DNA from: Lophium mytilinum | Lineage: Eukaryota | Direction of reading: 5' to 3' | Assembly (NCBI GenBank): GCA_010093605.1 | Contig: MU004195.1 | Location: 930,001 to 994,000, forward strand | Length of the DNA stretch: 64,000 nucleotides | Shown: positions 1 to 64,000 of the stretch, one piece after another | Layout of the letters: each line of letters starts with the position of its first letter | How positions within the stretch are numbered: the stretch's first letter is position 1 | Notes under the pieces: generated by a model | Databases searched by the model: none | The model's input: the letters and a program-made list of their open reading frames with translations, nothing else | Told to the model about the DNA's origin: nothing | Program-made: the position numbers and the translations under genes

Positions 1-1327
1 GCATCCGATTCCGTGGCAAGACTGTCAGTCACCCCCAAAATCTCTTGAAGTTTGGAGGAACTGACTAGACGCAGATTCCAGAATGCCAGGAAGTCCTGCC
101 AAAGGCCCCAGGTGGCTCCGAGCCGCTGCCAGAAGGTACAAAGAATTGAGTGCTTCCACGCGCATTACTAATAATTCCAGGTCTCTTCTGGCTTCTTTTG
201 ACTGGCGAGGTACCATCTGAGCAACAGGTCCGCGATCTATCTGCTGAGTGGGCTGCCCGCTCCGCTGTCCCCAAGTTCATTGAGGAAATAATCGACCGCT
301 GCCCGAGCGACCTCCACCCAATGGCCCAGTTCTCTCTGGCCGTCACTGCCCTCGAGCACGAGTCGTCGTTCGCCAAGGCATACGCAAAGGGCATGAAGAA
401 GGCGGAATACTGGCAACACACCTTCGAGGATTCGATGGACTTGATTGCCAAGCTCCCCACCATCGCCGCGAAAATCTACCGCAACGTCTACAAGGATGGC
501 AAGGTTGCGCCTGTCCAGAAAGACAAGGACTACGGCTACAACTTGGCGAACCAGCTCGGATTTGCTGAGAACAGCGACTTCGTTGAGCTGATGAGACTAT
601 ACCTCACCATCCATTCCGACCACGAGGGCGGAAACGTCAGCGCGCATACCACTCACTTGGTTGGAAGCGCCCTCAGCTCGCCTATGCTGTCTCTCTCTGC
701 TGGTCTAAACGGTCTCGCTGGTCCCCTCCATGGATTGTGAGTGTATTTTCGATATCGTGGTGGGAAATTCGCTAACGCTGTACAGGGCCAACCAGGAAGT
801 GCTTAGCTGGTTAACCAAGATGAAGAAGGCCATTGGCAACGACCTTAGCGACCAAGCCATCACTGACTACCTCTGGTCCACCCTCAAGGCTGGTCAAGTC
901 GTCCCAGGTTACGGCCACGCTGTGCTACGAAAGACCGACCCCCGCTACGTTTCCCAGCGCGAGTTTGCGCAGAAGCATCTTCCCGATGACCCAATGTTCA
1001 AGCTTGTCAGCCAGGTTTACAAGATTGCCCCCGGTGTGCTCACTGAGCACGGAAAGGTACGTTGCATTCCCGCAATTCCTCTGTCACATTGCTAATTCTT
1101 TGTCCTAGACCAAGAACCCATACCCCAACGTCGATGCCCACTCCGGTGTCCTCCTCCAGTATTATGGCCTTACTGAGCAGAACTTCTACACTGTCCTCTT
1201 CGGTGTCTCCCGCGCGATTGGTGTCCTTCCTCAACTCATCATTGACCGTGCCGTTGGTGCTCCCATCGAGCGACCCAAGTCGTTCAGCACCGAGGCGTAC
1301 GCAAAGTTGGTTGGCGCAACCCTATAA
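1..1327 (+). CDS. cit1: Mitochondrial citrate synthase (5' end lies before the window; spliced)
   Basis: Spliced translation [40 protein letters not shown]...[12 protein letters not shown]...LAGPLHG|ANQEVL...[17 protein letters not shown]...[12 protein letters not shown]...IERPKS, stop TAA at 1325-1327. GT-AG introns at about 24-74, 135-180, 737-786 and 1057-1108. Confidence 0.95.
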
Positions 1328-2336
1328 GTCACTCCACGTATGGAGCGGAGCAGGTGCAGGAGGCATGTGGAGGTGGTTTAGACTGAAACGACTTCTGTGT
1401 ACCGATAGAATAGGGAGCATCCAGTATCCGGCAAGGACAGCAGGCATGCATGGCTTTTCTTACTGCCTTTGGTTTGGTTAGGGTGCAACTTGTAACATTA
1501 CCGTCGTTTAGCGGGTGCTTGAAATGTCTACTCTCCTCATGATACCATCTACCTCGCATGCACATTTATCGCTGTGAATTTGGCCTAAAAATGCAGGGAA
1601 TGGTTCTCCAATCAGAGAACAGCAGGACTACTAAACGGATATCGCTGGCCGAGCAAGAACCCGATCGGGCTCTGTACCTGGATCGTGGGACGGTGACCGA
1701 AGTGGAACCCTGGATGGTCCCCAAAAAGCGACCTGCAGATCTAAGTGGCTCAGAAAAGGCGTGGGCGAATAGTGCATTGTCCGGCGGCGGTGTGAGAACC
1801 AGCCCGTGGGTGATGCGCGAGCTGAAATTCTTTGGGGACCCGAAGGAGTGAGAGCCTCAACAAATATTGGGAAATGGTTCGGGAGGTTTAGGGGCACAGG
1901 CGTGTTGGTGTAACTCCAGGGAGACAAATTCACAGCATTAGAAGTAGATAACTCTGTAGAAATTGAAGCCCGCCTTCGTGAGGGTGGAATCGCCGCGAAT
2001 TGCTCGATTCAACAGCCTGTCACAAGCCAGTCCCGACCTCAACTCAACCCGACGCCGGCCTCGGAGGACGTTCACAAATTCCGCCAAGGCCTGGAGCCCA
2101 GCGTCACCAATAAGCAAACCATATCCCGCCGTGTCTTCAACCAAACCTCCCGAACTCGAAAGCTCCAGCCACCACGGCCCCCGACGCTGACAATCGCTTC
2201 TCTCACAAAACCGTCTCGCCCCCCCGTCGTTCACTCCGGTCCCTCTTATCTCCCACTTACACCTTTCCTCTACCGCGAAGAAGCACCCAACTCCCTTGGT
2301 CAGGGCCCCTTACGCACACCTCCACCTCTACAGATT

Positions 2337-3606
2337 ATGTCCGCATCCGCGCCCATCGCCGGTACGGCTTCTGCGCCGCAGAAGCTGGAGAAGAAGCCCG
2401 TCAAGTTCAGCAACCTGTTGCGTGAGTCTGCCGCCCTGAGAGCCCCGAGAATCGCCGTAGAGGGAGTTTGGAGCTAACCGGTGCTTTTTTTTGAGGATAG
2501 TCGGAGCTGGATTGAACATGTTCGAGTAAGTCACAGCGCCATGGTTTATATGGTAGAAGAGTGAGCGCTAATACGTGTCTTGCAGAGTGACAACTTTGGG
2601 ACAGGTAAATTCCCGGAGTTCGAGGTGCTTTTTAGGGAAGATAGCTGACTTTGGGTTCATAGCCGTTGGAAGTGACCAAGACGACGATGGCTGCAAATCG
2701 GGCTGACGGCATGGCCGGGGCTATTGCGAGAATCTGGAGTCGTGGAGGGGTGCTTGGATGTAAGCTTTCCCAGCCGCAAAACTTCACTGGAGACAACTCC
2801 GAGCTTGTGCTAATATATGGATTATAGTCTACCAAGGTCTTATCCCATGGGCGTGGATCGAAGCCTCCACCAAAGGCGCCGTCCTCCTTTTCGTCGCCTC
2901 GGAAGCCGAGTTCTACGCCAAAAGCTTCGGCGCGCCCGACTTCCTGGCCGGTATAAGTGGAGGCATGACGGGCGGTCTCGCCCAGGCCTACGCGACAATG
3001 GGCTTCTGCACCTGCATGAAGACGGTAGAGATCACGAAGCACAAGGTCGCGGCCTCGGGGCAGAAACCGCCAGGAACCCTCCAGACCTTCATGGGCATCT
3101 ACCGCGCCGAGGGTATCCGCGGCATCAACAAGGGCGTCAACGCCGTTGCGGTGCGCCAGGTCACCAACTGGGGCTCCCGCTTCGGTCTTTCGCGTGTCGC
3201 CGAGAATGGGATCCGCAAGATGACGGGCAAGGGCGACACGGAGAAGCTGGGGGTTTGGGAGAAGATTCTTGCTAGCGCCGTGGGTGGTGGCCTCAGTGCT
3301 TGGAACCAGCCGATCGAGGTCATCCGCGTGGAGATGCAGAGCAAGACTGTGGACCCCAACCGGCCGAAGAAGCTGACTGTTAGCACGGCGGCGAAGTATA
3401 TCTACAGCAACAACGGGATGAAGGGCTTGTATCGCGGCGTTACTCCTAGAATTGCGCTCGGCGTTTGGCAGACGGTCTGCATGGTTGCTTTGGGCGATGT
3501 GTAAGTTCCCAGTGTTCTATTGACGAGAGAGCATAGCTAACGGATGAATAGTGCCAAAGATGCTGTTGAGAGGCTCACTGGCGACAGCGTCACGGCGAAG
3601 CACTAA
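2337..3606 (+). CDS. yhm2: Mitochondrial citrate/2-oxoglutarate carrier (Yhm2/YhmA family), multi-exon with micro-exons
   Basis: MSASAP...LEKKPVKFSNLL|GAGLNMFE|VTTLGQ|PLEVTKTTMAANR...YQGLIPWAWIEASTKGAVLLF...WNQPIEVIRVEMQS...GLYRGVTPRIALGVWQT. Mitochondrial carrier PxD/ExxK/R motifs present. Micro-exons near 2501-2525 and 2586-2604. Confidence 0.92.
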
Positions 3607-4549
3607 AAGGGCGTCTGGATGGCTCGGTCTGCCTGCGAGCTACTGAGATACCAGATGTGCTACTCCGTCTTTTAATTGCTTGTCGTTGCATTTGCTTATA
3701 TGTTCGTTCAAGCTCTTGGTTCCAAGTGTTGATAGACGGTGGAAATGGGAGTTTGTTGGTAATCACATGAGCCTGAGAGGCTTTTTCCTTTCTAGTTTCA
3801 CAGATGTATCCTACCACCATAATATCAAATGTTGAAGGACACGCTTGATATCTGCTTGCCCATGGCCCTGTGAAATCCTCCTGAACCCGTGGAGATCTCA
3901 CAAGCTACCTGTGAAATCTCTCCCTGGATCAGATAATCACCATGGTATTCTAGCCCAACGTCTTTAAACACTCTCCTTCCCACTCCACATAACTTCAGTA
4001 AAGCACCACCCCCATCGTACTTTTAGAATCCCTTACAACATCCTTACAAATCTCTCCGCCACCCCCTCGCCCCCACACGCGTAACAAACCCCGCCAAGCT
4101 TTCTTTGTAAACCACCAAGCGTATCGCGCTCGGGCAGTCATGCTTACTCATACTCCAGCGGATCCCCACTTATCCAATAAGAACGTCCCTGCCAAGCCCA
4201 GCCACGCTTCTTTCAGCTGGCCCAATCTGGGCGGAGATCTGGGCGGAGGTGGTTTATGTCCGGGAGAGCGCCCTGTTTGTACTCCAAGTACGCTCGGGAA
4301 GTAGAACTGCGAAGCTCCTTTTCTTTCGCTTTTTCGTCGCTGGTTATAGGTATTGTAAGGGCGACGCGTAGATCTTTCTAGATACCTGCGTACGGTGAAG
4401 GGGATAGCGAAAGAGCATAGGATAGCGAGATCGCCTTGTTCACGCGCTGGGAAACTCGTCTCTTCTACTTCTCATTTCCCTTTTATCTCAACCCTCTCCC
4501 ATCTCCTCTCATCTCATCAATACTCCACTCCCGACCTCAACCTCAAAAA

Positions 4550-6976
4550 ATGGCCACCACCCCCACCCCGGCCGACAGCGTCTCCATCGCCCCCACAGCC
4601 GTCTCGCACCAACACCAACACCAACACCCGCATCTCCACCACACCGGCCGACGGCTGCGGCATTTCCTGCGGCCTGATGGGCGGAAAGTGCATATCGCGG
4701 GCTCGCCAGACGAAGCGGAGAAGCTGAAAAGAACGCTGAGTGTTAGCGAGAAGGAGGGCACGTTTGATCTCGTGATTCATGGGACGGATGAGCATATTGA
4801 GGCGCTCAGGGATAGTCATCAGTGGACGGAGGGGAGGCAGAGGAGGATGAGGGAGGAGCATGGTGGGTTTTGCTGTTTTGTTTTGGTGGATTGATGGGAG
4901 AGCCCACCCGGATGGAGGAGTGTGCCCGCCCACCCGCCACCCGCTAATGTTTTCCAGGGAATGTTCTGGATGAGTTTGAACGCGTGATTAGGGAATTGGA
5001 TACGCTGTCGGAGGAACTGCATGCGGTTTCGCAGCATGCGGTGCAGTTGGATGCGAGTTTTTCGAAGTATGGGTATTCGGCGCATTTGAGTGAGTTTGTT
5101 CGTTTTCTCGCTCTTTCTAACGTTTCCATAAACAGGCTGAAGTGGTAGTGAATTACTCGTCTTTCATCTTTCGTTTTCCTCCAATTTCCCTTTTCGTCCG
5201 ATTTATTCCTCGGGCATTCTCTAATATATCGAAAAGGGACAAGAGATAGCCCCGAAGGTTCATCAAATAACTCCACATATGGCGATGGAGCAAGTAGTAT
5301 CCCTGAATCAAAAGCAGACTGGGACGCTGAAAGGGGCCATGGGCAGATCATGAGGTATTTCCGATTTCACCCTTCCATTTTCAAGATACAAATTCTTACA
5401 CTGTAATGTAGTTTCTACAAGAAGCCAATCGTTCGACAATACTTCCACAAAGGCCTACTCTGGCGTGCCCAGGAAGCCCAAGAGGTCGCCAGCTACGAAC
5501 TATTCGTCGACCTCCTCTACGTTGGTATTATTGCCATCTCTGGTGATAATGCTGCCGAACACGCGACCGGCCAGTCTCTCCTCAAGTTTGCCATTACTTT
5601 TATCTTGGGATGGAAGTTCTGGTCTGATATCTCGGTTCTGATTGCTTGGTTCGACTCCGATGATATACTCCGGAGGTTCGCTGTGATATGGGTTCTTACT
5701 TGTAAGTGACTTATCACCTATCAATTTGAATGTTTATATATTGACCATGCTACAGGTCTTCTCGGTTTTACCACCAACATGGCAGACTTCTGGGAAGAGA
5801 CGTATGCCTCTCTCATCGGCTTCTACCTCGCAGCTAGGCTGTTCATGGCGTGCGCTTACGTATGGCATGGCTATGTGATACCAATGGTCCGAGGTGCAAT
5901 GGTAAGCCTCGTTTCTCTTCGAAGTAACCTAAGATCAGTCTAACAGTCTATAGATAGCCAACGCGATCAGCGTCGTCGTCCCCTCAATACTCTGGATCGG
6001 CAGCATCCACGTCGAAGAACCCAACCGCCAAGCCCTGATCTGGATCGCTATCTTCTTCGACCTCTTCGGTGCGAGCATAGTCGTCGCCTGGCAGCGTGCC
6101 GGCAGCTGGCTCAACTTCAGCCCGCGCCTGCTCGAATGGACCAAGAAGCGCTTCGAGTTCTTCCCCGGCGCCAACATCGAGCACAAAATTGAGCGCACCG
6201 GCGCCTTCGTCACCCTCGTCTTCGGCTACTCCGTCGTCGCGCTGCTCTACGAAAACAACGCCGCCTTCGGCATCAACGCCTTCTTCGGTAAAGCGGTTCT
6301 CGGCCTCCTCCAAGCCTTCGCGTTCAACTGGCTCTACTTCGAAATCGACAGCTTCAACCTGCACACCCACGCCATTCGCCGGCATGTGTTTAGCGCGTTG
6401 ACGTGGATGAGCATCCACCTCCCCTTCATCATGTCCTTTGTCATCTCCTCCGCCGCTCTCAGCAAGCTCGTGCTCGCCCACGACACGCCGAATTCGGATC
6501 CTGAGACTCTCTACGAAACCTACCTCCCGCGCTCTGAAGAGGCGATTAGCGCCGGCCAGCGCTGGTTCTACTGCGCCGGCCTCGGTATCGCCCTCGCGTG
6601 TATGGGCGTCATCTCCAAGACGCACGTGTATAAGACGATCCCGAATCAGCGCCTGCTCAAGAACAAACGCCTTGCCGTGCGTTTCGCTGTCGCTATCATC
6701 TTCATTTGCTTACCGCTTGCGGATGGCCTTAATTCGCTTGAGCTGATCGCCACGACTACGGGGTTGGTGTGGGTTGTGTTAATCGTCGAGTTGCTGGGGA
6801 GCACGTGCGTGCACGAGACGTTCTGGAACGACTGTCGCGGGACGTGCCAGTATAGCGCGAAGTGCCGGGTGACGAAGAAGGAGCTGGAGGCGAGCATGAA
6901 GAATGGGACGGTGATTAATGTGGAGGATATTGCAAAGCGGGAGAAGGAGGAGAGTGGGGGGATTGGGGGGTTTTAG
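4550..6976 (+). CDS. Low-temperature-requirement A (LtrA)-family integral membrane protein
   Basis: Spliced ORFs with the LtrA-type motifs YELFVDLLYVGII and NIEHKIERTGAFVTLVFGYSVV, multiple hydrophobic helices and a His-rich N-terminus. Several GT-AG introns. Confidence 0.8.
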
Positions 6977-8067
6977 GGGGGGTAAAGGGTGGCAGGTGAT
7001 AGCGACGGTGTTTAAAACGTCTTGGCTGGCTTCTGATATTCTGCTACGTCTTCTGGAAATCATGCGCTATGATGCCTCCTCGAGCCTAAACTACGTGTTC
7101 TCCGGCCAAATCATGTTACCGTCCCGCAGACTAATCTTCTTTGCTCTTTCCATCCGACTATAGAGCCCCACTGTGCGTCAAACCCCTCATCTCCTTAACA
7201 GTGCTTCGATTGCCATATCCTTTTCATGACGCGGCCGTCGGGCTGAACGACGACAAAGGAAAAGAACGATAGTGGGTGAATCAAACTATTACATCAAAAT
7301 TGATCTATATGTTGAGCGCGAGTCTGAGAGAAAGTTTCGGCGCCGCCAATATTCACACTGCCGCTTGAGTTGTTTATAACAAATATTCGCCAGTTCTCAT
7401 CGATAGTGTTAAGGTAGGACGGGTCGATGTTCACCTGTCCGCCAGCATTGTTGATGGTCACGGCTGGTCTGTTAGATGTAGCAGCAATCTCTACTAGGTC
7501 GAAAGCTTGGTCGAATGCAAATAGGCCTGGAGCTGGGTTTGGGGTCTTACCAGTATATTGTGAAAAACATCTTCATCAAGACGAACAACTTACTTTGACC
7601 TCCGGGAGCAACCGCCCGGCATCCACGGGCAGCAGCTTCGGGTGATACAAACTCGTCGTCTGCTAGCTCGGGTGTGTTTGACGGGTTTTGAAAGAATGAA
7701 GAACTCTGAAGAGGCAACCGCCTAGATCCGTGACGCGATCCATTATTGGATTTACGGCCTGACATATCTTCGGCTGTAGATTCCGCTGGGAGTTTTTGTG
7801 TGATGATCAACCGAGTGCTTGATCGTCCGTCCAGTTAATAGAAGTAGAGTAGCTCTTCTTCTTCTTCGCAAGGTAGACAGGGTCGATTTGAAGAGTGAGA
7901 AAGCGGGGGGCTGTAGCTTTCTTTATACATCTCTGTTCTGTATCAAGGCTGATACCGTGCCGGAATCCCGGATGAAACACAAGATCAATGATATTGATTG
8001 CCAAGGTCTCAACTTCACGCTGGAGTGGGTCCAGCAGAAAATACTCGCTCTATTGGAGGCGTTAAAG

Positions 8068-11000
8068 CTAATCTGCCAAAGGGTCATTATCGGACCCACT
8101 GTCAGAAGATTCATCGTCGTGAATGCAGCATTCTCCGCATAACGGGTTTGTCGCATTGACCTTGATATCTCCCGCCCTGATCTTAAATTGTGCGATCCTG
8201 TTGAACAGTGTTCGAGCTGTCTGCCGTTTCTCGGGCTCTTCTTGAAGCATTCCGCTAATCCAGGTCTCCATAACCGCCAGAATATCTCGTGGCACGTCTT
8301 TAGCGATCTCCGATGATGCCAACTCGGTCAACCAGTCTGATATGGACGGTAGGTTTTCATAGAATCGATGGCTCTCCGTCCTAGATTTGAAGAACTGGCG
8401 CATTTCATGTACTGACCTAAGAAGAAATACACTCCACATCTCCAGGAAAACACATCCTAGAGACCATATGTCGGATGACGAATTCCGCTTCTCATAACGA
8501 GCGACTTCAGGCGCACAGTACACAAGGCTCTTGGCTGTGTCCTGCGTCGTGGTACTTCTAGTAAGACTTTCCCAGTCCAACGAAATGCCGAAGTCGGTGA
8601 GGAATACCTTTCCGCCTTTGACTAGGATATTTTCCGGCTTGATATCCCGATGCCGGATTTTGGAGTCGTGGAGATAGCTCAAGGCACCAGCGAGGCATCC
8701 GAAGAAGGTGGGGAAGGACCGAAGCCTCGACGGCTCGCTTTTTAAAAAATCGTAAAAAGCAGCGAGGTTGTATTCCGCCACAGGGGCTAGGATAATGCCG
8801 AAGTACTTGGAGTCAGTATAACTAGCGATCTGCAGGGCGTTAGTCACGGTGCCACGCATCCTTTGTTGATATAATGTACCAATTCCACGCAATGGCTGTG
8901 TCGGATTCGCTTCAAAATCTCCAGCTCGTTCTTGAAGCTTTTCAATTGGCTGTTGCTGAATTGACCACGGCCTCGGCGAAATCGTTTCCTTGCAAATTCG
9001 CGACCACTCAGTGAACTCACCACCTTGTCCACGTACCCATAACCGCCTTCGCCAAGCTTTTCTCTTTCGGTGAACGGGAAGACCTCATTCTTTCCGAAGT
9101 GCGCATGCCTCGCCAAACTCGAATTCTCCATGTCGACCGCTTTGGTGAGGACCATTTTCTGTGTCTCGAGGAATTGGTCACGAAGCGAAACACTGAGGCT
9201 GCGAGGGAGCAAGTTGCTGCCTAAGGGTAGCCAAACGTCGTTGATACCTTGGTCGATGAACGTGTCAAGATCTTGTAGCTGACCGATGCGGCGGAGTACG
9301 ATGTATATTCGAGGCGAGTGGCTCCAAGCATGCCTCCCGCTTTCTTTTAAGAGATGGGCAATGTGAAAACAGTCGGCATCAGAATAAGATACTTGAGAGT
9401 CAGTGAAATAGCTGCCAAGAGTTTTGCCCGGGTTACTGTTCGAGGAAGAGGCTGGTGATTCTAGGGCTGGTGGCGAAGAGTGTTTTTCGGGTGCTGCTAA
9501 TGATGAAGATGAGGACAAGCCTCTCCTGGTCTCGAGGTTTGGCCTTTCTTTGTGAGACCCAGCAATAAGCTCACTACAATTCTCGGTACGGTGAGTTCCC
9601 GTTTGAGGAAGCAAATCTGAGGAAACGCTAGATTGCCGATTTTGAGACCCTAAAAATGGGTTCTTGGAACGAACGATGTTTGGGAGTTGCTCGTCAGTCA
9701 TTTGTGGCGAGACGTGTTCGCTATTGGCGATTGTCTCCGAGCTGAAGGGCGTAGCGCGAGGGGTTGGGTGAACCCAGGTTTGGATACCCGTACTGGTTTG
9801 GACGTAGTAGTACTCTTGATACCTGTTCATAAAACAACGGTAAGCAAAAGTGAGCCTATTCTGGTGGGAGCGGCGAAGCCTCTATTCTGGTCCTCAATGA
9901 ACAAAAGTACGCCAGCGAAAACCATAATACTTTAAGAGCATTGTCGAGAGATCGATGAACTCACTCTTCAGACCAATGGGCAGTCCACCCTGAAGGCAAA
10001 CTTGGGAGCAACCTGGAGCCTTTTCGATGGGCAGTCCGCACTGGAGGTAAACTTGGGAAGTCCTTGCTCAAAAGCGCCGATCTGTACATGTTGGACCAAT
10101 CATCAGAGCTATCAAACTGATTCGGATGGGATTGATCAGAATCCTGTAGGCCCTTTGCAACCTGAACATCGCGAAAAGAGTTAATTTCGTTTTGCTGCAG
10201 CTCCTGACGGCGCCTCTCTTCCTCCTCTTGACTCAGCTTTATGGCTAACTGAAGTTCAACCTCCTCTGAAGTTACCCGACCCTCCTTGACTGCGTCTTCC
10301 AGAAGGGCCCCACCTTTAATCAGTGTCCCACCAAGGGTCCGAGGAGAAGGTAAAGGTTTAGAGTATTGAGCTCCACCGTATTTTCTGAGGTGCCGTTCCC
10401 GTGCACAGAGAAGTCGTTCGTCGTCCATGATAAACGCCGTGAGGTCCTTCGCGTAAACTCGTACTTTGTGAGGCTATTTATCATACCGCTGCCATGTGTT
10501 GTAGATGATTCCAATTACCATCATGCCCCACATCGCGGCCCTCATCGTCAATATACAGAAACTCTTGGGGAGCTTTTAAGATATGTATGTTTTTTCGAGC
10601 CCATGTCACGCATAGTGTCTTGTCCTCGCGCACGATGTAATCAAGCACTTTCAGAGATTTGAGGACATGACGCCAGTTTCTCCCCTTATCTTGAAGCCGA
10701 GCGTCAAGGGTGTCCATAACCTGATAGAATTCGATTGAACTGTATTCCAATAGTTAGAGGAGCTGGCGAGTCACTGAACAATTTGCAGTACATACTGATT
10801 ATGAGTGAACTGTGCTATTTCCGCCAGCTGAGTCTCGTCAGGAGTTCTCCATGGATCATTGCAAGTTGCTAACGCAGTAAGTTTATGCTCGAACGGATCC
10901 ATAGATTGAACTTGTGTAGTCTCATACCATCACGAACTTTGATTTCTACAGCTGAATAGCCCTTGGTCACGTTTTTAACGGACCTGAGCAGCTTGGACAT
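8068..11000 (-). CDS. Epsin-type ENTH + UIM + WW + Ser/Thr protein kinase fusion protein (6 predicted exons)
   Basis: ATG at 11000: MSKLLRSVKNVTKGYSAVEIKVRD|ATCNDPW...|...DKGRNWRHVLKSLKVLDY...|VRVYAKDLTAFIMDDERL (ENTH). EEVELQLAIKLSQEEEE (UIM). LPSGWTAHWSE|EYQEYYYVQTSTGIQTWVHP (WW, joined in frame across intron 9823-9964). Kinase motifs GEGGYGYV, ARK, HRDIKPEN, DFG, APE and DIWSLG, with intron 8830-8879. Confidence 0.8.
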
Positions 11001-11651
11001 CTTGAATCGTGGATGAAAAAGCAACGAACTCCGCTCAGAGATCAAAGCTGATTGTGTGACTAGCTCACAGATCCCGTGGCTTCCACCGCTGTGGGTCTGT
11101 TGTGCCCGGATGGCGCTATACTGCGGAATTTCGATTGCGAGCGCCCTCTTCGTCCCCGCAATCTCAGACGGAAGGGTAAGAAGACAGCTCAACACGAGGC
11201 CGGCTATATTGAGCTTGATCAATGTAGAGAGACGGACGGTGCCTCTTACTATTATCTAGGAGCTGGCATGTTGATGGAAAGTAGAGGCCCTCGAGAGGAC
11301 GGATGCGTTGAGCGTCACGATTCACCAGCCGCCAGCCTTGTCCAGTGAGGCTGAAGTGATTGCCAAGCGGGATTCCCGAACTGGACTAGCGTCAACCTGC
11401 GTCTTGCTGCAAGCTGAGTACCCCGTATAGTGTTTTTGCATTGCAATCTAGGACGGATTGGACTGAAAGCTGGGCTGACTCTACTCTGTACCGACATTCC
11501 TTGATGGGCTGTGTATGCTGTATCTTTGTGTAGTGACACATGCTTTCCGGCCCGTTTCCATCATCCTTCGCTCTTCTGCCCCGATCACATGCCCCCAACC
11601 CCGATCACGTTATGCTCCGCTGACTAACCCTCTTTTCCCTTCTCTTCTGAC

Positions 11652-11658
11652 TATAAAA
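11652..11658 (+). promoter_or_regulatory. Candidate TATA box upstream of the repeat-spacer array
   Basis: TATAAAA following a pyrimidine-rich tract, about 32 nt before the first repeat unit. Confidence 0.4.
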
Positions 11659-11689
11659 GCCCGATCCCCCTCAGGCCTCTAATTTCCTC

Positions 11690-12540
11690 ATGGGAGTTCG
11701 ACAGGAGTTGATTAAAAATCGCAACCGACATTGCATTATGGCTGGGAGGTGATCAACAACTGCAGCATCGTCTACTATGGGAGGTGGAGGTCCGTGTGGT
11801 GGATCAACAACAGCATGTCCCCTACGTAATGGGGTGCAGTGCTGGTGGTGCATCAAAAAGGGTATGCGCAGAATGTCATGGGTGGAGTGCTGGCGGATCA
11901 AGAACAGCTATCAGTAAGCTCTATGGCTGGGAGGTGATCAACAACCGCCAGCTGCGTATGATATGGGAGGAGGAGGTTGGTGTGATGGATCACGGAGTGC
12001 TGGTGGTAGATCAAAACGGTCCTGTGTCGAATGTTATGGGTGGAGTGCTGGTGGTAGATCAAAAGGCGCATGCATTGAAATGGAATGGGTGGAGTGCTGG
12101 CGGTGGATCAACCCCGACCGCGAAGAATGCGATGGGTGCAGTGCTAGTGGATCAAAATGAGATCATAGGAGACTTGATGGGTGGTGGGGATCAAATCCAC
12201 ACATCGTCCATCGCTATGGAGGGAGTCGTGGTGGGAATAAAACTTTGTAATCGGTCCCGCTCCATGGGTGGAGTGGTCGTCGTTGGGAATCAAACCCTAA
12301 AGCAGCATATGCTATATGGTTGGAGTAGTGGTCGCTGTGAATCAAATCTCCTGCGCCGAGGACGCCATGGGCGGAGGGGGGTAGGAGTGTTCAAAGATAT
12401 GGGAAGGACTTTCTATGGAGTGGAGGTGCAGGCTGGTGGAGGATCAACACCTCCGGGCAAAAATCCAGATGGGAGGAGGTTGGGAGTGGGTGTTCAACAG
12501 AGCAGCTTCAGGCCCGCGATGGAGCTGGGTGGAGTGGTGC
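11690..12540 (+). repeat. Repeat-spacer array: about 18 G-rich repeats (consensus ATGGGTGGAGTGCTGGTGGTGGATCAA) separated by unique 20-22 nt spacers
   Basis: Units start at 11690, 11738, 11777, 11829, 11878, 11923, 11963, 12036, 12085, 12132, 12177, 12216, 12264, 12316, 12367, 12415, 12469 and 12519. Repeat length varies from 18 to 52 nt, but the gap between ...TCAA and the next ATGG is always 20-22 nt. Confidence 0.9.
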
Positions 12541-12789
12541 GAGACTTCTGTGATTATGATGTGGAGCACCGCGTTTCAGTGTCGAACGACAACTTCGAGA
12601 AGAGAAGGGGTATGTATGACACAGTTTCGTTGGAAAGGATTAATATCAACCTTCCGAGTGCTCTCACCAAGTCCAACACTGTGAGAGATGATAAATACTA
12701 AGATCGCTTGATGATGGGTGCTTTCAGTCTTATACAAGATGATTACAACGAAAGGAACAGAATGATGAAGATCATTAACTCAGTGGTGT

Positions 12790-12965
12790 GCAGACCACCC
12801 TCCACACATGGAGGTTGTCGAGGTATATGTTGCTCCATGCGGAGATTGAACGGCGGGTTTTTCCACCACTCCGAGTCCACTCCGACACCATCATTCGAGA
12901 TCCCCCCCATATCTGATGGTGCCACATCATCGTCTTCTCCATTTCATTGATCACCTCCAAGCCAT
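12790..12965 (-). repeat. Degenerate inverted copy of the array repeats
   Basis: 12947-12965 TTGATCACCTCCAAGCCAT is the reverse complement of the 11738/11923 repeat ATGGCTGGGAGGTGATCAA with one mismatch. Further minus-strand ATGG...G-rich units occur near 12910, 12891, 12838 and 12809. Confidence 0.65.
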
Positions 12966-13005
12966 TCCCTCCTCCTATCGATCCAAGAGCGGAGGACGAC
13001 AGAAG

Positions 13006-13012
13006 TTTTATA
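13006..13012 (-). promoter_or_regulatory. Candidate TATA box pointing into the inverted repeat block
   Basis: TTTTATA on + (TATAAAA on -), about 40 nt before the minus-strand ATGGCTTGGAGGTGATCAA unit. It mirrors the left end. Confidence 0.35.
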
Positions 13013-13981
13013 CCGCATTCCCATCTTCAACACGTTACGGTCACCTGACCTACATCCATCAATAGCGGAATACCCCTCCGATAGCACCCGTGTACATCAT
13101 TTCTCGAGTGATCAGCTGGGATCTACACCACTGGGTTCTCATTAACAATAGATTTTATCACCACGTGCGATCTACTTGCCAGGACCACAGAGCCGCCAGG
13201 AGACCAGAGCTCCTCTCTTGATCGATGAGGAAGAGCTATGATAGATTCTAGCACTTCGACAAGAGAGAGGTATCGGCAGTTCGCAACTGGGTTGAGAGCG
13301 ATGATTTGCGAAAGATCATTGGAGTACTTAATCCCTGAGCCAGAAACACTGCCCACTAGAGCACGCGTGCGTATCAAATCGTTCCGTAAATACATACACA
13401 GGAGAAGCGACATGATATCGGGCTGCCTGGAGACGATGCAAGCTGGTGCGCCGCGCCGTTTGAGGGGGCGAGAAGGGGGTGTGATTCCATTGCTGGGAGG
13501 GTTTCAGTCTTGTACTTCGGGTCGCGCTGAGACTCCTCTATAATTCTTGTCGATTGTAGTTTGAGGGCTGCTGGATCTTCGCATATGCCTGTTGCATATA
13601 ATTAGTTTGGTTCGTCATATCCGAAACAGTGATAGAAAGAGATGGTGCCATGCAAGTTCAAAGGGCCCATAAGGTGGGTGGGACCTGAGGGCCTATATGT
13701 ATATGTCCGCAAGGGGGATAGATTGGCATAAGGAAATGATGAACGCCACTAACAGGCTATTGCAAGCGATAATTGACAGATACGTTTTCGGGCTATACCC
13801 TTGCATGGGAGTATGTTCTACAGCGAACAGAATTTGAGAATGTAAGAACAGTCTGACTATATGCAACTTACAACCTACAGCGCCTTCCATATTTCAATTT
13901 GATCATTCACACACTACCTGCCGTCACATCTGGAAATCCATCCTACTCACCAGCCATACTAAGACCTCCTTCTAGGAAACC

Positions 13982-15973
13982 TCACAACTCCTTCCTCACA
14001 CTCCCCCCAGGACTCGTCGGCCCCACCCCCTCCTCATCCGGGAACCGAATCGCCCTCGGTCCCATCGGCGGAAGATTAGACAGATCCGTCTCAATACGGT
14101 CAACCCGGTCCTGCGAGCTCAACTCCGCAGGCGAACCCCCGGGTGCACTCGACGACGCCCCCTGGCCTAGATTCGGCATTGAGATAGACTGCAGCCTGCT
14201 CGGCGACGAGCTGCGCGATGTCTTCTGGCTCACAGACGTAATATTGCTCTGGCTAGTCCCGATCACGCTGCGGCCGATGCGGTAGACCCTTCGTGGGAGG
14301 GCAGTCGCGCTGTTACCGCCGGTGCGGCGGCGGAGGGTGCTCTCGTTAGCCGTCTCAGCGTCGATGGGCCCGCTGATGTGGAAGGGCTCGGGGTCGCTCT
14401 GCTGGCTGACGGCGTTGGAGATGGTGCGGGGGAGGTAGAGGCCTAGTTTGCCGAGGGGGATGCTGAGGCCGTGGACGATCTGGGGTGTGTTAGTGTGGGT
14501 GTGAGAGGAGTAGTGGCCGACGTACAATGCTGCAGCAGACTAGGAACCAGATGACGACGTTCATGACCTCGGAGAGGACACGAGCGTCCTCCCGGATTTC
14601 GCCGTCGACTTGGATCCCTCTGAGGAATTCGAGGCTGATGTAGAGGTAGAAGACCGCGCTGACGCCGATGGGGCCGAAGAAGCCGACGAATAGAGCTTGC
14701 TGGACTTCCTCGATCTGGTGGATTTTCTTGTGCATGGCGAAGACGATTGGGAGGCGGCGAAGGAGTAGGACCAGGATTCCGAGGAATATCAGTCGATAGA
14801 TTGGGATGACGCTGTTGTGGGCGAAGCTATACCATGGACAAACCGCTCCGAACCAGATGAAGACGGCTACGTTGAGTAGCATGTCTATAGTTGGTTGGAA
14901 GGAGTCGTCGAGGGTCTCCAGGCGGAACCAATCACTATGAGTGGTATTAGCAAGAGAAACAGGATGACTATGTAATGTGGCTGAACTTACTCCCACGTGA
15001 ATGTGTTGCCTGCAATAAAGCATGCAAGAACGTCATCACTTCCAATCATGCCGACAGTACCTACAATGAAGAGCTAATACGGGTGTCAGTCTCAATACAC
15101 ATACATTTCCGCGGATCTGATAATGGATACTTACAGCTAATGTAATTGCAAACACAAGGAAGCTCTCTCTATCCACATATTTGCGCGCCTCGGCCCAATG
15201 AAGCAGCTCCTTAGCGACCCACCCGACTACTGCGCCATAGACAACACTGAGAAGTATTGTGTAGGCCCATGTCTCACCAAACCAGTCTCCCATTGCATTG
15301 CGAGCACTATTATCCTGGCCAAGGCCGTTTGATCCAATGTGTTTCATCAAATAAAGTGGAAGAAAGAGAAACGGATATCCAAGACCATCATTAGCCCCAG
15401 ACTCAGCAATGATGATCTTCTGCAGCTCCTTTGGGATATTCTTGTCCGCAAACTTACCCTTGACGATTGAATTGGACAGCACTGGATCAGTGGGCGTCAC
15501 GCAAGCTCCAACCGCCAGAGCATGTAGGAAGCTCAAGTGCGGAACAAAAGCATACACTAGTAGGCTCGTAGATATCCACATAACAGTCATGCCCGGCCCT
15601 AGAAGAAGAGCCAAAGCTTTCCATTCTGTCTTCAAGTATTTGCTTGGCAACTGCACCCCAGCTAGCACTAATTGCACTCCCAGTACGAGACGAGTGAAGT
15701 ATAAGGTTATGGTCTGCAGCGTCTCTTCATCTCCTAGCGCATATTGTAGAGGCCTTATGAGGTTCGTGGCATGCGGTGAGAATATGATCCCGGCAATCAT
15801 AGATATGACTATAGGCTTGTTAGATTTGATCGCAAGGGTAAGATTTATGACGTACGAGCTTCAGAAAGGTAGAATTTCTCCTTGCAGAGGTAGGATACCA
15901 GTCCAAACAACGTGATGAACCCTCCTAGAGTAGCACACACAATGTTGAAGTTTACTACAGCTAGGGTAGGCAT
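13982..15973 (-). CDS. Plasma-membrane Na+(K+)/H+ antiporter, CPA1 family (Nha1/Sod2-like)
   Basis: MPTLAVVNFNIV...YLCKEKFYLSEA|...ACVTPTDPVLSNSIVKGKFA...AESGANDGLGYPF...GSDDVLACFIAGN...WFRLETLDDSFQPTIDMLLN...GFFGPIGVSAVFY. Many transmembrane segments; spliced. Confidence 0.92.
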
Positions 15974-17135
15974 GTCCGTAGATGTTGCAGTACCCGGTAG
16001 ATATTGTTGTCCAGATGTGACTGATAGGGCGGATTAAAATCCGAGTAACCCAGACTTAGGCAGAGTCGCGTCAGCGACGGTAATGACTGTTAGGGAATTC
16101 TATCCTGGCTTCTTGGTGAAAGCCAGCGAACCCGCAAAAGAGTGGGCGGAGCTTCCTGTTGTGTTATTGAATCATGTGGAGACGGGAGGCTTGGGACCGT
16201 TTGACCGTAGGTAGACGCCACTTTGACAGGACCGTCTGTCGACGAAGTGGAGACGGTAATCAATGAAGGAAACGCAAGCACGAAAGCTGGCTTGCTGCAA
16301 GATCTGTTTGCTATTAAGAGGAAGAATTTTACGCAACGTGAGGGAGCTGCACAGCTGATAAGATATTGAGAGCCAAGCCGCTAAGTTCGGAAGCGTTGCC
16401 GAGGCTGCGGGGTATTGTGTGTACTTTTCACTATACCAAAATTCTCTTAAAGCTGTTTGGACTGTTGCATCGATGTATTAGAGGCGATGTTTGACAATGA
16501 CGTGGATGGGACATGTAAGAAAATAGATCTGACACGTGACGCAATCTAATAAGATCATCAGCTTGAGTGGGAATCTTCAGACTTATATCCACAGGATGCT
16601 AGCGAGACTATGTTTTGTGTAAATATCGTAGTGCGCTTGACAATACAAGAATAGCAACGAACGGGTGAGCTAGCAACGAAGAGCATACTCTAACATGACA
16701 CTCGGCATTTGTATTGATGTATTGATCAGGCGTAGCCTAGTATATCTACTATGGCCTAGGAAATTTATAGTAGTGCAACTAAGTAGAACCATGTTTATAG
16801 GAAGCTGGATGAACAGCAAATATACTGAGCGATGGGTCATATACCTTTAGCAGCTCAGATCAGCCATAGCGTATTGGGCAAACATGTATCGACATAAATG
16901 CATTCCTACTGGCTCCAGGCAGCCCTCCCTAACCATACAACCTACACAAGACAGAATACCAGCTCGATGGTCGTCCTATCCGAGAGACAGGCCCTAGGCA
17001 TGTTCGTCATGCCACGAACGAGTGACTTGGGGTCTGCGGGCCGTCCTGCAAGCCTTGTGTGGAAGCGGCAAGTTTCCGATTACTGGCGTTGGGCCAAGGG
17101 TGGCTGTTGGTGCGTCATTTTTGGTACTTACAGTA

Positions 17136-17715
17136 CATCGTGGAGAAGTGTTGAGGACTTCGATTAATCCCAGACATGTCCAGTTCGGGATCACGAGCCG
17201 AAGATGCGTCGAGGGAGAGACATGCCCTGCTTCCATGTACGATTCAACAAAGCAGGACACGGAGTGATTCCCGGTGGGAGCTTCGCATGTGAAGTGCGAC
17301 GTCGTCCACTGCCAGAGATACGTACATAGCTCCACCGTGATGTGCTGAAACTGCGTTGATGCATGATAAGAGCAAAGTGTTGGGTTCGTGAAGAGATTGG
17401 ATGCGCCAGTATCGGTCCTCACATCGAGGAGAAGTGTTGAGGACTTCGATTAATCCCGGACATGCCCAGTCTGGGATTCCGAGGCGAAGACACGTAAATG
17501 GGGAGATACGCCCTGCTTTCATGTTGTGATGCTCAAATCAAAATAGAGGGACCCGGAGTGATTCCCGGTGGGAGCTGTGCAGACACAGAGGTGAAGTGCA
17601 ACAGTCCATCCACTGCCAGAGACATACGTACTCAGCTCCATCGTAATGTGCTGAAACTGCATTGGGGCATAAGAAATCGAGGAAAATGTTGGGTTGGCGG
17701 AGAGATTGGGCGCGC
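17136..17715. repeat. Degenerate tandem duplication, two copies of about 290 bp
   Basis: Shared blocks GGAGAAGTGTTGAGGACTTCGATTAATCCC (about 17142/17428), CGGAGTGATTCCCGGTGGGAGCT (17260/17554), TCCACTGCCAGAGA and ATGTGCTGAAACTGC occur in both copies in the same order. Confidence 0.85.
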
Positions 17716-19097
17716 CCGTAATCTGCTATCGATAGCATCAAGACAGCACCGTCCAAGAGATCTGATCAGGACCAGCTGAAGATCAGCACTTCCTATTTGG
17801 TGGTTGCATGCAGCTGGCGACGATTTTGCTGCACTGTGCTGGCGACTAGTGATCAGTTTGCTTTTGGCCGAGCGCAAGACAACAGACCAGTGATCAGATT
17901 GGCTATATTCCATCGTCAATGTGGGTTCACAGGTTCGATCAAGGTTCGTGGCGAGCTGGAGGGGTCGATTGACGTTGAGGCCGCGAATACCTCGGACAGT
18001 ACGTCGCTGATATCTTCACATGTCAGCATAGCTCGACGACGGGGAGAGTAGGAGAGAGATAGCAGTCTAGAGCAAGGCTAGAAGAAAGCACCTCGGAAGA
18101 CGCTCACGTGTGGGAGGCTGGCGCGCAGGGGCAGGTGGAAAACCGACGTCCCCAACAAAACTAAGACGCAGATCACGGCGGCTGTCCTGAGTCTTGACCC
18201 TGCAGCTCCAGATCTGATCCCGACTCGTGGTGCGCTGCAGGCCTATGAGGACCGGGTGCTGGAGCACCAGCCGTCATGCGGATTCACATGCACCCACAGC
18301 TGGGCCACTGGCTCCAACTCACCTCTCAGGGTTCGTCAAACCCTTCCAGGCCCGTCTCGACGGCCTACCACGCCTGGAATGTCGAGCACGGCGTGACGAT
18401 GGCGGCAAACTGGCGGTCAGTCCCTCAACACCAGACCTGCCAAGCCCGGCGGGCGAGAGGAGTGGCACATCACTACTGCACCTGCGGAGACTCGCTGTTT
18501 CGGGGGTGTAAAATACTGCCACCAAGCGGCAGCTGTGCATGTCCTGTCCCCATCTCACGCCCCCTACTGGCACCGCTTAGAAGAAGCTTTTCTAGGTGCT
18601 TGCACGTACAGCTATAGGCGTTGGGATGGCGTCAGCTGGTGGAGGGGCCCCGCAGAACAGAGCAGTGAATGGAGCACATAGAAATACCGAGGGTGCGGCA
18701 AAAGCGTAGGTGTTTTGTATCAGTGTATCAATTCCTCTGATAGATAGTCCGCGATCTCGCCCGGCTCGCTAAACGGCCCGAGCGCCACCGACGGAACAAG
18801 GGACGACCATCAGATAAATTTCCCACCACGCCCATAAAACCGTGTCCCCCCTCCCGCTGTGCTCAATTGCCCTCTGCACCCTCTCTCCTTGTTGCCCGCA
18901 GAGTGTGTTCCAGGACTGCCTCCAGCCTGTGCGAATTGCCGTCGTTGTGCCTTTCATTGCCTGCTCCCCAACCGAACCGTGGAAACCTCCAGGGCTCCTC
19001 AACAAAAAAGTCCGACACGTACCTCATTAATACCTCCTCGCCCACCCACTCTCTTCCCTCGGACAGCTTTGTCGAAGAAGCAACCACCATCACCATC

Positions 19098-20649
19098 ATG
19101 GCTACCACCACAGCGAGAGCCCAGAACCCCGTTCTGCGGAGAACCGTCACCTCGGACTCGTCCCCCTCGTCGTCCAACCCCTCCGTCGCAGCGTCCCCTG
19201 CCGACACTCCCACCCAGTCTCCCTCCGCCTCGTCGTTGTCGTCTCTTGACTCTTCTGACGACGGCCCGGTCAAGAACACCCGCGGCACTCTTCACGACAC
19301 CTACGGTAACGAGTTCGAGATCCCCGACTACACCATCAAGCAGATCCGCGATGCTATTCCCGCCCACTGCTTCCAGCGCTCTGGTGCTCGCGGCCTTGCA
19401 TACGTGGCCCGGGACATCGCGTCTCTTGCAGCCACCTTCTACCTCTTCCATGACTTCGTAACTCCGGAGACGATTCCCTCGACGCCGATCCGAACAGGCT
19501 TGTGGGCGCTATACACATTCGTTCAAGGGCTATTCGGCACTGGGCTTTGGGTTATGGCCCACGAGTGCGGCCACCAGGCTTTCTCGCCCTCCAAGACGCT
19601 CAATGACACCGTTGGCTGGATCTGCCACTCCGCTCTGCTCGTGCCCTACTTCTCCTGGAAGATCTCCCATGGCAAGCACCACAAGGCGACCGGCCACATG
19701 GAGCGCGACATGGTCTTCGTGCCAAAGACTCGGGACCAGTACGCCTCTCGTATCGGGAAGTTCGCTCACGAGTTGACCGAGCTGACTGAGGAGACTCCTA
19801 TCGCCACCGCCATCCACATGGTCGTTCAGCAACTCGGTGGCTGGATTGTGTATCTCTCGACCAACGTCACTGGACACAACTACCATGAGCGTCAAGCCGA
19901 AGGCAAGGGGAAGGGCAAGAAGAACGGCTACTTCACTGGTGTCAACCACTTCCAGCCGTCGAGCCCTCTGTACGAGAAGAAGGATGAGCATCTTATCTTG
20001 TTGAGCGATCTTGGCCTTGGAATCACCGGTACCATCCTCTTCCTCATCGGAAAGAACTTCGGCTTCACCAACCTTCTCGTTTGGTACATCCTCCCGTACC
20101 TATGGGTGAACCACTGGCTCGGTAAGCATATCCACCGTGACATGATGCGACGGACACAATACTAATAAACCCATAGTCGCCATCACCTACCTCCAACACA
20201 CCGACCCCACCCTCCCCCACTACGACGCTCATACCTGGACCTTCGCTCGTGGTGCCGCCGCAACCATCGACCGAGAGTTCGGCTTCATCGGCCGCACCCT
20301 CATGCACGGCATCGTCGAGACCCACGTCCTCCACCACTACATCTCGACCATCCCCTTCTACCACGCCGATGAAGCCTCCGAGGCCATCAAGCCCGTCATG
20401 GGTCGCCACTACCGCTCCAACACCGCAGGCGGCACCGTCGGCTTCCTTAAGAGCATGTGGACCAGCGCTCGCGTCTGCCAGTGGGTCGAGCCCAGCGCGG
20501 AAGCCAAGGGCGAAGGCAAGGGTGTCTTCTTCTTCCGCAACCGCAATGGCACCGGCGTTCCGGCGGTCGTCATGCAGGCCCCCAAGGCCAAGCCCACTGC
20601 TGGCAGCGCGGCGAGAATGGTCATCGGACCCGATAGCGACGCTGAGTAG
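19098..20649 (+). CDS. fad2: Delta-12 (oleate) fatty acid desaturase, OdeA/Fad2 family
   Basis: Three His boxes HECGH, HGKHH and HVLHH; PDYTIKQIRDAIPAHCF; LWVNHWL|VAITYLQHTD. One intron at about 20122-20176. Confidence 0.93.
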
Positions 20650-22368
20650 ATTATCGTCTCTCATGATTCATACTCGGGCAGAACAAGAATACGAAGTCTT
20701 ACGAAACAGAACGGATGTTGTGAGCGAAAGAGCACCAACAATACGACACACTACAAAAACAACACGACGCATTGCGTCCTTGGCATGAGGATCTGAGAAA
20801 CCATGATCTGTCACCCATCTTCCTTGGATCGTGGGCGGGAGTCTTATCTTTCCTAAAATATGGGGGTGCGAGATGATAGGCCGTTTTCCTCTGGGCTTTT
20901 GGGACGGAGTATAGTGGCCGCATTTCTATTCTTGCTTTCGCTATGGCCCATTCGTATCCCAATACCGGGGATGGGCTGGAGAGGGATCTGGGTCCAATCG
21001 TGCGTGGTTGCTTTAGATTAGAAGTAGACCGATATATCCCCTGCATTTTGCGCTGTGGTGCCCTGGTGGGATGGGTGGTTTGTAGAGCAGAGCAGTTTCC
21101 AACCGCATTGAAATGAAAGTTACCGGCAATTTCTTGAAAGCAAAAGGGGTCTTTGGTGCGGTGTTTCTTCATACGTGTGAATAACGTCAGCGTGATCATC
21201 TTCTATCGTGTCGCAACTCAAATCTCGCTGGCATCCCAAGCAATAGCAAAACAACACACGCAGAGTATAGCGAGTTATAACGGTATCTTCCCCCAGAAAA
21301 GGATGGGATTGAAGCTGGGAATCTGGTAATGGGATGAGATGGGGGAGTTGGTAGTGTGGCCGGATACAGACGGCTCCGCATCTTGAAGATGCACCCCGCA
21401 GTTTCTTATACGGAGTCCTGCGCAGGGGTGCTACGACACCTTGCCCACCAACTCGATTGGCAATCAACGCAAACAACAAAAACAAAAAGAAGGTGACGCT
21501 GTACTAGATGTGAGTATGTGAGTCACCTAGGTCTCGTCGGCGTGCAAACTACTTATTCCCCCGCGTGTTGTTGAGATATGCAATCACTTTCGTCGATGAT
21601 GCACCCAGCAAGCAGCAACTAGGTACTTCGTAGCACTTAAGAGATGGATTGGTTTAAAGGTAGAGAGGGTTGTGAATGTAAGTCCCTTGCATCGTGTGAG
21701 GGGGTTTTGCTTGACCGGTCAGAAGGTTTGATTTCATTTAACGTTGGTTGACGCGGATCCCCTTATCCTATGTTCCAGGCAGTGGGCTGTGTTGTGACAG
21801 GTCAGTCTTTCTAGGGAGATCAGTTTCCATCATCGGCGGAGTGAGTACTGTTCGAAAATCTGGCGCGGAGTCTCAGAGAAACCATATGCTGCTGTGCCAC
21901 ACTGGGCGAGAAGACGGGGCCGTGGAAGAGCGGCCGTATTCTAGTGGAGGTGATAGGTAATTGGTATTCTTTCTTCGTTTCCGTTTTCGAGGATTTCTAT
22001 CTCGACAGCCGTAAATCATATTGATTCACAGTTTGGAGTCGACTTTTCCTCTTCTTCTTTTCCTTCTTCAAAAGCTGAATGGTATTCGACGAACTGCTAT
22101 CGCGACGCTGGGGAGCTTGAGTGTTGGTGGCGTCTTCTTGTCTGTTGTGTGACACGAGAACTGCACATCTGTGTAACGTATCACATACATACTGCATCAA
22201 TTGATACATACGAAGGTGGGTCGATTCTAGGCAGCAGAGTTTTGTTTTCTTCTCCTCTCATGTACTGTGCTTTCTCAAAGGTGAACGTTTAGTAGCCGTC
22301 GTTTCGCTCGTTCATCCTCGGTATCTCTGTACGAATCTCAATTCGTTGTTTCCCTGATACGCTTCACA

Positions 22369-22998
22369 ATGCGTCCCACTCTAGCCCTCGCCGCAAAAAG
22401 CAGAAGCAAGAAAGTAGTAGCGAACAATCCTTTCCGCCTCGAACGCCCTAGGCTTACCACCCAAAATTTGAATGGCCCGTTTGATGGAATTTTCAATGGG
22501 TTTTTTAAATCAATCAAAGCCCAAAATAAGTCACGGCGCAAACTAATCGTGTATGACAACGTTGTCGATGCGTTTAAAGACTCGGTCACCGAAGCTCTCG
22601 GAGATTCAAGCCAGGTCCATGAGCTCGTTGTACAGGCCGCTGGCAACCCGGGAAAGACGAAATGGGACACAATTATGGGGAAAGAGTTCGGCTGGAGCGA
22701 CGACGATAAGACAGTGAGATCTGGCATCAAGATACCATCGATGGGAGCAATTTTCCCCCCTGCAAGAAACGGCTCTCTTAAGAAGTCATACACCTCCTGG
22801 ATCCGCCTTCTCCAAAGGGAGAATCCCGGGGTGGAATTGACGCGCGAGGTATGCGATGCAGAGCTGAACTGCCTACATGAGAATATCTCGAAAGGTATCA
22901 ATACAGACACGGCCGATTCTATCAAATTTGTGATTCGACGACTATTGAGCGAGTCTGCCAAGTATTGGGCTGAACGGGATAAAGCGTCGGAGGAGTAA
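22369..22998 (+). CDS. Hypothetical protein (209 aa, intronless)
   Basis: ATG in a CACAATG context after a pyrimidine-rich leader, with globular-looking composition. No family recognised. Confidence 0.5.
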   Translation: MRPTLALAAKSRSKKVVANNPFRLERPRLTTQNLNGPFDGIFNGFFKSIKAQNKSRRKLIVYDNVVDAFKDSVTEALGDSSQVHELVVQAAGNPGKTKWDTIMGKEFGWSDDDKTVRSGIKIPSMGAIFPPARNGSLKKSYTSWIRLLQRENPGVELTREVCDAELNCLHENISKGINTDTADSIKFVIRRLLSESAKYWAERDKASEE

Positions 22999-23451
22999 GG
23001 ATTGGAGGAGATGTAACTAGTAGGGGAGGAAGATAGTGGCTCCAAAGCTCAACTTGAAGTTTATTCAATCGCAGTGCAGAGCCTGGACCGTCGTTTCCTC
23101 ACTATCACTTCGTAGAAACAAACGAAGCTCTTTCTACCTAGGTGGCAGTATGGATGATTCAGTCCGTTTTTTCCACCTTCAACATATACCCTCTTGCTCA
23201 CGCTACGACTATCCATCATCAACGCCAGCTGTGCACATTCGCATACAGCATACCTCAAAGTTTCCCAAGATGCTCGCGCTATTCCATTCTCGTTTGCCTA
23301 CTCTTCAAAGCACTGCTCCGCAGCTTTAGCCCAATTTGCTCACGACACATGATTCTAAATGGACATTGCATTAACGGAACTAGTAAGCCTCTCCGCCGCC
23401 GCACGTTCTCGATTTTATTCCATTCTACACCAGACATCGAGACCTTTTCCT

Positions 23452-23482
23452 CCTCCATCCTCCATCCTCCATCCTCCATCCT
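23452..23482 (+). repeat. (CCTCCAT)n heptamer microsatellite, about 4 copies
   Basis: cctccatcctccatcctccatcctccatcct. Confidence 0.8.
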
Positions 23483-24994
23483 ACACCCCCAACTCCATGA
23501 CTTACAGCCCGCGCCATCCCGCATCATCTCTCAGCAGCACGTCAACACGCGACTTCTCCTATGCATCTCTACACGAAATTTTTCGAGTACCTCCATCGGC
23601 CTTCGTGTCACGCATCTCCGGTGTCCTGAATATGAAAACTTCCTCTTTGGGGCGTCCTTGTTGGCCTCGGCAATCGTCTGCAAACCTCCAAGCAATGGAA
23701 CCATATCCCCATCTTGGACCCTCAAATAACACCGAGTTCACCCCCCTCCTTGCACGCTCGAATGCTTCATTCGTAGAACCAATCACCGAAGGGCTCTAGA
23801 CCTCCTCGGATTCGGCTGAGGCGGTAGAGAACCCCATCTTCCCACCCCCAGGTACGGCGGAGTGGGAGTAGTTGCGGCTGTATGGGAGCGGTAACGGGGG
23901 TGGGGTGGGAGAGGGAAGCTGGGCGGGCTACGGCGGAGGTTGAGCGAGGGGGGTATAGGGAGGGTTTTGAGGTGGGGACGGGTGGGGCTTAGAGCGTTTG
24001 GGGGGTTTGGTGTCTGGAAGGTGGAAGGGGGGCCTCGGAATTTGAGGCGGGCATCGCGAATTTTCTAAAGTTCATCGGTATAGAGTTGGCGAGGTGCGCT
24101 GAGGTGGCGGCGGAGGCGGCGGAGATGATCGCGAGCCTACGGGTAAATGAGCCCGCCGGGCAGTGGGTGTTCTTACGTGGGTGTGCGGAAATTCCTCTGC
24201 ATATTATGCTGCTGGAATCTCCCTCTACATTAAGTTTGTTACGCAGAAGAATGAGAGCACCATGAAAATGTTACGAAGATTGGGGCTTTTGGAGTAAGAG
24301 AGGAATGGTTTGGCTACGCATATTAATCGTCCCTGGCTTCTTTGGGGATGTAGTGAAACAGGCTTGTAGCTTGTTTTGGTATGACAATGTGTGCAAACCG
24401 CCTGCCTATTCTATTAGGATATTAATGGTTGTGAGTACCTTCTCCACATGAGAGCAGAATAGAAACGGGTACTCTAGTAGGCTTAGAAATCATCTACGCC
24501 CTTACGCGCAGCGCGCGGTTGTATATAGGCTGCTGGAAACAGTAAGAATACACAATGAAATGGTGAGGCTGCGCGGCCTGCCTATAGAACACGAATGCGC
24601 GTGAGAATTAAGCGCCGGAGCAGTGATCCGAGCCCTCCGAGCCAATCAGAAGATTAGACGGGAGGGGGGTGTGGTTGCATTACAGAAGGGGTGTTGGCGT
24701 AGAGAAAAGGGGGTGCGAGATTAATGGCGCCCTTGATGGATCAATTTTTCTAGATTTAGATAGACACGTGCGCGTGAGTTAGAAGACTCTACGATAAATA
24801 CATCAGGTCATGCATCCTACATTGTAGAGTTTGAAGCTATGGAAAGCGTCGCAAACCCCCAGTTTTGGCGAGTCTCATTTAATCTGTCGCCATGCCCTGC
24901 CCCCTGCGCCTCGTTTATATCTGAACTACATATAGTCCGTACAGCCCCATCATCTTCAAGAGTCATCATCCTTTTCTTCCCAACTTCATACGCA

Positions 24995-26062
24995 ATGCCT
25001 CGACTCGACCACTCCCTCGAGTCCCGCAAGTACTACGACAGTTCACGAAGAAACGCATTAGGGTTAGGCGGCCTCCAAATCACCTCATTCCGCAAAATCG
25101 CTCGCAAAAGTATCAGCTCAATACAATCACTTCAGTCACTCTCATTAAGCAAGAAAAAGAAACCATCTCGTTCAAAACCAAAAAAAAGTCGAGACAAACC
25201 CACCCCTTCCCAAACCCGTCCTTTACCCACCAACATCTCCGACCTCCCCCCATCCTCAAAACAGCCCCAATCCCCCCTCTTCCGCCTCACCCCAGAACTC
25301 CGCCAACAAATCTACCGCCACGTCCTCGGAACCTCAAACATCCACCTCACCCTCCGCCACGGCGGCCAGCTCCTGCGCCACACGCGCTGCAAATGCCCCT
25401 CCTGCCCCGGCACCGTCAAGTACCGCGACCGCGTGCACCCGGCGTGGACCCTGGACTGGCAGTGCGACAGCGCCACGTACGACTACGGCGGCGCGCTCGC
25501 ATCTCCGCAGCTGCTGCGCACCTGCCGAGCCGTGTATGCCGAAGCGATCGAGTTCCTCTACTCTGCGAACGTCTTCAGTTTCCGTTCGCAGAAGACGCTG
25601 GCGCGGTTTTTGGCGGACGTGGCGCCGGAGAAGCTGGCGCTTGTAAGAGTCGTGCATCTCGACGTCGTGCCGTGTCAGAATGCGACGAGTCTGGGCTATC
25701 ATCATGAGATGGAGTGCGCGTTCAGTGCGATACGCGTGGCGGCAAGGCTGCCTGGGTTGCGTGAGTTGGAGGTTAGGGCGCATGCGGCGGAGAAGAGTGT
25801 GCAGCCGGCTGGGGTGGGGTATCATCGGGAGGATACGCTGCCGTATCAGTTGCTAGCAGTAAGGAAGAGGGTGTTTGAGAGGGGAGGGCTGGAGGGGGCG
25901 ACGCGACTGAAGGTGTATTTGCCGCCGGGAGTTGATGCGATGGTTAAGTGGATGAGGGAGGAGGGGTCGTATGAAGTGGAGGAGCTTGAGGAGTGGGAGT
26001 GGTCGAAGGGAAGGGACTTGTATCAGTGGAAGGTGGAGAGTGAGCCTGGGGGATGTCGTTGA
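24995..26062 (+). CDS. Fungal F-box-like / DUF7730-type protein
   Basis: QPQSPLFRLTPELRQQIYRHVLG and LLRTCRAVYAEAIEFLYSANVFSF are motifs typical of this expanded fungal family. Strong codon bias. Confidence 0.75.
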   Translation: MPRLDHSLESRKYYDSSRRNALGLGGLQITSFRKIARKSISSIQSLQSLSLSKKKKPSRSKPKKSRDKPTPSQTRPLPTNISDLPPSSKQPQSPLFRLTPELRQQIYRHVLGTSNIHLTLRHGGQLLRHTRCKCPSCPGTVKYRDRVHPAWTLDWQCDSATYDYGGALASPQLLRTCRAVYAEAIEFLYSANVFSFRSQKTLARFLADVAPEKLALVRVVHLDVVPCQNATSLGYHHEMECAFSAIRVAARLPGLRELEVRAHAAEKSVQPAGVGYHREDTLPYQLLAVRKRVFERGGLEGATRLKVYLPPGVDAMVKWMREEGSYEVEELEEWEWSKGRDLYQWKVESEPGGCR

Positions 26063-26616
26063 CCGCGGACGTCGTTGAACTGGGATGCGTTGGGATGGGA
26101 GTGATGCGACTAAAGATTTCGAAATGGGGAGTATAAAACCATAGTTTGTGGGTTGTTCCGTCGAGGTAGGCTGTAGAGCCCTCATAGGAAGCCATGGCAT
26201 CGACAAGCGTAGAATACAGACAGTGATACCCCTTTACTTATTCGAGGACTCCCGTGCACAAGCCCGTGCCGCCTTCTAAGTAAGTCACATCTCTCTAACT
26301 ACCGATTAAGAAATGGCCTCGTGCGAATATTACCATTTCAAAGCCAGTTTGTTCGGGACATTCCATTTATATATGTAGATGCTGTTCATAATCATAACGT
26401 AACTACCAACCCAAATTGCCCCGACAATACCTACGTCCACTCCGTCCATCTATATGCTATATCTCCCCCCCCACACACACGTTGCGCCATACCCATGAAA
26501 TGCTCGCCTGAATCCAAACACGAAGTACACATGATATACGAGAACCGCCACTGTATACCACTCTCCATCTTCCAAACCATTAACAAGTCCCTCAGACACC
26601 ACCAAACACTGCTCAC

Positions 26617-29600
26617 TCACACCGCTCCACTCCTCAACGCCGCAAACGCACTAATCATCGCCGGCGTCACATGAATCGCCAACGGCGCCGCCGCCGTACT
26701 CGAAAACAAAAACACATACCTCACCATCACAGTCCCAGGATCTTTAATCACATGAATACCCGGAGAGACACTATTCCCGTTGCCCGCGAGCTCACACCCC
26801 AGCAACACACGATGATTGTGGAAGCTCGAGTTCCGCCATGACGCCTGCAGCGGCGAATACGAGAACGACGTCCCCGGATCCTCAGCCATGTAGATTCCGT
26901 TCCCATGGGCCGCGCCTGTGCGTTGGAGCGTCGTCCCGCTGCAGATCTTGAGGCCTTGGGAGAGGATCGCGGGCAGGCGGTCGAGGGACGTGCCGTGGAA
27001 GAGGACCTTGGTGGTGCCGTTGCGGCCGACGCGGGTGGCGAAGGCGGCTTCAAGTTCGGGCGCGGCGTTGGCGAGAACGAATTGGTGGACGCCAGGCATA
27101 TTAGGGATCTTCAGGATGCCAGAGGTGGATGCAAGATAGCCGCGGTAGCTGCTCAATACCCACGTGATGAGTTGCTCAGCGGAGCTATGGGAGGCGCGGA
27201 GAGCGGTGGAGACGTCTATAGCCTTCCAGTTTGTGGATGTCATGGCCGGGAGGGCGTTTAGGATGGTGGTTACGGTGGGTAGGCTACTGACGGCGCAGCC
27301 AGGGAGGAGGTCAGCGCGGCCGGATTGCGCTGCGGCGAAGACCCCAAAGAGCAGCATGTCGACGACGTTGCGGTCGGTGCGGATGTCGGTAAGGCGGACA
27401 TCGGCGCCTGCACGATTCCAGACGGTGGTGCAAACTGCTTTTTGGCAGGCGATAGGCCGGCGGAGGCGAGCCTGACGGGCTCCATGGGGCGCTCCACAAA
27501 CGATGCAGCTGTAGGCGAGATCGTTGATTTGCTGGGTGATGTATTTATGAATGTTTTGTAGAGAGGTGTATCCAGAGTTTTTCAGATGGCGTGCTACTAT
27601 GCGAGATAGTTGCCAGGTCATACGGGTGCTACGTCCGTGGCAAGAAGGCCTTTCAGGCTCGGCAGCCTCTCGAAAGACCACCCAGGGGTAGTGTTCATCT
27701 AATGATTCCGCGACCTTGTCGTCTCCGAGGTGTATGCAGAAGCCTGGCGGAAGGTCTCCAATGGTGTCTATGACCAGTCGTACAATCACGCTTTGTGCCT
27801 CGCCAGCTCCTAGAGCAGCCTTCTCAAGATCCGAAAGATGGCTGATTGGGAAGCTCATCTCGACCTCTTGATCACCATATCGCTCAATCAGATCCATCAG
27901 CTCTGACGGTAAGTCGTCAAACTCATCGTCCAAGGGAGACGAGTCTTCAATTCCTAGAGATGCCAGTAAAGCCGCAGTCCCTTTCGGGTCTCGCGCTTTG
28001 AGTCCTCCTCGAAGACTATCCAGACGTGTCGCTTCTTTCAATACTTCTGCCACCTGTGCCTCAATATAGGCCGCCGCAGCCTCCACTTTCTCATTCGATT
28101 GCACCTCGCTAACTTCTAAATGAAGTACTGTAGCAAGTGCTTTTACGGCCTCTTTATCATCTTTCTCCAGGTCCTGGATCCAACCGGTCAGGAAGACTTC
28201 TACTATAGCGGCAGGCGTTTCCTGGTGTAAGTCTATTAGACCTTGGTAGACTTCAACGCCTTCGGGAGAGCTAGTACTCAAAGCGCAGATGGCCTTGGAG
28301 ACATCGGTAACATTATCTCCATTTTCAACTAAGCGTTGGATGGTCCAATACATCGGAGTTTCGTAGAGGCTTCCCTGGTGCATGTATTTCTTGACGGAAT
28401 CCAGGATGCGAGTCAGATCCGCACGGTCCGTTTCTCTGCCAAATAATATGCAACGGAGTGGCGGTGCTCCCTTTTGGTCGGGTGAAATTAACATTTTTTC
28501 CAGATGTGTAATTACGGGGACATAATCGGCGAGACAATGGGCCCAAGTGTGGAGAGCTGGCTGCAATGGGGCGGGAGAGATCGAGGTCGATGTAGGGATG
28601 ATGTCGCCAAAGATAGTGCTGAGGTTCCAAAGTAACTGAAGCCATTCTTTTGCTCTGAGTTTTTCAAGCGCAAATGGAAGTATGGCATCGTCTCGTTGCT
28701 CGATGTATTGAAAGAGAATCCACCGCCAGCATTCGACGATGTCAGCATCATCAATCTTAGCCAAAAGATCAACTAAGATAATGCATGCGCTGTCCGGATC
28801 TTTCTGGTGTTTCCACATGCAGGCGCCCAAATTTTCAGCAGTGGTGTTAGTTAGAATCATTACCTGGTCCAAGCATCGGGTGCGAAGATCAGTCTCTATT
28901 GCCGCATTTCCGGCCACTAGGAGGCTTAATCCGCGCCGAGGCGAGTCGGAGGCTGTAGCTTTCCATATCAGAGTCAGGGAGTCTAGCAATTTGGCGGAGG
29001 GAGCGTCCAGTCTGCCGGGCTTGATGAGACGATCCATAAAGAACATATCGATGACCTGGGTCAAGGGAACAGGTGTAGCTTTCTTTAAGTTATCACCTCG
29101 AGACTCGGCTCTTATCTCAAGTAAAGTAAGAGTATGAGCTTCGGATGGCCAGGCACTCAGCAGAGTGCGAAGAGATACATCGAGGAGCGGGTGTAGTGTA
29201 GAGGCATCTTGTGCAGTTTTGCCGAACTTCTGTAGCTCGAGGATGATTCTTGTGCTCGGGCTGCCATCGGTGAGTGACTTGTGGACCCGAACTTGCATCT
29301 CATGAATACAATTCTGTACGCCTTTCGTGATATAAGGGCAAAGGACACCACGAAGAAGTTCGCTGCTCGGATCCTCGAGGGCTGGGAGCAGTCTATTCAT
29401 GGATTCCCACTGGTTTTGGCCAAGTTGGTCTCTATCGGTGACAACTTTTAACACAGATGGAATGACCGAAGGGTCCGCAAGTTTACTGGTTCCTATTAGT
29501 ATCTGGAGAGCTTCCTGGGTGACATGCTTTCCTGCGCAAAGGTGCACAAAAAGCTCGATCGAATCCATTCCAGCCTTGCACACAGTCTCAAGACAAGTTG

Positions 29601-30973
29601 AGAGCCGATTGAGGATAGTCTTAAATTCATCAGCCGTCTGAGTCTTGACTTCGATGCTGAGTGTCCCATAGCGCACGTGCGTCTGGCTGATCTCGGTGAT
29701 GCAAGTTACAAGGGCCTCCCTTATCGACGAATATCTTTTACCCAAGAAGTCGGGACCCTCGAGTGCCAGCATGTCGTGGAGAACACCTCTTGTGTGGCTA
29801 GGGAGGCTCTCTAAGAGACGTAGTCTATCCAGGTCCGGTTTCCACAAGGCCCATATCCTCCAGCTAGGCAGTTGGCTGTCCAAAAGCTGTTCCGGCCCCA
29901 GACTATGGGACGGTGGCGAAGGATTGTTGAGCAGTTTTGAAAGCCATACCACGGCTGCATGTGCGGCTACCCATTGATTTTTCAACTTGAAGCCTTCTAA
30001 GCTAGAAGCAAAGTCGACCAGAGCCCTGCGAGTTAAAAAGGCGAAGTTAGGCAGAGACTGGAGGTTCTGCAAGGATTTGTCCCTCAGAATGTTGGTGACC
30101 CCATCAAGGAATCGCACTGCGGCTTGTGGACCGGGAGAGGCGTAAGGGACCAACCCTCTCGCCCACCTGGCCTCTAGATCCGACACTGTGCCGAGCTGCC
30201 CTCGATAGTTGACTGCGATTAGGGACTGAAGATACGCATATAGACCGTAATAGGTGACTGGAGCGACGTTGGTCTCAACGTTGAGCAGGATTCGCAGGGC
30301 CTGCGAGGACATGGCAAATGCACACGCGGCGATAGCGACATCTCGGTCATCATAATCGTCTACCAACGCAGCGAGCTTGAAATCGCGTTCCGCTGGGGTG
30401 ATTTTCCCTTTTTTCTTCAGATAAAGATCTGTGTGGGCTTGAAGTTGGTCCCACGGGAAATTGGGGCTCGAAGGGTGCTCGTGGTTCGCCGTGGCGGTGA
30501 CCTTCGATCAGTTAGCTTTGCGCAGTTATGAAAGAAGAAACGAAGTTACCTGAATCTTCCAGCCATCGCTCTTTCTCTTGCCGAATAAGACCATCGGTCA
30601 CTTTTGATTCGGTGCCACTAAACAATCGTTGCGAATTTGCCCAAGATTGGCGAGATTTTTTACATAGATATCCTTGAGTAATTGGAATTGATTGCTCCCA
30701 GGCGCAGTAATAAGATCTCGTGAATAGTATGCAAATTGAAGCCTCTGCGGTCCTGTGGTATTTTTTACCTAGGTTTCGCGGGAGAACGGGAGCAGAGTTC
30801 CGAAGGTAGCCTTGTCCAAAAAGAATGAATGTTCCAGCAAAGGAAAGTCCTGCGACCACGGTAGTAGAATATGCACACGTTTCGTACCACAAAGACGCAG
30901 AGGTCGAGAGAACTCCAACCAGAGAAATAGAAAGGCAAGATATCAGGCGTTTGACCAGGCTGCTAAACACCAT
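26617..30973 (-). CDS. Large PARP6/PARP8-like (mono-)ADP-ribosyltransferase with hydrophobic N-terminus
   Basis: C-terminal LFHGTSLDRLPAILSQGLK...HGNGIYMAE...VLLGCE...IHVI and a Cys motif CIVCGAPH...RRPIACQKAVC. The upstream exon from ATG 30973 joins in frame through an intron at about 30504-30549 to the 1249-aa ORF. Confidence 0.85.
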
Positions 30974-31807
30974 GCACTAGCGCATGAGGCTGTGCGGAGG
31001 CTGAAGTTCTCTAGTCGAAGCCTCACAGAAGCCGGGCGATTTCTCCAAAGAATCCGTGCGTACTTCTAGAAGCGATGCAGAAGGCCGGATGAGCAGTTTT
31101 GTCGGGTTAAGCGGCACTGGGACATGCTGCGCATCTCCACGTAGACGCTCCCAAAAGTGCCTCGCGCCAAGTCTCTTGAGTTGAGGTCCGTGAAGTACGA
31201 AACAGCCAATGAATCGCCACCAACCTCGCTCACCCTCGACTGCGCTGGAACAGGGGCCAATCTACGCGGTCAGTCAAAGTGCATTAGCTTGGGGGCCGCT
31301 TCTTCTTGGGAACGATAACGTCAAGGGTGGGCGTCTCAGCCTTGGCGGTCTCCTGTCCACTTTAATGCGGCCACGTGAGCGCGTGTTGAAGGTGCATAGG
31401 TGGCTAGGCGCACAGTCCACAAGCGTGGTCTCCCAAGGCTGATACATAGCGATTCCGTGGGTGGCAGGTGGTGATGCAGGAGGCAGAATCTTAGGCCGGT
31501 CGGATAGCCCAGGAGCGAGAAGCCAAGCCGATTTAGTCACTAGTGGTACTCACAGTGTCCTTTATCGACTAAGAGCACATTACGAATTCAAAAGATTTCA
31601 CAAAGTCGCAGATGTACAAATGTTGATAAGAATGTCTCAACTTCCAGGGCTTAAGCTGTCGAACTGTTATGCCCGCCTCAATAATTCCAAGATGTTTACC
31701 AGTTCGCCGCCCCCCGAGGTTCATTAGTCGTAAATGATCCTTGCCCGATCAACCCGAATCTATGGTATCTACATAATCCCAAGGAAGCAAAAGGCGCTCC
31801 CAGGACC

Positions 31808-33379
31808 TTACATCACCGCACACTTCTCTTCAGCTGCTGTGGCAGGTGCTCCGCGATTCTGGCGCAGATGTTGGGCAGCTTGGTTGATAAAGTCGCCCGT
31901 CTTATGGAAGCAGACTCGATTTCCCTTCGCATCGAGCACAGCCTCGCCAATGGAGAAGTCATAGGACTGACCCGTGTGGCTGTCTCGAGCCGGGCATCGA
32001 AGCCCATTGAGCGCCTTTTGTTCAGCCTCAGGCACTACATAGGGTCAGCCTCTCGCACGTTCTCAATTGGGAAGGTGGAACTTACAGGTCGCGCAGTACG
32101 CCATGAACTCGTCTATAGCATGACGGCTAGGTAGCTGGTCGCTGCTCTGATCCTCCAGGAGAACCTTGCCCAACTTGTCGAGGTGATCGATGGTAGAAGG
32201 TCGAACGCCTTTCGACATCTCGTGCTGCTCGATCGCTAATGCTTTCAACCGCTCACCGGCTGGGTGCTGTACTATTGCACGAATATCCTTCGGCGTGAAC
32301 ATCTGCCTGCTCAGAGGGTTGCGCATGATACCGCCATTAGCAGTAATAGCCTGGGCCAGTTCGTCCATATCCCACGCATACCCGTCTTCGGTAACCCAGA
32401 AGTTGGCTCGTTCGATATCCACAACTCGGTCCCCTAGCATAGTTTCATCATTGACGTAGCTGCGTGTATGTAGAATCTCATGCTCCGCATGCATGAGCGC
32501 CGTTTCAGAATGCTCTTGCATATTCTCGGGCAGAGCGGCGGCCAGCGCGCGAACGCGCTTGACGAGAGCCTCCCGGATAGCATCGTTGTCCATCCCAGAG
32601 GGTTTTCCATGAGGCGCTCGAAGCCATCGTATCATATCCTCGAGATCGATGACGGCAATCTCAATTGCGTCATCTGGCTTTGCTTGCATATTCCGAGCTA
32701 CTGCACGGGCGCTACTAGGTCCTTTGGATCCGGCGACAGCACGCAGCCGGCCATCGACAATGGCTTTGACTGCAGAGTCGTCTGTACGCGCCGGTGTAAT
32801 GCCGTTTTGGTGTTGTAGTGCCCGGATGTGAAGGAGGTCTCCCAACAGGCCTTTTGCTCGACTTTGGAGCTTTTTGTAACTTTGCGAGAAATCTTGCTTC
32901 GCGGGTTCTATATTGGCTGGTAACTTGACCGGTGGAGGCGCGGAGATTTTGATAGCTTGAGGCACTTTGGGGGCTGCTGGAGCTGGCGCCTTTGCCGTCT
33001 TCTTGGTGAGCATAGTGACCCAGGTTTTGACATCAGCATCTCCAGGAGAAAGCTGCTTCAACTCTTTGACATTGTCATTGGCGGCATCGAGCCATCCGAC
33101 CGCGATGTATTGCTCGACGAGTAGCTTCCTCGCTTCGATTGCTGGTGGATTTCTTGAGATCTCCTCAAAGAGCTCGCCGATTAGAACCATATCAGGCTCG
33201 CCAGCTGCGCCCGCCGGAGCGGCCATCGCTTTAACTACATTATCTATTAGTATTGAGTTCCTCGTCTGCGTTACTAGTGGTGCCTGGTTCCCGGCAAATT
33301 TGGAAACTGTTGGCGTGGCCATTATTGGTCTTGTCGGGGCCGTCGGACTTGTCGGGGTGACCTTCGTGGGCTTTGACAC
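31808..33379 (-). CDS. Conserved-looking fungal protein with TPR-like segment, U-box/RING-like motif and C-terminal CaaX box (start uncertain)
   Basis: The 438-aa ORF splices through intron 32035-32085 to an exon ending ...AEEKCAVM*. Motifs: ARKLLVEQYIAVGWLDAANDNVKELKQLSPGD (TPR-like) and EDGYAWDMDELAQAITANGGIMRNPLSRQMFT. Confidence 0.75.
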
Positions 33380-34223
33380 GCCGGGGGGTGTTGTCCTCGT
33401 GGTAGGCGACTTCCTCAGATGACCACGTCCATGAAGCTGACAGAGAGGTGCATGTTTCCCAGAATGTGTTCAAAAGATACTCAGACCTAGAGTCTGAACG
33501 CACAGCACAGCCGGTGCGTTGTCTTGATGGGCGAATACGAAAGCGACCGAAACTGAACCTTGGTACAGCACACGAATAAGAACAGTCTTACCGTGGAACC
33601 AGATCAATTATAGCACAACCCGAAGATAGTGTTACCAACTTTGAAGACAAGGTACAAGAATTGCGACGCGCCAGACTCGATAGCCTCGGCGGGGTAATTG
33701 ATGGCAAGGCTGTTAAGAAGTGTGATGAAGGTAAGAAAGATGAAGCAATGGCATAGACGACCGATCGCTGGATTACATTAATGGCGCCTTCCGATGAATA
33801 AGTCCCATCAGTCATTGCCTATGATCAAGTGCTAAAGAGGTTGATTAGCGGGGAAGGGAGGGCGGTGCAGGGAGAGTTGCGGCCTAGACAGGGCGTGAGG
33901 CTGAGGTTGTCGCTCTGGCCAGTGGATTGAGGCGCAAGTCGGTTGGCACCCTGAAAGGCAGAATCTGTAGCCTTGCGACTCGGAAGGGTACTATGGTGGT
34001 GAATAGTTGGTACGATTATCAGTATTAGGACGGTAGGGACAGACTGGACAGAAATGATATGCTTTTAGATAGGGACGGGGAATTATCACGTGATCTGGCA
34101 ATATTCAGGCATCAATATCAGGCCGTCGGCCAAACGTATGAACGTATGAATTCTCTTTCTCTAAGTCTAAGTACTACTGATGATGCTGCTTAACAAGGAA
34201 TCTAAGTCTAGGATATTCGCAAA

Positions 34224-35424
34224 TCACCAAAGTATGTCAGCAAACTTTCCCAGAACCCCATTCTTCCCCCCATCGAACTCGTCATGCAACCCATCCAACT
34301 GTCCAAACATCTCTGCAAACTTCAATCCTCTCCGCCTCTCAGCCTCGATAGTATCCCAGTTCCACTCCTTATTATCATTGTCTTCCGGCAGTATCGCGTC
34401 ATCCAAAACCGTGCCATTACTTTCATCACTCCCCTCCTCCCCGTTGTAAATCCACCCCTCCGGCTTCGGCGGCAACATCTCACTCCTCAACAGCACCACC
34501 TCCGGCGGAATCGTCAGCCTTCCTTTCTTCGTCACATACTTCGCAATACTGCTCGCAAACACCGCACCCCTCAGCTTCTCCATCCTCTTCTGCTCCTCTT
34601 CCTTCGCTTCCCCATTGCCCAAGGCCCCATTTTGCTCCCTTTTCTCGGACCCATACCCCCTCCGTCCCGGTTGTAGCGTATAATGTTTCGGTCTCGCGAC
34701 CCCCGGCTTGACCATATGGCTCACCATATACAACCACTTCTGATCCCAGCATAGCACTCTTGTCCAGATCTCAAATTTCTCGTACGGCTTGATCTCCCGC
34801 TTGAAATGGCAGCTGACCGCGCCCAATGCGAAGAAATCCTTCCCCTTAGTCGCGAGCTCGGCAGCGCTCGGGGGAAAGGTGGAGTGTCTCTGGGCGACGC
34901 TTTTACGGAACCCCGTGCGGATGATCTGGGAGACGAGGTGGGTACGCGAGATGTCGAAGTCGGAGAAGTAAGTTGAGTTGCTCTTGTGTAAGTTGAAATC
35001 CGTCTCCGTGATCGGAGAGTAGGTGGACATTATCGAGGGTTCGAAGAGGGACTGGGGGGTCAGTTTGGGCGCGGGAAAGTATAGGTGGGCGAAGTAGGAG
35101 CGGAAGAAGCGCCACTATGGGTGAGGGTTAGTGGAGCCATGGCATGACGCGTGTAAACAAGAGGGACAGAATAGGGGGGGGGGGGTTCTTGAAGGGGCGG
35201 TCCAGATGAAATGGAAAGAGACGTACATGCCACATCAGCGGGAAATTCTTGATGTTCGCAAGGACCATGAAGATCGCGAACGCGCGCCAGGCGCCTCCTG
35301 GGGCATTGAGTCCCAAAGTCCGGGAGACATAACTCCTCAGCGCGGGCTGTGTTACTAACGCGACGAGAAAGCTGCCCAAGCCAGTCAAACTGACGACTTG
35401 AGGCAATCTATGGAGGCTTGGCAT
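34224..35424 (-). CDS. Thioesterase-like (HotDog fold) protein
   Basis: MPSLHRLP...LANIKNFPLMWH|WRFFRSY...ITETDFNLHKSNSTYFSDFDISR...GAVSCHFKREIKPYEKFEIWTRVLCWDQKWLY. One intron at about 35115-35226. Confidence 0.82.
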
Positions 35425-36116
35425 TGCTAGGGGGGAGGTATTCGAGGTACACAAAGAAGGGACAGGCGCCTGCGCCCAGGGAAGTAGATATCTAAAAGAC
35501 TGACACAGGATGAGAGGCCACGCAGGGTCCACATTCACGTTCACTTCTGCCGACCCCTGCTCGTGCCGAGGTTCGGATGGTGGGTTTATCCGCATCCGCT
35601 ATTCAAAGCTTCGCCGTGTAAGGAAGTCAACTAAACTCGCTGGGGGATAGTTTGCGACACTGCGATAGTTGAGTAATCACTATATGGATCCCCTCGGCAT
35701 ATATATAAGGGATGCCTTTCGAATAGGAAATGGTAAATCCACTTAAGCCCCAAAAGCATTTAGCTTACGGACGAAAAAGGCTTTGATACTGATTTAGGCC
35801 AATCGCAGTCCGGATTGTGCCGGATAGTGCAAAAGTGGTAAACTAGTGGAACCGATAGCAATCGAATGAATCGGGGAACACTCGAGTGAATCTGAAGAGA
35901 CTGGAGTTACACATTGCGCGTTTGCAAATATTAGAGCGAGGAAGACATCACGACTTCATAGGATATACACTTCGAATGAATTACAATTGCTAGTCTCTAA
36001 CTTCGCTCTAACGCTCGTTATACAACCTTATCTTAACCGCACCCTCCCCAATCCGCCCAAACCTCGCTTTTCCAATGATTCACCGTCTTCTTTACGATGA
36101 TGTTACCCTGAAATCC

Positions 36117-39100
36117 TTAATCCAGCCTACGATGCTTGGCAATGATGGTGCACGGCTCTTTCGAATGCCATGCCCTCAGCCCAGCCTCTGCGAGAATATG
36201 CCCTTGGAGCAGGCCCGTTCCACTGCGGACTCTAGCTCCTTCTCCTTTCTCTTCTTCGTCGACCCAGACCTGGATTTCATCAATACTGGCGCTGACTTCG
36301 AATACTCCACTACATAGCAGGACTATGCCAAGCTCGGACTCCACTGTCTCGGCAGGCTGTAGCAAAGGCAGCTTTCTTTGGAGTACCCCTGTCCACGAAA
36401 ACCTCTTGTCCAAATCAAGTGCAGCATTATGCGGTAGATTAGCAAGGGAAGGCTGAAGTCGAAGCAGCGGGTAGATTGGAGCTGAAGACCGGTTGTGTAT
36501 CCTCGTCTTCAGGGTGAGAAACTCGTCGACATAAACCTCGAACTTGGCAGCTCCCGTCTGCCGCACCGCTTTATCATCATCTTCGTAATCAGAAGCAATG
36601 TGCATCGTGATCTTCAGGTCGTCGAGTCTAATGGCTTCGACCATTCTGGAGGTTAAGCGGATGCCTCGCAGGTCAATATCCCCGTGTCGAGCATTGCCTT
36701 CCTCCTTCCAGGAGCCGCGAATGCATTTCAATAGGCCATCACGGTACCAAAATGCTTCCCGGTTGGCCCTCTCAATTTCCGGAGAAATTTGACTTGCACT
36801 GACGACGAATTGGCGCTGGTTTGCGGGGTTCAAAGATGGGATCGCAGCAAACGGATTCTTGAGGTATGTTTTGGGTAATAGAACGGCGATTCGGTTGATG
36901 TGGCCTGGTTGAATGACCTCATGGACGGTATAGGCTCTTGACCATTCTTTGTCGTTGATCTCGTGGTTTGGGGGTTTATCTCGTACTTGAATCGATATTG
37001 ACAACGGGTTCGGCCAAGCGTTCCGCAGATCAAGAAGAAGCATGCAGTGCTCATCGTCGTGTCCTGATAACCCGATTTTGCTTAGCAGTGTGTGAAATCG
37101 ATTGTCGCCCTTCTCAGTAGACTCTGCTCTTGGCCTGGAAGGAGTTGATTGACCCTGGCCTGACTTCCGTAATTGGTTCGACCATGCAAAATCGCCAGTA
37201 AAAGGCAGTATATCAGGTCGGTGCAACTGTATGCTAGCATTGACCGTAACAGAAATAGGCACAGCCAGTTGTCGAGTGAAGAATCTATCTTTGACCTCTG
37301 ATCGTGGCTTCCCTAAATTCGCGTAGTCAAATTGGATGATGCCATCGGTCAGTCGTACCCTTCCCGTAACCTCGATCTCGAATGAGGCCTTTTCGCCAGG
37401 CTTGATTTCGAACGCCTCGTCTTCACTCGCTTTACACCAGCGAAAAGATGGGTAATGTGCTAGTTGTACCTCTAGCTCGTGTAGCTCTGATGGCGGGAGA
37501 TCCTTATTTGACATAGCTGCCTGGATAGCTGCGCTCGCTGAATCTTGGAAGGATATATGGATGAAGTCGACGGAAGTAGTTTTGGAGATATTGTGGAGAG
37601 TGATTGAGAATTTTTTCCTTTCGCCTTCAAGAACCATCAAAGCTGATTGCGGAAGAGAGACGCTAGAAAGTACAGCGAGAGGCTGTTCGGGAATGACAGT
37701 CATAGCCATCGACACAGGAGTGGGGAGTTTCGTTGATGTTGTCTCTGTGGCCTGTGATGTGGTTGACTCACCAGAGACTGGACGTGAAGGAGGTGAAGGT
37801 TTCGAGGCTTGAAGCCCAATGTTCTTTATTTTCGTGTCTGGTTCTGGTCTCCACGGATCCGCGTAGATGGGAAACGTACGTTCTCTGCATCCTTTTATTT
37901 TAACAACGCACCCAGAGATGTTCAGGGTTCCTGAATTACCAGCAGTTGCCCCCAGCGAGAATTTTTGGGTCCGATACGGTCCCAATATCAAAGATCTTCG
38001 AAAAGCCTTGAAAGTGGTACCATCACCAGCGAGTCTCAAGGATTCAACCTCTACTTCGAAATCGTAAGGATTTTGGAGCGCCACAACAAATCCATACTCC
38101 TCATTCGCTACCATGAAGTGCTCTGCGAAATCAGTATCGACTTGTTTGAGAAACGGATTGTGTATGAATGGGCCGTCTTTAGCCGAAGATATCTTGCTTA
38201 GATCGTCCTGGCGGTGTTGAATGAGCAAGCGTGGTCGGGGAGCCTCTATGGTGTACAAACCCCGAAGGAGAAAGTCGTCCCAGTAGTCGGTTTCAATGTT
38301 TTGTAGGCCTAAGCTGCTGGCAGCTCCAACCATACGTGTGATTTTGGTCGCTAGCCGAATCTGCTCCTCTCTAGCTAAAGATACGAACACCTCCGTACTG
38401 TTTGGATGAGGCGCTGTCCCAGGGCCCGCAATCCTCAGAAGAGCCGCTGTGTAGTGAAGCACACCCTGGAAGTCAGGCAACGCCTCGCAGAAGTCTATGC
38501 ACATCCTCAAGATGTCAAGTTTGAGATTGAGATTCCCAAACGATCTCATAGAGGAGGCATTTAACAGTGCTTTGAGCGAAGTATCGTCTCCATTGACATT
38601 GCAATGGTCGTAGTGTGTAGATCCGTTCGTCATGCTAGGCTGGCCTAGCGCACCCAACGATGGCGCTCTTTGATCAGGAATTCCATATATAGCGCACAAC
38701 AAACCGAGGAACGCATCAATGCCACTTTCGACTTCTCCGTCTCCAAGGTTGATCGATCCAGCACCTGAGGCACCTCCACTGGCCATATTAAGAGCGGCTA
38801 GACCTGCCGCCGGGTGAACACCCATCTCCGCGGCCCCAACCTTTCGAGCTTGAACAAGCCCAGGAATCAACGAAGCGACAAATTCTTTCATGACAATAGC
38901 CTTCTTTCTCTGAAGCCCGAGTGACGAAAGCACTGATGCCAGTCCAGCTAGTATCATAATGCGGTCGGTCGCAGTCATGCTCCCGGTTTCCAAAGGAGTG
39001 GGAAACGCACGGAACACTAAGGCGGCAATTTCATATCTCGTTGGAGAAATCGTGGGCCTCGGTAACGATAGTGTGAATGTAGGTACTAGTGGACTACCTC

Positions 39101-40841
39101 GAACAAGATGCTGAAGTGAATCATCGTTCAACTTACCACCGCAAAGATTCATCGCAGTAAGAATCTTGGAAAACCGTATAATGCACTCTGAAAAAGCCAG
39201 TTGGGGCGGAGCCTCGCCAGGGAAATTAGCTGCTCGGGAGTAAAGATTAAGAGTCATGTTTATTAGGTCCGGAAGGACGGAGTTGAGGTTTTGCATCGCA
39301 ACCGAGTGGCTAGCGGGCTTGGGAAGGGTGGCAGCAGATAAATCTGAAACGCTGTTGGATGGCGTATGCTGTGGCGATTTGGTAGTTGATGATTTTTCTG
39401 ACGCTGGATAGCAGATTGATGGAACCTGGGAATTTGATATGGTTAGCAGATGATTGAAGAAATTGAGCGCCAGACCTTTCCGAAGTTAGCGTCTCTTGAT
39501 AGGCACTACTAACCTGAAAGTCCATTCCCGACCACGCAAATAGTAGCAGGCAGACGAGTATGTTTTCGAGCCCTTTCGCGTGCCACAGATGATCGCTAAA
39601 TGCACGTGCTCTTGTAGCATTTTCAACTAGTTCTTTCATTGCGTCTTGCCATCGGCCCGCACACAGGTACAATGTGCCAATAACGATACCAACTCGGCCC
39701 CGGCCCTTGTTACGTGTTCTTTCTCCAACGCCACCAGGCCCAAACCCATGGACTGAAACTCTATCACGACTCGAGTCTCTATTAGTCGCATTCGACTGGG
39801 ACGTAGAGCTGTTGGTACGTGATAGAATATTAGAAACGGACACTCCCGGTATCTCATCGAATGTTCTTGCTGGTGGTATCTGTGTATCTGAAGTACTTGG
39901 CGACGTCGACCTCGAGTCTCCCGTCGAATCGCCACGGATGCTCGTAGCTGCGGAAGAGGAAGAAGGTAATACTGGCATCGACATGCGTTGAAGATTGTTC
40001 GGTGGATTGGTTGCGGGAGAATCCGGCCGGGAAGTTGATATTGCCTGCGAACTTCTTCTTTGAAGCTGAGTAAGAGAATCCGGCATCATCCAATCCGAAG
40101 CGTCCGAGTTGCTACCATGGTGAGACGATGTAGGCGACTTCACCGTTGGGAGTGCCTGAAGCGACTTTGCCAACGTGGTCATTTCCGCTAACAGGGTAGC
40201 TGTCAAATCGCACATGAATGTTTTCATTGTAGTTGTTTTAAGCTGTGATGGGGGAGGAACAAGTATGGTTTCCTCGAGTAGACCTGTCGGACGTGCTTGA
40301 TGAGGACAATCAAACACCATAAGCCTGTGTAGATACACCCGAGGGTACTGTTCACGAAGATCATCAACAGCCTGTCGAAGTTCTTCTGCGCTCTGATAAG
40401 ATTCTTCAACATTCGCATGTCCATCTTTGGATGCGACATCTGCAGCATCGGGCACGGCTGACAGCCAGGCATATTCCTTGGCGTCAGCGATTCCAATTAC
40501 CAAGAGTGGTTCTCTGAACTGCTCGAAAGGCGACAATGCGAGATGAGACGGCGTAGGTAATGATGTTGAGAGTTCATAAAGCAGCACACCGGTAGGGAAA
40601 GCCAGTGGGGAGAACATATCTACAGGGGTCGTGATCAGTAACTAGCTTGACATTCTCCTCAGAGGGACTCCGTACTTCTATCAGGGCGAGCATCAGGACT
40701 GATGTCTCCGAGACGGACCATGCATTCTGGCTGCAGGCGATCCACGAAATTTAGGAACCGAGATCGTTTGATTCTTCCCACCGGCAAGAGAAGGGTGCGG
40801 ATTCTCGCCGGCGCGATGGGTGAAAGAGGATCCATCACCAT
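36117..40841 (-). CDS. trs120: TRAPPII subunit Trs120 (HypA-like)
   Basis: MDPLSPIAPARIRTLLLPVG...|MFSPLAFPTG...FEQFREPLLVIGIAD...GRVGIVIGTLYLCAGRWQDA...DHLWHAKGLE...GPFIHNPF...LQNPYDFEVEVE...LLLDLRNAWP. Two introns at about 40622-40677 and 39428-39512. Confidence 0.9.
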
Positions 40842-41618
40842 CTCCACATCGGGAACGTTCGTCAGGGTGGCAGGAATCTATGTGTCGATGAAGTTCGATC
40901 TGAATCTGATCATTGTGCAACCTGGGAGCAGTGTAAACACCTGGAATATCGAATACCGTTGTTAATTCTGGGGTTGAAGTTCCGTCGGTGAGGCCTAGGG
41001 CTTGGCGCTGCTAGGCTGCTTTTAGAATGGCGCGTGTTCTATTCTAACGGCTTCAGCACATCCCTGAAGACCTCCTGCTGTCAACAACCTTGGACATCAC
41101 AGCTCCAAACCTGCCCCTTCACACGACCCAGCTCTCTCTTTCCTCATTTTCCTTGTCTCAGGATTGCTTGGTGTCTTTCTACAGCGTGCACGCATACTCT
41201 CCTACTAGTGGTTCTCGTGCATCCTCAGCTCGACTTGCCACCTAGGCTGCGAGATACGTCAGCTTAAAGCGAATGTTCGAGAGACAACTCAGCCACGGTT
41301 CCACTCTCTCACCCAATATTTCCTACCTTGGGGACGCTCCAGTGGAGCCTCTGAATACATATTCAGAGCCAAGTACCTCCCCCATCATCTAGATTATCAT
41401 CATCACCCCGGCAGCTTCCTCTTCTATAAAACTACGCCTCGCACCGACCCCCCGTACGGAGCTATTGCTCATCATTATTAGCAGGCCGTTGATCGGTTCT
41501 GCCGCTTTGGACGACGCCAGCCAGCGTGCTCCGCGACTACCGCTTCAAGGCCCTGTTCAGATTTTGATCAAATTAACTGTCTGGGGTGCCAACGTGCTAC
41601 TCTTATCTACTTGTAGCT

Positions 41619-44600
41619 ATGGCCACTATGGATTTTGCGCGACTGCGCAACCAGGCTATGAACGATGGCCAAGACAGTGAAGTCACCGTGAACACACGAG
41701 CGCTCATAGACAAAGTCTTGGCGCGTTACTCTTCCGAACACACGACGCTGAGAGAACTGATACAAAACGCCTCCGACGCTGGAGCAAGCACTGTCGTCAT
41801 AAAGTACGAGACAGATCCATCCCTAAATGTCCCCGCGCCGCAATCCTCTGATGAGTCCGTACTGCTAAAGCACGTGATTCAGCATCACACGCTTAGACGA
41901 CTTACTGTTTCCAACAACGGACAGCCATTCTCGAACGCAGACTGGAGTCGACTGAAGAGCATCGCAGACGGGAACCCCGATGAAACTAAAATTGGAGCGT
42001 TCGGAGTCGGCTTTTATAGCGTCTTTGCCGACTGCGATGAGCCTTTTGTTGTATCAGGAAATAAGATGATGGCTTTTTACTGGAAAGGGAATACACTTTC
42101 GACGAAGGTCGCGGTTTTGAGTCCTGAACAGTCTTCGTCCGACACGACCTTCTCCCTGAAATATCGTCAAGCCAACCCTTCGTCACCCTCTTACAATCCC
42201 TCCAAGGCGCCCAACCTCCCCTCACTATGCCAATTTCTCTCCACTAGCCTTACTTTTGTTGGGCTTAGCTCGATAGAGCTACACCTGGATGGTCATAAGA
42301 TTGCCTCTTTTGGAAAGAAAACGTCTCCACCTTCGGACATCCAAATTCCTGCTGGCTTAAATCCCAAAACCGAAGGTGGCCTCATGACAGTATCACGGGT
42401 ATCCCGGCAGAGCTCACAGATAGATTCTGTGTGGAGTAATGTTATAGCTACCGCACAGAATCCTGCTAGACGCGTCGTTGATGCAGTACCTGCAGAAATA
42501 AAGAACGCGGGCTCTTCTTTAAAAAGTTTCTTCTCGAAACTTTCAGGAAATGCACAGACGAATTCTAGAGCGGCAAGACCTCTTATTCCCGTCGAAAAGC
42601 CTGTCACATTTGGAGAGGATATCTCGGGTGAATCTCGTGCGGTCATTTTCTTGCAAGTCTGTACCGTAGAGGCCGACACGCATGTGACACGTGGATTCTC
42701 TGCCGAGATTGAACGAGCAACCAAGAAGCCGCCACCAAAGAAGACAAAAGTTGCGCTACTGACGTCTCCTTTCCAAGAGATATCAGAATCCCTTTCAACG
42801 GCGTCCGGCACAACATCCGGGCTCTCGGCAAAAATCTTTGCTGACATCCTTCCCACGAATGCTGGCCGGATCTTCATTGGATTTCCGACCGCTCAAACCA
42901 CTGGCATTTTAGCGCACGTATCCGCGCCTTCTTTAATTCCCACTGTGGAGCGGGAAAGCATCGATCTCAATGCTCGTTACATAAGTAACTGGAATTACGA
43001 GCTTTTGAGGGTCGCTGGATTGGCGGCCCGCATTTCCTACGTGCTGGATATATCCGAGATCAAAGCTAAGACCGCAAGCGACGGTACTGGTGTGCCTTCT
43101 TTGATACCAAAGGCAGCCTATGTACTTCAGCAGTACAGTTCCAGTCTCTCAGCTCCGTCAGGACTAGTCGGACAGACGATCGAAGATGCGTTCTGGTCTT
43201 GCAGCAAGGAGCGTTCCATCGATATATTATCCTCGAAAGGTGTTCTGCCGAGCAAATCTGTTCGAATGCCTGCTGAGACTTTGAGTTTCCTGGGTGAAGT
43301 TCCGATGGTACCTCAAGAATTAGCAACTGGGGCCATGGCGTTTATGCTTAGCCTCCACAACCGCGGATTTATTTCTGATTTGACTATGGAAGATATCAGA
43401 AAGGGCCTTGAAGCACGTGCCTTGACCGATACAGAGCTCATGGAGTTTCTCAAATGGTGCAGTAGCAAGCTGGACTCCGGAGAACTGGATCCCCCTAGTG
43501 TACGAAATCTCTTTGCCGTTACCATTGCTGCTTTACAGGATAACAGCACGGATGCTGGTTCTGGCACTATCCTTCAACTATCCACAGTTGAGAGCTATGT
43601 CAACTCTTCGCGAATCAATCCCACTTTGCCAATTCCATCCTGGACGATGCCGTTCAAATTCACGAACTCGATTCCTGTCAAGCAACTACAGATGTTCGGG
43701 TGGCAAGAGTTGTCCATCGTGGGCTGGCTTCGATTCATGACTAGCGGGAACAATCTCGCCAATCTCCTGGCATCCGAAAGTCTGGCTACTCAAACTCTTA
43801 CACTGATTTCCAAAGGCTGGGACCAGATAGATGTAAGTTCGAAGGAAGCCGTGCGAAACATTCTCGCCCCGCACCCCGTTTTACCAACCAAAATGGGAAT
43901 GAGGCGTCCAGAAGAGGCCTATTTCACAACGGTCAAACTTTTTGACGACCTTCCGACGGTGAAGCCGTTTCCAGGAGTAAAAGATAAGTTTCTCCTGGCT
44001 CTTGGAGTACGTAAGACGATCGAGCTATCCGTTGTGTTCGAGCGAATGAAAGCGCCCCAAGGCGGTCAAGATGCCAAGATCAGCTGGAGCCATATGGAAC
44101 TCATTCGCTATTTTGCCTCCGTGCTGCAGGAAATTCCACAGCAAGACTTGGAGCGTCTACGAGAGACAGCCTTTCTCCCCGGAATTGGTTCTGCATCGAA
44201 ACCAGATCAGCTGTTCAAGGCCAGAGATCTGTATGCGCCCGCTCCTTCCATCGGCGCCCTAGGCTTAACGCAAATCAAACTACCTCAAGAGCTCCAATCA
44301 CAGCCTCGCGAAAAGAAGTTCCTTCTCGCTCTTGGATTGATGGAATACCCATCCGCTTTGACCATAATAAAAATAATGGAAGGGGCGGGCCGAACCAATA
44401 ATCGTCATCTTTACGATCTTTCGTTGGTATACTTTTTGCAGAACTACTTTGTCAATGGATACGAGAAGGACAAAGCAAAGATATCTACGCTTAAGATTCC
44501 GTTCCTGCCAACCGAGCAAGTCGACTTCCCAACTCTCGTAGCGCCGTTCCAGTGCTACAGCAATGAGGCCGCCGATTGTTTTGGTTATGCAATCATCCGA

Positions 44601-46871
44601 GCTGATATATCTCCACACGCAGATAAACTTGGGCTACAAAGGGACCCTCCGATCAGGGATGTCGTGCAAAAGCTGTTGTCGCAGCCTGTTAAGAGCAAGA
44701 TTGAGGCCGAAGTCAAATTCTCGTATATAGCCACCAGATTAGGGGATCTAGATTTCACCAAACCCATGTTGACAAGTTTGAGTAGCGCCAAGATCGTTCC
44801 TATCTTCAGGAAGTACCATAGCGCTGGAGGATTCGATGGCCTCAAGGAGAAACAGTCCGGTATCTCGGAGATGCGGATACATCACTATGTGTCCCCAAAC
44901 TCGGTCTTCCTCGGTATGGATCAGGAGTATCGCGACTTGATCGAGTACGTCCAGTACGGACCAGAAGCAACGACTTTTCTTCTGAAAGCCGGCGCCAAGC
45001 ATGAGCCTTCTATATCCGAGCTCGCGAGGCTTCTAGCTGAGAACCCACCCAAGTTTCTCAGTACTATGGGACATGAAAAGTATCTTGGTCTACTGAGGAA
45101 GCTTGCAGAACAGGCTTCCCAGCTCTGGAAAGACAAATCGTTGGCAGATACACTCCGAAAATCCAAGATCCTACTTGGCTACAAGGATATCAAGACCGAA
45201 ACGAAGAAAGAGTATGCCGATGATGACAATTATGAAGACGACGACGTTGCGGGCCTTCGTGAATGGCTATTAGTCAGCGGAAACGAGGTCACAATAATAG
45301 ACGAAGTACATTGGTATTCAAAGTTCCGGGATTATCTCATCGCAGCGCCACAAGAGGAGGTCTTGGAAACCTTCTATGAGAAATTTGGTGCAAAGAAAAT
45401 CTCAGACCAGGTGAAAGAAGAGCCGCGGATCGGAAATCCTCTCCGCGACCAAAAGTCTGCCTTGAAGCTGCAGGAAGCAATCTTCGAACGAAGTAGGCTC
45501 TTTCTCCACGAATACGAGAGGGATGCATCTTCTCATGTGGTGCGCCATGACGCTAAGTGGCTCACCTCGAATCTGAAGGTTGAACTTGTCTCGTGAGTTC
45601 TGAGCACGAACATTTCTTCTCACATGGTACTGACTCATATGATACATAGGGACATTTCGATACGCGTCTCGCTGCTAGACCACAACGTTGCCTATTCCCA
45701 GCGACGCACCGCTTTCATCCGCCGTAGTGGCAGGCATCAGCGCATACTCTCCATTGTTCAGAAATACGACCACTACGACGTCAGCAGTCAGCTTATCCCT
45801 CTATTGATCAAGCGTCCGAAGCAAAACGATGTGATTGCACTGGAGCAGATCCTGACTGAACCTCTTCGACGACTGCAACAGAAAGGCATTAACGTGGAGC
45901 GAATCCTTCGCAAGCAAGAGTACGAAGCGCGCATAGCGCAGCAACAAGAACTGAAACGTCAGGGCGAAGAGAACGCTCGAAGGGCAGAGGAGTTGAAAAG
46001 GAATCCCATTCAGGAACAGCCCGCCAACGGTCACGTCAAAGAGCAACCTTATGAGGAGCCGTCTCGCAATGAGCTAGAATCCCCAGATCCAGCACCAACC
46101 ATGCCCGGTGCCTTCGGCAGTCCCGAGCAGCCTCAACCCTCGGCTCCTCTAAACAGAAACCAACCTGCTCACAAGAACCTCTTCAATAAGTTTGCCAAGA
46201 CCCTCGGCTTCGAACAAGACAAGCGGCTCTCATCCACCAACCCTCCCCAGATCTCAAAAGACCTCCAAGCCACCAAGAAGAACATCCAAAACGCCATCAG
46301 CGAGTGCCGCCCCGCGGGCCGCGACGTAATCGACTCCAAGCACCACGCCGACGCGACTGAGCTAGACAAAGGCGGCTACTGCAACGACGAGCAGGCCGAG
46401 AACATCGCGAAAGCGTACACTGTTCCCATCGACGGCATCAGCATTGATGTATACTTCGGCAAGTTCCAGCTTGAAAAACCGAGAGATATCGAGGAGCCCA
46501 TTTCCGCCTTCCTGCCCCTCATCCTCTCTCTCACCAAGATTTTCGGCGTCGATCCGTCTGCTATCAATATCTTCCTCGATAGCAAGTCGAATACGGTCGC
46601 TTTCAATCTCTCGGGCTCGCTCTTCTTCAATTTGGCTTGGTTCATGGAGCTGCACTGGAGTGAGTGGGGGACGGAGGCCGGGAAGAATAGGGCGTGGGAT
46701 GCGTGGTACCTGACGTACTGCCATGAGCTAGCGCATAACCTGGTGAAGGATCACAACGCGAGGCATCAGTGGTACCAGCAGCAGATTGCGGTCGAGTTTG
46801 CGAGGGGTTTCAGGACGAGATTAGGTGCGTACTTAGGAGGAGAGAAGACCCAGGCGAGTTTGCTCGACTAG
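41619..46871 (+). CDS. Sacsin/NO VEIN-type GHKL ATPase + DUF3684-like region + C-terminal HEXXH metallopeptidase-like motif
   Basis: GHKL boxes LRELIQNASDA, NNGQPFS, KIGAFGVGFYSVF; C-terminal YCHELAHNLVKDHNARH. One intron at about 45594-45649 joins the 1336-aa and 415-aa ORFs. Confidence 0.85.
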
Positions 46872-47250
46872 AGGTGTATGTGAATTAGCTGTTGATCAGC
46901 CGGGGAAAGAGGCTCTTGGGGTGGGGTGAACTATAGGCTTGGATAGGCGTGCATGGTTTGGAATCGGGGTTTTGTTGTGATTATAAGACTTGGCCTTGGG
47001 CTTAGACGTTAGAGACGTAGACAAGCGTGCATATTAATACTCTACTCATGTCCCCTAGTGTAGCATCCCAGGTTTTAGCACCCTTTTAGATTCTGGTACT
47101 TCAGTAACAGCCTCCGTATAGCCATCAACGAATGTGTCATCCCCGAAGATGTCTCGTTTGAACCCCCAAGAGCAAAGCAGAAGAGCTTGTTTATTGACGT
47201 TTGTAACAGCCACGCGGGATATAGTTTTCTCAGTTTGGCCGCCTCTTCCA

Positions 47251-47344
47251 TCCGGTGTAGTTCAGTGTAATGGTTAGAACACAGCGGGACCGCGACCTTC
47301 CGGTCGTGGGTGTTGAGACCCAAGTTCGATCCTTGACATCGGAC
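47251..47344 (+). tRNA. tRNA-like gene with non-canonical anticodon arm (pseudo-tRNA or tRNA-derived Pol III RNA); isotype not assignable
   Basis: Acceptor stem TCCGGTG/CATCGGA, D stem GTTC/GAAC, B-box GTTCGATCC and downstream T-tracts (TTTTCTTTT). The anticodon stem CAGCG/TGTTG encloses 24 nt with no U33. Confidence 0.65.
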
Positions 47345-47520
47345 ACGTTCATGTCGCTTTTCTTTTGCCATTCAAGCATGTCTGAATGGTCTTTTGTGAG
47401 GAGATTATGCGGTGTTCATTTTGGGGTATCTAGTATCTGACTAACTTATACAGGCTCCGAATTAGGTGAGTGGAGTGTCGCTAAGGCCTACTTGGAAAAT
47501 CGGTCGAAGGCCCATAGCCC

Positions 47521-49527
47521 TCAAACAGAATTAGGCCCTTCCCTAGCTTGCTCTTTCTTTTCGTGGTCCAAAAGCCACCGCATCGATTTCTCTAGGTCTT
47601 CCCGATCTTCCTCTGTGCACTCCGGGTCTTCCTCGGAATCCTTTCGTGCATGCTTCCGGATCTCTGTAAACATCGCAACTGCCGTTTCGAAGAGTTCGTG
47701 TAGAATCCAGCCGTCGGAACTCAAGCCGAAGTCTTCAGACAGAGCCTGCCATACGTATTGGCAGCCGTTAAAGCTTTCTGCTTGATCCTTGTGTTTCTTA
47801 AGCTCGGTGGCGGAGAATTGATAGGGGCAAGGCGCAGCAATGCCTAAGCTTTCCCAGTCTCTAGTCGAGTGAGTCAGTTAGACTCGATAGGTAGAAATAC
47901 GAGGATGAAGTATAGAAGCTCGTACCTTTCCAGTCGTTTCAGAATCTCCCGGAGCCTGCAGAGCTCGCCACTCCATGTGCCCACCGCGAAGCACATAAGG
48001 TCCGTTATTCTATCGCGATGAGGATACGTGAGTGCTTTATGAAGTAGAGGGTTCCGCGCTTCTGTCTTCTGGCTGTAGAGGCGCGATTGTATAGATCGAG
48101 CTATCTTGTCACGTATCTTTCCCTTCTCTTCGTCATCCAACTCCTTGAAGTTTTCCGGTAGCTCTAGCATTGAATCTCCAGTATGGCGTAAACAACGAGG
48201 CACTTCCGCTGAAGCAAAAAGCGGCTTGACGGAGATAGCCTGCCAATCAAAAATGTTCGTGATTTTGCCTTCGTGAACTAACACGTTCTGGTCGTGAAGC
48301 TCTGTGTTCCGCAGCCGGAACGACAAGAAATCCGGCTCTTTAGGTGCGATCAAGGGAGTTACGCGAAGGTACTTGCGGAGCATCTCGATGTGAGCTTCTG
48401 GAAATCGCTGGTTGTAGCCCACGCTCCATCGATTGGTCATGTCAAGATTTTCCGGAGCCGCAAATCGGCGGAGCCAGGCGATTTCAGTATGGGCGATGGA
48501 TTCGTAGTAGTCCTGAGCTGTGTGCCCTATTGAGGTATGAGCAAGTCTCTGAAGAAAGTAGATCAAGAGACGACGAACAAGGACCACGGCTGAGACCCAT
48601 ATCCGATTTTCCTTTCTCTGAGAATTCTCTCTCGGTCGTGGGACCGATGACAAACCTAGGAAGGCTCACTCTAGTATCTTCAGAGAAGTCGCCGGTAATA
48701 TTTACTTCTTCACAACCAGGTAAGTCCTGATCAGCATAGTATAGAGCACCAGACCTATATATAGATTTTCAGTATTGACCTACATATCAATTACCATGAT
48801 ACTGACTTGCTGAAAGACACCGAAAGAAATTTCTTCTCAAGATCAACAAGCTCGTCGATGATCTTCTCTCTCTCATAAAGGCTCATTTTGTCCCAAAGAT
48901 ACACCAGCTTAGTACCTGTTTCCTCCCGTTAGATTTCCACGAATGTCGATCTTCTCCAATGGAATTACGCATACCTTTCACCTTCTCCGTAACTACATAT
49001 TCCGCCCCCACCGCATTCTCCTTCGCACACCATGCAAGCACCTTCGGCACCGGCACCCCCATGACGCTGCTCGCAAAATCCATAGTCGCGACCTCTGACG
49101 CGATCGTATACGTCTCTACACCCGCGATAGGATGAGGCACTCTCACCTCAACCTCCGAGCCGTCATCCATCACAAGATCAAAGAGTTTGAAGTAATGAGT
49201 CTCCCACACTTTCTTCATGGAAACACATGACTGCGCGCCAGCGGCCTTAGCGGCTATTTTCTTGAGCTCATCGACGTTGAATTCGCGGTGGCGATCGCGG
49301 AGACTTTGGGTCTCGTTCCAGAGGAAGCGGCCATACGTGTAATTGAAGTAGTCTTCGGAATGGTCTGGGGTTTGGTTCGGTATGGAAGCTGGGGATGGGG
49401 ATGGGGTGGATAGATGCCTGATTTGCTGCGCCGCAATCTGGGGAAGCGTTTTAGGAAAGATTCTGAAGGACGGAGTGCATTTAGGGAGTATTGCGGTGAC
49501 TCGAACGAAAGCTCTAGGGGCGAGCAT
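47521..49527 (-). CDS. APH/phosphotransferase-family kinase-like protein (Aim9-like), probable mitochondrial presequence
   Basis: MLAPRAFVRV...YFNYTYGRFLWNE...FNVDELKKIA...IASEVATMDF...PVPKVLAW...VGAEYVVTEKV|...FVIGP...NTELHDQNVLV...IFDWQ...GLSSDGWI. About four introns. Confidence 0.85.
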
Positions 49528-49990
49528 TTCCCCTTTGAAGTGAAAGGAATATATGCTGCTGTTGAGAGCGAGCAAGTCGCGAGGTTCAGCTATGATTGAG
49601 GTTAGCGTGCACGGCCCAGCAAAAGGGCTACTTGCTACGCTTGACGCCGGGCATCAAAAAAAGTGGTACATTAGGAGGTATTATGTTTTATATACACTGG
49701 TCTGCCCCTGCTAGTGTACCCTTGTAGCTAAGGTAAAAGCAGTCTACGGCTCTAGCGATGCTCACACATGAGGTTGTCGAAGTTACGGATTTGAGGCACA
49801 TTCGGAAATTGATCAACTCGGCGTAAACTTAACATCCGCATGATTTTGTTGAGCACTATATATGTACAAAGAGGACACCTAGCAAAGTTTGCAAGGTCCA
49901 TAAATTAGAAGACAAAATATGTAGCAGAGAAGCGAAACAGGCTGCAGTAATCGCCTAGACAATCAGATAGCTGTCAAGTGCAGAAATCCT

Positions 49991-51260
49991 TCAGACCTTC
50001 CCAACACCCGCGTTGCCCTTCACGCTAGAAGCGACACCGGTGTTAGCAGCAGCGGTAGCAACCGTCTTGCCACTAAAGTCTGAGAAGAAGCTGGTGACAG
50101 AGCCAGTGAGAGTACCACTGCTTCCAAATGCATTCAGTTGGCACACATGGCCAAGGTAAGTTGAGCAAGCCTTGTTTGTTGTGGTATCGGGGGAAGAAAA
50201 AACGCTGCCAGCAGAGCCAGAAAGAAGCGGTGACACGACGTTCTGAAAAACGTTTCCTTCCGCAACAACGTAACCACCACTGGCAACATCGAAGGCATGG
50301 CCGCTGTTGGCGTACCAGTAGTTGTTGACCGCGTGAATAACAGAGTTACCGCCGACCTTTGGTGATCGTCCGCTAGTGTGGTGGATGTAGTTGCCCTTGA
50401 GCGTTACAAGGTCATTTGAGCCAGTGAAGTACAAGGCCCAGTAATGGTGGTTATCACAGGTGGCCGACCAGGATGTGGAGCCATCAAACTCGTTGTTGGT
50501 GATAGAGACGCGGTTAGAGGCAGTGGTGCCCAAAACTACGAACTGGCGACCGATGAGGGAGATCTTGACGTGATCGATCCATACTAGATCTGCACCTGCG
50601 ATGGTAATGGCATCCCCACCCCAAATGTACTGAGGGTTCAGCTCGGTGATATGGATGTTCTGGATGATGACGTTCTTTGCTCCGTTGGCAATGCGCAGAC
50701 CCTTGCCGCGAATGACTCCTGAGCTTCCGATGCCAATGATAGACTTGTTCGAGCCGACGTCGATGGAGCTAACGCCGGCTTTGTCGTAAGTGACGCTGAT
50801 AGAAGTCGCTCCGGTTCCAGCGTTGCCGTTGGTACACCTAACGAGCATGTTAGATTAAATCCATGTACAGCAACTTTGGGAAAATGTAGTACCAGTCAGC
50901 GTGATTGATGGCATCCTGTCCACCATCACCCGGGCACTTGTTCGAAGCAGGTCTGCATCCTGTCTCGGTCACGGAACCCTCACTACCGATGAAGTTGTAC
51001 CTAGAGACTTGACATTAGGACGGTATGGCAATGGTTGAGAATGAGAATGCGCACTCTTTGTTCAAGACGATTACTCGAGCCGTTGAATCAGTGAGCCAGG
51101 TCTTCAACTCAGCAATATCAGCAGGATACTGAGGGGTAGCAGAGCCTCCACCCGTAGTGCTCGCAGCAAATCCTTCGGGCGTCCCACTGACGCCAACAGC
51201 TACGGACCGTCCCGCAAGCAACGCGAGAGAAAGAAGCGAGAGGATTGACATGCCCGGCAT
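49991..51260 (-). CDS. Secreted pectin lyase (polysaccharide lyase family 1)
   Basis: Signal peptide; [66 protein letters not shown]. Two introns. Confidence 0.92.
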
Positions 51261-52248
51261 GTTTGAAAGGAAGTAATGGGGTTCGAAAGAAAGAAGTAAG
51301 GATAATACCTTGAATGGTGGGCTTCTAGCTTCACTTTATCATTGTAGTCCCCTGTAAGCTAAAAAGATTGCAGTGAGACTTTCCGGAAAATTTGTATCCA
51401 TAGCAGCGGGGTTGAATAGAATTCTCCGGTGACTGCCGTGAGTGTTTCGGCATATTACCTTCGCTTGAAGTGTTCGAAACACACTTCGGGACAGATAGCT
51501 TGGCGCAATTTAGATTAGTGCCGGAGCAAGGTCTGAGCGAGTCAGATGCGAGGAATAGCCGTCTCTAAGGACGTTTCATTCATGCAGAACATGCGATCGA
51601 ATCGAAGTGCCAAGACATGTTGGAACGATCACTCAAAATAGAGGGGTTCTTGCCAAGTACAAGCCTTTGAGTGAGCAGAGGGAAAAGTGCTAAGATAATG
51701 TGCAGATAATCAGGCCGCAGCACAGAGTACTCAGCACGGAATATTATGAAGAATGCTGCTGCTGTACGTAAGAGCTTTTTGTTTTGAGTCCATTTCCGAG
51801 TTAACGTGGTGCGTGGTGGTGGGAGACGGAGATGAGGTTTTGGAAAGATAGCGATCGGAAACATCCATCAATAGATGGCCCCTGATGCGTAGACCCCTGC
51901 TGACTAGCCACGTGACCTTTGACTTAAACTGTTAGTGATCAATAGAAGGCCCTTTGAAAGAGACAATAGAGTATAAAGCGAGCGCACAGACTGGTCTAGA
52001 TTGCTTCTCATGTTCGCCCAAAGGAGTAGGCTCTAGGATAACGCCGAGTTGAACCCCCCACGTGATTATTACTAGGCCCCCTACACGCGAGTCCAGAGAG
52101 TTGCTGTCGATAACGACAAGAGATGCAATGCAAGTATGAGCTATTCTGCTTGTAGCCATCAATATTCTCTGACATTCGAGCCATCGCCATCGCCACGTAA
52201 ATATTCAGCACCCTGAACTCCCTTTCCTACACCCCTCCAACGGATATC

Positions 52249-53559
52249 TCATCCCTTGCAGTACTCAGCGCCGAGTCGCCTCTTCTTGGCGACCACGACC
52301 GAGTCTTCTAGCTCGACGCCTGAATGGCTTCCAGATATTGACACTGTGGAGTCGCTGTTACCCTGCGACTCCTTCTCGGCTCCGTCATCATCATCGATTT
52401 CCGCCTGTTCCACTTCCAGAGCGTATATCGACGCACGAGACTCACGAACGTTCGAGACCTCCCCCACTTGCTCTACTTGATCACTGGGAGGCGGTAGCGG
52501 CTCGTTTTCTTTGTCGTCGTCAGATGCAGCGTATTCGCGTGTAATACGAGTGGGAGCGGCTTTCGGAGCTGTTGCCAGTTGACCATCCTCATTGCTCGCC
52601 TCGGGAACCGCACTCAGACGTGGTCGGTGTCCTAACCTCCCCTTAGGTTTCATCTTGACTAAACGTTGGTGCTTTCCACCTTGGGGTTCTTCCACTTCCG
52701 GACGGTATTCTTGCGCGAGTGGATGTTTGCGCTTTTGCTTCCGCGCCTGGGGCTCTTCAGCTCCTGCGTCGGCTTCTTCAGTTGGCGGTGATCGCTTGCG
52801 CTTCGCATCAGTAGGTGGTTCGGTCACATGAGTGACCTCTCGATAGCACTCCAAACCTCTCACTGCGTGGTCGTGATACCAGCAGCTTCCCAACTCCGCC
52901 ACTTTCGTCGGAAGGTTGCCGAAGCGTGGTATACCAGTAGCCAGACGATCTTTGTTCAGCTTGAGATAACAGTCCTGCACAAGGCACAAGAAGCTATTAG
53001 GGTAGTCATCCGAGTTCTCAATCCGGCAGCAGGCTGCGTTTCCGCTTCCGCAAACCTCTACGAACAGCTTCCGTAGCATGGAACGTGGCTTTGAGATACG
53101 CCACACTGCATTGACCAGGGCTTGGCCAGGTGGGGCATGCGGCTTCAGCTTGCGAAGCAGCACATCCATGATGTGGTCCATGAAACGGGATGCGCCTATG
53201 CGCTCTCCAAGAAGGTATGTTTCCACCAAGTCTTCAATGCTGTTCCACTCGAACTTCGATCCATCCTTTTCCCTAATGCTGTTCGTGCGGACGAAGAAGT
53301 GGAAAATAGTGTATGCAGGGACATCTTCTTCGCCAAGTATATCGAGCTCCTCGTTATTCTTTTCGAGGTCCTGGAAGTACTTGGCAAAGGAGCGTGAATT
53401 TTTGATCAGGTCGTCCCTGTTGAAGTTGAAAGTCGCGGCAGGTATGAAAACGGGAAGTTTTCCGCGGTCTGGGTGGTCGAAATACTCGACATGACCGAGC
53501 CGGAGCTCGAAATAGGGGGTTATTGGAATTGGATGATGAGTTGAAGCGCCTCGTGGCAT
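52249..53559 (-). CDS. Fungal BTB/POZ-like domain protein with acidic/basic disordered C-terminus
   Basis: LIKNSRSFAKYF...EEDVPAYTIFHFFV...LVETYLLGERIGASRFMDHIMD...SMLRKLFVE pattern of fungal BTB proteins. Intronless 436 aa with NLS-like KRKR and KKRR. Confidence 0.65.
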   Translation of the reverse strand: MPRGASTHHPIPITPYFELRLGHVEYFDHPDRGKLPVFIPAATFNFNRDDLIKNSRSFAKYFQDLEKNNEELDILGEEDVPAYTIFHFFVRTNSIREKDGSKFEWNSIEDLVETYLLGERIGASRFMDHIMDVLLRKLKPHAPPGQALVNAVWRISKPRSMLRKLFVEVCGSGNAACCRIENSDDYPNSFLCLVQDCYLKLNKDRLATGIPRFGNLPTKVAELGSCWYHDHAVRGLECYREVTHVTEPPTDAKRKRSPPTEEADAGAEEPQARKQKRKHPLAQEYRPEVEEPQGGKHQRLVKMKPKGRLGHRPRLSAVPEASNEDGQLATAPKAAPTRITREYAASDDDKENEPLPPPSDQVEQVGEVSNVRESRASIYALEVEQAEIDDDDGAEKESQGNSDSTVSISGSHSGVELEDSVVVAKKRRLGAEYCKG

Positions 53560-54255
53560 CTTGCTGGTTATCTCCAGCTGGAAACAAGTTCTCTTAGGAG
53601 TTGAGTCTTATTAGGAGAGATTGGTGGTGTTTATGGTGGTGGCACTCGTAGGTGGTCATGTTATTGTGCACTTTTAGTAGATGTGCCGAATTCCTAGGCG
53701 GCCCTTCGCCTTGGAAGTGGCATTCCGGTGAATTCTGACCACCTACTCGAACATTGACGCCCGATGTACAAAATTATCACGGAGACTATCGGGACTTGGG
53801 AGTGTATTGAGCTCTAGTGGATATCAGTGGAGCGTTTCTGCGGTGGGCGACCAACGGTGGAGAGCGAATTAGTCGATGAGTGAAAGAGAAAGAGGGCACA
53901 CATGGATGTGGAACAAGTTCCCAAGATCTCGTATGTTACGACTAGCAAAGTGTTCGAAGGAAGGATCTAGAGCAACGGAGGAAGAGACGCGAAAGATAAA
54001 GAGCCATTCTGAGAGTTTGACAATCTTCCCTGATTTGCGCCCCTACTTCTTTCGTCGGCATTTCTATAAAGCCCTTCACTTCTCTTCCGTACCTTTACTT
54101 GTCTTAAAATCCGAATCACCGACGGTCGCAGATCACAATCATTCCAACATGTCCCAGTCAATAACTCTATACATCGGCACAGACCAGCCAAATGTGTTCG
54201 TTTCTGGAACCCTCTCATGTTTCATTCTTTATTCTTTGTAGTTTACACAAACAAG

Positions 54256-56540
54256 TGTTAGATAGCAAACAGGATCCTTCTATATTAGAAAGATCACCGC
54301 AGTAGATAGAAAGTATTAATCCTAAGATATTACTTCTTACTTTCTATAGGTTTAAGCCCTCTTCTATAAGCTGCGCTTACTCCAGCTATATACGTTGGCC
54401 CCACTCGGCCACATTATACGGCTGCGCTTATTCTAGCTACCTACATTAGCTGTGCTTATTCTAGCTACCTATAATTAGCTGCGCTTATTCCAGCCCACGG
54501 TCTAACATTAGCTAATAAGTTAGCACTCCTCTTTAATAGATTTCTCTTCCAGCACTATTATTAGGCTTCCGCCTAATTTTAAAAAGCTCTCCGGTCTAGA
54601 AAACTTTATTACATGGCGCAAGGCCTTTTAGGAAATTGCTTTACTCTATAGTGTCTCTTCTATTATTAATAGCTCTAAGCTAGTTATAAAGAAACCTAAT
54701 ATTAATAATTACTTTACCCGTATCTCTTAATAGAATAAAAATGCTTTTAATAGCCCTCTTTATATATAGATTACTACTATAAAGTATAATATAGAACTTT
54801 AGAAATAGAAAGAGAATAATAAGCGCGTGCGTTTTATATTAATACTAATTTAGGCTATAGTTAAACCCTATATCTATAATAAAGTTTCTAAAGCTTCTAG
54901 ATAAGTACTCTCTATACTTGCCGGCCTTATTAAGAGTAATAATAAGCCTACTCTTACTTAATAGCTAGATGCTGTAAGACATTAAATTAAATTAATTTAG
55001 TTTTAGAATTTTATATCTATTTATAAATATATTCTATAATATATAGAACTATAATAGAATATTAAAGATACTAGGGGTATCTATCTATTAAGTTAAGTAG
55101 TTCTTAATATACTATATAGTCTCCCTACTTACTTTAACTCCTTTATTAACCTTTAGATATTTAATAATAAAAACGCTACTATTAATAGTGCTAGATATAG
55201 AGCGTTCTATACTAAGCTTATCTAATATACTACTAATTATAAAGAACGCTAGAATTAGTAGAAATAGACTAAGAAACGTAATACTTATTTAAAAGGCAGC
55301 TCTAAAAAGAATAAGAATAATAAGAAGTCTAACTCCGGTAATAGTACTAAGCGGGACCGACCTAAATACTTCTACTATAAAAAGATTAGCTATAAAGAGA
55401 ATATTTATTAAAAAAAGATTATAGATAATTCTCTAGATAATAAACCTAATTCTAACTTATTAAAGCTAAACCTATCTAAAATAGACTCTACTAAGGTAGA
55501 TACTAAATTAGAAAAGAAATCTAACCTTATAGGTATAGTAAACCTAGCTATTTACTAAAATAATAAATATAATAATTTACCTTCCCGTTATATAGCTGCG
55601 GTTGCGGCTAAATTTAATATTAATTAATTCCGTTAAAATCTCTAAGATGCCTATCTATTAACTAGTATATTCTCTCTCTTTATACTTAGCTTTCTTACTA
55701 ATTAACTATAGACTTATTTAATTATCTATTAGAATTATAAAGCGTATAGTGTAGATAATATATATAAGGGTTTAGATATAAAAGGTACTTATAATTTCTA
55801 TAGATTAAATAGATAAAAAATCTCTCTTCTACTTATATTACTTTCTAGAACTATTTAGAAGAATATATAGCTAGGCAACTCTAGTATATTAATATATATT
55901 ATAAATAACTAATTATTCTTTTCTTTCTTTATATTTATAAGTATAAAGATTAGTACCTATAAAGAATAAACTTAACTCTTAATTACTAGTAGAGGTACCG
56001 CTTTTATTACTATCTATAATAAATTAGGAAAGTTAACTAAGCTCTAGCTCTCTAATATTATATTTACACTAAATAGCTAATATAATTTTATTTCTCTTCT
56101 AGATCTTACTACTAAGGCTAATATTAGCTTTTAGAGTACTAAAACTAGTATAACTCTTTTTAATGCTACTTATAAACTATTTATATATACTCTACTCTAA
56201 CGCGGATTATATTAATTCTATATTATCTAAGTTACTATACCTTATTTCCCTATTATAGCTACTATTATTAACTAGTTAAATTCTATATAGAACTTTTATA
56301 GATAACTTAGTTATATTAGCTTTAAAGCTATATAAAAACTTCTTTTATTAAGTTAAGGTTTCTCTTTTACTAATAAGTAGATTAAAGATAAGGTTAAAGA
56401 AATCTATTCTATCTATATAACTACTCGCGCTCTTAATAAAATTCTACGCGATTCTATAAGGCGCTATTTTTAAAAGCTTAGTAATCTTCTTTTTATTAAT
56501 ACCTAGAAACTATATTCTATTCTAGAACTTAAGAGAGAAT
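54256..56540 (+). mobile_element. RIP-degenerated Ty1/Copia LTR retrotransposon (5' LTR, gag, protease, start of integrase), truncated by the Gypsy insertion
   Basis: Starts TGTTAGA at 54256, with an inverted match TCTAACA at 54501-54507 and a PBS-like GGTTTAAGCCC near 54349, so the LTR end is ambiguous. After reversing C>T/G>A changes: zinc knuckle CFYCKKIGHKENIC (about 55367-55410), protease WLGDSG (about 55868), LHRRLGH (about 56293) and CxxC (about 56405). This is the Copia domain order. Confidence 0.75.
54370..54496 (+). repeat. About four copies of GCTGCGCTTATTCCAGC within the Copia 5' region
   Basis: Copies near 54370, 54421, 54449 and 54478 that differ by C>T changes. Confidence 0.75.
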
Positions 56541-56760
56541 TATTATAGTATAATAGTAGATTATAAGAAAAGACCTAATATTAGTATATATAGATAAAGT
56601 AGCTATAAGAGAGAAAGAAGGGCGCGGAGCGCCGGCTAAGAGGTAGGTAAGGCTGGCGCTAAGCCTAGTTATATAATAGTAATTATATACTAGAGAGTAT
56701 ATAACGCCGTTATATATATTAGAAATATATTATAATAGAAGTTATATTATAGCTATAATA
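56541..56760 (-). mobile_element. 3' LTR (220 bp) of the Gypsy element
   Basis: Perfect terminal inverted repeats TATTATAG...CTATAATA (RIPed TG...CA ends). A minus-strand polypurine tract AGAGGGGGAGTAG lies immediately adjacent at 56761-56773. Confidence 0.8.
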
Positions 56761-59700
56761 CTACTCCCCCTCTAAAAGAAACTATATATAGAGCTTCTAT
56801 TAAACTTTAGCCTTTCTATTTTATACTTACTATGCGTAAGTACTACTTTCTAATTAGTTCTTTCTTAATTAGTCCTTTCTTAATTAGTTCTTTTTTAATT
56901 AGTCTTTCTATTAATTATATAGTCTTTCTATAATTCTCTATAACTCTTTAGTCTTTTATATAGTATTATAAACTATTAGTATTATAAACTATAGGTATTA
57001 TAACCTATAAGTACTATATAGGTGTAATATAAATTAGTATAGAAGTTTAAATTTATAAACCTTTATATTACCTATTACCTAGCAGTTTACTAGGTTAGCG
57101 TCTTCTAACTAGAGAAGTTAGTAATTACTTAGCTAGCTAGCGCTAGTTAGCTTTAGTAATATCTAGCTTATAGTCTACTTCTATAGTCTTAATATAATTA
57201 TAGCTAGTAGGGGTTTCTAGTACTTAGGTTTCTTAAAAGATTTATAAGGTCTAGCGGCGTTAGGGTATTAATAATAGTAGTCTATTATAATATCGCGGTA
57301 ATTAAATATGCTTTTATATAACTTCTACTTAGGTTTAGTATTTTAGTCTAGGTAACTAGTATATCTAATTTTATATTAAAGAAGTTCTTTAAGGCCTATA
57401 GCTAGATTAACTATTACTTTATTAATGCGTAAGTTAATAATATTATTAATATCCTATTACTTAAACCCTTCTTTATTAACTTTAACTAGGCCGGGCTTAT
57501 TATATATCTATTCTTTAAGTAGTTTATAAGTAACTCTATAAAGTAGCTATAGGTAGAAGATATTAAATAGTTTTTTTATAGTTTATAGTAAGGTAAGCTT
57601 ATAGGTACTATTATTAATAACGCGCGTAATCTTATAGGGTTCTAGTTACTTATAGTCTAAGGACTTATTTAGGCGCTAGGTCTTAATATTCTATATATTA
57701 AGTATAACTTTATCTTCTATTTTAAGCTTAGGCGCGGGTTTATATTTAAGATTTATATAGTAAGCTTAGCGAGCTTATACCTATATAAGTTTATTATAAA
57801 GAAATAGTTATAAATAGTTAATATATTTAGCAAGTATGTTAGCTTTCTCTTATAAGAACTTCTAGGGCCCTTTTAGTTTAACACTATTATTAGTAGGCTT
57901 AAGTCCTAAATATAGATTATAGCCTTTAGTTACTATAAATAGTAACACGCCTATTATTATCTTATTATAATTAGCTTTAAACTTAGCTATAGGTAGGAGG
58001 TCTATCTAATTATTCTATTTATAATTAATATAGGCTTATAAGTATTATTTTAAAGCTATATTTATAATTTTAGTCTAGCTATCTATTTCTAGGTAAAATA
58101 ATAAGGATAACTTAGGTAAGGTGCTAATATAGGTATAGAGGCATTTCTAGAAGTATAATATAAACTATACGCCTTAATTAGATATAATAGTATATAGATA
58201 GCCTTTCTTACGCTAGACCTATTTAATAAATACTTAGATAACTAGCTTAACTTCCGTAGAATTAAGCGGGATAAACTTTCTCTTCTTAGATAGTTAATTA
58301 ACTATAACTATAATATACTTATATTTCCTACCCTATTATTTATAAATAGGCAGCAGTCTAATAAAGTTAACTAAGATGTTATACTAGTAGTAATGCAGAA
58401 TTAGTAGTAGGTAAAGAAGGCCTTACTTACCTTCTCTAGAGTACTTTAAGTAGTAATAGGTTATATAAGCGCCTATATACTAATTAATATTAGAGGTTAT
58501 AAGAGGCTAGTAATAGTAGTTACTTAACCTAGCGTATATAGAGGTAGTTTCTATATAACTAGCTAGTTTAGGTTTATATATAGAATAGATAATTATAGTA
58601 TATAATTTTAGTATAGCTAGAATATAGAGCTTCTTATAAATATAGAGAAAATTATTAATAATATTATAATTACTAAGCTTAATTTATAGGTAATAGTTAT
58701 AATAGAATTAAGCTAGTAGTTATTACTTATTACGGCGCTTAGCGTATTTAACTACTTATATAATAGAATTAGCTTAAGAAGCTTTCTTAACTTAGTATAG
58801 AATTTAATTACTTATTAGAACTAGCTTTAATGCGTTATATAGCTTAGTATTAGAAGCTTATCTATTATTAGTAGAAGAATTCTTTATCTTATCTCTTACT
58901 ATAGAGGTAGTTCTAGAATTCTTTATCTTATCTAGAGGCTTTAGTTATAATCTTATTTATCGCGTGCATATAATAGTAAGCCGTAGCTTATTATTAGGTT
59001 AGTTAAACTTACTAAGGTTATATATTATAGAGGCTAGGTCTATAATAGTATATTCTAGGGCGTTATCTATAAAAATGTAGGCTAGTTTAATAGTATAGTG
59101 CATATTAGGCTTATAGTTAGTAGGCTTAAGTATAACTTATTCTTAATATTTATAACGGGCGTCGCCTTCTAATAGTTTATTACTAGAACGTCTAGTAAGA
59201 AGGTCTAGTTTATTATTAAGTTTACTAGGTTTATATATAATTTTAAAGTTAAATTTAGCTAAGAATTTAGCCTATTATACTTAATAGCGGTTAAGACGCT
59301 TTATTATTATAAATATCTAAAGGTTCTTATAGTTAGAGATTACATTAATAGGGCTACTATATTTCTAGCCTTAGCTAGTAAGTTCCGGGCGCTAGTCTTT
59401 AAACGCTAGAACTATAGCAAGAAGTTCTTTATTATAGATAGCGTAGTTAATTTATTATAGAGTTATCCTTTATAATATAAAAGTAATAGGTTATAAGATG
59501 CTATCTAGTTATATTTATAATAGTATAGCGGCGATAGTATAGTCTAAGAAGTTATATTCTATCTATATTTTATAATCTAGATTCTATAGAGCTAGCTAAG
59601 AAGCGTTTCTAAAGTATTCTTTAATGCGTATAAATGTATATACTTTATCTCTATTATCTTTCTAAAGGAATTTAAATAATTTCTTAGCGGATAATATAAG

Positions 59701-62700
59701 TATAGAGAGAGGTACTGTAAACTTAGAGTATCTAGTAATAAAGTAATAGTAGAAGTTATAGAAACCTAGAAAGGCTTAAATATTCTTAAGATTTCTTAAA
59801 GTAGGCTAATTAAGTACTATTTAAACTTTATAAGGGTCTATATAAACACCGTTAACTCCTATAATAACTTCTAAGTATTTAACTTCTTAAATAGTAAATT
59901 CTAACTTATAGATATTAAGAAAGAGTCCTATATCTTTTAATCTAGTAACTATAGAAATAATATACTTCTTATATTTATCTAGACTATTACTAAAGATAAG
60001 AATATTATCTATATAGGCTATATAGTAGCGGTCTAGATCTTTATATAGTGTATTATTAATATATACTTAAAATAAGCTTAAGGCGTTATATAAGCTAAAT
60101 AGAAGAACTATAAACTTAAATAGACCCTATTATATTAGAAAAGCTATTTTATACTTATCTTCTTTCTTAATATATAGGGCGTTAAATACGCTAATAATAT
60201 CTAGCTTAGTATAGTATTTAGCTTTAGCTAGTAGTATAAGCGTGTTCTTAATAAGAGGTAGTATATTATAGCTCTTAATTATAATATTATTTAGTTCTCT
60301 ATAGTCTATATAGATATAAAGACCGCCTCTAGGTTTCTTAATAATAAGTATTAGAGTAGTAAAGAAGAATAAGCTTAGTTAAATAAAGCCTTTAAAGTGT
60401 ATTTTATTAATAAAAGCTTTTATAATAGTAGCCTAGTCTCTAGAGAGGCTATAGACTTTCTATATAGATAGCTTACTACTAGGCTAAAGGTTAATTACGT
60501 AATCTATATCTTAGTAAGGGGGTAATATATTAGCTACTTAGGGGTTCTAGGTATTATAAAGATAGTAAAGCTAATTAAAAAGAAGTTATTTAATTTCTTT
60601 ATTAGTAATGGAAGGTCTATTTATCTTATTAAAGAACTTTCTATAGTTAGCTAGGTTAATTATAAATAGGTTAGATATAAACGCGGCTTATTTTTTAGCT
60701 AAGGTATTATTAAGCTTAGTAAGCCTATAAAGGGTAGAATTATTAGCTATAGTATAAATAGTCTTATTCTTATAGATATTAAGCTTTTTAAAGTCTTTAT
60801 TCTATAGTTAAATAATAGTATTTTCTTTACCTTTATAGGTAAGCTTCTAATATTTAGTAAGAAAGTTATTAGCTTTATTTAGGTTAAAGCTAAGTTTATA
60901 ATAATAGTTAATAATTTTATATAGGGCGCTATTATATAGCTTCTTTTCTTTATAGGTAATATCTTAGTTGCGGCTATTACTCTAGATCTATTAGTAGCTA
61001 TCTATATATAGATAGTTACTTATATAGTAGTTAGAGTTAAAATCTAATATATGCTCTCCCTATATAGAACGGGGCTTATAGCGCTTAAACTAGGGTATAC
61101 TAAGAATAATATTATAGCTCTAAAGGTTAGTAATATAGTACTATAGATATTTAATATAGGCTCTAAGTAATAGCGTAATTTAGGCTTTATATATAACTAT
61201 TAGCGTAGAGCGGCTATTAGTAAGCTATAGTAGTATTAGTTTAGTAATTATAATAGTTATAAGCTTATAGACCTTTATAAATATTTATAATATAAAGGTA
61301 AGGTATAAGTAACTAGTATTAGTTAGATATTTACTATTAATAGCGCTTATAGTAGTATAGATTTAATACTTAAAGTTAAGCTACTTACCTTATATAACTT
61401 TCTTAGAGAAATTAAGTGTATAAGTAGAGAGCCGGAGTTTATCTAGCTTAAAAGGTAGTTACTCTAGCTTATAAATATAGGTAACTAGTGTATTTAGATA
61501 AATCTCTACTAAACTTTAACCGTAACTATAGTTAGAGCCTAGGGAAAATCCTTACTATTAGATAAGTCTTAATTATTATAAGTAGCGTTATTATTACTAC
61601 TATTATAGTTAATAGTAGCTAGAGTATTACTAAGCTTAATATTAGATATAGAATTATCTATATAGTAGATTATAGAGAGCTTTAGATCTAGTTCTTTCTA
61701 GAAATAGGCAAGATGTTATTAGACTATCTCTTTAAAAGGAGGGGCGTTCTTTATATAAAAATAGTTGCGGTTTAATATATAATATTCTATCTTAAGGTAG
61801 TTATAGTAGATATCTTAAGTTTATTTACTTAATACTTTAGTTACTATAGAAGGGAGATAAATGCGGCGTATATTACTATTATAGTTATAGTAGTATAAGC
61901 TATTATCTATAATAGGGCGTAATAAATATATCTTTAGGTTATAGTTAAAGTCCTATTAAAAGCTATAATTAGACTTATTAGTAAATAGCTTATTAGTATA
62001 TTTTAAGCTATTACTATTATTCTAGAAGGGGCCGTTAGAATATTACTACTTGCGGGCGCGTTCGCGCTTACTAGTAAGATAGAAGACTGCGCAGTTAATA
62101 GTAGTAATAAGTTCTAGCTAGTTTATATAGTTATTAGCGGCTCTAAAGACCTAACTTCTAAGTTTAGAGATAATAAGATGCTTAAGCTATTCTTTCTATT
62201 TAATAAAGTTTATATCCTTATTAGAGTCTATAGATACTATTTTCTAGAACTAGAGAAGAAAGATAGTCTATTTTTTATTATATTTTATATATACCTGCTA
62301 GCTATAAAGCTTATTATTTATAGCTATAGCTTTATTATTAATTATAAAGTATAGATCTATTACTTTAAATATTTCTTTAATTATTTTAAAGTTATTACTT
62401 ATAGAGCGGTTCTATTAAGTATAGCTATATATAACGCTCTTAGTGTATCTAATATAGTATAATTTAATATACTTAAGCTTAGCTTACTTATTATAGAAGT
62501 CTTAAGGTTTATTCTAGAAGATAGTATAGGCGTAAGCTTTCTATAATTTATACTTAGATATATTATTACGTTCTTTAAACTTCTAAAGGTTGCGGAACTT
62601 AGTATAGAGCTAGTAGAGGCTAGTAGCAAGTTAGGCGTTTAGATTATATAAGAAGTCGGGTTAAGTAAAGTAATTATAGTTAGAAGAGTTATTATCGCCT

Positions 62701-64000
62701 TTATTAAAGATATAGCTATAGTTACCTTAGTTAGTAGTATTATCTTATTAAGAGCGCGCTTTAGGCTATTATTATATAGCTTACTAGTACTTCTTCTTAT
62801 ACTCTATACCTTAGGCGCGGAAGATATTACGCTACTATTAGTATTAATTATAGTAAAAGGTAACTTTTACTACTTTAGTAGTAAGGCCTTTAATCTTAAT
62901 ATAAAGCTTAGTATTAAAAATAGTCTAAGTATTAGTCTTCTTACGCTTATCTTCTAGCTGCTTAGTAAGACTATTGCGTTTATTAGTAAAGTTCTTAGCG
63001 TTAGTATATATTTTAGCTACTTAGCGGCGGAGCTTACTAGCTTAGTCTTTAAGGTTATAGATTATAATACTATTCTACGCGCCTTATTATTCTTAAAGCT
63101 ATATAATTTTATTATCTTTCTATTAAATAGCTGCCGCTATATTTCTAATATCTTTATGCAACTTATCTAGTTCCTTATAGTAGTTAAGTAGTGTAGCGTA
63201 AATACTAATATATTTATCTTAAGCTACATTATAGAGCTCTTCTACGTTATTAATAGTAATATTAATAGACTAGCCGTCTCTAGTATAGTTAATAGTAAAG
63301 ACTATACTATTATTATTATTATCTATAAGAAGGGACTATTAATAATTAGGCTTATAACCGCTAGTTCTAGTAGAGCTAGCGCCTGTGTTAGCTATATTAG
63401 GCTAGCCTTAAGAGAGTAGATTAGAGTAGGTATTTAGAATTATAATAGTATTAGTAGTAGAAGTAATAATCTAGTCTTCTAAGGTAATTAGTATTTAAGA
63501 GAAGACTAAGGTTATTAGGTTAATAAGGGGTTTAGTAAATTAAACGGCTTAAGGTATAGATATCTTAGTAAATAACTTAAAAACTTCTTTGCCTTTAGCT
63601 TTAACTTTACTTTTATCCTTATTTGCGTAGGCGTTATTATTAGTATTCTACTTAGTAGAGTTAGCTAGGTTATAATAGACTTAGCTCTATAGTAGGTTAG
63701 TGCTAAATTAATTTAATAGAAGGTAAATATCTAGTTCTAGATTACTAAATTTCTTAGTATGTATAGTAAGAGCTTCTAGGGTTATAGTTAGTTAGTATTA
63801 TAATACTCCTCCGCCGCCTATTTTATAGGCGGCTTTCTTTTCTTAGTAATTAAGCTTATGCGCCTTCTAAGAGTTAGATATAAGAGTAGATTAAGTAGCT
63901 TATAAATTAGAAGGGAGGGTAGAAGTATAAGTAAGAATAACTAAATACTTATTAGCTTTACCGCCGGAAGGTAAACCTATAGACTGCGCGCTTAGTATAG
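56541..64000 (-). mobile_element. RIP-degenerated Ty3/Gypsy chromovirus (gag-PR-RT-RNaseH-IN-chromodomain); 5' LTR not seen in the window
   Basis: Minus-strand relics: RT YIDNILIFS (YxDD, about 59990-60015) and GLF..VL.FGL.NA (about 60085-60125); RNase H NYAIY.KELLAIVLAFKD*RPEL (about 59380-59450); integrase IS.DFI..LP (about 58350-58380) and KGP*KV (about 57860); chromodomain YLVT*...P.* (about 57320-57365); gag knuckle (about 61770-61815). The stretch 62800-64000 is unresolved and could belong to another element. Confidence 0.85.

Follow-up and report, generated by a model that had tools for sequence, protein, structure and literature searches.

The locus described here lies in a 64-kb stretch of DNA (the window) from the Dothideomycete fungus Lophium mytilinum and raises the question of what a tandem array with the look of a CRISPR locus represents in a fungal genome. 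A first, sequence-only reading had described a CRISPR-like array of G-rich repeats and unique spacers, and had considered a small-RNA or guide precursor, an array of bipartite binding sites and a decayed 16-codon peptide-repeat gene. From the analysis below we conclude, with a probability of roughly 60%, that the array is a transcribed, lineage-restricted and weakly constrained gene built from a 16-codon repeat.

Structure of the array

The unit parse, which covered positions 11690 to 12540 of the window, reproduced all the units, coordinates and spacer lengths that had been claimed for the array, and the example spacers quoted for it were all present. Each unit consists of ATGG, a G-rich core, a GATCAA-like anchor and a variable segment (the "spacer") of 20 to 22 nt. 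ATGG opens all 17 units, and the core spans 18 to 52 nt when ATGG and the anchor are counted in. The anchor reads GATCAA in 10 units, AATCAA in 2, GTTCAA in 2, and CATCAA, GATTAA and AATAAA in 1 each. In order along the array the spacers measure 22, 20, 21, 21, 21, 21, 21, 22, 20, 21, 21, 22, 22, 21, 20, 21 and 21 nt (21 nt, n = 10; 22 nt, n = 4; 20 nt, n = 3). An 18th ATGG at position 12519 opens into a unique tail. The GC skew along the array is +0.32 to +0.40.

The pattern ATCAA-N20-22-ATGG was found 13 times in the window, always on the + strand and always between positions 11752 and 12472, compared with a mean of 1.45 and a maximum of 5 in 100 dinucleotide shuffles, none of which reached 13. 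No further copy of this module was present in the 64-kb window. The repeat-unit structure is therefore real and far above chance. Tandem Repeats Finder reported just 2.4 copies with a period of 48 nt (11994-12111, 82% matches), indicating that divergence hides most of the array from that program, and the mean column identity across 14 units aligned with MAFFT was 53%.

The periods of the units range from 39 to 73 nt; 9 of the 17 are divisible by three and the others are off by small slips. Core lengths are divisible by three in 8/17 units, and 7/17 spacers are 20 or 22 nt long. As had been claimed, the unit starts fall in different frames of the overlapping ORF, all three frames being occupied. 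The further claim that the variable part is steadier in length than the conserved part was also correct (20 to 22 nt in 17/17 spacers versus 18 to 52 nt for the cores), but this behavior is only partly explained by the model proposed below. The features of the locus are collected in Table 1.

Table 1. Features of the array and its surroundings, in window coordinates
Feature	Position	Strand	Basis or remark
Tandem array, 17 diverged units	11690-12540	+	Parse and GC skew
Unit starts, first half	11690, 11738, 11777, 11829, 11878, 11923, 11963, 12036, 12085	+	Parse
Unit starts, second half	12132, 12177, 12216, 12264, 12316, 12367, 12415, 12469	+	Parse
Higher-order block 1, about three units with spacers	11737-11896	+	Repeat search, families D1, D5 and D8
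Higher-order block 2, copy of block 1	11922-12054	+	80-96% identity, ungapped
Longest open frame, 329 codons stop to stop	11712-12701	+	ORF scan; TAA stop at 12699-12701
Long frame from first ATG, 290 codons (protein P0001)	11829-12701	+	ATG context GTAATGG
Nonrepeated C-terminal tail, about 53 codons	12541-12698	+	Codon log-odds
TATAAAAG	11653-11660	+	Read from sequence; 30 nt ahead of first ATGG
Unbroken, difference-free cover by one X3 contig	10928-12632	Not given by contigs	Also carries ENTH-gene exon junction 10868/10928
Inverted copy of the 19-nt core ATGGCTGGGAGGTGATCAA, 18/19 bases	12947-12965	-	Repeat search; blastn-short E value of 0.048

Relatedness of the spacers and growth of the array

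The spacers had been described as unique. No two of them are identical, but they are nonetheless mutually related. The mean pairwise identity among 15 spacers was 5.93 of 21 positions, against 5.32 ± 0.18 for shuffled spacers, and none of 500 shuffles reached the observed value. The best pair had 13 of 21 positions identical, a score that 17/500 shuffles also attained. In the MAFFT alignment of the 14 units, majority bases were seen to persist in part of the variable segment. The possibility, raised with the first description, that the spacers align as diverged copies of one unit was thus partly borne out.

A block of about three units, spacers included, was also found to be duplicated. The matches between block 1 and block 2 comprised 59 nt at 81% identity (D1), 44 nt at 80% (D8) and 27 nt at 96% (D5), and block 2 is short of one spacer, which leaves the 52-nt compound core at 11963. 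Together with the spacer identity above that of shuffles, these block copies indicate that the array expanded through duplication followed by divergence and not by the uptake of unrelated inserts. Since the cores differ in both length and sequence and the spacers are mutually diverged copies, the CRISPR-like description could not be upheld.

The 21 differences between block 1 and block 2 are spread 7/7/7 over the codon positions, so the residues show no sign of purifying selection. The 19-nt core ATGGCTGGGAGGTGATCAA occurs in two identical copies that are read in different frames, and the spacers that adjoin them differ. The inverted copy of this core (Table 1) sits in a neighboring minus-strand transcript and is possibly a chance match. 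As a hairpin-forming partner array, region 12947-12965 was rejected, being a single 19-nt match whose surroundings do not align.

Coding properties of the anchor frame

Because the spacer is 21 nt long, the ATG of the next unit is in frame with the preceding GAT-CAA. Read in this anchor frame, the units give the peptides MGGVLVVDQ, MGGVLAVDQ, MGGVLADQ, MGAVLVDQ, MGGGDQ, MGGVVVVGNQ and MVGVVVAVNQ, each followed by seven variable residues and encoded with differing Val, Leu and Gly codons. Across the 15 spacers preceded by a TCAA anchor, the anchor frame had 0 stops versus 6 and 2 in the other two frames. Shuffled spacers had 4.7 stops on average and were stop-free in 117 of 20,000 shuffles.

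A codon-frame log-odds score was trained on 5,443 codons from the window's own large ORFs; on held-out ORFs it gave, per 18 nt, +0.92 in the correct frame and -1.4 when out of frame. The spacers scored +5.6 in the anchor frame, compared with -20.9 and -12.4 in the other two. The anchor frame, being stop-free and best-scoring, therefore behaves as a coding frame.

A long open frame through the array

The longest open frame of the array (Table 1) is closed upstream by a TAA at 11709-11711, which belongs to the anchor of the first unit, where GATTAA stands instead of GATCAA. Within 11690-12540, this frame has 1 stop in 283 codons, compared with 14 and 6 stops in the other + frames and 8, 12 and 13 in the minus frames. 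Over the array, the log-odds were +15.9 in the long frame versus -51.1 and -29.4 in the other two. The nonrepeated C-terminal tail scored +6.9 in the long frame versus -6.7 and -28.8, and looks coding in that frame.

When the order of 14 modules was permuted, some frame remained open in only 101 of 20,000 permutations, and base shuffles gave 0 of 5,000. When the spacer codons were permuted and the module order was kept, a frame was open in 3,578 of 20,000 cases, showing that part of the openness of the long frame comes cheaply.

Of 15 anchors, the long frame reads 8 in the anchor frame (as Asp-, Asn- or Val-Gln) and 7 in shifted frames; the present protein is thus not a clean repeat of one peptide, and no single frame yields one common peptide from all of the units. 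For the 7 spacers that the long frame takes in a shifted frame, the score was -0.2 in the long frame versus +0.9 in the anchor frame. The frame shifts compensate in groups, and the long frame is back in the anchor frame ahead of the tail. We infer that the long frame is translated and that it has been kept open by selection and not by luck. Among the explanations first offered, the decayed 16-codon peptide-repeat gene fits these data best, given the stop-free and best-scoring anchor frame and the MGGVLVVDQ-like units. The term "decayed" may nevertheless be too strong, because one frame has stayed open through all of the slips.

The first in-frame ATG, at 11829, has A at -3 and G at +4. Upstream, a C/T-rich tract at about 11560-11650 precedes TATAAAAG, and this arrangement suggests a possible + strand core promoter with a start near 11685. 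Given transcription from there, the ATGs at 11690, 11738, 11777 and 11815 would lie upstream of the first in-frame ATG, and these four would be expected to hamper translation of the long frame.

Transcription and genomic neighborhood

Contigs from two DNA data sets (X1 and X2) and from an RNA data set of another sample (X3) were compared with the window over 10800-13600. All three had 0 differing letters and 0 gaps, which argues that the frame slips are not assembly errors, X1 and X2 being possibly the source of the window sequence itself. X3 had spliced joints at 10869-10927 and 13131-13179, with ends that are the reverse complement of GT..AG and GC..AG and hence mark introns of minus-strand genes; a third joint could be located from a loose end that mapped to 13754. 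None of the three data sets is on record as RNA, X3 being marked "RNA?"; since it carries the spliced joints of these neighboring minus-strand genes, X3 is taken to be RNA.

One and the same X3 contig spans the ENTH-gene exon, the intergenic region and all of the array as far as 12632. A second, deeper X3 contig begins at 12675, and positions 12633-12674 are without X3 cover. The array is therefore transcribed, although contigs of this kind reveal neither the strand nor the ends or level of the RNA, and a contig extending over two genes is no proof of a single transcript.

Upstream of the array lie an ENTH-domain gene (PF01417, E value of 8e-20) and a protein kinase gene, both on the minus strand, and downstream a Na/H exchanger gene. 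A Pfam scan covering 44 window ORFs revealed housekeeping families only (ENTH, kinase, Na/H exchanger, citrate synthase and others).

Searches for relatives of the predicted protein

No homologue of the long frame was found: in a word-indexed search of 5.8 billion clustered proteins, as in an exhaustive HMMER search of 1.84 billion representatives, the sole match was the window's own 290-residue protein, P0001. For a large neighboring ORF, the next matches after Lophium mytilinum's own protein (100%) were 69% and 65% identical. The nearest sequenced relatives are thus distant, and the missing homologues of a fast-evolving frame weigh little. Pfam gave nothing for the array frame at E values up to 0.001 nor at E values up to 5. 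AlphaFold2, run without an alignment, produced no confident fold (mean pLDDT of 31, 0 residues above 50); in the ESM Atlas, the top feature score of 0.79 lay within the span of scores given by shuffled proteins, with a pLDDT of 0.38 for the Atlas model. The product would be a Gly/Val/Trp-rich repeat protein, probably disordered or rich in beta-strands, with very weak constraint on its residues.

A metagenome scan for three consecutive modules returned 100 loci, of which 0 were similar to the array (blastn E values up to 1e-3; tblastn up to 1e-2); the metagenome loci rich in pattern matches were short-period satellites. Among the listed literature matches that name Lophium mytilinum, none concerned this locus, as far as their titles and the beginnings of their abstracts go.

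Proposed origin of the array

We propose that the array would go back to an old tandem duplication of a 48-bp (16-codon) unit, which has since diverged strongly. The original unit may have encoded Met-Gly-Gly-Val-Leu-Val-Val-Asp-Gln followed by seven poorly constrained residues, in which case ATGG would correspond to Met-Gly, GATCAA to Asp-Gln and the 21-nt spacer to seven codons. Growth would have proceeded by duplication of single units and of the three-unit block, with unequal exchange or replication slippage as the probable mechanism. The variable segment would have drifted near saturation, free in sequence and fixed in length; on this proposal, it kept its length and remained stop-free because it was read as codons. 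The G-rich core, with its short GGN/GTN runs, would have taken most of the indels by slippage, many of them not multiples of three. Such slippage would account for a conserved part of uneven length beside a variable part of steady length. Compensation of the slips along the array could then have given the 329-codon frame (290 codons from the first ATG) that opens into the unique 53-codon tail. The best reading of the locus is accordingly a young or orphan gene and not a guide-RNA array.

Several observations count against a repeat gene. Seven of the 15 anchors are in shifted frames, and the differences between the blocks are even over the codon positions. There are upstream ATGs, and neither a homologue, a Pfam match nor a confident fold was obtained. 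Moreover, the steadier length of the spacers, together with the 8/17 cores divisible by three, would fit a module acting at the nucleic acid level equally well. The 7/7/7 differences, the codon scores of the 7 spacers in shifted frames, the upstream ATGs and the reading of ATGGCTGGGAGGTGATCAA in two frames keep both constraint at the nucleic acid level and plain decay alive as rivals.

Alternative explanations

The rival that survives best, although we consider it unlikely, is a functional noncoding repeat in which a GAUCAA-N21-AUGG module acts at the RNA or DNA level, for example in a long noncoding RNA or in a long 5' leader of the divergent ENTH gene with about 17 putative protein-binding sites. 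The open frame would then result incidentally from G-richness and from an earlier coding role. This explanation draws on the uniform spacers and the variable, often frame-shifting cores, on the retention of ATGG (17/17) and of the anchors even where the long frame takes a unit in a shifted frame, and on the identity of the two ATGGCTGGGAGGTGATCAA copies next to differing spacers. It would also accommodate the block-copy differences, which have no codon-position bias, the single RNA contig running from the ENTH gene across the intergenic region and array, and the upstream ATGs that would hamper translation. However, a stop-free anchor frame (117/20,000), the codon scores and the openness of the long frame (101/20,000) would be unexpected in a purely noncoding element. 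Rfam returned no family for the array at E values up to 1, no unusual RNA structure was predicted for it, and the module was not met again in the window. With periods of 39 to 73 nt there is no helical phasing between units, and, as stated above, the contig over two genes need not represent one RNA molecule.

A dead gene or neutral minisatellite is a doubtful explanation and ranks behind the noncoding repeat. It would make the array a former repeat-protein gene with background or read-through transcription, its 329-codon frame open by luck. Frame-shifting lengths in at least 9/17 cores and 7/17 spacers would be expected of such a relic, as would residues without constraint and the lack of a known homologue, and the Gln codon of the first unit is now TAA, closing the frame upstream. 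Set against this are the rarity of any open frame among the module-order permutations, the compensation of the slips in groups with the anchor frame regained before the tail, a tail that scores as coding and the continuous X3 RNA cover of the array.

Improbable, and clearly more so than these two, is the idea that the selected unit is GAUCAA-N21-AUGG itself, which would present about 17 segments, fixed in length and free in sequence, between invariant motifs in a transcribed G-rich RNA that serves as a scaffold or is processed; alternatively, the segments might form a library of seven-residue hypervariable cassettes read by way of unusual translation or processing. Room for such a unit is left by the steadier spacer length, by the ATGG kept in units that are out of frame and by recent substitutions that show no preference for a codon position. 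Constraint at the RNA level would, if true, make the array a new type of fungal RNA element; nothing found here points to it.

We regard a small-RNA or guide precursor, which would release an RNA of about 22 nt per spacer with a 5' U on the minus strand, as very unlikely. The spacers are of suitable length in 17/17 units, the region is transcribed, and the invariant minus-strand U that had been pointed out before each spacer is indeed present, but it simply mirrors the A of ATG on the + strand. Instead of being independent acquisitions, the spacers are divergent duplicates of each other. Matches to them elsewhere had also been envisaged; in a search against the 64-kb window, 26 matches were obtained, of which 3 were outside the array and none of those 3 fell in a spacer. 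RNA folding was no better than that of shuffles on either strand (z-scores of -0.96 on the + strand and +0.81 on the - strand), and a search for hairpins or double-stranded RNA-forming inverted repeats gave only the 19-nt inverted match, so that a hairpin or double-stranded RNA precursor was rejected. A small-RNA precursor would, in addition, leave the coding signals unexplained. The small-RNA precursor and the bipartite binding sites, both putative when first put forward, found no support.

Equally improbable is a multicore, RiPP-like peptide precursor, from which seven-residue hypervariable cassettes would be cut out of VVDQ ... MGG flanks and matured: the cassettes are of fixed length between conserved flanks and stop-free in their frame, but one open frame holds only 8/15 of them in frame, the N terminus (MGCSAGGASKR) is not hydrophobic, fixed Lys-Arg or dibasic sites were not seen in the units by eye, and the Pfam scan of the 44 window ORFs revealed no recognized RiPP-tailoring family.

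Comparison with known systems

The array resembles CRISPR arrays in that a more conserved element alternates with differing segments of near-constant length. In contrast to them, it has cores of 18 to 52 nt, six anchor variants and a mean column identity of 53%, its spacers are homologous to each other, its host is a eukaryote, the array lies inside an open frame, and no cas-like gene was among the 44 ORFs scanned. As a CRISPR array the locus was rejected, lacking constant, near-identical repeats, unrelated spacers and associated genes. A striking but misleading "eukaryotic CRISPR-like" candidate is thereby removed, the 21-nt "spacers" being best read as seven codons of a diverged coding repeat.

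Fungal multicore RiPP precursors of the ustiloxin, phomopsin and victorin types have a signal peptide, a conserved core, dibasic sites and tailoring genes. With these precursors the array shares a short peptide module repeated in tandem in one frame; their conserved core with dibasic flanks, signal peptide and tailoring genes were, however, not seen here.

Intragenic repeats have been the subject of classic work in yeast. Fungal coding minisatellites are found, for instance, in glycine-rich or cell-wall repeat proteins (excerpts of PMC10269696 and PMC5502367). Like fungal intragenic minisatellites, the array has a 48-bp unit, a multiple of three, in an open and transcribed frame; both show duplication of units and blocks, and a conserved motif beside a variable linker. 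Unlike them, it is far more diverged (2.4 of 17 units recognized by Tandem Repeats Finder), has many compensated frame slips in place of a clean in-frame repeat, and is without a signal peptide, known domain or homologue.

Young or de novo genes that arose from an amplified short unit are exemplified by the gadid antifreeze glycoprotein genes (excerpts of PMC6410882 and PMC8622921). They differ from the array, in which each unit has its own ATG and for which an origin from noncoding DNA is not claimed. The likeness is to a lineage-restricted frame composed almost entirely of an amplified short coding unit, lying beside a promoter (putative in this case) and under weak constraint on its residues. 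As a transcribed frame without known relatives, the Lophium mytilinum array may serve as a small case study of how repeat amplification makes or maintains young genes.

Spliced transcript beside the array

A deep contig of run X3, which was taken as RNA since it carries spliced joints, revealed a spliced minus-strand transcript at 12675-13783, downstream of the Na/H exchanger ORF. The mean word depth of this contig was 471, versus 73 for the contig covering the array of 17 diverged repeat-spacer units. Two introns were delimited, as listed in the table, and the transcript possibly contains more introns upstream. Two of its minus-strand ORFs (126 and 83 aa, within 12775-13503) were scanned against Pfam and gave zero matches. 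The transcript may represent a long spliced 3' UTR, extra exchanger exons, a separate gene, or a non-coding RNA.

Introns of the minus-strand transcript
Feature	Position	Strand	Evidence
Intron	13589-13753	-	X3 contig
Intron	13131-13179	-	X3 contig; GC..AG ends

Within the same transcript, one inverted copy of the array core ATGGCTGGGAGGTGATCAA was observed at 12947-12965 (minus strand, 18/19 bases). Since its blastn-short E value was 0.048 and its flanking sequence did not align to the array, this copy may be a chance match.

Upstream edge of the array

Immediately upstream of the array, at 11617-11660, a pyrimidine tract and an AG come after CTGACTAAC, an arrangement similar to that of a plus-strand branch point and 3' splice site in fungi. 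This motif overlaps TATAAAAG, a putative core-promoter element, and the X3 contig has no spliced joint there.

At 11699, contigs of DNA run X2 were interrupted; those of X1 (also DNA) and X3 were continuous across this position. A 52-nt X2 contig carries 22 foreign letters fused to the window at 11699, which we take to resemble the end of a loxP site. Such a sequence would be consistent with an adaptor used in library construction, as opposed to a feature of the genome.

A/T-rich stretch

Fourteen of the window's 20 tandem-repeat rows fall at 54400-62650, nearly all with short A/T-rich units. The interval appears to be rich in both A/T and repeats and adjoins the gene-dense part of the window.

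N-terminus of the long frame

Read from its first in-frame ATG, the long frame, which is open through the array, has the N-terminus MGCSAGGASKR (11829-11861). Because all array units begin with Met-Gly, its likeness to a lipidation signal may be accidental; with small residues after Met-Gly-Cys, it is similar to the consensus for N-myristoylation plus palmitoylation.
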